DNA from: Alphaproteobacteria bacterium | GTDB taxonomy: Bacteria; Pseudomonadota; Alphaproteobacteria; CBDDJK01 | Direction: 5' to 3' | NCBI GenBank assembly: GCA_965229675.1 | Contig: OZ245897.1 | Span: 1,274,699 to 1,338,698 of the forward strand | DNA: 64,000 nucleotides | Shown here: positions 1 to 64,000 of the stretch, one piece after another | How positions within the stretch are numbered: the stretch's first letter is position 1 | Layout of the letters: every line of letters begins with the position of its first letter | Made by a program: the position numbers and the translations under genes | Notes under the pieces: generated by a model | The model's input: the letters and a program-made list of their open reading frames with translations, nothing else | What the model was told of the DNA's origin: nothing | The model's database searches: none

Positions 1-326
1 CAAATGGTGGCGGCAACCCATAACAAAATAAAAAAAGCAGATAAACAATTAAACAGCTTTTTCATCCATATGGGGACAATATCGTATAATAGAAATATAC
101 GAATATGGCTACGCTGTTGCATAGCATAAATACCAGCCAACAAATAAACCCAACCGCCCATCCAAAGGCTCATTTCATTCACCCAAATGGTTGGCTTTTC
201 TAGGACATATCGCATAAAAACTTCAAACATCATAATCGCAACAATAACGGCCACTAATATCATAGCAACACGGCTTAATCGCCATGTTATAGCATCAAGC
301 CATCCTGTTCGTTTATATTCTTTCAT
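1..326 (-). CDS. dctQ: TRAP transporter small permease (DctQ), runs off the window edge
   Basis: Manual translation from ATG at 326: MKEYKRTGWLDAITWRLSRVAMILVAVIVAIMMFEVFMRYVLEKPTIWVNEMS...QRSHIRI; DctQ motifs; downstream of dctP. Confidence 0.85.
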   Translation of the reverse strand, partial: MKEYKRTGWLDAITWRLSRVAMILVAVIVAIMMFEVFMRYVLEKPTIWVNEMSLWMGGWVYLLAGIYAMQQRSHIRIFLLYDIVPIWMKKLFNCLSAFFILLWVAATI

Positions 327-349
327 GGGATATGTTTAAAATTGTTAAG

Positions 350-385
350 AAGAAAGGGCAAACTTTAAAAAATTTGCCCTTTCTT
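350..385 (-). terminator. Hairpin between dctP and dctQ (partial terminator or mRNA stabiliser)
   Basis: AAGAAAGGGCAAA (350-362) / TTTGCCCTTTCTT (373-385), perfect 13-bp stem. Confidence 0.6.
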
Positions 386-409
386 ACAATTTTACTTATT
401 TTAATTTAC

Positions 410-1438
410 TTATTTCAAAGCCCCAAGTTTTGTTAAAAAGTCAATGTGACTTTGCAACAATTCTTTAGCTTCAGGCGTTTGATTAGCAAATTCTTGCCAA
501 CCTGCTTTCACAGCCACACGGAATTTTGCTAATTCTTCAGGTGACCATTGATAAAGATTAACGCCTTGTTCGGTTAATTCTTTTGCAGTTTGTGCATTCT
601 TTACTTCGTTGATCGTTGCATTGCGAAGTGCCAAAGCTTCCATTCCCACACGCAAAATAGCTTGGTGGTTTTTAGGAATATTATCCCACACTTTTTTGTT
701 ACATGCTAAATGATCAGCAGGCATTGAATGGAAGCCAGGATAATTAGTATGTTTACCAATTTCATATAATCCCAACCCAACATTATTTGTTAAGTTTGCG
801 GCATCGGCACCATCAATAATCCCTGTTTCTAAAGCGGTAAAGATTTCATTAAAATCCATCACAATAGGGGAGGCTCCTAATTCAGAAAATACTAAAGTAG
901 CAAGCCCTGGAGGTGAACGAAATTTCCAATCTTTAAAATCGGCTACATTGCGAATAGGCCTTGTTGATGTCAGGGATTCTGGTCCTGGGATCCACCAACC
1001 AACAAACTCCATATCATATTTATTATATAATTTGTTTAAAGCATCACGGCCACCACCATGAAGCATCCATGACATTTGCTGATAAGGATTGGCATATCCT
1101 CCAAGCAAATCACCCGTAAATTGGAACGCTGCATTTTTACCTGTTTGGTATGCACCACCTGTCATATCGCAATCAAGAATGCCATTTACCGCAGCATCAA
1201 ATGTTTCAACAGATTTTACCACTGATGATGCATAAAACATTTCAATTTGGATTTCACCATTTGACATTTCTGTTACATCTTCAATAAATTCAGCTGCCAT
1301 TTGCCCTGATAAAGTCTCAGGTGAAAAATGTGTTTGAATCCGTAATTTTGTTGTATTTGCATAAGCTACACTTGTCATTAAACCTAATGCAGCAGCTGAT
1401 AATGCAACGCCTTTTAATGTGTTTTTCAAAGCTTTCAT
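410..1438 (-). CDS. dctP: TRAP transporter substrate-binding protein (DctP family)
   Basis: Signal peptide, MSNGEIQIEMF, KFRSPPG, ALETGIIDG motifs; followed by dctQ. Confidence 0.9.
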   Translation of the reverse strand: MKALKNTLKGVALSAAALGLMTSVAYANTTKLRIQTHFSPETLSGQMAAEFIEDVTEMSNGEIQIEMFYASSVVKSVETFDAAVNGILDCDMTGGAYQTGKNAAFQFTGDLLGGYANPYQQMSWMLHGGGRDALNKLYNKYDMEFVGWWIPGPESLTSTRPIRNVADFKDWKFRSPPGLATLVFSELGASPIVMDFNEIFTALETGIIDGADAANLTNNVGLGLYEIGKHTNYPGFHSMPADHLACNKKVWDNIPKNHQAILRVGMEALALRNATINEVKNAQTAKELTEQGVNLYQWSPEELAKFRVAVKAGWQEFANQTPEAKELLQSHIDFLTKLGALK

Positions 1439-1768
1439 AGATATCCTCCTAAAATAATCGAAATTATAATTTATTAAAATTGCTTTAAGTCTTAATAAAT
1501 CTAATACACTAAGAAATGAGAAAACGCTCTCCTCTCTTAATTATTTGTATAACACATAAAAAAAATATGCAATACTTATAAATTTGATGGTGCCATTAGC
1601 TTTGTGAAGCCACTAAAGAGGGTGTGTTTTATTTAAAATTTTGTTCGAAAATTGCTGGCAATGAGCGCATTTTTCATTCAACAGGCATTATTTTTGATCA
1701 ACTGCTTACTATATGCTTACTGATAAAAAATTAAGAATTATAAAATCTTTCTAAGTCGTTGTTTTTAT

Positions 1769-1844
1769 TGGTGCCGGATGAGGGACTTGAACCCCCGACC
1801 TTCGGTTTACAAAACCGCTGCTCTACCAACTGAGCTAATCCGGC
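1769..1844 (-). tRNA. tRNA-Thr (TGT), CCA encoded
   Basis: Reverse complement GCCGGATTAGCTCAGTTGGTAGAGCAGCGGTTTTGTAAACCGAAGGTCGGGGGTTCAAGTCCCTCATCCGGCACCA folds as a cloverleaf; anticodon loop TTTGTAA. Confidence 0.97.
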
Positions 1845-1906
1845 GCGCCGTTATTTGGATTTTCCAGCACTTAATAAAGCTAGCATACCAACGGAGCAAA
1901 AAATAA

Positions 1907-2326
1907 TTAGTGATATTGAGGATTACGAACGGCCTCAAGCTGTGCTTTTGCAAGCGCATGATTACGGCTTGCTGCATTTTTTACCGTTTCATCATTTGAA
2001 GTTGCCGCTGTTTCAGCTAAATCGGTGATCTGCTGTTCAAGTTGCGCACCATCTAAACCAGAAACATCACAAGAGGTTTCAGCAAGAATGGTGCATCCTT
2101 CTCGATTCACTTCAACAAACCCATCGCCGACAAATAAACGTTCGATCACTTTACCATCTTCAAAGATGCACACAACCCCAGGACGCAAGGCACTCATTAA
2201 CGGGGCATGATTCGGCAGAACACCAAAATCACCGTCTGAACCTGGAACAACAACCATATCAACTTGTCTCTCCCGCTCTAAACGTTCGGGAGAGACAATG
2301 ACCAATGCTAATTTTTCTGCTGCCAT
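1907..2326 (-). CDS. atpC: ATP synthase F1 epsilon subunit
   Basis: IVSPER, GDFGVLPNHAP motifs; last gene of atp operon. Confidence 0.95.
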   Translation of the reverse strand: MAAEKLALVIVSPERLERERQVDMVVVPGSDGDFGVLPNHAPLMSALRPGVVCIFEDGKVIERLFVGDGFVEVNREGCTILAETSCDVSGLDGAQLEQQITDLAETAATSNDETVKNAASRNHALAKAQLEAVRNPQYH

Positions 2327-2360
2327 TCTTGTTCCTAACCTTTTTTAATTAGCAATGAAC

Positions 2361-3794
<1,434 letters not shown>

Positions 3795-3825
3795 TCACAA
3801 CTCCTGTCATTATATGGTTATTACG

Positions 3826-4716
3826 CTAAAGGGCTTCGGCGCCCGAAATAATTTCAATTAATTCTTTTGTGACTTGTGCCTGCCGCATCCGATTATATTG
3901 GATGGTAAGGCGGTTAATCATATCACCAGCATTGCGCGTTGCATTATCCATCGCAGTCATCCTTGCCCCTTGTTCAGAAGCAAAAGATTCCAACATCGCA
4001 CGGAAAATCTGAACCCCAACATTCTTTGGTAAAAGATTATTTAAGATTGTTTCTTCGTCAGGTTCAAATTCATAGATAGCTCCCCCTAATTTATCTGATC
4101 CTGCATCCGTTCCTTCATCACTTTGTTCAGGAACAAATGGAATAAGCTGTAAGGGGGTTACCTCTTGTGCAAGCGCAGAAACAAAGCGATTATAAAATAA
4201 GGTGCAAACATCAAATTCACCCTGATTAAACGCATCCAATATCCGTGTACGAACAACTGCCGCATGCTCAAAAGCAGGTGATGGTTTTAATAAATCTTCA
4301 TAATAATCAACGATCAATTCAGGATAAAACCGTTTTAAAAGGCCGTGGCCTTTACGCCCAATCACCAATAATTTAACGGTTTTGCCATCTTGAATTAACT
4401 TTTCAACATGCTGACGAACACCGCGTACCAATCCGCCATTTAGACCACCACACAACCCACGATCAGACGTTACCGCAACAATCAAATGGGTATCTTGTTT
4501 GCCAGTTCCAACCAAAAGCGGAGAGCCACCTGCTTGCGCACCGCCAGCCAATGCCCCCAACATGCTATTCATATGTTCAGAATAAGGCCGTGCGCTATCC
4601 GCAGCCTCTTGTGCTTTACGCAATTTGGCCGCCGCCACCATCTTCATAGCAGAAGTAATACGCCGCGTTGATTGAACGCTGGTGATTCGGTTTTTAAGGT
4701 CTTTAAGGCTAGGCAT
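3826..4716 (-). CDS. atpG: ATP synthase F1 gamma subunit
   Basis: [31 protein letters not shown]. Confidence 0.98.
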
Positions 4717-4739
4717 AGCGTTTTCGTTAGATTTTCTGA

Positions 4740-6269
4740 TTAAGCAAAGTTAGCACTAAAGCTTTCAAGCAAAGATTTCAGCTCATCTTCAGCCGCATCA
4801 TCCATTACGCCAGTCTTATTTAACTGATCAACCAGTTTTTTATGCTTGCTTGCAAGTAGTTCAAGCAATTGACGTTCATAACGATTAACATCTTTTATTG
4901 CCACTTGATCCAGATAGCCTTTTGTCCCCGCATAAATGACCGCAACCTGCTCAGCAACCGTTAAAGGTTGATATTGTGGTTGTTTTAATAATTCAGTCAA
5001 ACGCGCTCCCCGTGCCAGCAATCTTTGGGTTGCCGCATCAAGATCAGACGCAAACTGGGCAAAAGCTTCCATTTCACGATATTGTGCCAATTCCAACTTA
5101 ATAGAACCTGCCACCTTTTTCATCGCTTTGGTTTGCGCAGAAGACCCAACACGTGATACAGACAACCCAACATTAATGGCTGGACGAACCCCCTTATAAA
5201 ACAGATTAGTTTCAAGGAAAATCTGACCATCCGTAATTGAAATCACGTTTGTTGGGATGTAGGCCGAAACATCATTGGCTTGCGTTTCAATCACAGGCAG
5301 AGCTGTCAAGGAACCAGAACCATTATCTTCATTTAGCTTAGCAGCACGCTCCAACAAGCGCGAATGAATATAGAACACATCCCCAGGATAAGCCTCCCGT
5401 CCAGGTGGGCGTCTTAACAGCAAGGACATTTGACGATATGCAACCGCCTGCTTTGATAAATCATCATAAATAATCAAAGCATGCATTCCATTATCGCGGA
5501 AATATTCACCAATCGCACAACCCGTATAAGGGGCAAGGAACTGCATAGGCGCGGGATCAGAAGCCGTTGCAGCAACCACAACGGTATAATCCATTGCGCC
5601 ATGATCGTTTAAGGTTTTTACCACTTGCGCAACGGTCGAGCGTTTTTGACCAATTGCAACATAAACACAATAAAGTTTTTTGCTTTCATCATTGCCCGCA
5701 TTGACGGATTTTTGATTGATAATGGCATCCAACGCAACCGCAGTTTTACCCGTTTGACGGTCACCAATAATCAATTCACGCTGACCACGCCCAATTGGCA
5801 CCAACGCATCCAATGATTTAAGCCCTGTTTGCACAGGCTCATGCACAGATTTACGCGGAATAATGCCAGGGGCTTTTAATTCAACCAAACGGCGTTCAGC
5901 CGCATCAATTTCGCCTTTACCATCAATCGGGTTCCCAAGCGCGTCAACAACCCGTCCCAGCAAACCTTTGCCGACGGGCGCATCCACAATCGCACCTGTA
6001 CGCTTAACGGTGTCGCCTTCTTTAATATCACGGTCATCACCAAAAATCACAACCCCAACATTATCACTTTCAAGGTTTAAGGCCATTCCTTTAATGCCGC
6101 CTGGAAATTCAACCATTTCCCCTGCTTGCACATTATCAAGCCCATAGACGCGAGCCACCCCGTCCCCGACGGAGAGAACTTGCCCAACTTCGGCAATCTT
6201 TGATTGTTTATCAAGACCCGCAATCTGTTCTTTTAAAACAGAAGAAATTTCTGCGGCTTTAAGTTCCAT
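4740..6269 (-). CDS. atpA: ATP synthase F1 alpha subunit
   Basis: [21 protein letters not shown]. Confidence 0.99.
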
Positions 6270-6272
6270 TGC

Positions 6273-6827
6273 TTACGCTCCCTTCATGGCCAGACGATAT
6301 CGCTCAAGCGTTGACTTAAGCGAAGCGTCCAGCATTTTGCTACCAATTTGCACAACCATCCCGCCAAGCAGACTAGGATCTTCATGCAATTCCGTTTTAA
6401 AATTCTTCCCAACTGCCTCTTTCAAAATTTTATCAAGCGCAGTCTTTCCAGCTTTATCCAACGGTCGTGCCACCCAAACCTGAACCGAAACCTCACCGCG
6501 TTTGGCGGCCAGCAGACGATTAAATGCCCTAACAACCGTTACCAATAAAGGCAATCTTTTATTATCACTCAAGGTTTTAACAAATTGTAGAACCATATCA
6601 TCCGCAGAAAGCTTACCAAGCAACGCATTCAGCACGCCAAGTTTTTTTGCTTCGGGAATCAACGGGCTATTGATCACTTGATTTAATTCAACATGGGACT
6701 GCATCGCATCTGTTAAAGAATCAAGCGTTGCTTTAAAATGATCCAATTGTGTATCATTCTTGCCTAATCCAAGCAACGCAAGCGCATAGCGTTCAGCAAT
6801 TTGAATAGAATTAGCTTTTCCTGCCAC
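6273..6827 (-). CDS. atpH: ATP synthase F1 delta subunit
   Basis: AERYALAL N-terminus, DPSLLGGMVVQIGSKMLDAS; first gene of operon. Confidence 0.95.
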   Translation of the reverse strand: MAGKANSIQIAERYALALLGLGKNDTQLDHFKATLDSLTDAMQSHVELNQVINSPLIPEAKKLGVLNALLGKLSADDMVLQFVKTLSDNKRLPLLVTVVRAFNRLLAAKRGEVSVQVWVARPLDKAGKTALDKILKEAVGKNFKTELHEDPSLLGGMVVQIGSKMLDASLKSTLERYRLAMKGA

Positions 6828-7082
6828 TTAATTTTCCTTACTAAATATAACCCACCGAATTAATCAATAGTGCCTTTAGCATAGCCAACCCACCCTTGCA
6901 ATGCCAATTAGTCATAAAAACAGGTTCAGATTGTCGCGGCTATTTAGGGTGCTGGAGCGTATCTATCCCGCTATGATCAAAAAGATTTTGTTCCTTAAAT
7001 ATTCATTTTGGTAATAAGCCAAAAAAATATGCATTAGCTGTTTCGCAAATTCGTGCCGACCATCAAATGGCATTGCGCACTA

Positions 7083-7971
7083 TAGCGAATAGCATATAAA
7101 TTTTAGGGTCATGACTTATTGCTTAGATTTTAGGAAACATGTATTGTCTTATAAAGCCTGTCACGGTCTAATCTTTGAGGCGACGGTAGCTCATTTTTGT
7201 ATTAGTAAATCCAGTTTAGTTCGTTGGTCACATCGTCTTTCCCTCAAGACAAGGAGGAATAAGAGAAGCGTTAAAATTGATATGGATTTACTAAGAGATG
7301 ACGTTGTTCGTTACCCTGATGCTTACTTGCATGAGCGTGCGTCAAGACAAGGCGTTAGCATTCGTGGTATCACACACGCATTAAAGCGTTTAGGGTTTAG
7401 CTATAAAAAAAACATATCACCCCAAAGCAGACGCACAAAAGCGTATTTTATTCAAACATAAGCTTAATGCTTACATAGATAATCAGCATCCGATTGTTTA
7501 TATTGACGAAAGCGGATTTGCCCAAGATATGATACTAAGGATATGCCAAGAACGCATGGCTATAGTGAAATTGGCACAAGATGTTATGGTAAAAAAGATT
7601 GGCATGCAAAAGGACGCATTAATGTAATTGGTGCCTTATTGGGGGCAAGCTTGCTATGCACCTGCATGTTTGAAACAAATATCAATGTAGCCATATTCCA
7701 TCAATGGGTGGTTCAAGAATTGATCCCAAGAACCAAAGCTGGAACGGTTATTGTCATGGACAATGTAACCTTCCATAAAAGGCAAGATACCCAACAAGCA
7801 ATTAAAGACGCAAAGTTAATTCTTGAATATTTACCCTCATATTCTCCAGATTTAAATCCAATAGAGCATAAATGGGTGCAGGCTAAAGCAATAGGAAGAA
7901 AAACACAAAAAACTGTAGAACAGGTCTTGCAAATCCAAAATTTATAGACTCATTTTATATGCCATTGGCTA
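7083..7971 (+). mobile_element. IS630-family insertion sequence
   Basis: Terminal IRs TAGCGAATAGCATATAAA (7083-7100) vs reverse complement of 7954-7971 TAGCCAATGGCATATAAA (16/18); TA flanks at 7081-7082 and 7972-7973; IS630 motifs YIDESGF, VMDN, YSPDLNPIE. Confidence 0.9.
7111..7947 (+). pseudogene. IS630 transposase, split by frame change at A8 (7405-7412) and a 14-bp insertion (~7532-7545)
   Basis: HTH ORF 7111-7461; middle segment HPKAD...IVYIDESGFAQDM in another frame; DDE C-terminus 7543-7947 in a third frame. Confidence 0.8.
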
Positions 7972-8000
7972 TATTTTTCAACTAATAAAAATTTTAAATT

Positions 8001-8420
8001 CTACAAAACACGCGATAAATAATGAGTTAGAAGAAAGCTTACCGACGCTGTAATTAAAATTATAAGAGTTACTATTATTTGTTCTTTGCAAGCTCTTGGG
8101 AACTTTGGAGGGGGAACATCTGGATCATCAATGATTTTTGTTTCTGCTTTCCTAAAACCGTACCAAGAAAACCAATTAGACCAGATAATAAATAACGTAC
8201 TAATCGCTATGAAAGAAATTAAATAAGGTAAAACTAGCACAGTAAACTCTTTAAATTCAATTTTAATATTGTCTTGAGATACCAAGAAAAAAAAGCCCCC
8301 TACAATTGAAGTCATTAAGCTAATAAACCTAATAAAGGCAGCAATCATTTTATCATTATGATATCTAACCATTTCTGTAACATGGAAATATCTATTCTGA
8401 TTAATATCTTTATCACTCAT
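8001..8420 (-). CDS. Hypothetical small membrane protein (about 3 TM), AT-rich
   Basis: 139-aa ORF with three hydrophobic stretches; no recognised family. Confidence 0.65.
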   Translation of the reverse strand: MSDKDINQNRYFHVTEMVRYHNDKMIAAFIRFISLMTSIVGGFFFLVSQDNIKIEFKEFTVLVLPYLISFIAISTLFIIWSNWFSWYGFRKAETKIIDDPDVPPPKFPRACKEQIIVTLIILITASVSFLLTHYLSRVL

Positions 8421-8502
8421 TAGCTATTATTTCTCTGTCTATAAATATCTTATATTTCTTGTTAATTTAACGTTTTCTTTCTTGTTTGCAGTTTTGGGTA
8501 GG

Positions 8503-9153
8503 TTAATCAAGCCCTAACCCACCTTCAAATTGGTAGGTTGCGGTGGCTGATAAGATATGCGCAGTAAAATTATCGTAAGCATAAGTGGTTGAACCTTCAC
8601 TGCCAGAACTGCCATCTGCAAAGATATAGCTGTATTTACCGCCGACTAACAAATTCTCTCCAACAGGCATTTCTGCGCCTGCATGACCTGCGATTCCAAA
8701 TTTCATCGCATCATCTTCAAAATCAACCAATAATAGCCCGCCACCAACATAAGGATGAATGCCATCTTCATCGCGCGCTTTATCGCCAATAAAATAATAA
8801 CCATTAACGCTATAGATTGTTGTTGCTTTTTCACTGCCATCATCAAGGGTAATATCCATGGCTTGATAGCCTGCACCCAAGCGAATTTTTTGATCTACGC
8901 CAAGGTGATCTTGACCCACTTCAATGCCCATTACAGTTGGGTCTTCATCAATTCCTTTTGTTACTGAGCTACCATTCTCAGTTCCCTCAAAATCAGATAC
9001 CATGCCATAGCCATAAGCTCCTTGTAAGTACATTTCCGCTTTAGAAGAGTGAGCGATAAGAAATAACCCAGCCGTCATAGCAACAAGAACCCCTGAAGCT
9101 TTCATGAAACTGGTAATTGTTTTATATTTTGTAAGTGTCTTATCTTGTAACAT
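8503..9153 (-). CDS. Outer-membrane beta-barrel protein (OmpA-like/opacity-type 8-strand barrel)
   Basis: Signal peptide, HPYVGGG, alternating beta strands, ATYQF near the C-terminus. Confidence 0.75.
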   Translation of the reverse strand: MLQDKTLTKYKTITSFMKASGVLVAMTAGLFLIAHSSKAEMYLQGAYGYGMVSDFEGTENGSSVTKGIDEDPTVMGIEVGQDHLGVDQKIRLGAGYQAMDITLDDGSEKATTIYSVNGYYFIGDKARDEDGIHPYVGGGLLLVDFEDDAMKFGIAGHAGAEMPVGENLLVGGKYSYIFADGSSGSEGSTTYAYDNFTAHILSATATYQFEGGLGLD

Positions 9154-9249
9154 GAGCCAAAATCCAATGATATATAGTTCAATAAAACATAATATTTGTT
9201 AAGTTTATGCTTCATGTTTACTGCGTATTCGTGCTTATGTCAATGGTTT

Positions 9250-10689
9250 TTATTTATTTATATCTACAAATACTTTTCGTTTTATTTGATTGTCTTTTAG
9301 AAAACGTTTTAAATCTTGATGAATTTTGGCAACAACCTGCTTCCAATCGCCTAGGGTAGGTTGACGGTAAAGCTTTAAAGAAGGATACCATGGGGTATCT
9401 TCACGCTCCAGCTGCCACCGCCAATCAGGTTTATAGGCCAAAAGCCCCCAAACAGGAAGATTAAGATTCGCCGAAATATGTAATAGCCCCGTATCAACTG
9501 TGATGACAAGATCACAAAAGGTAAGAATTGCAGCAGCATCGGTAAAATCATGCAATCGATCTGGTAATATATATAGATTGTCACGGGATTGCGCGAAATC
9601 ATAATCAGATTGTCGCAAATCAGGCTGGATTAATAAAAATGCGGCATCTTCATCAAACAATGGTGCCATTACTTCAAGAGAAGCAGAACGCGCCCGATCA
9701 TTTGGATGGCCTGGATTACCTGTTGGTATAATGGCAATGCGCTTTTTATGTTGTGCCTTCCCCAACAAATCATTTATTTTTTCTTTCCATTTGGTGATAA
9801 AAGCCTCTGGTGATTTGATTGGATAAGGAGGGGGGATATCTTTTTCTTGCTCGATTCCAAATGCTACTGGCAAAGACCCTACTGGACAATAATAATCAAT
9901 ATTTTTAAACTGTTTGGGCTTGAGTAATACCTCGTCAATTATATCTGCATGCTGAAAATAGCTGCAAAGTCCAGAAAATCCACCATAAAATCCAAAAATC
10001 AAATGCGCTCCCATCTGTTTTAACTTAGGTAAGTAGCGTACAAATTGAACGGTATCGCCTACGCCTTGCTCATTCATCAATAAAATTTGCTTACCCTTAA
10101 TATCCGAAATATCACTTAAAATAGGAATATTCTTTTGATCCAATTGCCGTTTTACTTCCAACGTTGGGCTTAGTTGCATCATAGAATTATGCCAACGAAA
10201 TTCAAATTGTTGAAACCCTGTTTTAAGATCTCCTAGTAATAAACGCAGGATTGAACTATTAAACTTTATCACCCCATCATTAGGGGATAGGGAAAGTGCC
10301 TTATCATAAATCGCACATGCTGCCATATGATATCCTTTTTCCACAAGCGTAAGCGCATATTTCCCCCAAACATCCCCTTCCATAGGGTAGGTGCGTAAAT
10401 AAATCTCATAATCACGCAAGCTATCATCCAATCGTCGCATTTCATAATATAAATAACCACGATTTTTATAGGCACTTAAAAAATCAGGATTTAATTTAAG
10501 CGCATGATTGACCGCCTGTTCAGAAGCCTCATACTCCTTAAGCTGTCCAAGTACGGTTGAAAGATTATTATATCCTTTATAATCCTCTGGATTTTGCTCA
10601 ACCCAAGCTTGAAGGATCGTTTTAAGTTCAGGGTAACGTTTTTGGCGTTCTAAGGTTTTAATATCATAGGTTTTTGTAACCATTAGCAA
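9250..10689 (-). CDS. TPR-repeat protein with glycosyltransferase family 9-like C-terminal domain
   Basis: N-terminal TPRs; EQGVGDTVQFVRY, DLVITVDT, DWRW...PWYPS motifs. Confidence 0.85.
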   Translation of the reverse strand: MLMVTKTYDIKTLERQKRYPELKTILQAWVEQNPEDYKGYNNLSTVLGQLKEYEASEQAVNHALKLNPDFLSAYKNRGYLYYEMRRLDDSLRDYEIYLRTYPMEGDVWGKYALTLVEKGYHMAACAIYDKALSLSPNDGVIKFNSSILRLLLGDLKTGFQQFEFRWHNSMMQLSPTLEVKRQLDQKNIPILSDISDIKGKQILLMNEQGVGDTVQFVRYLPKLKQMGAHLIFGFYGGFSGLCSYFQHADIIDEVLLKPKQFKNIDYYCPVGSLPVAFGIEQEKDIPPPYPIKSPEAFITKWKEKINDLLGKAQHKKRIAIIPTGNPGHPNDRARSASLEVMAPLFDEDAAFLLIQPDLRQSDYDFAQSRDNLYILPDRLHDFTDAAAILTFCDLVITVDTGLLHISANLNLPVWGLLAYKPDWRWQLEREDTPWYPSLKLYRQPTLGDWKQVVAKIHQDLKRFLKDNQIKRKVFVDINK

Positions 10690-11479
10690 TCCCTATTGCA
10701 TGTGGGGTAAATTGTTGTTCGAATAGTGGCGTGTAAGAAAGCTCCATATCAGCACACAGAATTGACAATAAATCCAGCTGATCAAGCAAATGAAGGGCGC
10801 GTTGCACTGCTTCTGGGCAATTTAAGTCAAAAAATCGTTGCCATTCTTGAACCCTTAATCTTTTTGGTAATTGATGCAAGCCATGGTTAAGGCACTCATG
10901 TGACTTGAAAATCAAAGGGGAGTGACAATCAAACTTTGCGTGAAAACGGATATAACGTAACAGGCGTAACCAATCTTCTTTTATGCGTTGTTGCGGATTG
11001 CCAATAAAATGAATTTCTTTATTCTTTATTGCCTCAATTCCATGATGGAAATCGTCTATTAAGCCATTAACATCGGCATAAAGGGCGTTAAATGTAAAAT
11101 CACGACGCATAGAATCTGTTTGCCAATCGGCATAATCGGACGGTGTAAAATCAACCTTTGCGGCGCGACCAAAACAAGCAATATCCTGCCGTAAGCTGGT
11201 AAGGTCATAGCGATAATGCTGACCTTGCACACGCAAAACGCCATAATTAAAATTAAAGGAAGTTACCTTGAAACGATGATCAGATAAGGCTTTGACCATT
11301 GCATCGGGGCGCATCGCAACCGCAATATCTATATCAGGCTTGGCGGATTCCAAGCCCATTAATTGATCCCGAATAACACCGCCCAACAATCGCGCTTTTT
11401 GCCCTGCACCAAAATAATGTAGCAATCGTTGAACTTCTTCAGCATGATCACCAAAGGCCTGATTAAAATTAAATTGCAT
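10664..11479 (-). CDS. cca: CCA-adding tRNA nucleotidyltransferase family protein (short)
   Basis: GGVIRD..DIDI (motif A), RRDFTFNAL (motif B), EDWLRLLR (motif D). Confidence 0.8.
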   Translation of the reverse strand: MQFNFNQAFGDHAEEVQRLLHYFGAGQKARLLGGVIRDQLMGLESAKPDIDIAVAMRPDAMVKALSDHRFKVTSFNFNYGVLRVQGQHYRYDLTSLRQDIACFGRAAKVDFTPSDYADWQTDSMRRDFTFNALYADVNGLIDDFHHGIEAIKNKEIHFIGNPQQRIKEDWLRLLRYIRFHAKFDCHSPLIFKSHECLNHGLHQLPKRLRVQEWQRFFDLNCPEAVQRALHLLDQLDLLSILCADMELSYTPLFEQQFTPHAIGIANGYKNL

Positions 11480-11485
11480 AGTAAG

Positions 11486-13306
11486 TTAAGTATCTTTGGG
11501 CTGTGATAGCGTAAAGGTTTCTTCTTGATCTGTGGAATAAAGTACGGTTTCTTGATTAATTTCTTGATCAGCCTCGCGTTCTGAAAAATTAGTAAAGCTT
11601 GAAACTGTTGCATAACGATCAATCAAATCAGGTGTTAGCGCAAGGGCAATCCAATCAAATTTTAAAAGTAAGGTTAAGATTTGTACCGAACGCACTTCGC
11701 TAAAATCAAAAGTTTGGCTAAGGTCTTCTGCTTTAAAGGGATGATTAACAGCATTGAAGGCTTGATAAATTTGTGTAATCTCATCCATAGTTGGAAATAA
11801 TTCACGCATCATGGAAAAGGTTGGTAAATGCGTTAATTTACGATATTCTTGCTTTAAGATTGTTTCGTTTTCAGCCTTAAACCGCCAAATCACCGGTGTA
11901 TTTTGATCAATTGGAAAAGTTGCAAAAGAACGGAATAAGCGACAAGGCTCAATCATATCTGCGCTTTCTAATGGGGCTTGCCGCGTTACTTCAACCAATG
12001 TTTCGTCACTCATTGCGTGGCGGCGTATTCGTTGCAGTTCAGTCCACAACAAATGATAATCTTTATAAACGGCAGACCAATCAAAATGCGCTGAGATATG
12101 CTTACGTGCTTGTTCACCAAAGCGAAGTCGTTGGTCTTGATTAGTTATTAATGTTTTTAGGTAATAAACCAAGCGATTATGATCAAGGGCAATCATCGAT
12201 TCAGCTAGTGTGAGATATTGATCAAAACTATCTAATTCCAAAGCATAGCGATTGCGTATTTGACTGCCGCCTCCACTTTTAGCAATATAACAAGCAATGC
12301 GATAGCCCGTTGTCCCATGCATATTAAGCGCACGATGCCCATCCCAATCACTGGTAATCACAGCAATTCCAGCCGCCATTGCCTTTTGTAAGGAAGTATC
12401 AAATCCAGCCGCAATTGAACCTGTTAAGCATATAAATAAATCAGCAGCCCCCAAGCCCCAAGATTCTTGTGACGGGTCTGATTCATCAATTAAATATAAA
12501 GGAATTGTGGGGATAATTTCTTGAAATAGCTTTGGTGGCGTATCAACAGAATCGGTAAGATATAAAATTTTAATATTTATTTCAGGATGTTCAGCAAGGA
12601 TTGTCTTTAACGCTTGGCAAAAATTATAATCATTCCCTGCCTTAAATAAAATAACAAGCGTATGGTCATCGGCTTGAAAATGGCGGCGCGAAAACGAACG
12701 ATGCGCATCATCATAATGATAGGCACTGCAATCAATTCCATTGGGAATAATGGGGATTTGGGGACCAAGATTTTGTAAATTCTTTACCCCGAATCTCCAT
12801 GAAAGATAGGCTTGTTCCGAAGCTAAAATGGTTTTAATTGCCTCTCCCACCGTTCTTGAAGGACAGATAAGGGCATCCCAAGGCATCAACGGTGCCTTCA
12901 ACATATCCGTAATTTTTTGTGCGGATTGCGCATCTGCAATCGCTTCTACCATACCAATAATTGAAAATTTTAAAGGATGGGCTCTTAACCGAATTTTACT
13001 TGGAAAAGAAATATTAGAATTTGTAAGATGAAGTGTTCCAATTTTTCCAAGGCCACGCCAATTTTGATGCCCCAACCATTGGACTTTAAGATCAGGATTA
13101 TAGCTGGTTACTTGTTCGTGAAACAGCTCGGCATCATGATTATCTTTGCCAAATCCTGTGATATAATTTTCTGAGGCATGGCGTGCAACCGCAGATAAAA
13201 AACCCGTAGCCTTGGAATTTGGTGTAAACATATCAGGCTTATACTCAAAGGCAGGCAGTAGCGTCCTGCTAGGTTCATTATCGGAAGCCGTTATATCATC
13301 AGTCAT
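11486..13306 (-). CDS. Glycosyltransferase family 4-like protein
   Basis: WDALICPS, IIPNGID, AMAAGIAVITSDWDG, FDWSAV GT-B motifs. Confidence 0.8.
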   Translation of the reverse strand: MTDDITASDNEPSRTLLPAFEYKPDMFTPNSKATGFLSAVARHASENYITGFGKDNHDAELFHEQVTSYNPDLKVQWLGHQNWRGLGKIGTLHLTNSNISFPSKIRLRAHPLKFSIIGMVEAIADAQSAQKITDMLKAPLMPWDALICPSRTVGEAIKTILASEQAYLSWRFGVKNLQNLGPQIPIIPNGIDCSAYHYDDAHRSFSRRHFQADDHTLVILFKAGNDYNFCQALKTILAEHPEINIKILYLTDSVDTPPKLFQEIIPTIPLYLIDESDPSQESWGLGAADLFICLTGSIAAGFDTSLQKAMAAGIAVITSDWDGHRALNMHGTTGYRIACYIAKSGGGSQIRNRYALELDSFDQYLTLAESMIALDHNRLVYYLKTLITNQDQRLRFGEQARKHISAHFDWSAVYKDYHLLWTELQRIRRHAMSDETLVEVTRQAPLESADMIEPCRLFRSFATFPIDQNTPVIWRFKAENETILKQEYRKLTHLPTFSMMRELFPTMDEITQIYQAFNAVNHPFKAEDLSQTFDFSEVRSVQILTLLLKFDWIALALTPDLIDRYATVSSFTNFSEREADQEINQETVLYSTDQEETFTLSQPKDT

Positions 13307-13309
13307 TGA

Positions 13310-14347
13310 TTAACGCGTCATCAGTCCCATAATCTGTTTTACTTCTTCCATAACAGGTGCCGATTTTTGTCGCGCCTGTTCAGCCCCTTTATGCAAAATT
13401 TCAATTAATTGCCCTTTATCTTGCAAATAGCGATTATAAGCATCGGTGATTGGTGCTAATTTAGCAACCGCAATTTCTGCAAGGGCTTGCTTTAAGTTTG
13501 AAAATGATCCCCCTGCAAATTCGGATACTGCTTCGTTAAAAGAGCAATCCGCAAATGCAGCATAAAGGGTTAATAGGTTTTTTGCTTCTGGGCGGTCTTC
13601 CAACAGGGATGGGTCATCTGGTAAAGCATGGGGATCGGTTTTCGCTTTGCGAATTTTTTGTGCAATAAGATCCGCAGAATCGCTTAAATTAATCCTTGAT
13701 AGATCGGAAGGATCAGATTTAGACATTTTTTTCGTACCATCCCGCAGTGACATTACCCTTGTTGCCTCGCCTAAAATTAAGGGTTCAATCAAAGGAAAAT
13801 AATCTGGCACTTGCCAATCTTGGTTGAAGCGTTGGGCTATATCGCGGGTTAGCTCCAAATGTTGTTTCTGATCTTCACCAACAGGGACATGGGTGGCACG
13901 ATACACCAAAATATCTGCCGCCATTAAGTTAGGATAGACAAATAAACCCGTTGATGCATTTTCACGATTTTTACCCGCTTTGTCCTTAAATTGGGTCATA
14001 CGATTTAACCACCCCATCCTTGCGGTACAGGTAAAATACCAACCAAGTTCAACATGATCTGGATTATGTGATTGAATGAATAGGCAATGCCGTTCTGCAT
14101 CAATTCCGCAAGCAAGTAATGCGGCCGCGCCGCTTAAACATTGATCAATCAGCCGTTCTTCTGATTTTGATTGATCAACGGTTAAAGCATGTTGATCAAC
14201 CAAACAATAAAGGCATTCATATTCATCTTGTAACGCAACCCAATTTCGCAATGCCCCAAGATAATTGCCGATTGTCATTGCGCCAGTTGGCTGAATACCT
14301 GAAAGAATACGATTACGCGGTTGCGGGCTATAGGGGGATTGGGTCAT
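13310..14347 (-). CDS. trpS: Tryptophan--tRNA ligase
   Basis: SGIQPTG..TIGNYLGA, VPVGEDQKQH, KMSKS. Confidence 0.98.
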   Translation of the reverse strand: MTQSPYSPQPRNRILSGIQPTGAMTIGNYLGALRNWVALQDEYECLYCLVDQHALTVDQSKSEERLIDQCLSGAAALLACGIDAERHCLFIQSHNPDHVELGWYFTCTARMGWLNRMTQFKDKAGKNRENASTGLFVYPNLMAADILVYRATHVPVGEDQKQHLELTRDIAQRFNQDWQVPDYFPLIEPLILGEATRVMSLRDGTKKMSKSDPSDLSRINLSDSADLIAQKIRKAKTDPHALPDDPSLLEDRPEAKNLLTLYAAFADCSFNEAVSEFAGGSFSNLKQALAEIAVAKLAPITDAYNRYLQDKGQLIEILHKGAEQARQKSAPVMEEVKQIMGLMTR

Positions 14348-14349
14348 AA

Positions 14350-15249
14350 TTAAGCCCCTTCTGATGAGGCATCACGTGTATGATACTGTTTTGGCAATTT
14401 GGCAACGCAATGATATAAAAGCCCAACCACCACAACAAGCGGGGTTAAAGCCGCATAACCAACGAAATTAGTCATCAAAGCTAAAATAACATTAAAGGAA
14501 AGGGATTGCCCTGCTTGATCCAAAGAATCAAGGGCATTAAGAACCCCTTGGCTAAGAAGGGCGACCACTCCCTCCCCAATAATCATTAGACCTAGTGCAA
14601 AACCAGAAACGGCCAATATATTATGGAACCAGCCTTTAATCCCACTAAAATAAACGGCATCCATTGGGGGCATCCATTGATTATAAGCCGCACGCACAAA
14701 GGATGGGCTTAGCCTTGCGAAACTGTAAAAAGTGACCAAAATAAACACCCCAAAAAAGATGAATAATCCAATCAAATTGGCAAAGAATCCTAACCCGACT
14801 GATGCAATGATAGCCCCTGGCAAAAATGCAAGAAGGGTTAATAAGATGCAAATTATTACAAAGCGGATATTTTCGCTACTGGGGATAAAAAAGGTGGATA
14901 ATGGCAAAGGCGGTGATTGTCCAAGCACCAATCGCAACACTGCTTTCATGAACAATAGCTGAATATAAACAGAAAACACCATATTGATCCACAAGCTCCA
15001 ATCGCCCATTAGCCATAAATTTATCAGCTCGCTTGGATCATCAATGATTGGTGAATCAGCCCCTGCCTGCTGTTGAAATTCGGTAATCATCGTTTGAAAA
15101 CGAACATTCGCCCAACCATTAATTAGGGAAACCATAATAACAGGTGCAACAATTAACGGCCATAATTCTTCAAATCGCGCACGGCACCAATCAAAGGTTG
15201 GTTTGACCATATTGGGTAAAATAAGCTGGTTTTTATGTGGCATTTTCAT
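14350..15249 (-). CDS. Hypothetical integral membrane protein
   Basis: 299-aa ORF with several hydrophobic helices, in an operon between lysA and trpS. Confidence 0.7.
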   Translation of the reverse strand: MKMPHKNQLILPNMVKPTFDWCRARFEELWPLIVAPVIMVSLINGWANVRFQTMITEFQQQAGADSPIIDDPSELINLWLMGDWSLWINMVFSVYIQLLFMKAVLRLVLGQSPPLPLSTFFIPSSENIRFVIICILLTLLAFLPGAIIASVGLGFFANLIGLFIFFGVFILVTFYSFARLSPSFVRAAYNQWMPPMDAVYFSGIKGWFHNILAVSGFALGLMIIGEGVVALLSQGVLNALDSLDQAGQSLSFNVILALMTNFVGYAALTPLVVVVGLLYHCVAKLPKQYHTRDASSEGA

Positions 15250-16547
15250 GCTGATTTCCTATTTTCAATTTCCAACCAATCCGCAAATTGTTCTTGGGCT
15301 AACATTGCTTCATAGGTTGGACGCGGGCGAACAACTGCCCATTCCTGACCTTTTACCATAACTTCTGGCACCAGCAATCTTGAATTATAAGAAGAAGCCA
15401 TGACCGCCGAATACGCACCTGCTGAACGAAATGCCAATAAATCACCTGAACAAACTGGCGGCATTGCAACATCTTTTGCAAAGCAATCAGTACTTTCACA
15501 AACAGGGCCAACAATATCGGCTGGTGTTTGCGCTTGATTTTCTTGTGGTTTCCAGCAAGGAATTAACTGATGATACGCCCCATAAAGCGCAGGACGTATT
15601 AAATCATTCATCGCTGCATCAATAATAATAAAGCGTTTTTCGGCTGTATTTTTCTCATACAAAACACGGGTTAATAAAATACCCGCATTGCCTGCAATAA
15701 GCCGCCCAGGTTCAACCATAATGGGTAAAGAAAGCGGTTTTAAGATTTTTGCAACCACCTGCACATAATCTGCTGGAAGGGGCGGTTGTTCTTGATTATA
15801 AGGAATCCCAAGCCCGCCACCAATATCAAGGCGTTTTAATCCAATCCCATCTTTTTTCAAAGATTGTGCAAGTTCAGCTAATCGTTGTAAGGCGCGTTCA
15901 AACGGTTCAAGCTCGGTGATCTGCGAGCCAATATGCATGGCAAGCGCAGCAGGTTTAAGGTTGGGCGTTTTTGCTAAACTTTGGTATATGGCTGGCGCAT
16001 CCTCAATCGCAATCCCGAATTTATTATCTTTACGCCCTGTTGAGATATGGCGGTGCGTTTTAGCATCAACATTTGGATTAACCCGCAGGGCAACTTCAAC
16101 CTTACGATTCATAGCATTTGCACGTGCTGCAATCAGCTCCAATTCAGGGATGGATTCAATATTGATCTGGAACACATCATGGGTAAGGGCATAATCAATC
16201 TCGTCCAGCGATTTACCAACACCTGAAAATACAATATCCTTGCCTGCAACCTCTGCGGCTTCTGCGCGTCTAAACTCTCCTCCCGATACAATATCCATTC
16301 CCGCCCCCTCGCTTGCAAGGGTGCGTAAAACCGATAAATTATGGTTGGTTTTTACTGCAAAATAAATGCGTGCTGCCATCCCAGCCTGCTTAAAGGCTTG
16401 ATCAAATACCTGATAATGATGGCGTAAGGTTGCATCGCTATAGATATAGCAAGGCGTTCCAACAGCATGCGCTATATCTGCCAGCAAACAATCTTCAGCA
16501 AAATAAGCCATGCCACCTACATGAGGACGATAATCAAAATGATCCAT
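15246..16547 (-). CDS. lysA: Diaminopimelate decarboxylase
   Basis: FAVKTN PLP lysine, HIGSQI, EPGR, GPVCES. Confidence 0.97.
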   Translation of the reverse strand: MDHFDYRPHVGGMAYFAEDCLLADIAHAVGTPCYIYSDATLRHHYQVFDQAFKQAGMAARIYFAVKTNHNLSVLRTLASEGAGMDIVSGGEFRRAEAAEVAGKDIVFSGVGKSLDEIDYALTHDVFQINIESIPELELIAARANAMNRKVEVALRVNPNVDAKTHRHISTGRKDNKFGIAIEDAPAIYQSLAKTPNLKPAALAMHIGSQITELEPFERALQRLAELAQSLKKDGIGLKRLDIGGGLGIPYNQEQPPLPADYVQVVAKILKPLSLPIMVEPGRLIAGNAGILLTRVLYEKNTAEKRFIIIDAAMNDLIRPALYGAYHQLIPCWKPQENQAQTPADIVGPVCESTDCFAKDVAMPPVCSGDLLAFRSAGAYSAVMASSYNSRLLVPEVMVKGQEWAVVRPRPTYEAMLAQEQFADWLEIENRKSA

Positions 16548-16579
16548 TTCAAACGATCTTCTGTAAAATTAAGTTTAAT

Positions 16580-17746
16580 TTAGTTTTTAATTGCTTTTAC
16601 CATAAGTTCAGCCACTTTATCAATCTCTGCCTGCGTTGTATCACGGCCAAGACCAAAGCGCAAAGTTGCTTGAATTTTAGCAGGATCAAGACCAATTGCT
16701 TGTAGGACATGACTTGCTTCTTGCTGATCTGAAGAACAGGCTGATCCCGTTGATACAGCCAATTGTGGTAATTTAGCAAGCAGGGCTTGGGCTTCAATAT
16801 CAAAAAAGCTAAGATTTAAATTATTAGGCAAACGCAACTCCATGGTACCATTTACAGAAAATTTTCCACTTAACTCACGATTAAAGTGACCAAGCAAACG
16901 ATCCCGTAAATCAATTAAACGAATCATCTGTTGTTCCATATCACGTTTACAAAGCTCAGCTGCAGTTCCAAATCCAACCGCCAATGGGGTAGGAATCGTA
17001 CCAGAACGAACCCCACGTTCTTGCCCGCCACCGTTCATTTGGGCTTCCAGCGTAACTTTACGCCCACCCGTAGCCGAATCACGTCCGCGCATATATAAAG
17101 CACCAATTCCCTTTGGCCCATAGCATTTATGGGAAGAGATGCTCATTAAATCAACTGCCATCGCATCAACATTAACAGGGATGCGCCCAAACGCTTGGGC
17201 AATATCGCTATGAACCCATGCCCCTTTCTGATGGACTAAATTGGCAATATCGCGTAAGGGATAAACGGTACCAATTTCATTATTTGCCGCCATGACGGAG
17301 ACAAGGGCGGTCTTTTCCGTAATAGCAGCTTGTAATTGATCAAAATTTAATTGGCCATCTGGCTTAATCCCAATCAATTGAACCTCAAACCCTTGCTTTT
17401 TTAAAGATGCAAGTGATTCCAATACGCATTTATGCTCGCTTACCACAGAAATAAGCTTTGTTCGCCCTTCTGCCTTTCTTGCATAAGCCACGCCCTTTAT
17501 CGCCAGATTATTAGCCTCCGTTGCACCAGAGGTAAACACAATCTCCCGTGGGCGCGCACCAATAACACTGGCAATGCTTGCGCGTGCTTGTTCAACCTGT
17601 TCAGCCGCATCCCAACCGTAATTATGTTCACTTGAATGCGGATTTCCAAACCGTTCCCCAAACCATGGCAGCATTGCATCTATGACTTCTGGAGCGCAAG
17701 GGGTGGTTGCATGATAATCCATGTAAATCATTGCGGTCTTACCCAT
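16580..17746 (-). CDS. iscS: Cysteine desulfurase (IscS-like)
   Basis: DYHATTP, FTSGATEANN, SSHKCYGPKG, STGSACSS. Confidence 0.92.
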   Translation of the reverse strand: MGKTAMIYMDYHATTPCAPEVIDAMLPWFGERFGNPHSSEHNYGWDAAEQVEQARASIASVIGARPREIVFTSGATEANNLAIKGVAYARKAEGRTKLISVVSEHKCVLESLASLKKQGFEVQLIGIKPDGQLNFDQLQAAITEKTALVSVMAANNEIGTVYPLRDIANLVHQKGAWVHSDIAQAFGRIPVNVDAMAVDLMSISSHKCYGPKGIGALYMRGRDSATGGRKVTLEAQMNGGGQERGVRSGTIPTPLAVGFGTAAELCKRDMEQQMIRLIDLRDRLLGHFNRELSGKFSVNGTMELRLPNNLNLSFFDIEAQALLAKLPQLAVSTGSACSSDQQEASHVLQAIGLDPAKIQATLRFGLGRDTTQAEIDKVAELMVKAIKN

Positions 17747-18863
17747 TGACTAACAAACGATAGGTTTCAATGAAATGGTCAATATCGCTTGGGCGTGTTG
17801 TACTTCCCATAGAAATTCTTATGGCACTGCTAGCAGCCTCATCCGAAAAGCCAGTGGCTGTTAAAGCTGGATTTGCGCCAACTTTTCCTGAAGAACAGGC
17901 CGCCCCTGCTGAAAGCATGACCCCATGCAAATCAAAATGTATTAATTGACGTTCCGATTTAATATTAGGCGTAATTAGCTGGGTAGTGTTTGGAAGCCGT
18001 TCAACAGCCTCCCCTGCAATGATCGCTTTTGGATTGATTTGTTTAACCGCTTGTTCCAGCTTTTGACGTAATGCTAAGCAAGATTGAAAATTTGTGGCTT
18101 GGTTGGTCAAAGCTTCTTTAAACGCATGGCCAAGCGCGGTAATCCCAACTGCGTTTTCAGTACCTGCCCTAAAACCACGTTCTTGGCCGCCGCCGCTGAT
18201 CAATGCGGTGGTCGCATGCGGCCTGAAATTAATCCAAGCCCCCACCCCTGAAAGCCCCCCTAACTTATGCCCTGATAAGGTTAGGCTGCCCGCCAAACCT
18301 GAATCAATCAATTTAAGAATAGGTTCCAAGGATAATTTCCCAATCGCTTGCACCGCATCAATATGCAGCCATCCATCGTATTCTTTTACCAAATCGGCAA
18401 CTGCTTCAATCGCTTCAATGACCCCCGTTTCATTATGCGCCCAAATAACCCCTAAAAAAGGTGGATGATCGGCGGCTTTAAATTGTTCTTCCAGCGCATC
18501 AAGCTTAATTCTTCCATCCTGATTGGGTTTGACGCTTATGGCCAACCCTTGATCAATGGCAAAACGCAAGGACGGATGTGCGTTTTCAACAACAAAGCAG
18601 GTATATTTCTCTGCAGCTTGGAGGAGGGCTAGATTATTCGCTTCACTCCCGCTAGAAGTAAATAGCACATGATTTTCACGCAAACCAAAGGATTGTGCAA
18701 GGATAGCCCGTGCTTCTTCGATTAATCCGCGTGTTTTTTGTCCACCTTTATGTGGGCTTGATGGATTTAAAAAAGATTCTTCTGCAAGTAACGCATTTAA
18801 ATAAGCGCGAACCTTATCATTTAATGGCGCACCTGCATTATAATCAAGATAAATGCTCTCCAT
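17739..18863 (-). CDS. Cysteine desulfurase (NifS/IscS family, second copy)
   Basis: LDYNA, SGHKLGG, SAGAACSSG. Confidence 0.9.
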   Translation of the reverse strand: MESIYLDYNAGAPLNDKVRAYLNALLAEESFLNPSSPHKGGQKTRGLIEEARAILAQSFGLRENHVLFTSSGSEANNLALLQAAEKYTCFVVENAHPSLRFAIDQGLAISVKPNQDGRIKLDALEEQFKAADHPPFLGVIWAHNETGVIEAIEAVADLVKEYDGWLHIDAVQAIGKLSLEPILKLIDSGLAGSLTLSGHKLGGLSGVGAWINFRPHATTALISGGGQERGFRAGTENAVGITALGHAFKEALTNQATNFQSCLALRQKLEQAVKQINPKAIIAGEAVERLPNTTQLITPNIKSERQLIHFDLHGVMLSAGAACSSGKVGANPALTATGFSDEAASSAIRISMGSTTRPSDIDHFIETYRLLVNG

Positions 18864-19360
18864 TAAAAGGGAATATCATCATCCAGATCGCCAGCATTGC
18901 CCATTCCCTGATTTGATGCTCCCTGATTACCACCAGCAGGCGCACCGCCATAAGCATCTTCATACGCATCAACAGGTGGACCACCATAGCTACCGCCACC
19001 ACCGCCATCTTGCCTACGGTCAAGCAAGGTAATACTGCCACCAAAACGTGGTATCACAACTTCGGTTGTGTAACGATCTGCGCCCGATTGATCCTGCCAT
19101 TTACGGGTTTGCAACTGTCCTTCCAAATAGACCTTGCTTCCTTTCTGCAAATAGCGTTCAGCAATTTCCCCAAGCTTTTCATTAAAGATCACCACCCGAT
19201 GCCATTCAGTACGACTTTGCGGTTGCCCGTCACGATCTTTCCAATTTTCAGAGGTCGCAAGGCTAAGATTAACCAATCGCCCGCCATTGCTCATGGTACG
19301 CACATCGGGATCCTGCCCCAAATTTCCTATTAAAATAACTTTATTGACTGATCCTGCCAT
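18863..19360 (-). CDS. ssb: Single-stranded DNA-binding protein
   Basis: [12 protein letters not shown]-terminal DDDIPF. Confidence 0.99.
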
Positions 19361-19507
19361 GGCTTCCTCTTTCCGAAATAAAATAAATTATGGTTGATTT
19401 ATATCCTAACAAAGCTAAATTCGCAAAATCTTTTTATGGTAACAGCAGGTTAAAATGGCTATAGTCAAACTCTGTTGATTAATCCTGTTCCAATTAAAAG
19501 ATTAAAG

Positions 19508-19837
19508 ATGAATTTATTAAAATTATTGTTTGCCTTGATTATAATCGCGTTTGTTGCGGCCATTACCATTGGTAATTTGCAGCCTGTGACGCTAGTCGTT
19601 TATCCATTTGAAGGTGCGCTAACGCTTCCCTTGATTCTTGCGCTTTATATTGTGCTTGTGATTGGGGTAATTGCAGGTGGATTATTATCTTGGTTTGGCG
19701 GTATTCCTACCCGCGTTGCCTTGAAGGTCACCCGCGATGAGCTTGCAAAATTAAAAGCCCAACAAATTGAAAAAGCTGCGCCTAGCAATATTGCTCCATC
19801 CAAGCCTAGCAATAACCTTCCTTCTGTATCTGATTAA
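19508..19837 (+). CDS. LapA/DUF1049-like membrane protein
   Basis: Two TM segments followed by a coiled segment; probable start ATG 19508. Confidence 0.6.
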   Translation: MNLLKLLFALIIIAFVAAITIGNLQPVTLVVYPFEGALTLPLILALYIVLVIGVIAGGLLSWFGGIPTRVALKVTRDELAKLKAQQIEKAAPSNIAPSKPSNNLPSVSD

Positions 19838-20663
19838 GGCTTTTGGCTAACGTCACATAATCTTGAGGGGTTAGGGTTTCTGGGCGTCTTGTTTCATCAA
19901 TCTTAGCCAATTTTAATAGTTGTGGCACATCGCAATTAAGCGTACCAATTGCCTTACGAATCATTTTTCGCCGTGCTGAAAAAGCAATACGGGTTAGGGT
20001 TTCAATGTCCTTTAAAGGCAGGTTCGCCGTTATTTCTGGCGGGTGCGGTACAATTCGTATGACAGTACTATCCACTTTTGGCGGAGGGGTAAAGACTTGT
20101 GGCGGTAGGGTAAATAATGGTGTAAGCTCGCTTAATAATTGTGCGAATACGCTTAATCTGCCATAGGCTTTTGTGCTAGGGGTCGCGCATAAGCGTTCAG
20201 CGACTTCCGTTTGAATCATTACTGTCATGGAAGCAACCCCGCTTTGCGGTTTTAGCCATTCTGTTAATAATGCGGTTGCAATATTATAAGGCAAATTGGC
20301 GATAATATGATAAGGCGGTTCGGGTAAGCTGGAAGGGGAAAACGCCATCGCATCCCCTTCAATTACAGTCAAATTGCCTTTGGAAAGTTCTTTAACCTCG
20401 TTTAAAACAGGGATAAAGCGTTGATCCTTTTCAATCACGGTTAAATGCTTCACACCAGCATTTAATAAAGAACGGGTTAATGCCCCAGGCCCTGGACCAA
20501 TTTCAAGCACTTGCGCTTCAGTTAGCGGAGAAGCCGCCCGCACAATCTTATCTGTGATTTGCATATCCAGCAGAAAATGTTGACCAAATCTGCGATTGGC
20601 CGTTAGTTGATAGTGCCGAATAACCTCTGACAACGGGGGAAGCGAAGATAAATCAATCATCAT
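19806..20663 (-). CDS. rsmA: 16S rRNA adenine dimethyltransferase
   Basis: GQHFL, EIGPGPG, ANLPYNI, PPPKVDS. Confidence 0.97.
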   Translation of the reverse strand: MMIDLSSLPPLSEVIRHYQLTANRRFGQHFLLDMQITDKIVRAASPLTEAQVLEIGPGPGALTRSLLNAGVKHLTVIEKDQRFIPVLNEVKELSKGNLTVIEGDAMAFSPSSLPEPPYHIIANLPYNIATALLTEWLKPQSGVASMTVMIQTEVAERLCATPSTKAYGRLSVFAQLLSELTPLFTLPPQVFTPPPKVDSTVIRIVPHPPEITANLPLKDIETLTRIAFSARRKMIRKAIGTLNCDVPQLLKLAKIDETRRPETLTPQDYVTLAKSLNQIQKEGYC

Positions 20664-20684
20664 TTAAGTTGAAATATCTACCAA

Positions 20685-22592
20685 TCAAATAGAACGAGCA
20701 AATAAATCGGCAAGCTGGTCGGTGATCGCACCGCCAAGCTGATTAACATCAACAATTGTGACCGCATGTTGATAATAGCGCGAAACATCGTGTCCAATGC
20801 CGATTGCAACCAATTCTATTGTTGAATGGCCTTCAATATCAGCGATAACATCGCGCAAATGCCGCTCAAGATAATTGCCTTCATTCACTGAAAGGGTTGA
20901 ATCATCAACAGGTGCGCCATCTGATATAACCATTAAAATCCGTCGGTCTTCCTTGCGCGCAAGTAAGCGTTGATGCGCCCATAATAAGGCTTCTCCATCA
21001 ATATTTTCCTTAAGCAACCCTTCGCGCAACATCAGCCCTAAATTTGTTCGTGCCCGCCTATAAGGTGCATCGGCTGGTTTATAAATAATATGACGGAGGT
21101 CATTTAGCCGCCCAGGACTGACAGGCTTTCCTGCTTCTACCCAACGCTCCCTTGATTGTCCGCCTTTCCATGCAACGGTTGTAAAACCAAGAATTTCAGA
21201 TTTAACACCGCAACGTTCTAATGTACGTGCAAGAATATCAGCACATACAGCCGCAATGGTGATTGGTCGGCCGCGCATAGAACCAGAATTATCAATAAGC
21301 AAGGTAACAATTGTATCTTTAAAATCGGTATCGCGCTCCCACTTATAGGAAAGCGGGCTTGAAGGGTCAATAATCACCCTTGCTAATTTTGCGCTATCCA
21401 AATACCCATCTTCAAGGTCAAATTCCCAGCCACGTTGCTGTTGTGCAAGCAATTTACGTTGCAGGCGATTGGCAAGCTTTGCGACAACCGATTGCAGATT
21501 TACAAGATGCTCATCCAAAGACTGCCGCAATAACGATAATTCCTGCAATTCACATAAATCATGTGGTTCAACAACTTCATCATAATCTGTGCGATAGGCA
21601 TGATAAAATTTTTCTTTTGCTACTGTGGTTAAATCATGCTCTGGTCGCCATTCATGAGGCTCTCCTCCTAGTTCATCAGGGGTTTGATCAAGGTCTAACC
21701 CTTCACTATCATCCATATCCTCCAACGCATCGCCATCTTCTTGCCCTTCCTGCTCGCCCTGATCATCACTTTGTGGTTGTATATCTTGGAAGCTATCTTC
21801 CTCCATATCCTGTTCGCCACGAATTTGATTATCACCATCACTTTCAGTATCTTGTTCGGAATCGTTATCTTCGGGTGATTCCTCTTCCCCCTCGCTATTT
21901 GAATGATATTGTAATTCACGCAAAAGCTCTTTTGCAGCCTCGCCAAATGCAGATTGATCATGAATTTGATCTTGCAAGCGGTCGATTAGCTGATCCAAAC
22001 TATCTGGCAGCTGATCACGCCAACCCTGTAACAAACGATCTAATTGAGGGGGCGGGGTTTGCCCACTTAAACGCTGCCGCGTTAAGAGGCGTAGGGCAAG
22101 CGGTAAGTTTTCTTGGCTAGCAACCTGCTGTGATAATTTTCCTTCTTCACCAAGCTGATGGTTAAAAAAAGCGTTCAAATTCGCGGCAATCCCTGCCCGA
22201 TTACTCCCCCCAGCTGCTTCCAATCTTGTTTCTTCCAACGCATCATAAAGCTGTGCTGCCAAAGGCTGTTTTGGCTTTAAGCGTTGGTGAAGCTGATGGT
22301 TATGAAAGGCATGTCGCACCGCAATTTGATCCACGCGCCCACGATATAACCGATGCAATTCAGGGTCTTTGGTAATGCGTGAGGTTGGCACAGGCAAGCG
22401 TATCTGATCAGGCTTTACCCCAGCATCTTGATTAGAAAACGTAATTTCCGTATTTGGAAGCTGACCAAGTGCGCGTAAAGAAACGCTACTTTCCCGCTTT
22501 AATTGATCGATTGGCTTTAATTGCCCGCCACCTGTTGGGTTAGAATTAGACCCCTGCTTAGGTTTAGATGGCCTACTTAATTTTACTGACAT
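20685..22592 (-). CDS. cobT: Cobaltochelatase subunit CobT
   Basis: Acidic linker, v[32 protein letters not shown]. Confidence 0.96.
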
Positions 22593-22600
22593 GCCGCAAT

Positions 22601-23590
22601 TCAGGCGGCCTGTTCGCTGCCTGCCGCACCCAGTAAATCACGATTAAAGCATCGCTGATATAAATCAGCAATCAACGCGCGTTCGGTATCATCGCATTTA
22701 TTCAAGAAGGTAAGACGAAAAGCCAAATCAACATCTGCAAAAATTTCTGCATTTTCAGCCCAAGTGATCACGGTTCTTGGGCTCATTACCGTTGAAATAT
22801 CGCCATTCATAAAGGCTTGGCGGGTAAGGCTTGCACATTCAACCATTGCGGCTAATTGCTGTTTTCCCTCCGTATTGTCATAATTGGGGCATTTAGCCAA
22901 TATAATTGCCTGTTCTTCTGCTTTTGGTAAATAATTTAAGGTAGCAACAATCGACCAACGATCCATTTGCCCTTGGTTAATCGGCTGCGTTCCATGATAA
23001 AGCCCACTGGTATCTCCAAGCCCAATCGTATTGGCAGTTGCAAATAAACGAAACCATGGGCTAGGCTTAATCACTTTTGACTGGTCAAGCAGGGTTAATT
23101 TTCCTTCAACTTCCAACACACGTTGAATCACAAACATAACATCGGGACGCCCTGCATCATATTCATCAAAACATAATGCAACGGGATTTTGTAATGCCCA
23201 TGGTAAAATACCTTCTTTAAATTCGGTAATTTGTTTGCCTTCTTTTAAGACAATCGCATCCTTCCCAACCAAGTCAATTCGACTGATATGGCTATCCAAA
23301 TTAACACGGACACATGGCCAATTCAGCCTTGCAGCAACCTGTTCAATATGGGTTGATTTTCCAGTGCCATGATAGCCTTGTATCATCACCCTACGATTAT
23401 GTTGAAACCCTGCTAATATGGCGCGTGTTGTATCTGGATCAAACTGATAGGTTTTATCTATCGCAGGGACATGATCAGTACGTTCTGAGAATCCCATAAT
23501 TTTCTGTTTTGTATCAATGCCAAACAGATCCTTAACCGAATATTCGTGATCGGGAGTCCCCAAATTTTCTAATGTCTTCATTTCACTCAT
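22601..23590 (-). CDS. cobS: Cobaltochelatase subunit CobS (AAA+)
   Basis: [19 protein letters not shown]; adjacent to cobT. Confidence 0.97.
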
Positions 23591-23755
23591 AATCTGCCCT
23601 TCATTGTGTCGGAGCTAATATTATTTAACCTGCTTGCTATAACGCTATAATAAGGGAACTGTCCAGCCTATTTTTTTAATCATTCTTTATCTTGCACAAT
23701 AAAAAAGTCAAATATAACGACCAATAAAAAGAAAAAATCTTACCAGCAAATAAAT

Positions 23756-23773
23756 CAGGCATAATAATTGCAT
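23756..23773 (+). promoter_or_regulatory. Sigma-54 (-24/-12) promoter upstream of flgE
   Basis: CAGGCATAATAATTGCAT: GG-N10-GC spacing, about 55 bp before the flgE ATG. Confidence 0.6.
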
Positions 23774-23828
23774 AATAAAACACAATATTGATGAAAATAA
23801 TTTTATATTAAGGTTTTGGAGATCATAA

Positions 23829-25211
23829 ATGTCGGTTATCGGGTCATTTGGCATCAGTAAAACTGCATTAAAAATGCATAGCCGCTCGTTAGAAGCAATC
23901 TCAAGCAATATTGCGAATGTAAATACCGAAGGCCATAAGGCAGGCGAAATTCGTTATAATGAGATGGTGACTGCTAATTATCAAACTCCAAAATTTCATG
24001 GGGTGAACGGGTTTTATCAGCAATTCGTTACAGCCGAGGGAGATTTGCAAGCAACGGGCAATTTCATGGATTTAGCCTTAAGCGGTCGCGGCATGTTTAT
24101 CACATCCTCTGAGGCTGAAACCCAGGAAACGACCATTGAACTTACCGATAATGGGCGTATGCAACTTATACAAGATACAGTTGAGGGTAGTGAAGGCAGT
24201 GAAGATAGTTTTGAATATTATCTTGGGGATATGAAGGGGAATTATGTTCTTGGTTGGCCTTATGATTCGGCCAGTGAAAGCTATACAACGGGGGAAGACA
24301 TTGCCTCCCTCCAACGGATTTTAATGGATAAATCCGATATGTTTTATGAGGCGACAGCAACCGATACCCTATCGATTGATGCCAATTTAAGTGCTGAGGC
24401 CACTGATGGCACCTATGCGCCTAATGGTGATGTGATTACCGAACCTGATAACTATAATTTTTACTTTGATATATATGATGGTAGCGGCCCAAGTGATCCG
24501 ATTGATGGTTCAAATGATGATGTGCAAAGCTTAACAACCAGTTTTACCAAGTTATCAGGAACGAACCAATGGCAGCTTGATTATTCCGTAGAAAATGGAA
24601 CGCTTGATCAAGCACCTATCACTGTAACCTTTAATGCAGATGGTAGCTTGGCAAGGATGGAAGTTAATACCTCTGATGATCCAGATAACCCTGTTTACGA
24701 ATCAATCATTGATGAAGATTTTAATCAAGCTTTATCTGTAACTTGGGATACATCACCAGATACAGCACAAACAATTAATGTTAATTGGTCAGATCTGACC
24801 CAATATGGTGAAATTGGTTCTTTTGTTAATAATTATACCGCAAATGGAAATGTACAAGGAGACCTATCAACCCATCGCTTTGATGAGGATGGTGTTGTCT
24901 ATGGTGTATATGATAATGGATTATCAAAACCTATTGCAAAATTAGCCGTAGGGGATGTGATTGCAATGGATTCGCTTACACGGCTTGATGCAACGCATTT
25001 TTCATTGAATGATGATACGGGTGATTTGCGGCTTTATCAAATTGATGCAACTGATCGTGTTAGCCTTACCCCTGAATATTACGAATTATCAACAAGTGAC
25101 ATTAACCAAGAATTTACCAAGATGATTGTGGTGCAACGCGCCTATTCTTCAGCTGCAACCACTTTGCGAACTGCCGATGAAATGATGCAAACGGTCGTTC
25201 AGATTAAGTAA
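23829..25211 (+). CDS. flgE: Flagellar hook protein FlgE
   Basis: ISSNIANVNT N-terminus, DLALSGRG, EFTKMIVVQRAYS C-terminus. Confidence 0.88.
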   Translation: MSVIGSFGISKTALKMHSRSLEAISSNIANVNTEGHKAGEIRYNEMVTANYQTPKFHGVNGFYQQFVTAEGDLQATGNFMDLALSGRGMFITSSEAETQETTIELTDNGRMQLIQDTVEGSEGSEDSFEYYLGDMKGNYVLGWPYDSASESYTTGEDIASLQRILMDKSDMFYEATATDTLSIDANLSAEATDGTYAPNGDVITEPDNYNFYFDIYDGSGPSDPIDGSNDDVQSLTTSFTKLSGTNQWQLDYSVENGTLDQAPITVTFNADGSLARMEVNTSDDPDNPVYESIIDEDFNQALSVTWDTSPDTAQTINVNWSDLTQYGEIGSFVNNYTANGNVQGDLSTHRFDEDGVVYGVYDNGLSKPIAKLAVGDVIAMDSLTRLDATHFSLNDDTGDLRLYQIDATDRVSLTPEYYELSTSDINQEFTKMIVVQRAYSSAATTLRTADEMMQTVVQIK

Positions 25212-25343
25212 GTTAATATTTTCCCCATCAATTTCACAATACTTTCACAAGATTCAAGAAAATCGTTCAGAAAAAAGCTTGTCTTCATTCGCTTTATCGC
25301 GTTGTTACTCTCTATATTTTAATGATCTATAGGAGAGAATTTT

Positions 25344-26888
25344 ATGGCCGATATCATTAGCCTGAATCAAACACGCACGCCTGCAATTGAAGAAAAAAAA
25401 GAAGTAGATCATCAGGCGATGCCGCTTGGTTATCGTGAATTGCCCCATAATTTAGAAATCGAGATGGCACTGCTTGGCGCAATCTTACGCAATAATCATG
25501 TGTTAGAAATTGTTGGGGAACAAATTCATGCTGAACATTTTTATGCAAATGAGCATCGGCTAATCTATGATCATATTCGAAAATTACACAGCAAAGGGCA
25601 AATCGTCAGCCCGACTACCTTGAGCCATATCATTGACAATGAACCTTTATTGCAAGAAGTGGGCGGTAGCCGCTATCTTTATGAGCTAGTTGCAAATTTA
25701 GTAACCGTGGTTAGCGTTGAACAATATGCTAACCAATTAAAAGACCTATTTTTACGCCGTGAATTGATTGATATTGGCGAAGACATGGTGAATACAGCCC
25801 ATGATCTGCAAGACCATGATTTAGATGGAACCAATCAGATTGAACGCAGTGAAAGTAAGCTTTACAGTTTAGCGCAATCTGGCACCAGTGATCCTAGCCT
25901 ATTTTCCTTGGCGGTTGCGGCTGCCGATGCATTAAAAGAAATTACCGATGCCCATCAACGTGGCTCCAAGCTGGTTGGTGTAACAACAGGATTTAAATCA
26001 ATCAATCGTCAATTAGGCGGCCTGCATCCTTCAGATTTAATTATTTTAGCAGGCCGTCCCGGTATGGGAAAAACCGCCCTTGCAACCAATATCGCTTTTA
26101 ATGCGGCCGATGCGTTCAAAACCTTTACCGATGAAAATGGTAAGGAACATCATGAAGGCGCACGGGTGCTTTATTTTTCGCTTGAAATGGCCGCTTCCCA
26201 GCTTGCGGCACGAATTCTGGCCGAGCGCGCACAAGTATCAGCCGATTCCATGCGGCGCGGTGTAATCAATAATGACGATCTTACGCGGATTGGGGCGGAA
26301 TCTGCAAGGCTTTCAGAAATTCCACTTTATATCGATGATACCCCCGCTTTATCAATCAGCGGGGTACGCCAACGCGCCCGCCGTATTCAACGCCAATTCG
26401 GTCTTGGGATGATTGTTATCGATTATCTCCAGCTTTTAAGCCCACCACCTGAGCGTAAAAGTGAAAATCGTGTACAGGAAATTTCTGAAATCACACGGGG
26501 ATTAAAAGCCCTTGCGCGTGAGCTTAATGTTCCAGTCATTGCACTATCGCAGTTAAGCCGATTGGTTGAACAGCGTGAAGATAACCGCCCAATTCTTTCT
26601 GATTTACGGGAATCAGGATCGATTGAACAGGATGCGGATGTGGTCGCCTTTATTTATCGGGAAGAACAATATTTAAAACGCCAATCGGTTAATCGTAAAT
26701 CCAATGAAAGCGATGATAGCTATGCTAAACGCATCGAAGCATTAGAGAAGAAAAAAGCCGAGGTTAAAAATATCGCTGAATTTATTATTGAAAAGCAACG
26801 GCATGGCCCAACAGGCTCTGTCGCCTTATATTTTCATAAAGATTATTCAAGATTCACGGATATTGATTATCACCATCAATCTGAATAA
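25344..26888 (+). CDS. dnaB: Replicative DNA helicase
   Basis: AGRPGMGKT, SLEM, DYLQL, LSDLRESGSIEQDAD, KQRHG. Confidence 0.98.
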   Translation: MADIISLNQTRTPAIEEKKEVDHQAMPLGYRELPHNLEIEMALLGAILRNNHVLEIVGEQIHAEHFYANEHRLIYDHIRKLHSKGQIVSPTTLSHIIDNEPLLQEVGGSRYLYELVANLVTVVSVEQYANQLKDLFLRRELIDIGEDMVNTAHDLQDHDLDGTNQIERSESKLYSLAQSGTSDPSLFSLAVAAADALKEITDAHQRGSKLVGVTTGFKSINRQLGGLHPSDLIILAGRPGMGKTALATNIAFNAADAFKTFTDENGKEHHEGARVLYFSLEMAASQLAARILAERAQVSADSMRRGVINNDDLTRIGAESARLSEIPLYIDDTPALSISGVRQRARRIQRQFGLGMIVIDYLQLLSPPPERKSENRVQEISEITRGLKALARELNVPVIALSQLSRLVEQREDNRPILSDLRESGSIEQDADVVAFIYREEQYLKRQSVNRKSNESDDSYAKRIEALEKKKAEVKNIAEFIIEKQRHGPTGSVALYFHKDYSRFTDIDYHHQSE

Positions 26889-26956
26889 GCACTTTTTGAT
26901 TAATTTGAACCGTTATATAATTAGCTTACGCAGCCTGATTGGCTAGGGTGGGTTCT

Positions 26957-27726
26957 TTAGGTAGCGGACTCATAAAATTGGCACCACAGTCTTATTGTAG
27001 CTAATTTAACAAATGCCATAAAATTTGTTGAGTGTTTTTCGTATCTTGTTGCAATTGATCGAAATGATTTTTTTAGCCTTCCAAAAAATCGTTCAACAAT
27101 ATTCCGTTGTTTATAAAGCTCTTTATCGTATGGTTTAGGCGTTTTTCGATTGGCTCTTGACGGAATACATTCGACAGCACCTTGTTCCCAGATCATGTTT
27201 CTTATCCATTCTGCATCATAAGCCCTATCTGCAAGAACTGCTTGCCCGAATTGTAAATTTTGTAACAAATCACGACAAGCAGGGGCATCATGTGCTTGAC
27301 CTGATGTTAAATTAAACCCCATTGCCAAACCATGTTCATTAACGATGGCATGAAGTTTTGTTGTCAAGCCTCCTCTTGATCGCCCCATACAACGAAATTT
27401 ACTGTTTTTTTTACTGTCGCTGCAGAATGATGCACACGAATAGAAGTCCCATCAACCATAACAAGATTATGGTTATAATAATCACAAATAGCATCCATTA
27501 AACGATCCCAAATACCAGCCTTCGTCCAACGATTAAATCGATTATAAACAGTTGTGTAAGGCCCATAACGCTCTGGGAGATCACGCCATGGAATGCCTGT
27601 GCGAAGCTTGAAAAATATTCCATTTAAAATACGACGATCATCAACACGCTTAACCCCACGGCTCTTTTGAGGCAAAAGTGGGAAGATAAGCTCCCATTCA
27701 AAATCACTAAGATCAAATCTGGACAT
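26957..27726 (-). CDS. IS5-family transposase, probable -1 frameshift at A8 (27405-27412)
   Basis: orfA RTGIPWRDLPERYG..MVDGT; orfB GRSRGGLTTK, ADRAYD, RNIVERFF, ATRYEK; orfB is in the -1 frame and open from the A8 run. Confidence 0.9.
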
Positions 27727-27809
27727 GGTTAACTCCTAAAAAAAGGTTGTAATACCAAAGCTGAATCAGATTTGAATTAAATATACAACAATTTTATGGG
27801 TACGCTACC
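26960..27809 (-). mobile_element. IS5-family (IS427-like) insertion sequence inserted in the nuoF 3' end
   Basis: IRs GGTAGCGGACTCATAAA (26960-26976) and TTTATGGGTACGCTACC (27793-27809), 15/17; TA duplicated at 26958-26959 and 27810-27811. Confidence 0.93.
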
Positions 27810-29100
27810 TAGTAACTTGTGCGCGAGTACGGTTTTTGATGCGGTCTTCAACCTCATCCCTGAAGTGACGAATTAAGCCTTGAATAGGCCAAGCCGCTGC
27901 ATCACCAAGGGCGCAAATGGTATGCCCTTCAATTTGGGTGGTCACTTCAAGTAAAGTATCAATTTCTTCAATTTCTGCTTTTCCTTGAACCAATCTTTCC
28001 ATCACCCGCCACATCCATGCAGTTCCCTCACGGCAAGGCGTACATTGCCCGCAAGATTCATGCTTATAAAAATAAGATAATCTGGCAATCGCTTTGATAA
28101 CATCTGTGGATTGATCCATGACAATAACCGCAGCTGTACCAAGCCCTGATTTTACTTCGCGCAATGCATCAAAATCCATCAAAATCGTATCACAAATATC
28201 TTTTGGCAATAAGGGAACGGACGATCCCCCTGGGATTACGGCTTTTAGATTGTTCCATCCTCCTCTAACCCCGCCACAATGACGCTCCAGTAATTCTTTT
28301 AAGGGAATGGACATAGCCTCTTCAACATTGCACGGCGTTTCAACATGACCAGAAACACAAAATAATTTTGTTCCATAGTTATTTTCACGCCCAAAGGAAG
28401 AAAACCAATTGGCTCCGCGCCGTAAAATAGTTGGAGAAACCGCTATCGACTCCACATTATTAACGGTTGACGGGCAACCATAAAGCCCACACATAGCAGG
28501 AAAAGGAGGTTTTAAGCGTGGCTGGCCTTTTTTGCCTTCCAAACTTTCAATTAACGCTGTTTCCTCACCACAAATATAGGCACCCGCCCCATGATGAATA
28601 TAAAGCTCATAATCATAGCCCGAACCACAAGCATTTTTACCAAGTAGCCCTGCATCATATGCCTCAGCAACTGCTTTTTCCAATACATGGTATTCCCTGC
28701 GATATTCCCCGCGAATATAGATATAACAAGCGGTTGCGCCCATCGCAAACCCCGCAACCAAGCATCCTTCCAATAACATATGAGGATCATTACGCATGAT
28801 TTCGCGATCTTTGCAGGTTCCAGGTTCAGATTCATCGGCATTCACAATCAAATAATGCGGCTTTCCTGTGTTTTCTTTTGGCATAAATGACCATTTCAAA
28901 CCCGTTGGAAAGCCTGCACCGCCACGCCCACGCAAACCAGATTCCTTGATTGTTTCAATAATTTGATCACGGCCAAGGGCAATTAATTCTGCTGTATTAC
29001 TCCAAATTCCACGCGCTTTCGCACCTGCAAGATAGCAATCTTGTTGCCCGTAAAGATTTTGAAAAATACGATCTTGATCTTGAAGCGGTTTAAATACCAT
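27805..29100 (-). CDS. nuoF: NADH-quinone oxidoreductase subunit F (C-terminal tail replaced by IS end)
   Basis: [37 protein letters not shown]. Confidence 0.98.
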
Positions 29101-29122
29101 TGTTGTTACGCCTCCTTACAAT

Positions 29123-29716
29123 CTAAGAGCCAGTATTAAGCCCAGTATTAAGCAATGTTTTTGCACCGCCCAACGGCTCCGATCCCATGCGACCATTTTG
29201 TGGCCCTGGGGTTACCGCTTCCCCTGCGGATAATTTATTTAATAAATCAATCATGGTTTCAGGGGTTAAATCTTCAAAATAATCATCATTGATCTGCACC
29301 ATCGGGGCGTTACAACATGCACCCAAACATTCAACTTCGGTTAGAGTGAATAGGTTATCGGCGGTTGTTTCCCCCTCTTTAATCTGCAATCGATCCATAA
29401 TGACCTGCTTGATATCCTCTGCGCCGCGTAACTGGCATGGCGTTGTGCCACATAATTGAAGGTGATATTTACCAACTGGCTCAAGATTGATTTGGGTAAA
29501 AAAGGTAGCAACTTCAACCACCCTAATCACCGATAAATCCAACATTTCTGCAATGGTTTCAAGGGCTTCTTTTGTAACATAATGACCATGTTCGTGATTT
29601 TGCTGTTGGGCTAAAAACAAGAGGGCAAGCACAGCAGAACGCTGACGCCCTTCTGGATATTTGGCGATATTCCGCTTGGCTTCCTCAAGATAAGTTCCCG
29701 TAAATTCAAATTTCAT
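29123..29716 (-). CDS. nuoE: NADH-quinone oxidoreductase subunit E
   Basis: [16 protein letters not shown] 2Fe-2S motifs. Confidence 0.97.
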
Positions 29717-30921
29717 CGATCAATTTCTCCAAACACAATGTCAAATGACCCTAAAATTGCAACCGTATCGGCCAACATATGCCCACGACTAACGTGATCC
29801 ATCGCTTGCAAATGCGCAAATCCAGGGGCGCGGATACGGCAACGCCAAGGCTTATTGGTGCCATCTGCAACCAAAAACACGGCAAACTCACCTTTGGGCG
29901 CCTCAACTGCGCTATAAATTTCCCCTTCAGGAACATGCACACCTTCAGTGTAATATTTAAAATGGTTAATCATCCCTTCCATGGAGGCTTTCATCTCCCC
30001 CCGTTTTGGTGGAGCAATTCGCCGATCCTCACTTAAAACCGCACCTTCAGGCAATTCATCCAAACATTGATGAATAATGCGTAAAGATTGCCGCATTTCA
30101 GCAACTCGTACCAGATAGCGGCTATAGCAATCGCCATGCTTGCCAACAGGAATATCAAATTCCATACGATCATAAACGTCATAGGGCTGCTGTTTACGTA
30201 AGTCCCAAACAACACCAGAACCACGCAAAACAGGACCCGTCATCCCCCAAGCAAGTGCTTCTTCCTTAGTAATAATCCCAATATCAACCGAACGCTGTTT
30301 AAAGATTCTGTTTTCGGTTAATAGGCCTTCAAGATCATCAATAAATTTAGGAAATTGCGTTGCCCAATCCTTAATTTTTTCAGCCAGGCCTGCAGGCAAA
30401 TCCTGATGGACACCACCAATCCGATAATAAGCCGCATGTAATCTTGCGCCGCACACAGCTTCTTGAAACTCCATCAATTTTTCACGCTCTTCAAATGCCC
30501 AAAGCATCGGTGTCATGGCACCAATATCCAGCGCATAAGCTGGCACATTCAACAAATGATTTAAAATTCGTGAGATTTCAGCAAACAACACCCGAATATA
30601 TTGCCCGCGTAAAGGTGCTGATACGCCCATCAACCGCTCAGCAGCCAAAACGAAGGCGTGCTCTTGACATAGGGGAGAGACATAATCCAACCGATCAAAA
30701 TAAGGAATCGCTTGCAAATAGGTTTTTTGTTCAATCAGCTTTTCAGTGCCACGATGGAGCAAGCCAATATGCGGATCAAGGCGTTCAATGATTTCTCCAT
30801 CCATTTCGGTAATCATCCGTAAAACACCATGGGCGGCTGGATGTTGCGGCCCAAAATTGACCGTTAAATTACGAATGGTGGGATCACTGGTTGTATTAAA
30901 TGCGGTTTTTTCAGTCATCAA
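29713..30921 (-). CDS. nuoD: NADH-quinone oxidoreductase subunit D
   Basis: [29 protein letters not shown]. Confidence 0.98.
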
Positions 30922-31565
30922 CCAGCCTCTTTTTTATCTTCATGATTGGTTGGTTCCCCATTTGGTTCCCCACTTGGCTGTTGCGTCATGCCAGCCCATG
31001 GGCTTAAAAAATCAAACTGGCGAAAATCTTGGGTGAGGCTTACAGGCTCATAAACACATTTCCCAGCGGCTGGATCATAACGCATTTCAACATGACCCGT
31101 AAGCGGAAAATCTTTACGCTGTGGATGCCCTTCAAAGCCATAATCGGTTAAAATACGCCGCAGATCAGGATGGTCATCAAATTGAATGCCGTACATATCC
31201 CAAACCTCCCGCTCATACCAATTTGCCGCTGGCCAAATTGCGGTGACTGAAGGAACAGTTTGCCCATCTTTAACCCATAAGGTTAGGCGCAATCTTATTT
31301 GTGCGCTAACGCTTAAAAGGTGATATACCATGCAAAAGCGGGGGATTTTTTCTGGCCAATCAACGGCTGTAATATCGCTTAATTGTTCAAATCGAAATTG
31401 AGGATTATCGCGCAAAAATTTACAAAACCGAATCAAATCCTCGACCCTTAAATTTAAGCAAAGTTCATCATTTATGATATTGGCTTCCAGCGAAATCTTA
31501 TGTTTAGCGCACTGATCAACCAGTACAGCATGCACTTCTTGCAAGGCTTCAGGCTGGTTCAGCAT
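30918..31565 (-). CDS. nuoC: NADH-quinone oxidoreductase subunit C
   Basis: [28 protein letters not shown]. Confidence 0.97.
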
Positions 31566-31775
31566 TGTATTAAATCTCCTTAAAACCCTATTTTATTTAT
31601 TAAAATAAGGACGCAATATATAGGTTGTTTCCTATAGCATCTGCCGTAATTAGTCAATATGATTGTCATTCAAACAACAGAATCACAACAGACTCATGAG
31701 TTGCTATTTGACCTATCTGAAAGAGCATGATAAATTAAGCCGCATTGTAAAAAGTAATTATATTAAGAGAGGATA

Positions 31776-32303
31776 ATGCAAGTGAAGCAATTTTCCAGCT
31801 TCAATTATGACCAGCTAATTGAATGCGCTAAAGGGCGTTTATTTGGTAAGGGAAACCCCCAATTGCCAATGCCCCCTATGCTAATGATTGATCAAATATC
31901 GCTGATTGCTGATCATGGTGGGACTTATGATAAAGGGCAGATTATCGCTGAATATGCGATTCGTCCTGACCGTTGGTTCTTTGATTGTCACTTTGAAGGC
32001 GATCCCGTAATGCCTGGCTGTCTTGGGCTGGATGGAATGTGGCAATTATTAGGATTCTTCCTTGGCTGGATGGGTGGCGAGGGCAAAGGCCGCGCACTTG
32101 GCGTTGGAGAAATTAAATTATTTGAACAAATCCTTCCCGAAGCTAAAAAGCTAACTTATGAAATTAATTTAAAGCGTGTCATCATGCGCCGCTTGATTAT
32201 GGGGGTCGGTGATGGGATTTTAAAGGTGGATGGCACACCTGCAAGCGAAGTTAAAGATATGCGGGTTGGCTTATTTAAACCAGAACAAGCTGAATCAGAA
32301 TAG
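31776..32303 (+). CDS. fabA: 3-hydroxydecanoyl-ACP dehydratase/isomerase
   Basis: [20 protein letters not shown]. Confidence 0.98.
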
Positions 32304-32311
32304 GAGGCTTA

Positions 32312-33553
32312 ATGCGCAGGGTAGTAATCACTGGCATAGGAATTATATCGGCGATTGGCAATGATGCAGATAGCGTGCGTGATTCGCTTTATCATGGGCG
32401 GTCTGGTATCGTCTTTTGTGAAGATTATGCAGAACGTGGCTTCCGTTCGCATCTGTGCGGTAATGTAAAATCTCTTGATCTTGATGCAATGATTGATAAA
32501 AGACTGCGTAGATTTATGGGCGATGGAGCTGCTTATAATTATCTGGCAATGGAACAAGCAATCAAAGATGCTAAGCTGGATGATACATTGGTGTCCAACG
32601 AACGCACTGGCATGGTCATGGGATCAGGTGGGCCTTCGACCAAGAATCTATGCTGGTCATTCGATACAGCACGCAACCAATCGGCAAAACGGGTGGGACC
32701 ATTTATGGTGCCACGCGTTATGTCCTCCACCAATTCAGCAACGCTTGCAACCCCCTTTAAAATCCGTGGGGTGAATTATTCTATCAGCTCCGCTTGCACG
32801 ACTAGCCTTCATTGCATCGGTCATGGAAGTGAGCTTATACAATGGGGCAAGCAAGATATTGTGTTCGCTGGCGGTGGCGAAGAATTAGATTGGACTTTAT
32901 CCGTATTATTTGATGCGATGGGGGCGTTATCATCAAATTATAACGACCGCCCACAATTAGCTTCAAGAGCCTTTGATGTTGATCGTGATGGGTTCGTGAT
33001 TGCAGGTGGCGGTGCGGTTGTTGTGCTTGAAGAATTAGAACATGCACTGGCACGCGGCGCGAATATTTACGGTGAGATTGCTGGTTACGCTGCTAATTCT
33101 GATGGACATGATATGGTTCAACCTTCTGGTGAAGGCGCGGTGCGTTGCATGCAATCTGCTTTAAAAGAATATGAACAGCGTTCAGGCGAATCGGGAACGG
33201 TTACTTATATTAACGCGCATGGCACCTCAACCCCCGTTGGCGATACGAAAGAATTAACAGGAATTAAAACCGTCTTTTCTGGACGCGAACAGCCCGTGAT
33301 CGGCTCGACAAAATCTCTAACAGGCCATTCATTGGGCGCAACTGGTGCGCAAGAAGTAATTTACAGCTTACTGATGATGCAGCATGGTTTTATTGCACCC
33401 TCCATCAATATTGAAACGCCTGATCCTGCCGCAGAGGGGATGAACCTTGCCATAGAACGCATGGATGGCGTTGATTTTGATCTTATCCTATCCAACTCCT
33501 TTGGTTTTGGCGGTACCAATGGTTCTATTTTATTGCAACGCTATCGTGGATAA
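32312..33553 (+). CDS. fabB: Beta-ketoacyl-ACP synthase I
   Basis: [25 protein letters not shown]. Confidence 0.97.
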
Positions 33554-33572
33554 TTTGTTGAAGGTTCAATAG

Positions 33573-34370
33573 ATGGAAGAAACTTCATTAATGACAGGAA
33601 AGCGCGGATTGGTTATGGGCGTTGCCAATGACCATTCAATTGCATGGGGAATTGCTAAACAATGCGCTGATGCAGGGGCTGAAATTGCCCTTACCTTTCA
33701 AGGGGAGACTTATGAACGGCGGGTTCGCAAGCTTGCTGATCAGCTTGGCGCGACCTTATGCCTACCCTGTAATGTTGAGGATGAGGCAAGCCTTGATACG
33801 CTATTTGACGGGATTGCCGCCCATTGGCCAGATGGGTTTGATTTTTTGGTGCATGCGATTGCTTATTCTGACAAAGATGAATTGGGCGGGCGATTCGTTG
33901 AAACAACACGCAAAAACTTTTTACGATCATTGGATATTTCCTGTTATTCCTTAACGGCATTATGCCGATTAGCAGAACCCCATATGCGTGAAGGCGGCAG
34001 TATTCTTACCTTAAGCTATGAAGGGGCGGTGCGGGTTATGCCAAGCTATAATGTGATGGGGGTTGCGAAGGCGGCACTTGAAGCCTCTGTTCGTTATCTT
34101 GCCCATGATTTAGGCACAAAGCAAATTCGCGTTAATGCACTTTCAGCAGGGCCTATGCGTACGCTTGCTGGTAGCGCGGTTGGCAGCGCACGCTTTAGTT
34201 ATAATTGGCAAGGGCGTTCTTCTGCTTTGGGGCGAAATTTAGGGTTGCAGGATGTTGGCGGTTCAGCACTTTATCTTTTAAGCGGGCTTAGCGGCGGCGT
34301 TACGGGTGAAGTGCTTTATGTTGATGGCGGCTATCACACTGTGGGAATGGCAATTCCTAACACAAAATAA
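33573..34370 (+). CDS. fabI: Enoyl-ACP reductase
   Basis: [23 protein letters not shown]. Confidence 0.96.
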
Positions 34371-34390
34371 TCCAAGCAGGAGTTTATTTT

Positions 34391-35041
34391 ATGGCAGATG
34401 CAAATCGATGGCCTGATTTACACCTTGTTGATCATCCATTGGTTCAGCATAAATTGACGTTAATGCGCATGGCAGAAACGCCAACAATTGGATTCAAACA
34501 GCTATTAAGGGAAATTTCTTTATTGATGGGGTATGAAGTAACCCGTGAATTGCCATTGAAGTCCGAAACCATCAATACCCCCTTGCAATCAATGGATGCA
34601 CCTTATCTTGATGGAAGAAAGCCTGTGATTATCCCTATTTTACGGGCGGGGCTTGGCATGTCAGAGGGGGTTAGCGAACTTATTCCAAGCGCAAGAATTG
34701 GCCATATTGGACTTTATCGTGACCCGAAAACCAAGCAACCTCAACAATATTTTTTAAAGCTTCCTTCCCTTACCAATCGTTTGGTGATTGTATGTGACCC
34801 TATGTTAGCAACAGGTCATTCCGCAGCCCATGCCGTTAATTTATTGCTGGAACATGGCGCAGAATTTTATAATATTCGTTTTTTATCTTTATTGGCTGCA
34901 CCCGAAGGGCTTGATTATTTTTGCACCCAACATTCAGGCGTAAAAATTTATACTGCCGCCATTGATGATTGTTTAAATGAAAAAGCCTATATCCTACCAG
35001 GATTAGGGGATGCTGGGGATCGGTTGTTTGGAACAAAATAG
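34391..35041 (+). CDS. upp: Uracil phosphoribosyltransferase
   Basis: [21 protein letters not shown]. Confidence 0.98.
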
Positions 35042-35109
35042 CGATTGATTAATTCCGCATAATTAAGATTGGCGTTATTAAAAATTTGTGATAAAGCCAG
35101 ACAATAATA

Positions 35110-35209
35110 GGGAGCCTGATGAACAGGATGAAAATGATTTTGGTGTGACTGATCTTTGAATTAAGAAGTCAAATCCAAATCCCTTTTTATCCTGAATGCA
35201 AAACATCCC
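35110..35209 (+). promoter_or_regulatory. Structured leader upstream of the cobalamin operon (candidate cis-regulatory RNA)
   Basis: Nested pairings GGGA/TCCC, CAGGATGAAAA/TTTTTATCCTG, GATTTTGG/CCAAATC, TGACT/AGTCA, TCTT/AAGA; no recognisable B12 box. Confidence 0.45.
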
Positions 35210-35246
35210 ATTAAAATAAACCATCTTTTAAAGGAAGCCTATCATT

Positions 35247-35435
35247 ATGATCCTTAAATTAATTTGTGCTGGAACGATGGGGCTTGGTCTATCGTTAATT
35301 TCTAATCAAGTGGTTGCCCATATCGTTGCTGGAGGCACCACCCCCCATTTTCATTTATGGGAAGTTTTGGCATTGGCAGCAACTGTAATTGCTGGCGGTT
35401 ATACGCTTTATCGTAAACTGAAAAGCGGTAAATAA
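35247..35435 (+). CDS. Small exported/membrane His-containing protein, first gene of cob operon
   Basis: SD AAAGGA; signal-like N-terminus ending VA-H, PHFH, one TM, basic tail; ends 6 bp before cbiX. Confidence 0.7.
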   Translation: MILKLICAGTMGLGLSLISNQVVAHIVAGGTTPHFHLWEVLALAATVIAGGYTLYRKLKSGK

Positions 35436-35441
35436 GACATC

Positions 35442-36587
35442 ATGTTACAGCTTGAAGCAGGCGCACCATCAACGGGAATTATGCTATGTGGGCATGGCTC
35501 GCGCTCCCAATCCGCCACAACTGAATTTCAAGAAATGGTTGAACGCTTTCGTAAAGTGGCAGGATCAACGCCTGTTGATTATGGCTTTCTTGAATTTCAA
35601 ACCCCCATCATTCGAGACGGCCTTGATCGGTTAAGAAAACAAGGGGTAAAGCGAATCCTTGCAACCCCCATTATGCTATTTGCCGCAGGTCATGCCAAAA
35701 ATGATATTCCTTCGGTGCTTAATCGCTATGCTGCTGAGGAGGGGATTGATATTCGCTATGGACGGGATCTTGGCGTTGATCGTCAAATGATTCAAGCGGC
35801 GGCTGAACGGGTTGAAGAAGCCATTGCACAAGCCGATGAAGCCAATGGCCATGTTCCAATTTATGAAACTTGTTTGGTGGTGATAGGGCGCGGCGCATCC
35901 GATCCCGATGCAAATTCCAATGTGACAAAAATTGCGCGTATGTTGTGGGAAGGGATGGGATTCGGCTGGTGCGAAACAGGCTTTTCGGGCGTTACCTTTC
36001 CATTGGTTGCCCCTTGTTTGGAACATGTCGCCAAGCTTGGCTATAAGCGGGTTATTGTCTTTCCTTATTTTTTATTTTCAGGGATATTGGTTGATCGGAT
36101 TTATGGTTTTACGGATGAGGTTGCAAAACAACATCCTGAAATTGAATTTGTCAAAGCAAGCTATATCAGCCACCATCACGGCATGATCAATACATGCATG
36201 GATCGTGTGCAAGAGATTCTTGATGGAACGAATCACATGAATTGCAGCTTGTGTAAATATCGTGCGCAAGTATTGGGCTTTGAACAAGAGGTTGCATTAC
36301 CACAACAATCGCATCATCATCACGTTGAGGGACAAGGCCTATCCGCCCCTGGAAGTAATGTTGAAGATTGCGTATTATGCGATGATTTTTGCACTGGCGT
36401 ATGTCGTTTGGATCAAATGGATCATCATCACCATGATCACCATCATGGTCATGGGCATGATCACGGGCATCATCATGAACACCACCATGAGCATGGGCAT
36501 GATCACCACCACCCGCCACATCCTCATCGCGATCATCCGCTTGGCCCGCGTTCGGCTGAAAAATTCCGTAAAAAAAATACATCATAA
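35442..36587 (+). CDS. cbiX: Sirohydrochlorin cobaltochelatase CbiX (long form, His-rich tail)
   Basis: GHGSR, AAGHAKNDIP, MNCSLC Fe-S motif, poly-His C-terminus. Confidence 0.92.
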   Translation: MLQLEAGAPSTGIMLCGHGSRSQSATTEFQEMVERFRKVAGSTPVDYGFLEFQTPIIRDGLDRLRKQGVKRILATPIMLFAAGHAKNDIPSVLNRYAAEEGIDIRYGRDLGVDRQMIQAAAERVEEAIAQADEANGHVPIYETCLVVIGRGASDPDANSNVTKIARMLWEGMGFGWCETGFSGVTFPLVAPCLEHVAKLGYKRVIVFPYFLFSGILVDRIYGFTDEVAKQHPEIEFVKASYISHHHGMINTCMDRVQEILDGTNHMNCSLCKYRAQVLGFEQEVALPQQSHHHHVEGQGLSAPGSNVEDCVLCDDFCTGVCRLDQMDHHHHDHHHGHGHDHGHHHEHHHEHGHDHHHPPHPHRDHPLGPRSAEKFRKKNTS

Positions 36588-36611
36588 TTTTGTTTTGATT
36601 TTATCATTATA

Positions 36612-37262
36612 ATGTATTCCTATGAGAAAAATCCAGATGCGATTTATCAACAATCCTTTGGATTGATTCAAAAACATTTACAGGAAATCCCTGAACTTAA
36701 CGCTTTACCTGATTTATTCTTGCAGGTAATTATTCGGATGATTCATGCTTGCGGAATCCTTGAACTTCATGAACAGCTTGCATGGTCGGATAATTTGTTG
36801 GAAGGCGCAGTTGAAGGGCTAGAACAACCAGAACCCCATATTTTCTGTGATTGTAAAATGGTGGCTGCGGGTTGCATTCCAAGATTATTTCCAGCTTCGA
36901 CCGAATTTATCGTGACCCTTGATGATAAGGAAACGCTTCCCCTATCGCGATTGATGGGAACAACAAGATCGGCCGCCGCCCTTGAATTATGGTCACAACA
37001 ACGGATGCAATCGGGAATTGTTGTGATTGGCAATGCACCAACTGCGCTTTTTCATCTGCTTGAAGGCATAGAAGAAGGGCGTTTTCCTGAACCCGCCCTT
37101 ATTCTTGGCTTTCCCGTTGGTTTTGTTGGCGCTGCAGAATCAAAACAGGCATTGGTTGAGTTCCCCTTTAAACGGTCAGCCTATATGACATTATTGGGTA
37201 ATCAAGGCGGCTCGGCGATTGCGGCGGCAGCGGCAAACGGGCTTGCGTCTTCCTTACTATGA
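36612..37262 (+). CDS. cobH: Precorrin-8X methylmutase
   Basis: IYQQSF, RMIHA, GNAPTAL, PVGFVGAAESK. Confidence 0.96.
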   Translation: MYSYEKNPDAIYQQSFGLIQKHLQEIPELNALPDLFLQVIIRMIHACGILELHEQLAWSDNLLEGAVEGLEQPEPHIFCDCKMVAAGCIPRLFPASTEFIVTLDDKETLPLSRLMGTTRSAAALELWSQQRMQSGIVVIGNAPTALFHLLEGIEEGRFPEPALILGFPVGFVGAAESKQALVEFPFKRSAYMTLLGNQGGSAIAAAAANGLASSLL

Positions 37263-38503
37263 GTATCTGGTTAACGCTAATTGGGGTGGAAGAATCAGGC
37301 ATAGAAGCCTTATCCCCTGAAATACAAGAACATTTACAAGCCGCTGATTATATTTTTGCTTCCTCAAGATTTCATGCAGCAATCAAAGCCCTTTGCAAAA
37401 ATTCAATCTGTGAATCATGGCCAAGCCCGTTTGACAAGCTATATGATAGGCTAATGGCCTGCAAAGCTAAAAACAAGCAAGTGGCTGTGTTGGCAACGGC
37501 TGATCCGCAATGGTTTGGTGTGGGCGGAATGCTTGCACGTCATTTTCGTGCAGAGGAGATGAGCATTTACCCAGCACGCTCCAGCTTTTCACTTGCGGCG
37601 GCCAAGTTAGGGTGGGCGATTGACCAAACGCAATGTTTAAGTGTCCATGGGCGACCCGTTTCACGGTTGCGCACCAAACTAATTACCCAAGCCCAATTAT
37701 TGATCTTGCCAAAATCAGGTGAAACGCCGCTTGAACTGGCGCATTTACTGATGGAGCAGGGCTATGATGAAACAATGCTTCATATTTTAGCGCATCTTGG
37801 CAGTAATCAAGAACAATATTTTGACCCAATTACGGTGAAAGAACTTATAAAATCAAAGCAAATATACCCAAATTTTCATATTATAGGAGTGAAATTGCCC
37901 CCTTTATCCCCCAATCATCAGCAATTTGTTCCTCCTGGAATGCCTGATGATGCCTTTCATCATGATGGCACGCTTACAAAGCGGGATGTACGGGCAGCTG
38001 CGCTTATTCGGTTGAACCCATTTCCTAATGCGTGTTTATGGGATCTTGGTTGCGGCGCAGGTTCGATTGCAGTTGAATGGGCTTTACTTAGCCAAACTGG
38101 TCACGCTTATGCGGTGGAGCATCGCAAAGACCGCATGGCACTTTTAAAGGAAAATATGCGTAAATTCGGCGTTGAATCTGCCATTCATTGTTTTAATCAA
38201 TCCATAGAAAGCGCACTTGATGAGCTTCCTGATCCTGATGCCGTGTTTGTGGGCGGGGGCTTAAGCGAATCCGTTATCCAAAAGGCATTTCATCGCCTGC
38301 GCCTTGGCGGAGTGTTAGTCGCCCATGCAGTTACTTTGGAAGGCGAAGCCAGCCTATTAAATTATTATTTATCTGCAAAAAATCTTGGGGATAATTGCCA
38401 GTTAATTCGCCATTCCCAAGCATTTAGTGAACCAATTACCGATCATTATGCTGTGATGCGCCCTGCCATGCAGGTTACCCAGCTTATTTTAAGAAAAGCC
38501 TAG
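37259..38503 (+). CDS. cobL: Precorrin-6Y C5,15-methyltransferase (CbiE-CbiT fusion)
   Basis: SVHGR, TKRDVR, WDLGCGAGSIAVEW, PDAVFVGGG. Confidence 0.93.
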   Translation: MSIWLTLIGVEESGIEALSPEIQEHLQAADYIFASSRFHAAIKALCKNSICESWPSPFDKLYDRLMACKAKNKQVAVLATADPQWFGVGGMLARHFRAEEMSIYPARSSFSLAAAKLGWAIDQTQCLSVHGRPVSRLRTKLITQAQLLILPKSGETPLELAHLLMEQGYDETMLHILAHLGSNQEQYFDPITVKELIKSKQIYPNFHIIGVKLPPLSPNHQQFVPPGMPDDAFHHDGTLTKRDVRAAALIRLNPFPNACLWDLGCGAGSIAVEWALLSQTGHAYAVEHRKDRMALLKENMRKFGVESAIHCFNQSIESALDELPDPDAVFVGGGLSESVIQKAFHRLRLGGVLVAHAVTLEGEASLLNYYLSAKNLGDNCQLIRHSQAFSEPITDHYAVMRPAMQVTQLILRKA

Positions 38504-38507
38504 AAGC

Positions 38508-39233
38508 ATGATAAAATTGGAAGCGACAAAAACAGGTGCAACCCTTTACGGGGTTGGGGTTGGGCCTGGTGATCCTGAATTGGTTACCCGCAAGGCGTGG
38601 CGATTGATCAAGGAAGCTGAAGTCATTGCCTATTGCGCCGCCGAAGATAAATCAAGTTTTGCGTATTCAATCGTGACGGAGGCAATTTCAGAAAATGCAG
38701 AACAGATTATTTTATCCTTACCGATGAAAACTGCCCGCGAACCTGCAAGACAGGTTTACGATCAAGGCGCAGAACAGATCAAACAAAAAATTGATCAAGG
38801 GCAATCGGTGGTAATGCTGTGTGAAGGCGATCCCATGACTTACGGATCTTTTATTTATGTGCTGGAACGCTTACGCAATCAAGTGCCAATTCAGGTGGTG
38901 GCAGGGGTTAGCTCCCCACAAGCGGCTGCGGCTGCGGCTCTGCAACCTTTGGTTTGCCGCAATGAACAGCTTTTAATTTTGCCTGCAACCTTGGAAGAAA
39001 CGGCGTTGGAACAAGCAATTCTTCAATCAGAAACCGTTGTTTTGTTAAAATGTGGACGACATCTTGGCAAAATTGCGGCAATGCTTAATCGGCTCAACCT
39101 AATGGAGAAAGCACTTTACATTGCTCATGCAAGCCTTGAGGCACAGCAAATCATGCCGTTAAGTAAAGCCCCACAAAATGCCCCTTATTTTTCACTTATT
39201 TTGATTTGTCGTGGCGAGCAGGCACCCTTATGA
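38508..39233 (+). CDS. cobI: Precorrin-2 C20-methyltransferase
   Basis: GVGVGPGDPELVT, EGDPMTYGS, PYFS. Confidence 0.94.
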   Translation: MIKLEATKTGATLYGVGVGPGDPELVTRKAWRLIKEAEVIAYCAAEDKSSFAYSIVTEAISENAEQIILSLPMKTAREPARQVYDQGAEQIKQKIDQGQSVVMLCEGDPMTYGSFIYVLERLRNQVPIQVVAGVSSPQAAAAAALQPLVCRNEQLLILPATLEETALEQAILQSETVVLLKCGRHLGKIAAMLNRLNLMEKALYIAHASLEAQQIMPLSKAPQNAPYFSLILICRGEQAPL

Positions 39234-41089
39234 TGCATCCCGTCATTATCGCCCTTACTGAACAAGGAGGGAAATTAGCAACAACCCTTGCCGATGGTTT
39301 AAATGGTAAAAGCGCAGGCTATCGTCCCCGTTGTGATGGATTGGATCATATTTTTGATGCACCACTTCCCTTTATTCAAAGCCAATTCACCGCAGGCTAT
39401 CCCATTATTTTCATCGGGGCTTGCGGCATTGTTATCCGGGCGATTGCACCTTTTTTATCGTCCAAGCAACAAGACCCACCCGTTATTGTTCTTGATGAGG
39501 AAGCACAAACCATCCTGCCCTTATTGGGTGCGCATCATGGTGGGATTAAACTTGCAAACGCAGTAAAACAAATTACAGGCGGCGCAATTATCTTTACCAG
39601 TGCAGGCGATCAAACATGGGGCGTTGCCCTTGATGCCCCGCCTGAGGGATGGACGCTGATAAATCCCGAACAAGCAAAACCCGTAATGGCGCGCTTGCTA
39701 GCAGGGGAACAGGCTAAATTAAAAGGTGAAGAAAGCGAATCGCTTGCAGATTTCTTAACCAATGTCCCACAAGCGGCTGATGGCACGGTGGATTTAATCG
39801 CTTCCGCCCATCCTCAAAAATTAAATGGTAATGCGTTACATTATTGCCCACGCCGCTATGTAATTGGTGTGGGCTGTATTCGCGATTGTGTGCCTGATCA
39901 GCTTCATGAGTTTGTTGCAGCTACCCTTGAAGCGAATAACATTCTACCGCAAGCCATCCTTGCCTTTGGCACGATTGACTTAAAAGAGGACGAACCCGCT
40001 ATCCGTCAATTAGCGGAAACCTATCACGTGCCTTTACGCTTATTTAAACCTTCTGAATTGGAAGCAATGACCCCTGAATTATCTGAACCTTCCACCATTG
40101 TTTATAATGAGGTCGGTTGCCATGGAGTAAGCGAGGCTGCAGCACGCTTAATGGCAGGGGAGAATGGGTCACTTGTTCTGCCTAAACAGAAAATCGCTGA
40201 GGCAACATTGGCAATCGCCAAATTACCCCTAACCCACAATATCGTCACTGACCCTACAAAACTTGGTGGGCGGGCTACTGGTAAATTAATGTTGGTCGGG
40301 ATTGGGCCTGGACAAGCAGCATGGCGAACGCCAGAAGCGGATCAAGCCCTGTATGAGGCTGATCTTGTTTTAGGGTATCATTATTATCTTGATTTATTAA
40401 AAGTACCTGCAGAACGCGCCATGCGCTTTGATCTTGGTGCAGAAGAAGATCGTTGTCGAATGGCACTTGAGCTAGCAGCAGAGGGGAAGAAAATTGCGCT
40501 TGTTTCTTCGGGCGATATTGGCATTTATGCGATGGCATCACTGGTTTATGAATTATGTGGGCGTTCACAAGAAGCAGGCGGCGTATCAGAAGCGGCAAAA
40601 CGCATAGAAATCGTAACCGCACTTGGTATTTCAGCATTTCAAGCAGCCGCCGCACTTGCTGGTGCGCCGATGGGGCATGATTTTTGTTTAATTTCGTTAT
40701 CCGATTTGCTGACCCCACGTGAAACAATTTTAACGCGCGTGAAAGCCGCTGCCATGGGTGATTTTGTCATTGCTTTTTATAATCCCGTATCCAAAAAACG
40801 CACGCAATTATTTGATGATGCGGTTGATCTGTTACGTGCCAATAGACCAGCCACAACCCCTGTTATTATTGCACGCCAATTGGGAAGACCTGATCAAACT
40901 TGCCACATCACGCAATTAGAAACGCTGCATAGCAGCCAAATTGATATGTTTACTTTGGTGATTATTGGTTCAAGCCAAACCAAAACCCTTAAATCGGGTT
41001 GGGGTGAACGCTGCTATACACCCCGAGGATATATGGGGGGGTATATAGAAAATAAAGAATCTTCAATTAAGAAAGCACAAAACGCATGA
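39230..41089 (+). CDS. cobJ: CbiG-CobJ fusion (precorrin-3B C17-methyltransferase)
   Basis: N-terminal CbiG (DPPVIVLDE, GVGC, GVSEAAA); C-terminal GIGPG, SSGDIGIY, HDFCLISLSDLLTP, TPRGY; start placed at ATG overlapping the cobI stop. Confidence 0.92.
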   Translation: MMHPVIIALTEQGGKLATTLADGLNGKSAGYRPRCDGLDHIFDAPLPFIQSQFTAGYPIIFIGACGIVIRAIAPFLSSKQQDPPVIVLDEEAQTILPLLGAHHGGIKLANAVKQITGGAIIFTSAGDQTWGVALDAPPEGWTLINPEQAKPVMARLLAGEQAKLKGEESESLADFLTNVPQAADGTVDLIASAHPQKLNGNALHYCPRRYVIGVGCIRDCVPDQLHEFVAATLEANNILPQAILAFGTIDLKEDEPAIRQLAETYHVPLRLFKPSELEAMTPELSEPSTIVYNEVGCHGVSEAAARLMAGENGSLVLPKQKIAEATLAIAKLPLTHNIVTDPTKLGGRATGKLMLVGIGPGQAAWRTPEADQALYEADLVLGYHYYLDLLKVPAERAMRFDLGAEEDRCRMALELAAEGKKIALVSSGDIGIYAMASLVYELCGRSQEAGGVSEAAKRIEIVTALGISAFQAAAALAGAPMGHDFCLISLSDLLTPRETILTRVKAAAMGDFVIAFYNPVSKKRTQLFDDAVDLLRANRPATTPVIIARQLGRPDQTCHITQLETLHSSQIDMFTLVIIGSSQTKTLKSGWGERCYTPRGYMGGYIENKESSIKKAQNA

Positions 41090-41871
41090 CCGTTTATTTT
41101 ATTGGTGCAGGGCCTGGTGATCCTGATTTAATTACCGTTAAAGGCTTGCGCTTGATCAGCCAAGCCCAATTTTGCCTTTATGCGGGATCACTGGTACCAC
41201 CAGCCATTGTTGACGCTGCGCCTACAGGGGCAACCGTCATCGATACAGCTTCCCTCACCCTAGATCAAATTATCGAATATTGCATTGAAGCTGAGCAACA
41301 AGGGCAGGATGTGGCACGGGTGCATTCTGGTGACCCATCGCTTTATGGGGCAACAGGGGAGCAAATGCGCCGCCTTGACCAGCTTGGCATTGATTATGAA
41401 GTTATTCCAGGGGTTCCAGCTTATACGGCGGCGGCCGCTAAATTAAAACTTGAATTAACGGTGCCAGAAATCACCCAATCGGTTATCTTAACCCGAACCA
41501 CAATGAAATCCACGTCAATGCCAGAAGGCGAAACATTAGAAAATTTTGCACGGACGGGCGCAGCATTGATGATTCATCTCTCCGTTAGGAATTTACGTCA
41601 TATTGAACGTGAGCTTATTCCATATTACGGGGAAGATTGCCCTGTTATCATTGCTTATCGCGTTGGTTGGCCAGATGAACAATTTATTCACACGCAATTA
41701 AATTCATTATATGAAAGCGCGCGTAAGGAAAAAATTACACGCACCGCCTTGATTATGGTTGGAAAAGGGCTTGAGACCAATAGCGATTTACCAATAAATA
41801 CGATCAAGGATAGCGCACTTTATAGCCCCGATCATGTTCATATCTTGCGACCTAAGCGCAATGAAGACTAA
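41086..41871 (+). CDS. cobM: Precorrin-4 C11-methyltransferase
   Basis: GAGPGDPDLIT, YAGSLV, HSGDPSLYG. Confidence 0.96.
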   Translation: MTVYFIGAGPGDPDLITVKGLRLISQAQFCLYAGSLVPPAIVDAAPTGATVIDTASLTLDQIIEYCIEAEQQGQDVARVHSGDPSLYGATGEQMRRLDQLGIDYEVIPGVPAYTAAAAKLKLELTVPEITQSVILTRTTMKSTSMPEGETLENFARTGAALMIHLSVRNLRHIERELIPYYGEDCPVIIAYRVGWPDEQFIHTQLNSLYESARKEKITRTALIMVGKGLETNSDLPINTIKDSALYSPDHVHILRPKRNED

Positions 41872-41947
41872 TCGCTTGCATTTTCGTGAAGTTTACGCAA
41901 TAAGAATGAATAATATGTATGTTTTAAAGGAGTCGAATTAGGACAAT

Positions 41948-43921
41948 ATGGTTGCCATTACCCTTGCCGATGGGTCTATTAAACATTATGAAGCGGCTGT
42001 ATCCCCGCTGAATATCGCCCAATCAATCAGTAAATCCTTGGCTAAAAAGGTCATATTTGCAAAAGTCGATCATCAAGATTGGGATCTTGAGCGTATCATT
42101 GAACAGGATGCAACGGTTGAATTAATCACCCGTGATGATCCACGCGCCCTTCCTTTGTTACGCCATGACTGTGCGCATGTATTGGCGATGGCCGTTCAAG
42201 AATTATTTCCTGGTACGCAAATTACCTTTGGCCCTTCGATTGAAGATGGGCTTTATTATGATTTTTATCGTGAAACGCCATTTTCAACCGAAGATTTTTC
42301 AGCAATCGAACAACGGATGAAAGAGATTGTTGCACGCGATGTTGCGATTGTAAGGGAAGTTTGGGATCGCCAATCCGTCTATGAATTTTTCAAAAAAATT
42401 GGCGAAGATTTTAAGGCGGAATGGGTCTTGGAACTCCCTGATAAAGAAACAATTACCATGTACCGTCAAGGGGATTGGATTGATCTATGCCGTGGGCCGC
42501 ATCTAACCTCAACGGGTAAATTGGGAACCGCCTTTAAGCTTACTAAACTTGCAGGGGCTTATTGGCGGGGCGATGCGTCTAATCCACAACTACAGCGCAT
42601 TTACGCCACTTGTTGGCGTGATGAAAAAGAACTTGCGGCTTATCTTATGCGTATCGAAGAAGCAGAACGCCGTGACCATCGTAAACTTGGAAAAGCTTTG
42701 TCTTTGTTTCATTTGCAAGAAGAAGCCCGTGGCAGTGTCTTTTGGCACCCTAACGGTTGGATGCTTTATCGCCAATGCCAAATTTATATACGCAATCGCC
42801 AAGATATGGCGGGCTATAAGGAAGTGAATACTCCCCAGCTTGTTGATCGAACCTTATGGGAACAATCAGGACATTGGGATAAATTCCGTGAACATATGTT
42901 TATTGCCGAAGTTGATGAATCACAAGGGAATGAAGTCACCCAAGAACAAGATGAAGCAGCCCATCATTGCACAGATCAGCACCGCACGATGGCCTTAAAA
43001 CCAATGAATTGTCCTGGCCATGTTCAGATTTTTCGCCAAGGCGTGCGTAGCTATCGTGATTTACCGTTACGCTTTGCTGAGTTTGGCTCTTGTCATCGTT
43101 ATGAACCTTCTGGCGCACTACATGGCCTAATGCGGGTGCGCGCTTTTACCCAAGATGATGGGCATATTTTTTGTACCGAAGCCCAAATTGAATCTGAAAC
43201 AAAGCGATTTATCGATTTATTATCCAGCATTTATAAAGATTTTGGCTTTGAAGATTATCATATTAAATTTTCTGATCGCCCGCCTAAGCGTGCTGGTTCT
43301 GACGAGGTTTGGGATAAAGCAGAAGCGGCTTTGATGAGTGCAACCAAAGCGGCGGGTAAAACGGTTGCACTTAATCCAGGGGAAGGTGCGTTTTATGGTC
43401 CCAAACTTGAATTTGTTTTAACCGATGCGATTGGGCGTGATTGGCAATGTGGTACGTTACAAGTTGACTTTGTCTTGCCTGAACGCCTTGATGCACAATA
43501 TATTGGCGAGGATGGGCTTAAACATCGCCCTGTGATGCTCCATCGCGCAATTTTAGGATCGTTTGAACGCTTTATTGGCATTTTAATTGAACAATTTGCT
43601 GGACGCTTCCCGTTTTGGTTGGCACCTATACAAATTGTTGTTGCAACTATTACTTCCGAGGCGGATACTTATGCAAATGAGGTGATTGAACGCTTGGAAG
43701 CCGAGGGTTTACGGGTAAAAGCCGATTTACGTAACGAGAAAATTAATTATAAAATTCGTGAGCATTCTCATCAATTTATTCCAACCATCGCGGTTGTTGG
43801 TAAGAAAGAAGCCGAAGAAGGCAAGCTTGCCTTACGGCAATTAGGCAGTGACCAACCCCAAAAGATTATTCCGCTTGAAGAGGCGATTGCCTTATTTCAG
43901 GCACAAAATAAAATTGGTTAA
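41948..43921 (+). CDS. thrS: Threonine--tRNA ligase
   Basis: [36 protein letters not shown]. Confidence 0.99.
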
Positions 43922-43964
43922 TTTTTTATGTATCAACTAACTTAAAGAAAAAAAGGAGACTCCC

Positions 43965-44504
43965 ATCCGTAAACCATCCCAGACCCAGATTCCAAGCAAA
44001 GAAGGCCCACGTGTTAATGATGAAATTACCGAAACAATCATTCATCTTATCGGGCATGATGGCACAAATTATAACCGTATGGCGACAGCTGAAGCGATTA
44101 AAATGGCTGAAGAGGTTGAATTAGACCTTGTTGAGATTTCACCTAACGCTGAACCGCCTGTTTGCAAAATCCTTGATTATGGAAAATATAAATATGAATT
44201 GCAAAAACGCCGCCATGAAGCGCGTAAAAAGCAAAAAACAATTGAGGTTAAAGAGGTTAAATTCCGTCCAAACATTGAACAGCATGATTATGAGGTTAAA
44301 ATTCGCCAAGTAACTAAATTTTTAAGCGATGGCGATAAAGTTAAAATCACCTTACGCTTCCGTGGACGGGAAATGGCACATCAGGAATTGGGTATGGAGG
44401 TATTAAACCGTATCCGTGAAGAATTAAGCGAAACCGCCAAGATTGATCAGGAACCTAATTTTGAAGGGCGTCAAGTAATGATGCTGCTAAGCCCAATTAA
44501 ATGA
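43965..44504 (+). CDS. infC: Translation initiation factor IF-3, non-canonical ATC start
   Basis: SD AGGAG then in-frame ATC at 43965 giving (M)[20 protein letters not shown]..., 38 codons upstream of the track ORF; [22 protein letters not shown]. Confidence 0.9.
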
Positions 44505-44540
44505 CCTATTAGAGTATTTTCATTTTAGTAAAAAATTAAC

Positions 44541-45431
44541 TTACTGGATTGTAAAACCGTTCTTTGCACCAAGTTCAAAGTTGCCCGCTTGGACATTCAT
44601 AAGCCAATCAGCAGATTTTTTAACGCCACCTAACGGATAAAGATGGCAACCAGTGATACCGCATTGTGGATCATTTGCGCGATAATTGGCAAGATCACGG
44701 GTTAGCTTATCAGGTTCATTAACCACCAATAATTTTGCAAGATTACCTGCTTGACGGGTTAAGACCCGCATCGAAGCCCCTATCCCGCAAGCTTGTGCGT
44801 GTTTTAATAAGGTTTTTAATGTTGCAAGTCCTGGAATACCGATATGAATTGGCAAGCGATTATTCGCTTCTGCGCGAATGTGGCGATCCCATGCAATGAT
44901 GGGTTCTGCTTCAAAGCAAAATTGCGTCACAAGATAAAATTCGATGGAAGAATCGGCAGCGTAAGCATTTTTATCCCGCAATGCCTGCAAAATATCTGGT
45001 TCTGGTATATCAGGCGAACCTTCAGGATGCCCCGCAAGGCCAATTTTACGAAACCCATATTGTTCAAATAATCCTAATTTCAAAATATCTAATGAAGAAT
45101 GATATGGACCAAGCGGTTGATCAACACCGCCAGCAATCAACAAGGCTTGATCAATGGATAAAGCAGAAAACCCTTCCAATAATTGGGTTAACATCGCTTC
45201 ACTTTGCACAGAACGCGCGGCAATATGTGGAATTGGAGCATAGCCTTCTTGCTTAAGGCGTTCACAGGCGATTATCGTATCTTTACTATCGCTTCCTGGC
45301 AAAAAAGTTACATAAACCCGTTGGTTTTTTGTAAAAATATCTTCCAAATTTTCTAACTTAGCCAAGCCATTTGGCGTAACTTCAAGGCTACAATCTGCCA
45401 TAAATTTCTTAATTGCGGTGGTTTCTTCCAT
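44541..45431 (-). CDS. metF: Methylenetetrahydrofolate reductase family protein
   Basis: PHIAAR, AGHPEG, VTQFCFE motifs. Confidence 0.8.
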   Translation of the reverse strand: MEETTAIKKFMADCSLEVTPNGLAKLENLEDIFTKNQRVYVTFLPGSDSKDTIIACERLKQEGYAPIPHIAARSVQSEAMLTQLLEGFSALSIDQALLIAGGVDQPLGPYHSSLDILKLGLFEQYGFRKIGLAGHPEGSPDIPEPDILQALRDKNAYAADSSIEFYLVTQFCFEAEPIIAWDRHIRAEANNRLPIHIGIPGLATLKTLLKHAQACGIGASMRVLTRQAGNLAKLLVVNEPDKLTRDLANYRANDPQCGITGCHLYPLGGVKKSADWLMNVQAGNFELGAKNGFTIQ

Positions 45432-45463
45432 TGCTCCTCCTATTAAAATGAACAGATTACTTT

Positions 45464-47560
45464 TTAAGATGCGCGACGATTACGGCGATTACGCCGATTG
45501 CGTCCAGCGTCACCTGTATCATTTTGGCTTTGCGCTTCTTGTTTAGGAAGCTCGACATAATTGGATAAATGTACAGGTGCATCCGTTTTATGTGGAAAGG
45601 CCATTGCTTCAACAAAATGCTGTTGAAAATCAGGTTCAATCGCTGTTTCAATTTTCTCAATCATGGTGATTGTTTTATTCAAGGATGCGCGGGCTTTACG
45701 ATCCAATAATGCAATTCTGGCACCCGTGCCTGCGGCATTGCCAACAGGCTTAACCTGTTCAAGCACACAATCAGGGACAAGCCCAAGCACCAGCGCATAA
45801 AGTGGGTCGATACGGCTACCAAATGCGCCTGCAAGTATAATGCGCTTAGGGTAATCACCAAGACGCTGAATCAGTAATTTAGTTCCCGCATAAAGTGCCG
45901 CTTTTGCAAGCTGAATCGCACGAATATCGGCTTGTGTAACCGATACCTCAACATGTTCATCGCGTTCAGGCATAATCACATATTTATAGGTACGACCATC
46001 AGCCTGAATACGATCATTTTTATCCGCCAAATGTCCTTGAATGACCCCATCTTCATTGATAATCCCGCTTAAATACATCTCCCCAATCACTTCAATAATG
46101 CCTGAACCACAAATGCCTGAAATCCCAAAGCCTTGAATTGAATCTTCAAAACCATCTTGATCAGACCATAATTCACTACCAATCACAGAAAAGCGTGGCT
46201 CCAGCGTTTCTTTATCAATGCGTATACGTTCAATTGCGCCATTGGCGGCGCGTTGCCCGCTGCTGATCTGCGCACCTTCAAGGGCTGGGCCTGTTGGACT
46301 GGAACAGGCAAGTAAACGTTGTTTATTGCCAAGTACAATTTCAGCATTGGTTCCAACATCGACAATCAAAGTAACTTCATCGCGTGCTTGCGGGGCTTCT
46401 GAAAGGACAACGCCAGCCGCATCTGCGCCCACATGCCCTGCCACACAAGGCAAAAAGAATGCGCGCGCACCTGGATTCAAAACCTCCGTCAAGCCAAGTT
46501 CAACCGCCCATACGGAAACTGATTGATTGGTGGTAAGCGCAAAAGGTGCCCAACCCAATTCGCGTGGATCAACACCCAACATTAAATGATGCATCACGGG
46601 GTTCCCCACCAGCACCAATTCCAATATTCGATCAGGGGAAATATCGGCTTCCGCCGCAGCATCTGCAATTAATTCAACAAGGCGACCGCGTACTGCTTCG
46701 GTTAATTGTTCAGTTGCCCCTTCATTCATCATGATATAGGAGACACGACTCATTAAATCTTCACCAAAGCGGATTTGTGGGTTCATCCCGCCTGTTGAGC
46801 TTTCAACCTTCCCTGTGCGCAAATTGGTGATATGCACGGACATAGTGGTCGATCCTATATCAACCGCGACCCCATAAGCATGTTCTTGAAAATCAGGCCA
46901 GATTGCAACAATTTCCTTGCGATCATAAAGGGCAACCGTGACTTTCCAATTTCCATCGCGCAAGATTTTTTGTAAATTCTGTAAAATGGTAAGTGGGCAT
47001 TTTACATTACGAATCCCCCACTGAATTTGAAGGGCTTGGGTTAAGCGTTCTAAATCCCCTGAGGGATTGTGCATATCGGGTTCTGCAACTGCAATATAAT
47101 GAAGTGTAATGAGTGGATCGACACGGATTTTACGTTCTTCTGCACCTTTACGAATAATTTGACGATAAACTTGGGATTCTGGAGGCACATCAACAACCAA
47201 ATCCCCTGAAATACGACATTGACAACCAAGTCGCCGCCCAGATTTTAGGTCTTTTTTACTCTTATAAAATTCCTCTACCGAATTAAATTCATTCACATGA
47301 TCAGGTTCAGATTTAATATTATGTTTGGCAAAATCACCAAAACTTGGGGTAATTTGGCAACGCCCACATATACCGCGCCCACCACATAAGGAATCAAGAT
47401 CAACACCAAGCCGCCTTGCCGCCGTTAAAACGGGTGTTCCAACGGGAAACATGCCGCGTTTGCCTGAAGGGGTGAAGACAAGCTGTGCCATCCCCTCGCC
47501 TTCTATTTCTGATACGGATGAAGCTAGCAGGGGATCAAGCGGTTCTGTCTGTTCCGTCAT
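45464..47560 (-). CDS. RamA/RACo-type corrinoid reductive activator (2Fe-2S + ASKHA ATPase)
   Basis: CGGRGICGRC ferredoxin, DIGSTT, DVGTNAE, GICGSG, AGAFG, GNAAG. Confidence 0.9.
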   Translation of the reverse strand: MTEQTEPLDPLLASSVSEIEGEGMAQLVFTPSGKRGMFPVGTPVLTAARRLGVDLDSLCGGRGICGRCQITPSFGDFAKHNIKSEPDHVNEFNSVEEFYKSKKDLKSGRRLGCQCRISGDLVVDVPPESQVYRQIIRKGAEERKIRVDPLITLHYIAVAEPDMHNPSGDLERLTQALQIQWGIRNVKCPLTILQNLQKILRDGNWKVTVALYDRKEIVAIWPDFQEHAYGVAVDIGSTTMSVHITNLRTGKVESSTGGMNPQIRFGEDLMSRVSYIMMNEGATEQLTEAVRGRLVELIADAAAEADISPDRILELVLVGNPVMHHLMLGVDPRELGWAPFALTTNQSVSVWAVELGLTEVLNPGARAFFLPCVAGHVGADAAGVVLSEAPQARDEVTLIVDVGTNAEIVLGNKQRLLACSSPTGPALEGAQISSGQRAANGAIERIRIDKETLEPRFSVIGSELWSDQDGFEDSIQGFGISGICGSGIIEVIGEMYLSGIINEDGVIQGHLADKNDRIQADGRTYKYVIMPERDEHVEVSVTQADIRAIQLAKAALYAGTKLLIQRLGDYPKRIILAGAFGSRIDPLYALVLGLVPDCVLEQVKPVGNAAGTGARIALLDRKARASLNKTITMIEKIETAIEPDFQQHFVEAMAFPHKTDAPVHLSNYVELPKQEAQSQNDTGDAGRNRRNRRNRRAS

Positions 47561-47610
47561 AAGCTAGCCCCTCCAATTATGAATCTATGATTTTACAATA
47601 ACGATATAAA

Positions 47611-48525
47611 TTATGCCGCTGCACGACGCCGACGATTCCCACGCTCGCCACGCGCACCACGTGGTTCACTGCCCTCCGCTGTGGGTTCACGAAAGCGTTT
47701 AATCCATCTTGTGCAATCAGGATCATGACCTGCAACAACATCTGCGCCCCAGATCGCGTGCAATTCTGGATCATGTAATGGGTTCATAATGGCAGATGTC
47801 ATACCCGCACCCACCGCCATCGATAAAAAGGCAGCATTCAGCCCATGACGATTTGGCAAACCAAAACTTAAATTGGAAGCCCCACAAGTTGTATTAACTT
47901 TTAATTCTTCACGCAACCGCCGAATGAGGTTTAAAGCCCCAACCCCCGCTTGATTTAACGCACCAATGGGCATAACCAACGGGTCAATTACAATATCGCA
48001 AGACGGAATGCCATAATCAGCCGCATGATCAACAATTTTCTTTGCAACTTGATAGCGCACATCAGGGTCTTCGGAAATTCCCGTTTCATCATTGGAAATC
48101 CCAACAACCGCACAATTATATTTCTTAACAAGCGGCAATACAGCTTCAAGCCGTTCTTCTTCACCTGTAACCGAATTTAGCAATGGCCGCCCTTCATAGG
48201 CTTCCAAACCAGCTTCCAACGCCGCCACGATTGAAGAATCAATGCTAAGTGGGGCATCGGTTAAAGACTGCACCAGCTTAATCGCTTTTGCAAGAATGTC
48301 AGGTTCATCGGCAAGTGGGATTCCTGCATTAACATCCAACATTTGCGCCCCAGCATTAACTTGTGCCAGCGTATCGGCTTCAACGGTTGAAAAATCATAA
48401 AGTTTCATCTCTGCGGCAAGTTTCTTGCGCCCAGTTGGGTTAATCCGCTCCCCAATAATTGTAAACGGCTGATCAAAGCCAAGAATATGGGTTTTGGTTT
48501 TCGATTCAAGGATCGTTCTTGTCAT
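47611..48525 (-). CDS. Methyltetrahydrofolate:corrinoid methyltransferase (stand-alone pterin-binding MetH module)
   Basis: IIGERINPTG, LDVNAG, SIDSS, GASNLSFGLP; probable start 48525. Confidence 0.9.
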   Translation of the reverse strand: MTRTILESKTKTHILGFDQPFTIIGERINPTGRKKLAAEMKLYDFSTVEADTLAQVNAGAQMLDVNAGIPLADEPDILAKAIKLVQSLTDAPLSIDSSIVAALEAGLEAYEGRPLLNSVTGEEERLEAVLPLVKKYNCAVVGISNDETGISEDPDVRYQVAKKIVDHAADYGIPSCDIVIDPLVMPIGALNQAGVGALNLIRRLREELKVNTTCGASNLSFGLPNRHGLNAAFLSMAVGAGMTSAIMNPLHDPELHAIWGADVVAGHDPDCTRWIKRFREPTAEGSEPRGARGERGNRRRRAAA

Positions 48526-48638
48526 AATCCAGCATAACTCCATGATTTAAGGAAAAAAGAATAAGGAAAGCCTCCACCCTTATATAATTACGATATTAGC
48601 GTTAGTAAAGCATTGTGATTTTTTTGAAAACGCCGTTT

Positions 48639-49595
48639 TTATCGCAAAATACGACGGGTCAACCGCCCGTCAACAATGATCAAACCAAACATAATCAGCC
48701 CTAATCCCAACCATTCATTTAAGGTTAAGGATTCATTCAGAAAAATTGCGCCAAGTGCCATCGCGCTTAACGGCACAAGCATGGTTACCAAAGTTGTGTT
48801 GGTTGCGCCCACCAAAGATAATAATTTAAAATAAATCAAATAAGCCATCGCCGTACAAAAAACCGCAAGCGTTAATAAGCTAAATAATGGATTAAGCGTC
48901 ATATCAAGCAAAGTTGGGATTAGGCTTAACAGTCCATCCGAAAAAATAATAATTCCTAGCGTCAAAACAAATGTGGAAGCCGTAAGCTGTCCAGTAGCGG
49001 CCATAATCGGCTTAATGCCTTGTTTTGCAAAACGCCGTCCCCATATCGCCGCCATTCCATAAGCAAAAGAGGCACCAAGGCAAGCTATCATTCCTTCAAT
49101 ACGTGAGAAATCCAAAGCATTGCCAGCAGGCAGAAGCATCAATATAACCCCCATAAAAGCCGTAATGATGCCAAGCAACTTGCCAAGATGAATCCGATCA
49201 TCATCAGTAAATAAATGGCCAAAAATTAAAGCAAAGAACGGTGTTGTTGCGTTTAAAATCGCTGCAAGTGAACCACTAATCTGACTTTGTCCGAATGAAA
49301 GCAAATAAAAAGGAATGGCATTATTTAAAATTCCCATGATTAAGCAGGTTTGCCAAAACGCAGTATTTTTAATGGGAATAGGAATGCGATAGACTAAACA
49401 AACGATCCATAAAGTAACAGCCGCAAAGCCAACGCGATAGAAAACTAGATATAAGGGCGGCAAGACCTCCACCACAACTTCAATAAAATAAAATGATCCA
49501 CCCCATATAAAAGATAAAAATCCTAATAATAGCCAACCAAAAAGGGACACAGACTTTTGACTGGGGGATAAATCAGGTGTTGCGCTTGGTTTCAT
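48639..49595 (-). CDS. DMT/EamA family transporter
   Basis: About 10 TM, WGGSF, NNAIPF, ILNATTP. Confidence 0.9.
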   Translation of the reverse strand: MKPSATPDLSPSQKSVSLFGWLLLGFLSFIWGGSFYFIEVVVEVLPPLYLVFYRVGFAAVTLWIVCLVYRIPIPIKNTAFWQTCLIMGILNNAIPFYLLSFGQSQISGSLAAILNATTPFFALIFGHLFTDDDRIHLGKLLGIITAFMGVILMLLPAGNALDFSRIEGMIACLGASFAYGMAAIWGRRFAKQGIKPIMAATGQLTASTFVLTLGIIIFSDGLLSLIPTLLDMTLNPLFSLLTLAVFCTAMAYLIYFKLLSLVGATNTTLVTMLVPLSAMALGAIFLNESLTLNEWLGLGLIMFGLIIVDGRLTRRILR

Positions 49596-49907
49596 TGAGG
49601 CTTATTCTTTTTTTATTATTAGTTTGATAATTAACCCTCTTAATAAAGGGTCGTTAAGCTATTGTCATTCCGTTTATTGCGTTTTTTGCAAGAAGATGGT
49701 CAGGAAATTATAAGGACGTAGCCTTTGTAGAATGACGGTTTAGAAAAATTTATAAATTTTGAAATTAAAAAAACAAGTAATGGCTATAAAACGAGTACAT
49801 TACATATTTTTCACAACCACTAATTATTACATATAAATAAATTTAAATCTTGTTTTTAAATTTATAGTGGTGTATATGTTGTTAGAGGTAGGAAAACATC
49901 AATATAG

Positions 49908-49926
49908 GTGATAACTAAAAATTATG
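49908..49926 (+). repeat. 19-bp inverted repeat, left copy (GTGATAACTAAAAATTATG), ending in the cfa ATG
   Basis: Exact reverse complement of 52234-52252. Confidence 0.95.
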
Positions 49927-51129
49927 AGCTATTTAGAAGACAAAAAAAATTATAAAGCCCCATCAAAAAAAACATTAGAAATAATGAAAAAACTTATTGG
50001 TGGGGATAATCAGTTAGCATTAAAATGGATGACAAAGGAAAACCAAAATAAAGCTTTAAGTAATGGTTATATAGCAACGCCTAATTTATTTAGATTTTTT
50101 TTGATGGCTTTGAAACCTGACTTTAAGATTCCCCATTATTATGTAAAAGGATATTGGGGATGTAGCTCAAAGCAATTATATCCCCTTCTTAGGGCTTATT
50201 ATAGTAAACAAGATTCTAGGATTATGAAAATTTACAAATTTATCGGTAATAAAAAACTATATCGAGATGGCTATCTTTATAATTTTTTTCCTCATAAAGT
50301 AAAAGAAAATATAGCTTTACATTATAACACAGATCCAGAATTTATGCGTTATATTCTTGATGAAAAGTTAATTTATACTTGCGCATTTTTTGATCACACA
50401 AACCAGACTTTATCCAAAGCTCAAGAAAATAAAATTAATATTGTTTCAGATCGGTTAAATATATCAAGTAGCGACTATGTTTTAGATCTTGGGTGTGGTT
50501 GGGGACAAGCCGCAGAAATGATTGCAACAAATAAGCAATGCCATGTCATGGGACTAAGTATTGCAGAAAAACAAATTAAATATGCCCGTGATAATTGTAA
50601 GACAAAAAATGAGTATATATGCTCAGATTATGCTTTATTAAACGAAAATAAAAAATTTGATAAAATTTACTCAATTGGTATGCTTGAACATATTGGAAAA
50701 AATAAGCATTTAGGATATTTTACAAAGATTGCAAATTTACTTGAAAATAATGGTCAAGCACTTGTTCATTGTATCGTTACGAGTGATTTAAGGGCAACTA
50801 ACGAGTGGATCGATAAAGAAATTTTTCCAGGGGCATATATGCCACAATTACAAGAAATTGTAAGTGCAATTGATAATAGTAAGCTAGAAATAGTACAACT
50901 TTTCACTCATGACAGAATAAATTATTTTACTACCCTCAAAAACTGGCTAAGTAATTTTTATAGTAACCTAGAAAAAATATACGATCATTTATCATTAGAG
51001 ATTAAATCGCATTCTGAACGATGTGAAATCTTAAGATTATGGGAATTTTATTTATGTGGTAGTATGATTGCATTTGATGATAATTTTGGCAGATGCAGAA
51101 ATGTTCAAATTCTTTTAAGGCATAAATGA
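49924..51129 (+). CDS. cfa: Cyclopropane-fatty-acyl-phospholipid synthase-like SAM methyltransferase
   Basis: NIALHY, YTCAFF, AQENK, VLDLGCGWG, SIGMLEHIG, WIDKEIFPG, RLWEFYL; visibly AT-rich. Confidence 0.85.
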   Translation: MSYLEDKKNYKAPSKKTLEIMKKLIGGDNQLALKWMTKENQNKALSNGYIATPNLFRFFLMALKPDFKIPHYYVKGYWGCSSKQLYPLLRAYYSKQDSRIMKIYKFIGNKKLYRDGYLYNFFPHKVKENIALHYNTDPEFMRYILDEKLIYTCAFFDHTNQTLSKAQENKINIVSDRLNISSSDYVLDLGCGWGQAAEMIATNKQCHVMGLSIAEKQIKYARDNCKTKNEYICSDYALLNENKKFDKIYSIGMLEHIGKNKHLGYFTKIANLLENNGQALVHCIVTSDLRATNEWIDKEIFPGAYMPQLQEIVSAIDNSKLEIVQLFTHDRINYFTTLKNWLSNFYSNLEKIYDHLSLEIKSHSERCEILRLWEFYLCGSMIAFDDNFGRCRNVQILLRHK

Positions 51130-52236
51130 TAAAATATTCACGCCTATAACTGCGCTAATTATACTGCTCAGAACAACAGAGGAAAGACTGTAAAGTGCGC
51201 CTATTAGTAAAGCATTGCAATAAGAAATATTCTTGTCACCTTTTTGTTTTACTTTTGAATAAAATGGAATAAAAACTGGTTTTGAACATAAATCTTCTAG
51301 CGTTGTTTTGTTTATTTTAAGATAACTCAGTCTGATTTTTATTTGATAAGATAATTGTAAAAAGAATGCTAAACTAAGAGCCATAAGTAAAACGAAAATT
51401 GTTGGAATAAATACTGTACCAGTAATTAATAGCTGCCCTGGAAAATACACGTTTAAAATACTATTTGCATCATTAGCACCTATGAAAGCATAAGGCCAAA
51501 GTGTGATATCTATAAATAAATAAGCTGTGTTTATAATTTCACCACTGGTTGACAAATTCACAGCCTCATAAGTATCTCTTTTAAAGTACCATAAAAAGCA
51601 CGAAATTACCTGACTAAAAATAAAACAAAAACCCGCAAAAAGTAAATCTTTCATCGTTATTAAAAATATTTTTGAAAGCGATTGGCTTTTGTTTTTAATA
51701 GCAATAATCTGATTAAGATTATTTAAAGAGTATCTTAAGGAAAAAAAGTCAAAAAAGCTATTGCTGAAAACATAGATAATTAAATAAGTAAACAAAGTAG
51801 TCTGGTTTTTTTCATAGCCATAAAAGGTATTTTCTAGCCCTTCAAAGCTCACAGGCCTACATAAAATTACTAGCGAACTGATATAAACCATATATATTGG
51901 TAAAAAGCGTCGAAATATTAGTGTGCTATTTTCGTTTACCCATTCTTGAGTGACATTTTCTTCAGGCGTTTTTTCACGGTTATTTCCGTTATGCCCAAAT
52001 AGGAATAGAATTAGTTTTCTAGGTATCGTGTATATTTGGTTGTAAACACTATCAAGATTTATATATTTTGCAGTTTTCTGATCCTTAATAGAGGATATGT
52101 ATTTATCCATGAGTGAAAGTGGACTTAACAATTTATGAATGAATAAAAAACCTGTGAAAACGAAAACACTCGAAATCATCAGTAAAACATAATAAAAGCC
52201 TTCTAACAGGTCATAAGAGTATAAATCATTAAGCAT
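51115..52236 (-). CDS. Hypothetical polytopic membrane protein
   Basis: 373-aa ORF with about 6-7 hydrophobic segments; 3' end overlaps cfa by 15 bp; AT-rich. Confidence 0.8.
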   Translation of the reverse strand: MLNDLYSYDLLEGFYYVLLMISSVFVFTGFLFIHKLLSPLSLMDKYISSIKDQKTAKYINLDSVYNQIYTIPRKLILFLFGHNGNNREKTPEENVTQEWVNENSTLIFRRFLPIYMVYISSLVILCRPVSFEGLENTFYGYEKNQTTLFTYLIIYVFSNSFFDFFSLRYSLNNLNQIIAIKNKSQSLSKIFLITMKDLLFAGFCFIFSQVISCFLWYFKRDTYEAVNLSTSGEIINTAYLFIDITLWPYAFIGANDANSILNVYFPGQLLITGTVFIPTIFVLLMALSLAFFLQLSYQIKIRLSYLKINKTTLEDLCSKPVFIPFYSKVKQKGDKNISYCNALLIGALYSLSSVVLSSIISAVIGVNILSFMP

Positions 52237-52252
52237 AATTTTTAGTTATCAC
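52234..52252 (-). repeat. 19-bp inverted repeat, right copy (CATAATTTTTAGTTATCAC on +), ending in the membrane-protein ATG
   Basis: Exact reverse complement of 49908-49926. Confidence 0.95.
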
Positions 52253-52258
52253 TAAAAA

Positions 52259-53158
52259 TTATAGTAAAGCGGTGATGTCTGCCTTTTTGATGATTGATTG
52301 TAATTGTGTTGTAGAGACATGGGTATAAATCTCGGTAACGGAGATACTGCTATGCCCAAGTAATTTTTGTACATGGCGGATGTCCACGCCTGTATCTAAT
52401 AAATGAGTAGCTGTGCTATGACGGATCATATGGGGGGTGATGCGACGGCTGATCCCCAGCTCATTTGTTAATTTGTGAATTTGCTCACGTATATAATTTG
52501 GATAAATGATCATTCCTTTTTTATTAATCAGCAAGCTATCTGTGATAGGCCTAAAATTTTTACGCAATTCTAAATAATCAATAAGCAGTCTTTTAATTTT
52601 ACCATTAGTCAAAAACACATGCCGTTCACGATTGCCTTTGCCCTTGATATTAATTTTTTCGTGACAATCATCGATGTCATTGATTGTGATGGCGCATAAT
52701 TCGCTGACACGGATACCCGTAGAATATAAAAGCAACAAAGCAAGAAGCAATGTATGATAGATTAAAACATCATTATGGATATATTTTTTATACGCACAAT
52801 GACGAACCAATTTTGATATAATTTCGGACGATAGATGACGGGGGAGTCTTTTTGGTTGAGTAATCGATAAAAAATTTCGTTTATGAAATGGATTTTGTGT
52901 TATATAATCTTGTTCTTCCAACCAAAAGAAAAATGTTTTCACACAGGCAATCCGCCGTTTAATACTGGTTGGTGCCAGATTTTTAAGGCGCATATGGCGT
53001 AGCCAAATTTCCAAACCTTCTTTTGTAAATAGCTGATCGGTGGCTAAGGATTGTCGATAATCCTTTAAATCTGTTTTATAAGCACGAAGCGAATGGTCTG
53101 ATAATCCTTTATCACGACAATATTGCAAATATAGGTTAACAATTTGATTTTTATCCAT
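52259..53158 (-). CDS. Xer-like tyrosine recombinase
   Basis: Complete catalytic set R (GIRVSEL), K (GKGNRER), HxxR (HMIRHS), H (LLGHS), Y (TEIYTHV); N-terminal core-binding domain (SLRAYKTDL). Confidence 0.95.
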   Translation of the reverse strand: MDKNQIVNLYLQYCRDKGLSDHSLRAYKTDLKDYRQSLATDQLFTKEGLEIWLRHMRLKNLAPTSIKRRIACVKTFFFWLEEQDYITQNPFHKRNFLSITQPKRLPRHLSSEIISKLVRHCAYKKYIHNDVLIYHTLLLALLLLYSTGIRVSELCAITINDIDDCHEKINIKGKGNRERHVFLTNGKIKRLLIDYLELRKNFRPITDSLLINKKGMIIYPNYIREQIHKLTNELGISRRITPHMIRHSTATHLLDTGVDIRHVQKLLGHSSISVTEIYTHVSTTQLQSIIKKADITALL

Positions 53159-53281
53159 AAATTTAGCCCTTTGAAAATTTATTACTTTTCAAAAGGCTTT
53201 AATTTATGCCATGTTATACCGCAAGCTGATATGAAGAAGGGGGTAAAAAATTCTTTTATTTCACTTGGTTTTAATTTTAAA

Positions 53282-53776
53282 TCAGCTTAATTTTATCTCT
53301 TTGATTTGCATTGAAACAATCTTTCCATTGTCTAATGTGTGCGTTCCAAGTTCAATAAAACCATGTTTTTTATGAAAACCAAGGGAGTGTTCGTTAGGAG
53401 GAACCAAATTCATTTCTGCGGCCATCGTCAGGCAATTTCGCTCGTGTGCTAACTTTGCGATATGTGCATATAATTTACCGCCTAGCCCCTTACCTCTTCC
53501 CATTTTGGAGATTACAATTCGGTCTATATAAATAAAGCGGCCTAAACGTTGCTTAAACCAATTGAAATTACCATTTTCATAAGAACATTCCTGTTCCATT
53601 ACTAATATAAACCCAATAATCGCTTCATCTTTTTCTGCAACAATACAATTTGCGCCAATATCAATCAGATGTGTTAGTCTATCAATATCCATAGGACTGG
53701 TAAGCGCAACGACTTCATCATTTAACTTGATGATTGCTGAATAATTTTCTGACATTGCATCGCGAAGGGTAATCAT
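53282..53776 (-). CDS. GNAT family N-acetyltransferase
   Basis: YIDRIVI..GRGKGLG, PPNEHSLGFH. Confidence 0.88.
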   Translation of the reverse strand: MITLRDAMSENYSAIIKLNDEVVALTSPMDIDRLTHLIDIGANCIVAEKDEAIIGFILVMEQECSYENGNFNWFKQRLGRFIYIDRIVISKMGRGKGLGGKLYAHIAKLAHERNCLTMAAEMNLVPPNEHSLGFHKKHGFIELGTHTLDNGKIVSMQIKEIKLS

Positions 53777-53860
53777 TGCGTATCCCCCATTATTATGCTT
53801 AAAGTTAATTTTAAAATTGTTAAGAAAAAGTTTTTAAAAAAGGATTATAACGAATAGGCC

Positions 53861-54661
53861 ATGACGCATCCTCAAGCAAGTAATGATTATCTGCGTATAG
53901 AGAATTTACATAAATCTTATGGTGATTTGGAGGTCATTAAAGGCGTAAACTTTTCAATTGATGAACATAAGGTATTATCTTTGATTGGGGCTTCTGGGTC
54001 TGGAAAATCAACAATTTTGCGCTGTATTAACTTGCTGGAGATGCCTAACCAAGGTGATATTTTCATTGACGGAGAGCGCATGCCGCTTAGCCAACCCGCC
54101 ACAGGTGCCCCCTCCGCCTCAGCTGTACGTAAAATAACTAATAAAAAACGGCTTTGTGAAATTCGTTCAAAACTTGGCATGGTTTTTCAACAATTTAATC
54201 TTTGGGCGCATATGACGGTTTTGGAAAATGTAATTGAAGGCCCTGTTCAAGTATTAGGCATGCCCAAAGAAAAAGCGGTGGAGCGGGCTGAATTTTTCTT
54301 GGATCGTGTTGGAATTTTAGATAAAAAAGATAAGTTCCCTAGTCAACTTTCTGGTGGTCAGCAACAACGTGTTGCAATTGCGCGTACTTTGGCGATGAAT
54401 CCCAAAGTCATGTTATTTGACGAACCAACCTCTGCCCTAGACCCTGAAATGGTTGGCGAAGTCTTGAGTGTCATGCGTGACCTTGCATCGGAGGGGAGGA
54501 GTATGGTAGTGGTAACGCATGAAATGGGCTTTGCCAGAGAGGTCTCTAATAAAGTGATTTTTCTTCATCAAGGCATAATCCGCGAGGAGGGAAGCCCTGA
54601 AGAAGTGTTTGGCAATCCGCATTCGGCTGAATGCCAGCAATTTTTAAATCAAGTGCTTTAA
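53861..54661 (+). CDS. Polar amino-acid ABC transporter ATP-binding protein (HisP-like)
   Basis: [28 protein letters not shown]. Confidence 0.95.
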
Positions 54662-54688
54662 TTTTAAAAAATAACAGAAAGGTAAATT

Positions 54689-55435
54689 ATGAAAAAACTT
54701 ATTTTAGCAATGACCATGGCAGGAATCATGGCAGTCGGCGTAATGGCATCTGCAAAAGCAGATGGCGTGCTACGGATTGCATCGGAAGGGGCGTATCCTC
54801 CCTTCAATAATATGACCGCAGATGGCGAGCTTGTTGGCTTTGATATTGATATTGCAAAAGCCCTTTGCGCAGAAATGAAGCGGAAATGTGAACTTGTCGC
54901 GCAAGATTGGGATGGCATTATCCCAAGCCTTGTGAATGATAAATATGATGCGATTATCGCCTCTGTTTCCATTACGGAAGAACGATTGAAAGTCATTGAT
55001 TTCACAAATCCTTATTATAGCAATTATCTTAGCGTTATTGCCAAGAATGGTGCGGCGATCAATCTTGAAAATCTTGGGGATTTCACAGTTGGCGCACAGC
55101 GTTCAACGGTTGGTTCACAATGGTTAGAGGATAATTATGGACGGCGTGCCGACATTAAATTATACGATACCAACCCTGCCGCCCTTTCTGATTTAGAATC
55201 AGGACGGATTGACGCCGTTGTTGCTGATTTTATCCCAGCAGAAGATTGGCTGAGCAAAACCGATGGTTTCAGCCAAATGGCGGGTAAAATTGATATTGGT
55301 GACATGATCGGAATTGGCATTCGTAAGGGTGAAGATGCCCTTAAAGCGGACTTTAACGCTGCGCTTAAAGCCATTCGTGAAAATGGAACCTATCAAGCAA
55401 TTAGTAATGAATATTTTGGTACGGATATATTTTAA
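54689..55435 (+). CDS. Polar amino-acid ABC transporter substrate-binding protein (HisJ/ArgT-like)
   Basis: Signal peptide, EGAYPPFN, GFDIDIA, WDGIIP. Confidence 0.93.
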   Translation: MKKLILAMTMAGIMAVGVMASAKADGVLRIASEGAYPPFNNMTADGELVGFDIDIAKALCAEMKRKCELVAQDWDGIIPSLVNDKYDAIIASVSITEERLKVIDFTNPYYSNYLSVIAKNGAAINLENLGDFTVGAQRSTVGSQWLEDNYGRRADIKLYDTNPAALSDLESGRIDAVVADFIPAEDWLSKTDGFSQMAGKIDIGDMIGIGIRKGEDALKADFNAALKAIRENGTYQAISNEYFGTDIF

Positions 55436-55501
55436 GCATTTTTTCAATTTTAATTAATTCAAAGCTCCACCCATAGCCATAACAGCCCATAGCCATAGCA
55501 A

Positions 55502-56209
55502 ATGGAACTAAGTCTATTAAGTTTTGGTGAAAACGGGTGGGGCGATGAATTTATCTTTGCCACTTTTACAACCCTTCAACTTGCTGCGGTATCGCTTGTC
55601 TTCGCCTTGATCCTAGGCGGGATGTTAGCAGGATTAAAATTATCCAATTGGCGATTATTAAAAATTTTAGCAAACGCCTATACTTTATTCATAAGGGGCG
55701 TTCCTGAATTTTTGATCATTCTGATTATCTTTTTTGGCTCTGAAAAGACAATCAACGGCATCATTGGCTTATTGGGTTACGATTTCACGATTGAAGTGCC
55801 AAAATTTGCGGCAGCAGCAGCAGGGCTTGCCTTAATTTTTGCAGCCTATGTTTGTGAAATTATCAGGGGGGCTTATCTTGCGGTGCCTTCAGGACAGATG
55901 GAGGCAGCACAGGCAATCGGCATGCGCCCCCTTCAAGCCATGATCAGAATAAAACTTCCACAGCTTTGGCGATATGCGCTTCCAGGGCTTGGCAATCTAT
56001 GGATGGTGGTGTTGAAGGATACTTCTTTAGCCGCTGTGATTGCCCTTGATGAAGTGCTTAGGGTCGCAAAATTAGCTGGTGAAACCGAGCGTGAATTATT
56101 GTTATTCTTTGTGCTAGCGGGTGGGATTTATCTGATGTTGACCTCACTATCTGAACTTATCATTCGGCGTTTGGAAATAAAAGCACGCCGTGGCTTAAAT
56201 GTAGCATAA
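55502..56209 (+). CDS. Polar amino-acid ABC transporter permease (HisQ-like)
   Basis: RGVPE, GQMEAAQAIG, LKDTSL. Confidence 0.93.
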   Translation: MELSLLSFGENGWGDEFIFATFTTLQLAAVSLVFALILGGMLAGLKLSNWRLLKILANAYTLFIRGVPEFLIILIIFFGSEKTINGIIGLLGYDFTIEVPKFAAAAAGLALIFAAYVCEIIRGAYLAVPSGQMEAAQAIGMRPLQAMIRIKLPQLWRYALPGLGNLWMVVLKDTSLAAVIALDEVLRVAKLAGETERELLLFFVLAGGIYLMLTSLSELIIRRLEIKARRGLNVA

Positions 56210-56222
56210 TCACGAGCAATCC

Positions 56223-56945
56223 ATGTATGAAGATTTAAAATATACCGCTTCTGATGCATTTTGTGGGGTGGTCTCCCCAATCTCTTCTGAATTATTTCAG
56301 TCAATATGCCCGCGCTTAACAGATGGTATATTCGTCACGATGGAGCTTTTAATCGTCTCAGTCTTTGTCGGTTTTATACTTGCAGTATCGTTGGTATTGG
56401 CGCGTTTGTCCGCTAATCCAATTCTTAATATCCCTGCCCAAACTTTTGTTTATGTATTTCGTGGCACGCCCTTACTGGTGCAATTATGGGTAATTTATTA
56501 CGGTATTGGTAGTTTTGGTGAAGAAAATCTTGGGATTTTATGGCCGTTCTTCAAGGATGCGTGGTGGATTGGCGCGTTCGTATTAACCTTGAATACAAGT
56601 GCTTATGTTTGTGAAATTTTACGGGGCGGCTTGGTCAATGTTGACCGTGGCCAGATGGAAGCGGCACAGGCAATCGGCATGAGCTGGCTTAACGCCATGC
56701 GGCGGATCATGTTCCCGCAAGCCTTAAAGATAGCATGGCCTGCTTATGGTAATGAAATCATCCTATTAATGAAAGGCAGTGCCTTAATTTCAACCATTAC
56801 TGTCTTGGATTTAATGGGACAAACCCGCACCGCATTTGCAAGAAATTTCGACCTAATGACCTATTTTTATGCCGCTATTTATTATCTTATCCTTGTTGGG
56901 CTAATCACCCTATTGCTATCAAAGATCGAGCGATACAATAAATGA
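56223..56945 (+). CDS. Polar amino-acid ABC transporter permease (HisM-like)
   Basis: FRGTPLLVQ, LNTSAY, GQMEAA. Confidence 0.93.
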   Translation: MYEDLKYTASDAFCGVVSPISSELFQSICPRLTDGIFVTMELLIVSVFVGFILAVSLVLARLSANPILNIPAQTFVYVFRGTPLLVQLWVIYYGIGSFGEENLGILWPFFKDAWWIGAFVLTLNTSAYVCEILRGGLVNVDRGQMEAAQAIGMSWLNAMRRIMFPQALKIAWPAYGNEIILLMKGSALISTITVLDLMGQTRTAFARNFDLMTYFYAAIYYLILVGLITLLLSKIERYNK

Positions 56946-56993
56946 CTCATAAGTTGGATATGATTTTTATAGGTTTATACCTAGGGACTCCCC

Positions 56994-57833
56994 TTAACTT
57001 AACACACCTGCATGATGATTAATGTGATGTTCAATAAAGGATTGGATGAAGTAATAGCTGTGGTCATAGCCTGCGCGGTGATTGAGGATAAGCGATTGGT
57101 TGACATTTTTGCAGGCATCTTCAAATAATTCTGGTTTTAACTGATCGGTTAAAAATGCATCGCTGGTGCCTTGATCAATTAAAATTTCTGGAAATTTACT
57201 ACGGTCACCTGCTTTGCGGATTAAGGCACAAGCATCATGCGCCTGCCATAAAGTTTGGTCGCTCCCAAGATAGCCTGAAAAGGCTTTTTGTCCCCATGGG
57301 ACTTGGGACGGCGCAACAATCGGCGAAAAGGCCGAAATTGATTTAAATAAATCTGGATATTTAAGTCCAAGCGTTAAGGCACCATGCCCGCCCATTGAAT
57401 GCCCACAAACCCCTTGTTGATCTTGTGAAAGGGGGAATTTATTGACAATCAAACTATTTAATTCGCAGGCAATATAATCCTCCATCCTATAATGGCGATT
57501 CCAAGGGAATTGGGTTGCATTCAAATAAAAGCCTGCGCCTTTGCCAAAATCATAATCCTCAACATCAGAGACATCATCCCCGCGCGGAGAAGTATCGGGG
57601 GCAACAATCGCAAGCCCTGCCTTTGCCGCGAACCCATAAGCCCCTGCCTTTGTCGTAAAATTTTCGTGTGTGCAGGTTAGCCCTGAAAGAAAGGTTATAA
57701 AAGGTATTTTGTGATTATGCACTTGCGGCGGAAGAAAGATGGAAAACACCATCTTACAATTAAGGGCTTCGCTGTCATGTTCAACAATCGATAATTCGCC
57801 GCCATGACAATGATATTTATTAAGTATTTTCAT
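56994..57833 (-). CDS. fghA: S-formylglutathione hydrolase
   Basis: LSGLTC, PDTSPRG, GHSMGGHG, GYDHSYYF; probable start 57833. Confidence 0.96.
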   Translation of the reverse strand: MKILNKYHCHGGELSIVEHDSEALNCKMVFSIFLPPQVHNHKIPFITFLSGLTCTHENFTTKAGAYGFAAKAGLAIVAPDTSPRGDDVSDVEDYDFGKGAGFYLNATQFPWNRHYRMEDYIACELNSLIVNKFPLSQDQQGVCGHSMGGHGALTLGLKYPDLFKSISAFSPIVAPSQVPWGQKAFSGYLGSDQTLWQAHDACALIRKAGDRSKFPEILIDQGTSDAFLTDQLKPELFEDACKNVNQSLILNHRAGYDHSYYFIQSFIEHHINHHAGVLS

Positions 57834-57837
57834 GATA

Positions 57838-58944
57838 TTAATAAACGATGACGCTGCGAATTGATTTGCCTTCATGCATCAGGTCAAAGGCATGATTAAC
57901 TTCCTCAAGTGGCATGGTATGGGTGATCAGATCATCAATATTTAACTTACCATCCATATACCAATCAACAATCTTTGGCACATCAGTACGCCCACGCGCG
58001 CCACCAAATGCAGTACCACGCCACACACGCCCTGTTACCAATTGAAATGGACGGGTGGCGATTTCCTGCCCAGCTCCTGCAACGCCGATAATAATGCTCT
58101 CCCCCCATCCTTTATGACAGCATTCCAACGCTTGGCGCATAGTTTCAACATTGCCAATACATTCAAACGAATAATCAACGCCGCCATTGGTTAAATCGCA
58201 AATCGCTTCTATCACATTATCTGTGGTTTTTGGATTAATAAAGTCCGTCATGCCAAATTTGGTTGCAAGTGCGGTTTTAGATGGATTAACATCAATCCCG
58301 ATAATCTTGGATGCGCCGACCATTGCTGCGCCTTGGATCACATTAAGACCAATCCCGCCAAGGCCAAATACGGCAACAGTTGACCCTGTTTCAACTTTCG
58401 CATCAAAAACAACCGCACCAACACCAGTTGTAACCCCGCACCCAATATAGCACACTTTATCAAAAGGGGCATCTTCACGAATTTTGGCAAGGGCAATTTC
58501 TGGTAAAACGGTAAAATTAGAAAAAGTTGAACATCCCATATAATGCAAGATTGGCTTGCCGTTTAATGAAAATCGGCTGGTGCCATCTGGCATGACCCCT
58601 GCACCTTGTGTTGTGCGGATGGATTGGCAAAGATTAGTCTTTGGATGCAGGCAAAAATCACATTCACGGCATTCAGGGGTGTAAAGTGGAATGACGTGAT
58701 CCCCTGGCTTTAAGGAGGTAACGCCCGCCCCAATCTCCCGCACAATGCCTGCCCCTTCATGACCAAGGATGGCGGGAAATTGTCCTTCAGGATCTTCCCC
58801 TGATAGCGTAAACGCATCCGTGTGACAAACCCCCGTGGCCATATTTTCAACCAACACTTCCCCCGCTTTTGGCCCTTCCAAATCAACGGTTTCAATAACC
58901 AGCGGTGATGCGGCTTCATAAGCAATTGCTGCGCGTGTTTTCAT
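57838..58944 (-). CDS. frmA: S-(hydroxymethyl)glutathione dehydrogenase / class III alcohol dehydrogenase
   Basis: [27 protein letters not shown]. Confidence 0.97.
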
Positions 58945-59057
58945 AAATTTTCCCCTTTTTTACCAGTTCTTTTTAATTAATTATAGTTTAGGTAAAAAAC
59001 AAAGGGTGTCAATGATAAAACGATATTGGTAAGGAGGGTTGGATTTATTGCTCCATT

Positions 59058-59813
59058 TTATTCGCTAACAGGCGTTAAGGCTTGTTTTCGCGCTTTAATC
59101 TGTGCAAGGCTTTGATCAAGATACGCATCACGATATCCACCAACCATTGTCTTCAGTGGTTGTATTTGAATAACAGGTTCATCAACCGCAGTAAGTGCAG
59201 GGAGCATCGTGATTTTTTCATCAGGTGTGGTTTGAGGTTGATCAAAAATATCACTGCGCAAATTCGTCCATTTTGTTAGAACCTTCGCTTGATATTGAGT
59301 TCCCCGTGTATCATCTGATGAGTGATAAAAGGATAGAGCCTGTAGCCAATTTCCATGTCGCCGATAAAGCTGCCTTAAAAAACTGGCAGCATAAGCAACA
59401 TTATCAACTGGATTAAACATTTGTTCTATTGATGAAAACGCAATGCCGTGATAGTTATAATTAATTTGCATGCAGCCAATATCTATATTGTTGGTCTGGT
59501 CGATTAAGGCTTGTTCAACGGCATTAACGGCTTCACTGAGATTAGAAAAATAATGCCCTTCCCCTGCAATTGTAACGGTGAATGGCCAAGCAACAATTTT
59601 ACCAGAATGGTTATCTTTATATTCTGATTCTGTTAAGGCTACAGCTTGCAAAAGACCTTGTGGAAAGCCTGCTTGGGATTCTGCAAGGGATAAGGCTTGT
59701 TCGCAAGATGATGAAGATTGATCCAGTTCAGCTTTGGTTGGGTTATAGAAAAATCCCCACAATCCTAGGCTTGCAACTAAAATACTGATTTTTTTTAATA
59801 TATGTTTTGCCAT
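59058..59813 (-). CDS. Lytic transglycosylase (SLT domain; possibly flagellar)
   Basis: AVALTES catalytic Glu, WPFTV, DIGCMQIN, YHS. Confidence 0.88.
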   Translation of the reverse strand: MAKHILKKISILVASLGLWGFFYNPTKAELDQSSSSCEQALSLAESQAGFPQGLLQAVALTESEYKDNHSGKIVAWPFTVTIAGEGHYFSNLSEAVNAVEQALIDQTNNIDIGCMQINYNYHGIAFSSIEQMFNPVDNVAYAASFLRQLYRRHGNWLQALSFYHSSDDTRGTQYQAKVLTKWTNLRSDIFDQPQTTPDEKITMLPALTAVDEPVIQIQPLKTMVGGYRDAYLDQSLAQIKARKQALTPVSE

Positions 59814-59845
59814 TTTTAATCCATTCTAATTAGATTAAAAATTTT

Positions 59846-59863
59846 AAGCAAAATTTATACCAA
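59846..59863 (-). promoter_or_regulatory. Sigma-54 promoter upstream of the lytic transglycosylase
   Basis: Minus strand TTGGTATAAATTTTGCTT, GG-N10-GC. Confidence 0.6.
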
Positions 59864-59912
59864 TTGGGACAAATGCTTTGATTTTTATTAATATTTTCTT
59901 GTTGACATAATG

Positions 59913-60227
59913 TTAAGAATCATGGTCTGAATTTGTGTTCAGCATTTTTTCAATATCGATAGCAAGGCTATTATCTTCTTTGATAAAGACTTCTCCTTCA
60001 GCAATTGAACGATTTTGACAGCGCAGTTCAAGCGGGTCACCTAATTTACGATTAAGCTCAATCACGGCACCGCGTCCGACTTTTAACAAATTGGCAATAT
60101 TGATATCGGCGGTGCCTAAAATGGCGGTGATTTCAACGGGGATATCCTCAAATGCAAGGCCAGAAGCGGCATGGGATTTGATGTTTTCCCGCTCTTCTTC
60201 AGATAATTCGACTGTCTCTTCTGCCAT
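59913..60227 (-). CDS. fliN: FliN/FliM C-terminal (SpoA) domain protein
   Basis: DIPVEITAILG, GAVIELNR, IAEGEV; probable start 60227. Confidence 0.75.
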   Translation of the reverse strand: MAEETVELSEEERENIKSHAASGLAFEDIPVEITAILGTADINIANLLKVGRGAVIELNRKLGDPLELRCQNRSIAEGEVFIKEDNSLAIDIEKMLNTNSDHDS

Positions 60228-60250
60228 AATGCCGTCTCCGATCAAAACAT

Positions 60251-61822
60251 TTATGGTTTTCGGTTCAATGCCTCATCAATCAATGCCAGCGTACGATCAA
60301 TTCCATAAATCACATAAAAGGAACCTATTCGCGGCCCACTATCTTGGCCAAGCAAGCACTGATATTGCGCCTTAAACCAATCACGCAATGCTGGATAATC
60401 ATGCGCCATTCCTACATCATAAACCTGATTCTGAATCAATTCCAGATCTGATTGTGCCTCTTTATCAAGGGAAGCCAAGCGTGCTTTCAAATCAACCAAT
60501 GCCGCACGGTCTTTTTCATTGGGAATGCGATAATGTTTGTTGGGTAGCACAAAATCTTGATAATAGGCGATGGCAAAATCAACCAACTGATCTAAAGCTG
60601 GCATGGTGGAGGCCTCCGCCCCCTTTAAATAGCGCGATATAAATCCCCATAAAAGCGTGCGATCTGCGCTATTGGAAGCGGCAACCAAGTTAAGTAACAT
60701 TGAAAAACTGATTGGCGTTTTTGCTGTTTGCGGTGGTATGCCTTGATGAATATGCCAAAGGGGATTTTCAATTTGTTCAGCTGGAGATTGCCGCTCAAAG
60801 CTTGATAAATGCGCCTGATACTCATCAACATTGCGTGGGATAACATCAAAATAAAGCCGTTTTCCTGTTTTTGGCTTGCCATACATAAAATAAGCAAGCG
60901 AAGATTCAGGGCCATAGCGTAACCATTCTTCCATACTAAGCCCATTCCCCTTGGATTTTGATATTTTAGCCCCATGTTCATCAAGAAATAATTCATAGGT
61001 AAAGCCATCAGGCGGTTGGCTTCCCAAGGCGCGACAAATGGCTGAAGATAATTTAACAGAATCGATTAAATCTTTTCCTGACATTTCATAATCAACGCCA
61101 AGCACATGCCAACGCAATCCCCAATCAGGTTTCCATTGCAACTTGCAACGCCCACCAGTAATTTTTGTTGTATGGGTTGATTGGTCTGCTTTGCGATAAG
61201 TGATTGTACCAGAATCGCAATCCCAATCGGTAATTGGAACTTGTAAAACTTCATTTGTATCGGGATCAATTGGCATAAATGGGCTATAGTCAGCCGCACG
61301 CTGTTCACGCAAAGAAGGAAGCATGATCTTCATCACCCGATCATAATTTTCAAGCATATCTTGCAGCCCTTGATCAAACCTTCCCGATTGATAGGTTTCC
61401 GTGGAGGAGACAAACTTATAATCAAATTCAAAGCGGTCTAAAAACGCCCTTAAACGCGCATTATTGTGGTGGGCGAAGCTTTCATATTTTTCATAAGGGT
61501 CTGGTACTTGCGTAAGTGGCTTATTTAAATGTTCTGCGATAAGTTGCTGATTGGGAATATTGGTTGGCACGCGCCGCAATCCATCCATATCATCCGAAAA
61601 ACAGATTAATTTTGTTGGAAGATCGCTTAATTTTGTAAACGCATGGCGCACCATTGTTGTGCGCAGCACCTCGCCAAATGTACCAATATGGGGTAATCCT
61701 GAAGGGCCATAGCCCGTTTCAAACAGCACATACCCTTTTTTAGGAGGCGTTTTTTCAAACCGCTTTACAAGTTTTCTTGCTTCTTCAAAAGGCCAAGCCT
61801 TGGCATTCATCCAATCTGTCAT
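60251..61822 (-). CDS. lysS: Lysine--tRNA ligase, class I
   Basis: [27 protein letters not shown]. Confidence 0.97.
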
Positions 61823-61853
61823 TTTAAGCGGTTATCATCTGATTGTTTGAATT

Positions 61854-62330
61854 TTAGGAGGATTCGTCCGTATCATCCTCGAAGATCATGCCTGCCATAG
61901 CTTCATCCCGAAGCTGTTCGTTTGCCATGACATCTTCATTCACTTCATCAAGTTCAGCGTCAATTTCGTCATCTTCATCAAGATTTGGTAATTGATCAAG
62001 ATCAGATAAGGCGTCTTCACTTACCGCATTATCAAATTCACCCGCATCAGCCATGGATTGTGCGAACGCATCATCATCATCCAGCATTTCAGGCTCATCG
62101 CGCTCTCTAAACCTTTGTAAGCCTGCAACTAAAGTGCCGTTTAATTGATCAAGATCAAGATCGGTATCTGCAATTTCCCTTAATGCAATAACAGGATTTT
62201 TTTCATCCTCACGTGGAATGTTTAAGGTCGCGCCGCCCGCAATATCACGGCTACGCTGCCCAGCCAGCAAAATTAAATCAAAGCGATTTGGAACTTTTTG
62301 GACACAATCTTCAACGGTAACACGCGCCAT
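61854..62330 (-). CDS. rpoZ: RNA polymerase omega subunit with acidic extension
   Basis: MARVTVEDC..NRFDL, KNPVIALREI. Confidence 0.97.
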   Translation of the reverse strand: MARVTVEDCVQKVPNRFDLILLAGQRSRDIAGGATLNIPREDEKNPVIALREIADTDLDLDQLNGTLVAGLQRFRERDEPEMLDDDDAFAQSMADAGEFDNAVSEDALSDLDQLPNLDEDDEIDAELDEVNEDVMANEQLRDEAMAGMIFEDDTDESS

Positions 62331-62516
62331 TGCCTGAAACTCCTTATTATTATTTCATGGAAAATTATTGAGATGACCCTTTAGCAAATCCTCTATAGCC
62401 TGTCTATAGAAAAGAATATAATAATAGTGGAACATGCTTGGAAAAAGGGCATGAAAAGCTTATAAGCTTGAATGGATTACAAAAATAGCAAATAAAAAGT
62501 TAAACGATAACCATCA

Positions 62517-63308
62517 ATGAACACAAAAAAACCAAAGATTCATTATCTAGCAGGAGAGAATCATGAAGCGCAAATAGCACTTCATGAATTAAAACAAATG
62601 TACCCGCATGAAGAAAATCCACGCCAAGCCGATTTGTTGGTTGTTTTGGGTGGGGATGGTTTCATGCTGCGTATCTTAAGGGAACAATTAACACCAGATT
62701 CCGAACTTTGTGGAAAACCCGTTTATGGCATGAATCGGGGAACCGTTGGATTTTTGCTTAATGAGTATAATCAAGAATATTTAATAGAACGCTTGGAAAA
62801 GGCGCGTGCTTATGTTCTTAATCCTTTATTGGCTGAGGTTAAGGATAGCAATCATGCTGAATTATCCGCACATGCTTTGAACGAAGTTTCACTGTTTCGC
62901 CAAACCCATCAAGCCGCAACGGTTGATATTCATATTGATGAAGTTCAGCGCATGGCTGAGTTAGTATGCGATGGAGTGATGGTCGCAACCCCTGCAGGTA
63001 GCACGGCTTATAATTTATCAGTACATGGCCCTATTTTACCAGTTGGAGCGAATTTACTGGCTTTAACACCGATTAGCCCGTTTCGGCCAAGACGCTGGCG
63101 AGGGGCTTTGCTTTCAGCTGATGCAAGCATTGAATTTAAAGTAAAAAATAGTGCAAAACGTCCAGTTGGTGCAGTTGCTGATAATATTGAATTTCGTGAT
63201 GTTCAATCGGTTAAAATCGGTTATGATCGTTCTTTAAAGGTTACCTTATTATTTGACCCCGAACATAATTTAGAAGAACGTATTTTAAACGAACAATTTC
63301 ATGGATAA
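62517..63308 (+). CDS. nadK: NAD kinase
   Basis: GGDG, GTVGFL, NE, TPAGSTAYNLS. Confidence 0.96.
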   Translation: MNTKKPKIHYLAGENHEAQIALHELKQMYPHEENPRQADLLVVLGGDGFMLRILREQLTPDSELCGKPVYGMNRGTVGFLLNEYNQEYLIERLEKARAYVLNPLLAEVKDSNHAELSAHALNEVSLFRQTHQAATVDIHIDEVQRMAELVCDGVMVATPAGSTAYNLSVHGPILPVGANLLALTPISPFRPRRWRGALLSADASIEFKVKNSAKRPVGAVADNIEFRDVQSVKIGYDRSLKVTLLFDPEHNLEERILNEQFHG

Positions 63309-63311
63309 AGA

Positions 63312-63914
63312 ATGAGTAAAGACATAAAAATAGATTTTAATGCGCTTCGTGGAAAGCGCAAAGATGGTTATTTAACAGGAAAGATGTTGATTGCCATGCC
63401 ACAAGTTGTGGATAAACGCTATCGGCGTAGCGTAATTGTTCTTTATGAACATAATGAAAATGGCGCAAAAGGCTTTTCCGTTAATCGCAAAACTGAAAAA
63501 GTTACCTTTGCCGAATTAACCAACCAACTTAAAATAAACTGCCAAAACCCACCTGAACCTTCAATGTATCAGGGCGGAAATGTTGATAATATGCGCGGTT
63601 TTGTCTTGCATTCTGCTGATCGCCCTTATCGCACTAGCCTTACTGTTGCAGAAGGATTGTTAATGACCAGTAGCATAGACCCGCTAAGCGAGATTGCAAA
63701 TCGCCTAGGACCAAAACAACGGATGGTATTGCTAGGGCAGATGGTATGGGCAGCAGGGGAGTTAGAGCGCGAACTTGCAGAAAATCAATGGCTGATCATG
63801 GATCATGATGTAAGCCTAATCTTTGAGGATCAAGAACGGGGGAAATGGTTGAATGCTATGCGCAAGATGGGGCTTGATCCCGCGATGCTTTCTGTAACAA
63901 CAGGTGAAAGTTAA
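63312..63914 (+). CDS. YqgE/AlgH family protein
   Basis: LIAMP, RSVI, GG.V, RGFVLH, W..GELE.E..N.W. Confidence 0.9.
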   Translation: MSKDIKIDFNALRGKRKDGYLTGKMLIAMPQVVDKRYRRSVIVLYEHNENGAKGFSVNRKTEKVTFAELTNQLKINCQNPPEPSMYQGGNVDNMRGFVLHSADRPYRTSLTVAEGLLMTSSIDPLSEIANRLGPKQRMVLLGQMVWAAGELERELAENQWLIMDHDVSLIFEDQERGKWLNAMRKMGLDPAMLSVTTGES

Positions 63915-63927
63915 AGTTTTTAGTAAG

Positions 63928-64000
63928 ATGAGTTCACAAAAATGGCTTGATGAATTTATCAGCCTCCATCCAAAATATATTGATCTTGATTTATCGCGGG
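63928..64000 (+). CDS. folC: Probable folylpolyglutamate synthase N-terminus (runs off window)
   Basis: MSSQKWLDEFISLHPKYIDLDLSR resembles the FolC N-terminal HPK.IDL.L.R motif; only 24 codons visible. Confidence 0.6.
   Translation, partial: MSSQKWLDEFISLHPKYIDLDLSR

What the first reader, a model, noticed from the sequence alone, without database searches (positions are those of the whole stretch)
49908..53158. Candidate invertible two-gene 'either/or' switch: cfa-like methyltransferase vs unknown membrane protein, with start codons inside a 19-bp inverted repeat next to a tyrosine recombinase
Seen: GTGATAACTAAAAATTATG at 49908-49926 and its exact reverse complement at 52234-52252. Each copy ends exactly in the ATG of one of two convergent genes (cfa-like 49924+, membrane protein 52236-), and identity stops immediately on both sides. 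The stop codon of an intact R-K-H-R-H-Y tyrosine recombinase lies 6 bp outside the right copy, and the block is visibly more AT-rich than the flanks. Established: tyrosine invertases (FimB/FimE, shufflon Rci, Bacteroides invertases) flip DNA between inverted sites, usually moving promoters or gene 3' ends. Inference: flipping the ~2.3-kb segment leaves both ORFs intact but swaps which one sits behind the left promoter/RBS and which sits behind the recombinase. The cell would alternate between a lipid-methylating state and a membrane-protein state, possibly as envelope phase variation or phage/stress bet-hedging. I do not know of a described system with this gene pair.
Basis: partly seen in the sequence, partly recalled or inferred. 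Interest (0 to 1): 0.93.

Follow-up and report, generated by a model that had tools for sequence, protein, structure and literature searches.

The report
Flip cassette beside a Xer-like recombinase
A 2.3-kb piece of DNA carrying two back-to-back genes (a lipid methyltransferase and an unknown membrane protein) is found in both orientations in sequencing data, next to a dedicated recombinase, and the same design with other gene pairs turns up in many distant bacteria.

Summary
The 19-bp repeat is exact. Both copies end in the ATG of two convergent genes, and the stop codon of an intact Xer-family tyrosine recombinase lies 6 bp outside the right copy.

Public contigs from 3 of 4 runs (2 samples, 1 study) break exactly at the two repeats. 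They carry both predicted inverted junctions letter for letter, so the 2.3-kb segment exists in both orientations.

The locus is not a one-off:
- 54 of 80 loci encoding related recombinases (about 31-44% identity) have the same dif-like core (G-ATAA-N7-TTAT) 18-131 bp after the recombinase.
- 24 of the 31 loci with enough flank have an exact inverted partner 1.5-6 kb away, with gene starts at both ends.
- Homologous cassettes lie in either orientation, and 13 contigs stop within 36 bp after the site.
- The Cfa-like/membrane pair is itself a conserved cassette, present in 18 of 18 metagenome loci.

Best reading: the recombinase flips a promoterless two-armed cassette, and the flip decides which arm reads on from the recombinase side. 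The inversion is shown. The effect on expression is inferred.

The principle is known from Ureaplasma and Mycoplasma Xer-type switches. This broad family, its sites that hold the start codon, and its enzyme cargo were not found in print. A weak predicted contact between the two proteins argues against a strict either/or switch.

The parts
49688..49907 (+). AT-rich leader outside the distal site. It probably belongs to the imported island and is a possible outside expression signal for whichever gene faces left.
   Evidence: GC is 0.23-0.26 here. In run X3 a contig of a co-occurring variant strain runs on unlike the window after 49687 (table 7). No sigma-70-like match on the + strand was found by the simple scan. 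The boundary and the function are inferred.
49908..49926 (+). Distal recombination site (left copy of the 19-bp inverted repeat). The core is G-ATAA-CTAAAAA-TTAT-G, and its last three bases are the ATG of the Cfa-like gene.
   Evidence: The same core type occurs at 54 of 80 related loci. Contigs of runs X1, X2 and X4 end or start exactly here.
49927..52233 (.). The invertible segment proper (2307 bp between the repeat copies).
   Evidence: A contig covering exactly 49908-52252 (2345 nt) stands alone in X1, X2 and X4. 41-nt contigs join it to the flanks in both orientations (tables 7 and 8).
49924..51129 (+). Cfa-like SAM-dependent lipid methyltransferase, 401 aa (CMAS family).
   Evidence: Pfam PF02353, E 3.1e-58. 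It scores below the NCBIfam equivalog cut-offs: 197 bits against 600, and 188 against 400. The nearest solved structures are cyclopropane-fatty-acyl-phospholipid synthases, for example 7qos at 2.5e-41. It forms a distinct sub-clade at 40-50% identity, after which scores drop to ordinary Cfa at about 33%.
51115..52236 (-). Polytopic all-helical membrane protein, 373 aa, of no described family. It overlaps the 3' end of the Cfa-like gene by 15 bp.
   Evidence: No Pfam, NCBIfam or PADLOC match. 59 relatives were found, all unnamed or 'hypothetical'. The AlphaFold model has pLDDT 80.3 and pTM 0.83. No PDB fold match reaches E <= 0.001, and the best TM-score is 0.24.
52234..52252 (-). Proximal recombination site (right copy of the repeat). 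Its last three bases, read on the - strand, are the ATG of the membrane-protein gene.
52235..52262 (.). Perfect 28-bp palindrome (12-4-12, or 11-6-11) that holds the proximal site plus a second, reversed half-site. It overlaps the recombinase stop codon.
   Evidence: Read directly. One search lists the reversed copy at 52245-52263 with 3 mismatches. It was not seen at the other Cfa/membrane loci. Its meaning is unknown.
52259..53158 (-). Dedicated Xer-family tyrosine recombinase, 299 aa, with intact catalytic R-K-H-R-H-Y.
   Evidence: Pfam PF00589 at 9.5e-38 and PF02899 at 2.6e-11. It scores 219 bits on XerC and 206 bits on XerD, both below their cut-offs of 335 and 330. The nearest solved structures are XerC-like/XerA, XerD and XerH. 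The genome has two further Xer-like genes at 30-32% identity.
53159..53281 (-). Upstream region of the recombinase gene. It is the presumed promoter region for the recombinase and, by read-through, for the proximal cassette gene.
   Evidence: Inference from gene order. Only 22 nt separate the recombinase stop from the next ATG, and no terminator-like site lies between them.

Best explanation
The locus is a site-specific inversion module. A dedicated Xer-family tyrosine recombinase (52259-53158, - strand) acts on two inverted dif-like core sites (G-ATAA, a 7-nt spacer, TTAT). These sites bound a 2.3-kb cassette of two convergent genes that have no promoter of their own. Each gene starts inside its site: the ATG is part of the repeat. 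The only thing that changes on flipping is therefore the DNA upstream of the site.

In the assembled orientation the membrane-protein gene follows the recombinase gene after 22 nt and is probably co-transcribed with it. The Cfa-like lipid methyltransferase faces the AT-rich left leader. After inversion the two genes swap places.

The genes overlap tail to tail with no terminator between them. Transcription of the arm that is on therefore runs antisense through the other arm, which should sharpen the alternation.

The module (leader, cassette and recombinase) is an imported AT-rich island. It is one member of a large family of recombinase-plus-flip-cassette loci with varied cargo.

Shown: the sites, the genes, both orientations in sequence data, and conservation of the design. 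Inferred: that the adjacent recombinase is the catalyst, that the proximal arm is the expressed one, and that the outcome is a change in membrane lipids or envelope between subpopulations.
For: 1. Both orientations exist.
- In X1, X2 and X4 the contigs stop or start at 49926, 49908, 52252 and 52234.
- 41-nt contigs carry 52223-52252 followed by CTATATTGATG, which is the reverse complement of 49897-49907.
- Other 41-nt contigs carry TCTAAATAGCT, the reverse complement of 49927-49937, followed by 52234-52263.
- In X1 the two reference junctions have depth 4 and 5, and the two inverted junctions have depth 2 and 3.36.

2. The recombinase is linked to the site.
- 54 of 80 loci encoding relatives have the core 18-131 bp after the recombinase. 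The background rate is 0.017 per 290 bp.
- 24 of the 31 loci with at least 2 kb downstream have an exact 15-bp inverted partner.

3. The sites look like a crossover site. The arms ATAA and TTAT are kept across loci. The 7-nt spacer differs between loci (28 variants among 54 sites) but is identical within each pair.

4. Gene starts sit at the sites. In 19 of the 24 pairs an ORF of at least 100 aa starts within -2 to +24 nt of the core at both ends.

5. Both orientations occur among homologous cassettes.
- The STAND-like ATPase is proximal in L016, L022, L045 and L082. The ATP-grasp gene is proximal in L035, L048, L058 and L084.
- For the Cfa/membrane pair, the membrane gene is proximal in the window, L092, L095, L101 and L103. 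The Cfa-like gene is proximal in L093, L104 and L063.

6. Assemblies break at the site.
- 13 contigs end 0-36 bp after it.
- Several relatives of both cargo proteins sit on contigs of 2261-2311 bp, the size of the cassette alone.

7. Only one such site pair exists in the genome.
Against:
- The promoter scan gives no more hits than shuffled sequence (19 against a mean of 22.3), and none on the + strand in the left leader.
- The data are contigs, not reads, from a mixed sample that also holds a second strain (SNP-bearing contigs at about one third of the depth). Fixed orientations in sub-strains therefore cannot be excluded.
- Run X3 (same sample as X4) has one contig running through both sites with no inverted junction listed.
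- A predicted contact between the two cargo proteins got 'weak support': score 0.56 against a best control of 0.00. One of three runs scored 0.00, the runs agreed in at least 0% of contacts, and the partner's pLDDT was at least 63. The tool states that at 0.60 or under only 7 of 80 solved complexes and both passing mismatches (2 of 110) lie, so such a pass is more often wrong than right without a good prior. If real, it would favour joint action over alternation.
- 7 of 31 loci with enough flank lack an exact partner site.
- In 15 of 23 loci the first crude ORF beyond the distal site reads towards the cassette, so the distal arm may also be transcribed there.
Confidence: 0.6

Rival explanations
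1. The inversion is the same, but the two cargo proteins work together as an enzyme plus its membrane partner, and both are made in both orientations. Flipping then changes their ratio or their regulation, not their presence.
For: The pair is strictly conserved as a pair: 18 of 18 metagenome loci found with the membrane protein also hold Cfa-like sequence next to it. The complex prediction gave weak support, with score 0.56 and best control 0.00. The distal site here is followed by about 220 bp of island-type AT-rich leader that could carry its own promoter. In 15 of 23 related loci a crude ORF beyond the distal site reads inward.
Against: The convergent layout with promoterless starts at both ends is kept across unrelated cargo. 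That is hard to explain if both arms are meant to be on together, since an operon would do. The distal flanks are unrelated between loci, so no conserved second expression site exists. The complex score is in the band the tool calls more often wrong than right.
Confidence: 0.2
2. The main role of the sites is cassette capture and exchange. The recombinase is a resident platform, and two-armed cassettes are swapped in by double crossover at the two inverted sites. Inversion is a side reaction of the same chemistry.
For: Cargo is very diverse next to related recombinases with the same core sites. In some loci cassette GC is far from that of the adjacent recombinase gene: L056 has 0.38 against 0.70, and L042 has 0.40 against 0.62. 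The same Cfa/membrane cassette sits either downstream of the recombinase or divergent from it. The commonest spacer, CTAGGAA, is shared by 20 of 54 sites, which would allow exchange between hosts.
Against: No excised circle or empty platform was seen. No deletion joint between the sites appeared. Exchange does not explain why both cassette ends are gene starts. This rival is compatible with the best explanation rather than exclusive of it.
Confidence: 0.1
3. The two orientations belong to two co-existing strains in which the orientation is fixed. An inversion happened in the past, but there is no ongoing switching in this organism.
For: The samples are mixed: variant contigs carry 5 differences in 130 bp and 9 in 115 bp. 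Only contigs, not reads, could be laid. X3 shows no break at the repeats.
Against: The divergent strain appears to lack the island. Its contig leaves the window at 49687, and island depth (25.9 in X3) equals the main strain's depth (23.4-24.4) rather than the sum. The cassette contig has 0 differences in all runs. The share of inverted junctions differs between samples. Assembly breaks at the site recur in 13 unrelated contigs.
Confidence: 0.07
4. The repeat is a shared operator, a duplicated translation-start region or an insertion scar, and the recombinase next to it is unrelated.
For: The repeat covers the ribosome-binding region and the ATG of both genes, as a shared regulatory element would.
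Against: Both inverted junctions are present in sequence data. The site is linked to this recombinase clade at 54 of 80 loci. The arms are conserved while the spacers are pair-specific.
Confidence: 0.02

Closest known systems
Ureaplasma parvum phase-variable loci (mba/UU376 and UU172/UU171), with XerC (UU222) as mediator
   Same: Two oppositely oriented ORFs are alternately expressed through site-specific inversion at short inverted repeats, and a Xer-type tyrosine recombinase mediates it (abstracts). The UU172 repeat as printed in the paper's introduction begins ATAA-TTTAAA-TTATC, which is the same ATAA...TTAT arm type but with a 6-nt spacer.
   Different: There the recombinase gene is not reported beside the loci. 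The cargo is surface antigens of a host-associated mollicute. One repeat lies inside the coding sequence, so chimeric genes arise. Here the recombinase is adjacent, the spacer is 7 nt, the repeat ends in both ATGs, the cargo is an enzyme plus a membrane protein, and the family spans several phyla.
Mycoplasma agalactiae Vpma switch with Xer1 (and, as recalled from memory, the similar vsa/HvsR system of M. pulmonis)
   Same: A Xer-like recombinase gene lies next to the variable locus, and disrupting it locks the phase (abstract). As recalled, silent genes are brought to an expression site by inversion.
   Different: That system is a multigene family of related lipoproteins with several sites. 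Here one cassette has two unrelated arms and two sites.
XerC/XerD-dif, and the single-recombinase Xer systems (XerS, XerH, XerA)
   Same: The recombinase fold and catalytic residues match, and the nearest solved structures are XerA, XerD and XerH. The site has short inverted arms around a central spacer, as dif does (dif is described in the introduction read).
   Different: The recombinase scores below the XerC and XerD family cut-offs. The genome has two other Xer-like genes for the housekeeping role. The two sites are inverted and flank cargo, so the outcome is inversion, not dimer resolution.
pdif modules of Acinetobacter plasmids
   Same: Discrete cargo modules are bounded by dif-like sites in inverted orientation, and XerC/D-mediated rearrangements occur (title and abstract only, seen in the listing, PMC9947245; the rest is recalled).
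   Different: As recalled, pdif modules rely on the host XerC/XerD and have no dedicated recombinase gene beside them, and their sites do not hold gene starts.
Gene-altering programmed inversions (hsdS shufflons and others; Milman et al. 2023) and invertible promoters (PhaseFinder)
   Same: They are recombinase-adjacent inverted repeats that create heterogeneity within a population (passages).
   Different: Those systems swap parts of a coding sequence or flip a promoter. Milman's screen required repeats of at least 22 bp with at least one repeat strictly inside a CDS (passage), which would miss most loci of this class. Here whole promoterless genes are swapped behind fixed outside signals.

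Membership tests
Tyrosine recombinase, Xer family (broad sense) | Phage_integrase catalytic domain plus an N-terminal SAM-like domain, with the catalytic R-K-H-R-H-Y residues | tested here: met
   PF00589 at 9.5e-38 and PF02899 at 2.6e-11. R150, K174, H243, R246, H269 and Y278 are invariant in 36 sequences. The best PDB matches are XerC-like/XerA, XerD and XerH.
XerC or XerD proper (chromosome dimer resolution) | Score above the NCBIfam equivalog cut-off | tested here: not met
   XerC scores 219.1 bits against a cut-off of 335.15. XerD scores 206.1 against 329.6. Two other Xer-like genes are present in the genome.
Integron integrase | IntI family score, and attC-type cassette sites | tested here: not met
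   TIGR02249 scores 104.5 bits against a cut-off of 265. The sites are 15-19-bp dif-like cores, not attC.
FimB/FimE-type tyrosine invertases | Family score above the cut-off | tested here: not met
   PRK09870 scores 58.7 against 221, and PRK09871 scores 50 against 222.
Site-specific DNA inversion switch (phase-variable inverton) | Two sites in inverted orientation with an identical crossover region | tested here: met
   The inverted repeat is 19 bp and exact. The spacer is asymmetric and identical in both copies.
Site-specific DNA inversion switch (phase-variable inverton) | Both orientations present in one population | tested here: met
   Both inverted junctions are in contigs of 3 of 4 runs, from 2 of 2 samples of 1 study. 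Caveat: these are contigs from a mixed sample, not reads from a clone.
Site-specific DNA inversion switch (phase-variable inverton) | Inversion depends on the adjacent recombinase and is reversible | not testable with these tools
   Only linkage is available: 54 of 80 loci have the site after the recombinase.
Alternate-expression switch of the Ureaplasma/Mycoplasma type | One expression site, so that only the gene placed behind it is made | tested here: inconclusive
   The gene order fits, with 22 nt from the recombinase stop to the ATG and no terminator. But there are no RNA data, no clear promoter, and a possible second entry on the distal side.
Cyclopropane-fatty-acyl-phospholipid synthase (Cfa) | CMAS domain, and a score above the equivalog cut-off | tested here: inconclusive
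   The CMAS domain is met (PF02353, 3.1e-58). The equivalog cut-offs are not met: 197.4 against 600, and 187.6 against 400. The protein forms a separate sub-clade. The substrate and product were not tested.
pdif module | A module bounded by inverted dif-like sites and moved by host XerC/XerD, with no recombinase of its own | tested here: not met
   The inverted dif-like sites are present, but a dedicated recombinase is adjacent here and at 54 of 80 related loci.
Known anti-phage defence systems (PADLOC) | A match to a defence-system model | tested here: not met
   There was no hit for the recombinase or the membrane protein. The Cfa-like protein gave only a methyltransferase-domain hit (mad2, 1.7e-12). 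One related cassette (L070) has a TIR protein.

The most novel reading that the evidence does not exclude
This locus is one instance of an undescribed, phylum-spanning 'flip-cassette' platform. A dedicated Xer-like recombinase is paired with dif-like sites that carry the ribosome-binding spacer and start codon. It holds exchangeable, promoterless, two-armed cassettes, such as a lipid-modifying enzyme opposite a membrane protein, a STAND-like ATPase opposite an ATP-grasp enzyme, or a TIR protein opposite an ATPase. The platform both captures such cassettes from other hosts and flips them, so that a population alternates between the two arms. It would be a kind of integron for bistable gene pairs.
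Probability: 0.35. Interest if true: 0.9.

Novelty: new variant of a known kind. Interest (0 to 1): 0.78.

Why it matters
If the reading holds, free-living Proteobacteria, Actinobacteria and Firmicutes use a common, portable recombinase-plus-site platform to alternate between two whole genes. This would not be limited to surface antigens in mollicutes or specificity domains in restriction systems.

The cargo points to switched membrane-lipid chemistry (Cfa-like, PAP2 and CDP-alcohol phosphatidyltransferase enzymes, each opposite an unknown membrane protein) and to switched ATPase/ATP-grasp or TIR modules. These are not classical phase-variable traits.

Screens that need long repeats or repeats inside coding sequence would miss the class. 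Assemblies break at the sites, so such loci are likely under-annotated in metagenome-assembled genomes.

A site that contains the translation start and is recombined by a small single recombinase could also be useful as a compact genetic toggle.

Tried and rejected
Steps that led nowhere or were set aside:
- The protein atlas gave only a 0.78 hit to an unnamed cluster for the membrane protein, which is not informative.
- Foldseek against the PDB found no fold relative of the membrane protein: 0 matches at E <= 0.001.
- Profile comparison of the membrane-protein family with the unknown membrane proteins of three other cassettes (L017, L019, L056) found no relation, with probabilities 0.1-0.2%. 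An HMM of the family found nothing in the other cassettes.
- PADLOC gave no defence-system assignment.
- The promoter/terminator scan was no better than shuffles for promoters.
- A search for the host's own dif site with a short recalled consensus gave only weak matches with 3-4 mismatches, and was dropped.
- An empty-site comparison in two same-family genomes failed. The EamA neighbour has relatives at 47-55% identity, but the GNAT neighbour was not found with this query.
- Distal-flank ORFs of 23 loci share no similarity, so no third conserved component was found.
- Protein search of plasmids gave 5 records at 34-36% identity. One (L112) proved to be a full example. Phages and E. coli genomes were not searched.
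- The single joint listed by read laying (50735 to 52773, side 21) is short-sided and seen at min_likeness 90 in a mixed sample. I treat it as a chance join from another organism.
- High-depth bins at 50569-50709, 50992-51132, 51697-51837 and 53107-53247 go with contigs that run on unlike the window. They are taken as short matches from other AT-rich organisms.
- Complex prediction gave 'weak support' only.

Literature: eight searches found no description of this family or of its core motif.

Full report
**1. The observation**

- The 19-nt sequence at 49908-49926 and its exact reverse complement at 52234-52252 are there.
- Allowing 3 mismatches, the window has 3 matches against 0.05 expected. 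None of 100 shuffles reached 3.
- ORFs start with the last three bases of each copy: 49924-51129 (+, 401 aa) and 51115-52236 (-, 373 aa). The two genes converge and overlap by 15 bp.
- A 299-aa ORF at 52259-53158 (-) ends 6 bp outside the right copy.
- GC falls to 0.23-0.31 between about 49600 and 52300, and is 0.34-0.37 over the recombinase gene. The flanks are at 0.40-0.51.
- New detail: the right copy is embedded in a perfect 28-bp palindrome (52235-52262) that includes the recombinase stop codon. The third match is its reversed half.

**2. The genes**

- The + gene is a CMAS-family methyltransferase (PF02353, 3.1e-58).
  - It resembles solved cyclopropane-fatty-acyl-phospholipid synthases.
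  - It scores below NCBIfam's Cfa cut-offs.
  - It sits in its own sub-clade. About 70 proteins are at 40-50% identity, then scores drop to ordinary Cfa at about 33%.
- The - gene has no family in Pfam, NCBIfam or PADLOC.
  - It has 59 unnamed relatives.
  - With their alignment it folds confidently as an all-helical membrane protein (pLDDT 80.3, pTM 0.83).
  - No PDB fold relative was found.
- The recombinase is Xer-like.
  - It has the SAM-like N-domain plus the catalytic domain, and all six catalytic residues are invariant among 36 relatives.
  - The nearest structures are XerA, XerD and XerH.
  - It scores under the XerC and XerD cut-offs.
  - The 2.51-Mb genome has two other Xer-like genes at 30-32% identity, presumably the housekeeping pair.

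**3. Does the segment invert?**

One search found four public runs (two samples, one study) that hold 97-99% of the words of the stretch. All four are kept as contigs. Laid on 49300-53500, they show the following.

- Runs X1, X2 and X4 each have a contig covering exactly 49908-52252 (2345 nt, 0 differences). Their flank contigs stop at 49926 and start at 52234.
- In a k-mer graph a 19-bp repeat would not break a contig unless both junction forms are present.
- Both forms are present. One 41-nt contig reads 52223-52252 and then CTATATTGATG, the reverse complement of 49897-49907. Another reads TCTAAATAGCT, the reverse complement of 49927-49937, and then 52234-52263.
- In X1 the reference junction contigs have depth 4 and 5, and the inverted ones have 2 and 3.36. 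That is roughly a third inverted, at low depth.
- X3, from the same sample as X4, has one contig through both repeats and no inverted junction listed. The inverted share in that sample is therefore low.

Caveats:

- The samples also hold a second strain. Its variant contigs carry 5 differences in 130 bp and 9 in 115 bp, at about one third of the depth.
- That strain seems to lack the island. Its contig leaves the window at 49687, and island depth in X3 (25.9) equals the main strain's depth (23.4-24.4).
- This argues that both orientations occur among island carriers. Contigs cannot prove switching within a clone.

**4. A family, not a singleton**

Relatives of the recombinase were found first. 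The best is 65% identical on a 1.4-kb contig, and the rest are at 49% or less. They were aligned and used to fetch 80 genomic loci (31-44% identity).

- In 54 of the 80 loci the core ATAA-Y-N5-R-TTAT lies 18-131 bp (median 27) after the recombinase match. The background is 0.017 per equal stretch.
- 5 loci have under 40 bp of downstream sequence.
- G precedes ATAA in 48 of the 54 sites.
- The 7 nt between ATAA and TTAT vary between loci. CTAGGAA occurs in 20 of 54, and there are 28 variants in all. They are identical between the two sites of a pair.
- This is the pattern expected for conserved binding arms around a crossover spacer.
- 38 of the 54 spacers hold a purine triplet of Shine-Dalgarno type. 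The window's spacer, CTAAAAA, does not.
- Of the 31 loci with a site and at least 2 kb downstream, 24 have an exact inverted 15-bp partner 1.5-6 kb away. 7 do not; one of those, L044, has a near-copy.
- In 19 of the 24 pairs an ORF of at least 100 aa starts -2 to +24 nt from the core at both ends. In Proteobacteria the ATG is usually the TTATG of the site itself.
- 13 contigs end 0-36 bp after the site. This fits assembly forks caused by mixed orientation.

**5. Cargo**

Cassettes hold convergent arms of varied content:

- A STAND-like AAA ATPase of about 824 aa opposite an ATP-grasp enzyme, in at least 9 loci.
- A PAP2 phosphatase opposite an unknown membrane protein.
- A CDP-alcohol phosphatidyltransferase opposite an unknown membrane protein.
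- Methyltransferases opposite unknowns.
- An SHMT-like protein opposite unknowns.
- A large ATPase opposite a 2OG oxygenase plus a glycosyltransferase.
- An AAA protein opposite a TIR protein.

Homologous cassettes lie in either orientation relative to the recombinase. The ATPase is proximal in L016, L022, L045 and L082. The ATP-grasp gene is proximal in L035, L048, L058 and L084. The SHMT-like gene is distal in L033, L051 and L064 and proximal in L044.

A complete type-strain plasmid, Methylobacterium radiotolerans JCM 2831 pMRAD01, carries the ATP-grasp/ATPase version. There the recombinase stop lies inside the GATAA arm. The genes are annotated simply as recombinase, 'D-alanine--D-alanine ligase' and 'ATP-binding protein'.

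**6. The window's own gene pair is a conserved cassette**

- Searching metagenome contigs with the membrane-protein alignment gave 18 loci. All 18 have Cfa-like sequence convergent to it. Some are split by frameshifts or cut by contig ends.
- Where the ends are present, the same sites bound a cassette of about 2.25 kb, and both genes start at TTATGG.
- Several contigs are the cassette alone or stop at a site (L091, L094, L097, L103). L093 begins with an inverted copy of the far flank.
- Several relatives of both proteins sit on contigs of 2261-2311 bp.
- Where a recombinase is present it is either downstream-type, as in the window (L101, L103, L104), or divergent, about 135-155 bp from the site (L092, L093, L095, and the isolate Rhodopseudomonas infernalis HC1, L063).
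- The membrane gene is proximal in the window, L092, L095, L101 and L103. The Cfa-like gene is proximal in L093, L104 and L063.

**7. Mechanism**

- Shown: the sites, the gene starts inside them, both orientations, and the linkage to the recombinase clade.
- Inferred: the adjacent recombinase catalyses strand exchange in the identical 7-nt spacer. The sites are inverted, so the product is an inversion that regenerates both sites.
- Neither gene has upstream DNA of its own inside the cassette. The flip therefore changes only what lies upstream.
- The conserved upstream partner across the family is the recombinase side, either by read-through from its 3' end or from a shared divergent intergenic region. 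The distal flanks are unrelated between loci.
- I therefore take the proximal arm as the expressed one. The convergent, overlapping layout would then act as a built-in antisense brake on the other arm.

Points against a clean either/or:

- There are no RNA data.
- The promoter scan is uninformative.
- An island-type AT-rich leader lies beyond the distal site here, and 100-200 bp of low-GC DNA lie beyond it in some other loci.
- Crude ORFs read inward in 15 of 23 loci.
- The predicted contact between the Cfa-like enzyme and the membrane protein got weak support. The score was 0.56 against a best control of 0.00. The three runs gave 0.56, 0.00 and 0.61, agreed in at least 0% of contacts, and the partner's pLDDT was at least 63. 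By the tool's calibration, a pass at 0.60 or under was reached by 7 of 80 solved complexes and by both of the 2 of 110 mismatches that passed.

**8. Mobility**

- The island is foreign by composition.
- Elsewhere the cassette can differ sharply from its recombinase: GC 0.38 against 0.70 in L056, and 0.40 against 0.62 in L042.
- This suggests cassettes are imported separately, perhaps by double crossover at the two sites. No excision or exchange product was seen. This remains a hypothesis.

**9. Comparison with known systems**

- The nearest described systems are the Ureaplasma parvum loci.
  - Inversion at short repeats alternates expression of two opposed ORFs (abstract).
  - XerC binds the repeats and drives inversion in a surrogate host (abstract).
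  - The printed UU172 repeat starts with ATAA, 6 nt, TTATC (introduction).
- Mycoplasma agalactiae Vpma/Xer1 has the recombinase next to the locus (abstract).
- The present family differs in several ways: a dedicated adjacent recombinase in free-living phyla, a 7-nt spacer that often doubles as a ribosome-binding site, start codons inside or just after both sites, and enzyme, ATPase or membrane cargo.
- It fails the tests for XerC/XerD proper, integron integrases and Fim-type invertases. It differs from pdif modules by having its own recombinase.
- Milman et al.'s screen required repeats of at least 22 bp with one repeat strictly inside a CDS (passage), so it would miss most of these loci.
- Eight literature searches found no description, and no paper holds the core motif. 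Supplementary tables could not be read.

**10. Verdict**

- The inversion is supported by direct sequence evidence and by comparative evidence. The either/or expression outcome is plausible but untested.
- It is a new variant of a known kind (a Xer-type alternate-expression inversion switch). It appears to be a large, undescribed family with unusual cargo and a site that carries the translation start.
- Interest: 0.78.

Noticed in passing
window 52235-52262: The proximal site lies in a perfect 28-bp palindrome, so a reversed half-site (3 mismatches to the 19-mer) stands in direct orientation to the left site. In principle this would allow excision of the cassette. No deletion joint was seen in the laid contigs, and the palindrome is absent at the other Cfa/membrane loci.
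   Followed up: partly
window 49356-49687: A second strain in the same samples differs by 5 of 130 and 9 of 115 bases. Its contig leaves the window after 49687. That may mark the left edge of the island and a strain without it.
   Followed up: partly
L081 1-5960: A Butyricicoccaceae contig with two full recombinase copies inside 1178-bp inverted repeats around a 3.6-kb segment. The same site type lies at the inner ends.
   Followed up: no
L059 8932-9032 and 14795-14895: A Lachnospiraceae locus with three consecutive inverted-repeat pairs (39, 31 and 29 bp), each holding a site-like core. This is a multi-site, shufflon-like version.
   Followed up: no
L096 1119-1218: Two sites lie back to back, 84 bp apart, and each starts a gene that reads away. 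These look like two abutting cassettes with no recombinase between them.
   Followed up: no
L019 8807-8919 and 10599-10711; L024: The repeat is 113 bp long and includes a copy of the recombinase 3' end at the distal site. A second system (L024) lies 24 kb away on the same Hyphomicrobium contig.
   Followed up: no
L056 and L042: Cassette GC is 0.38 and 0.40, next to recombinase genes at 0.70 and 0.62. The cargo looks imported separately from the recombinase.
   Followed up: partly
L112 (NC_010510.1 401104-405562): The complete plasmid pMRAD01 of Methylobacterium radiotolerans JCM 2831 carries a full recombinase plus ATP-grasp/ATPase flip cassette. The record gives it plain gene names and no inversion feature.
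   Followed up: yes
L025, L034, L040, L063, L071 (site pairs upstream of the recombinase start): A second architecture: the cassette lies upstream of the recombinase gene and divergent from it, with the near site about 140-200 bp from the recombinase start.
   Followed up: partly
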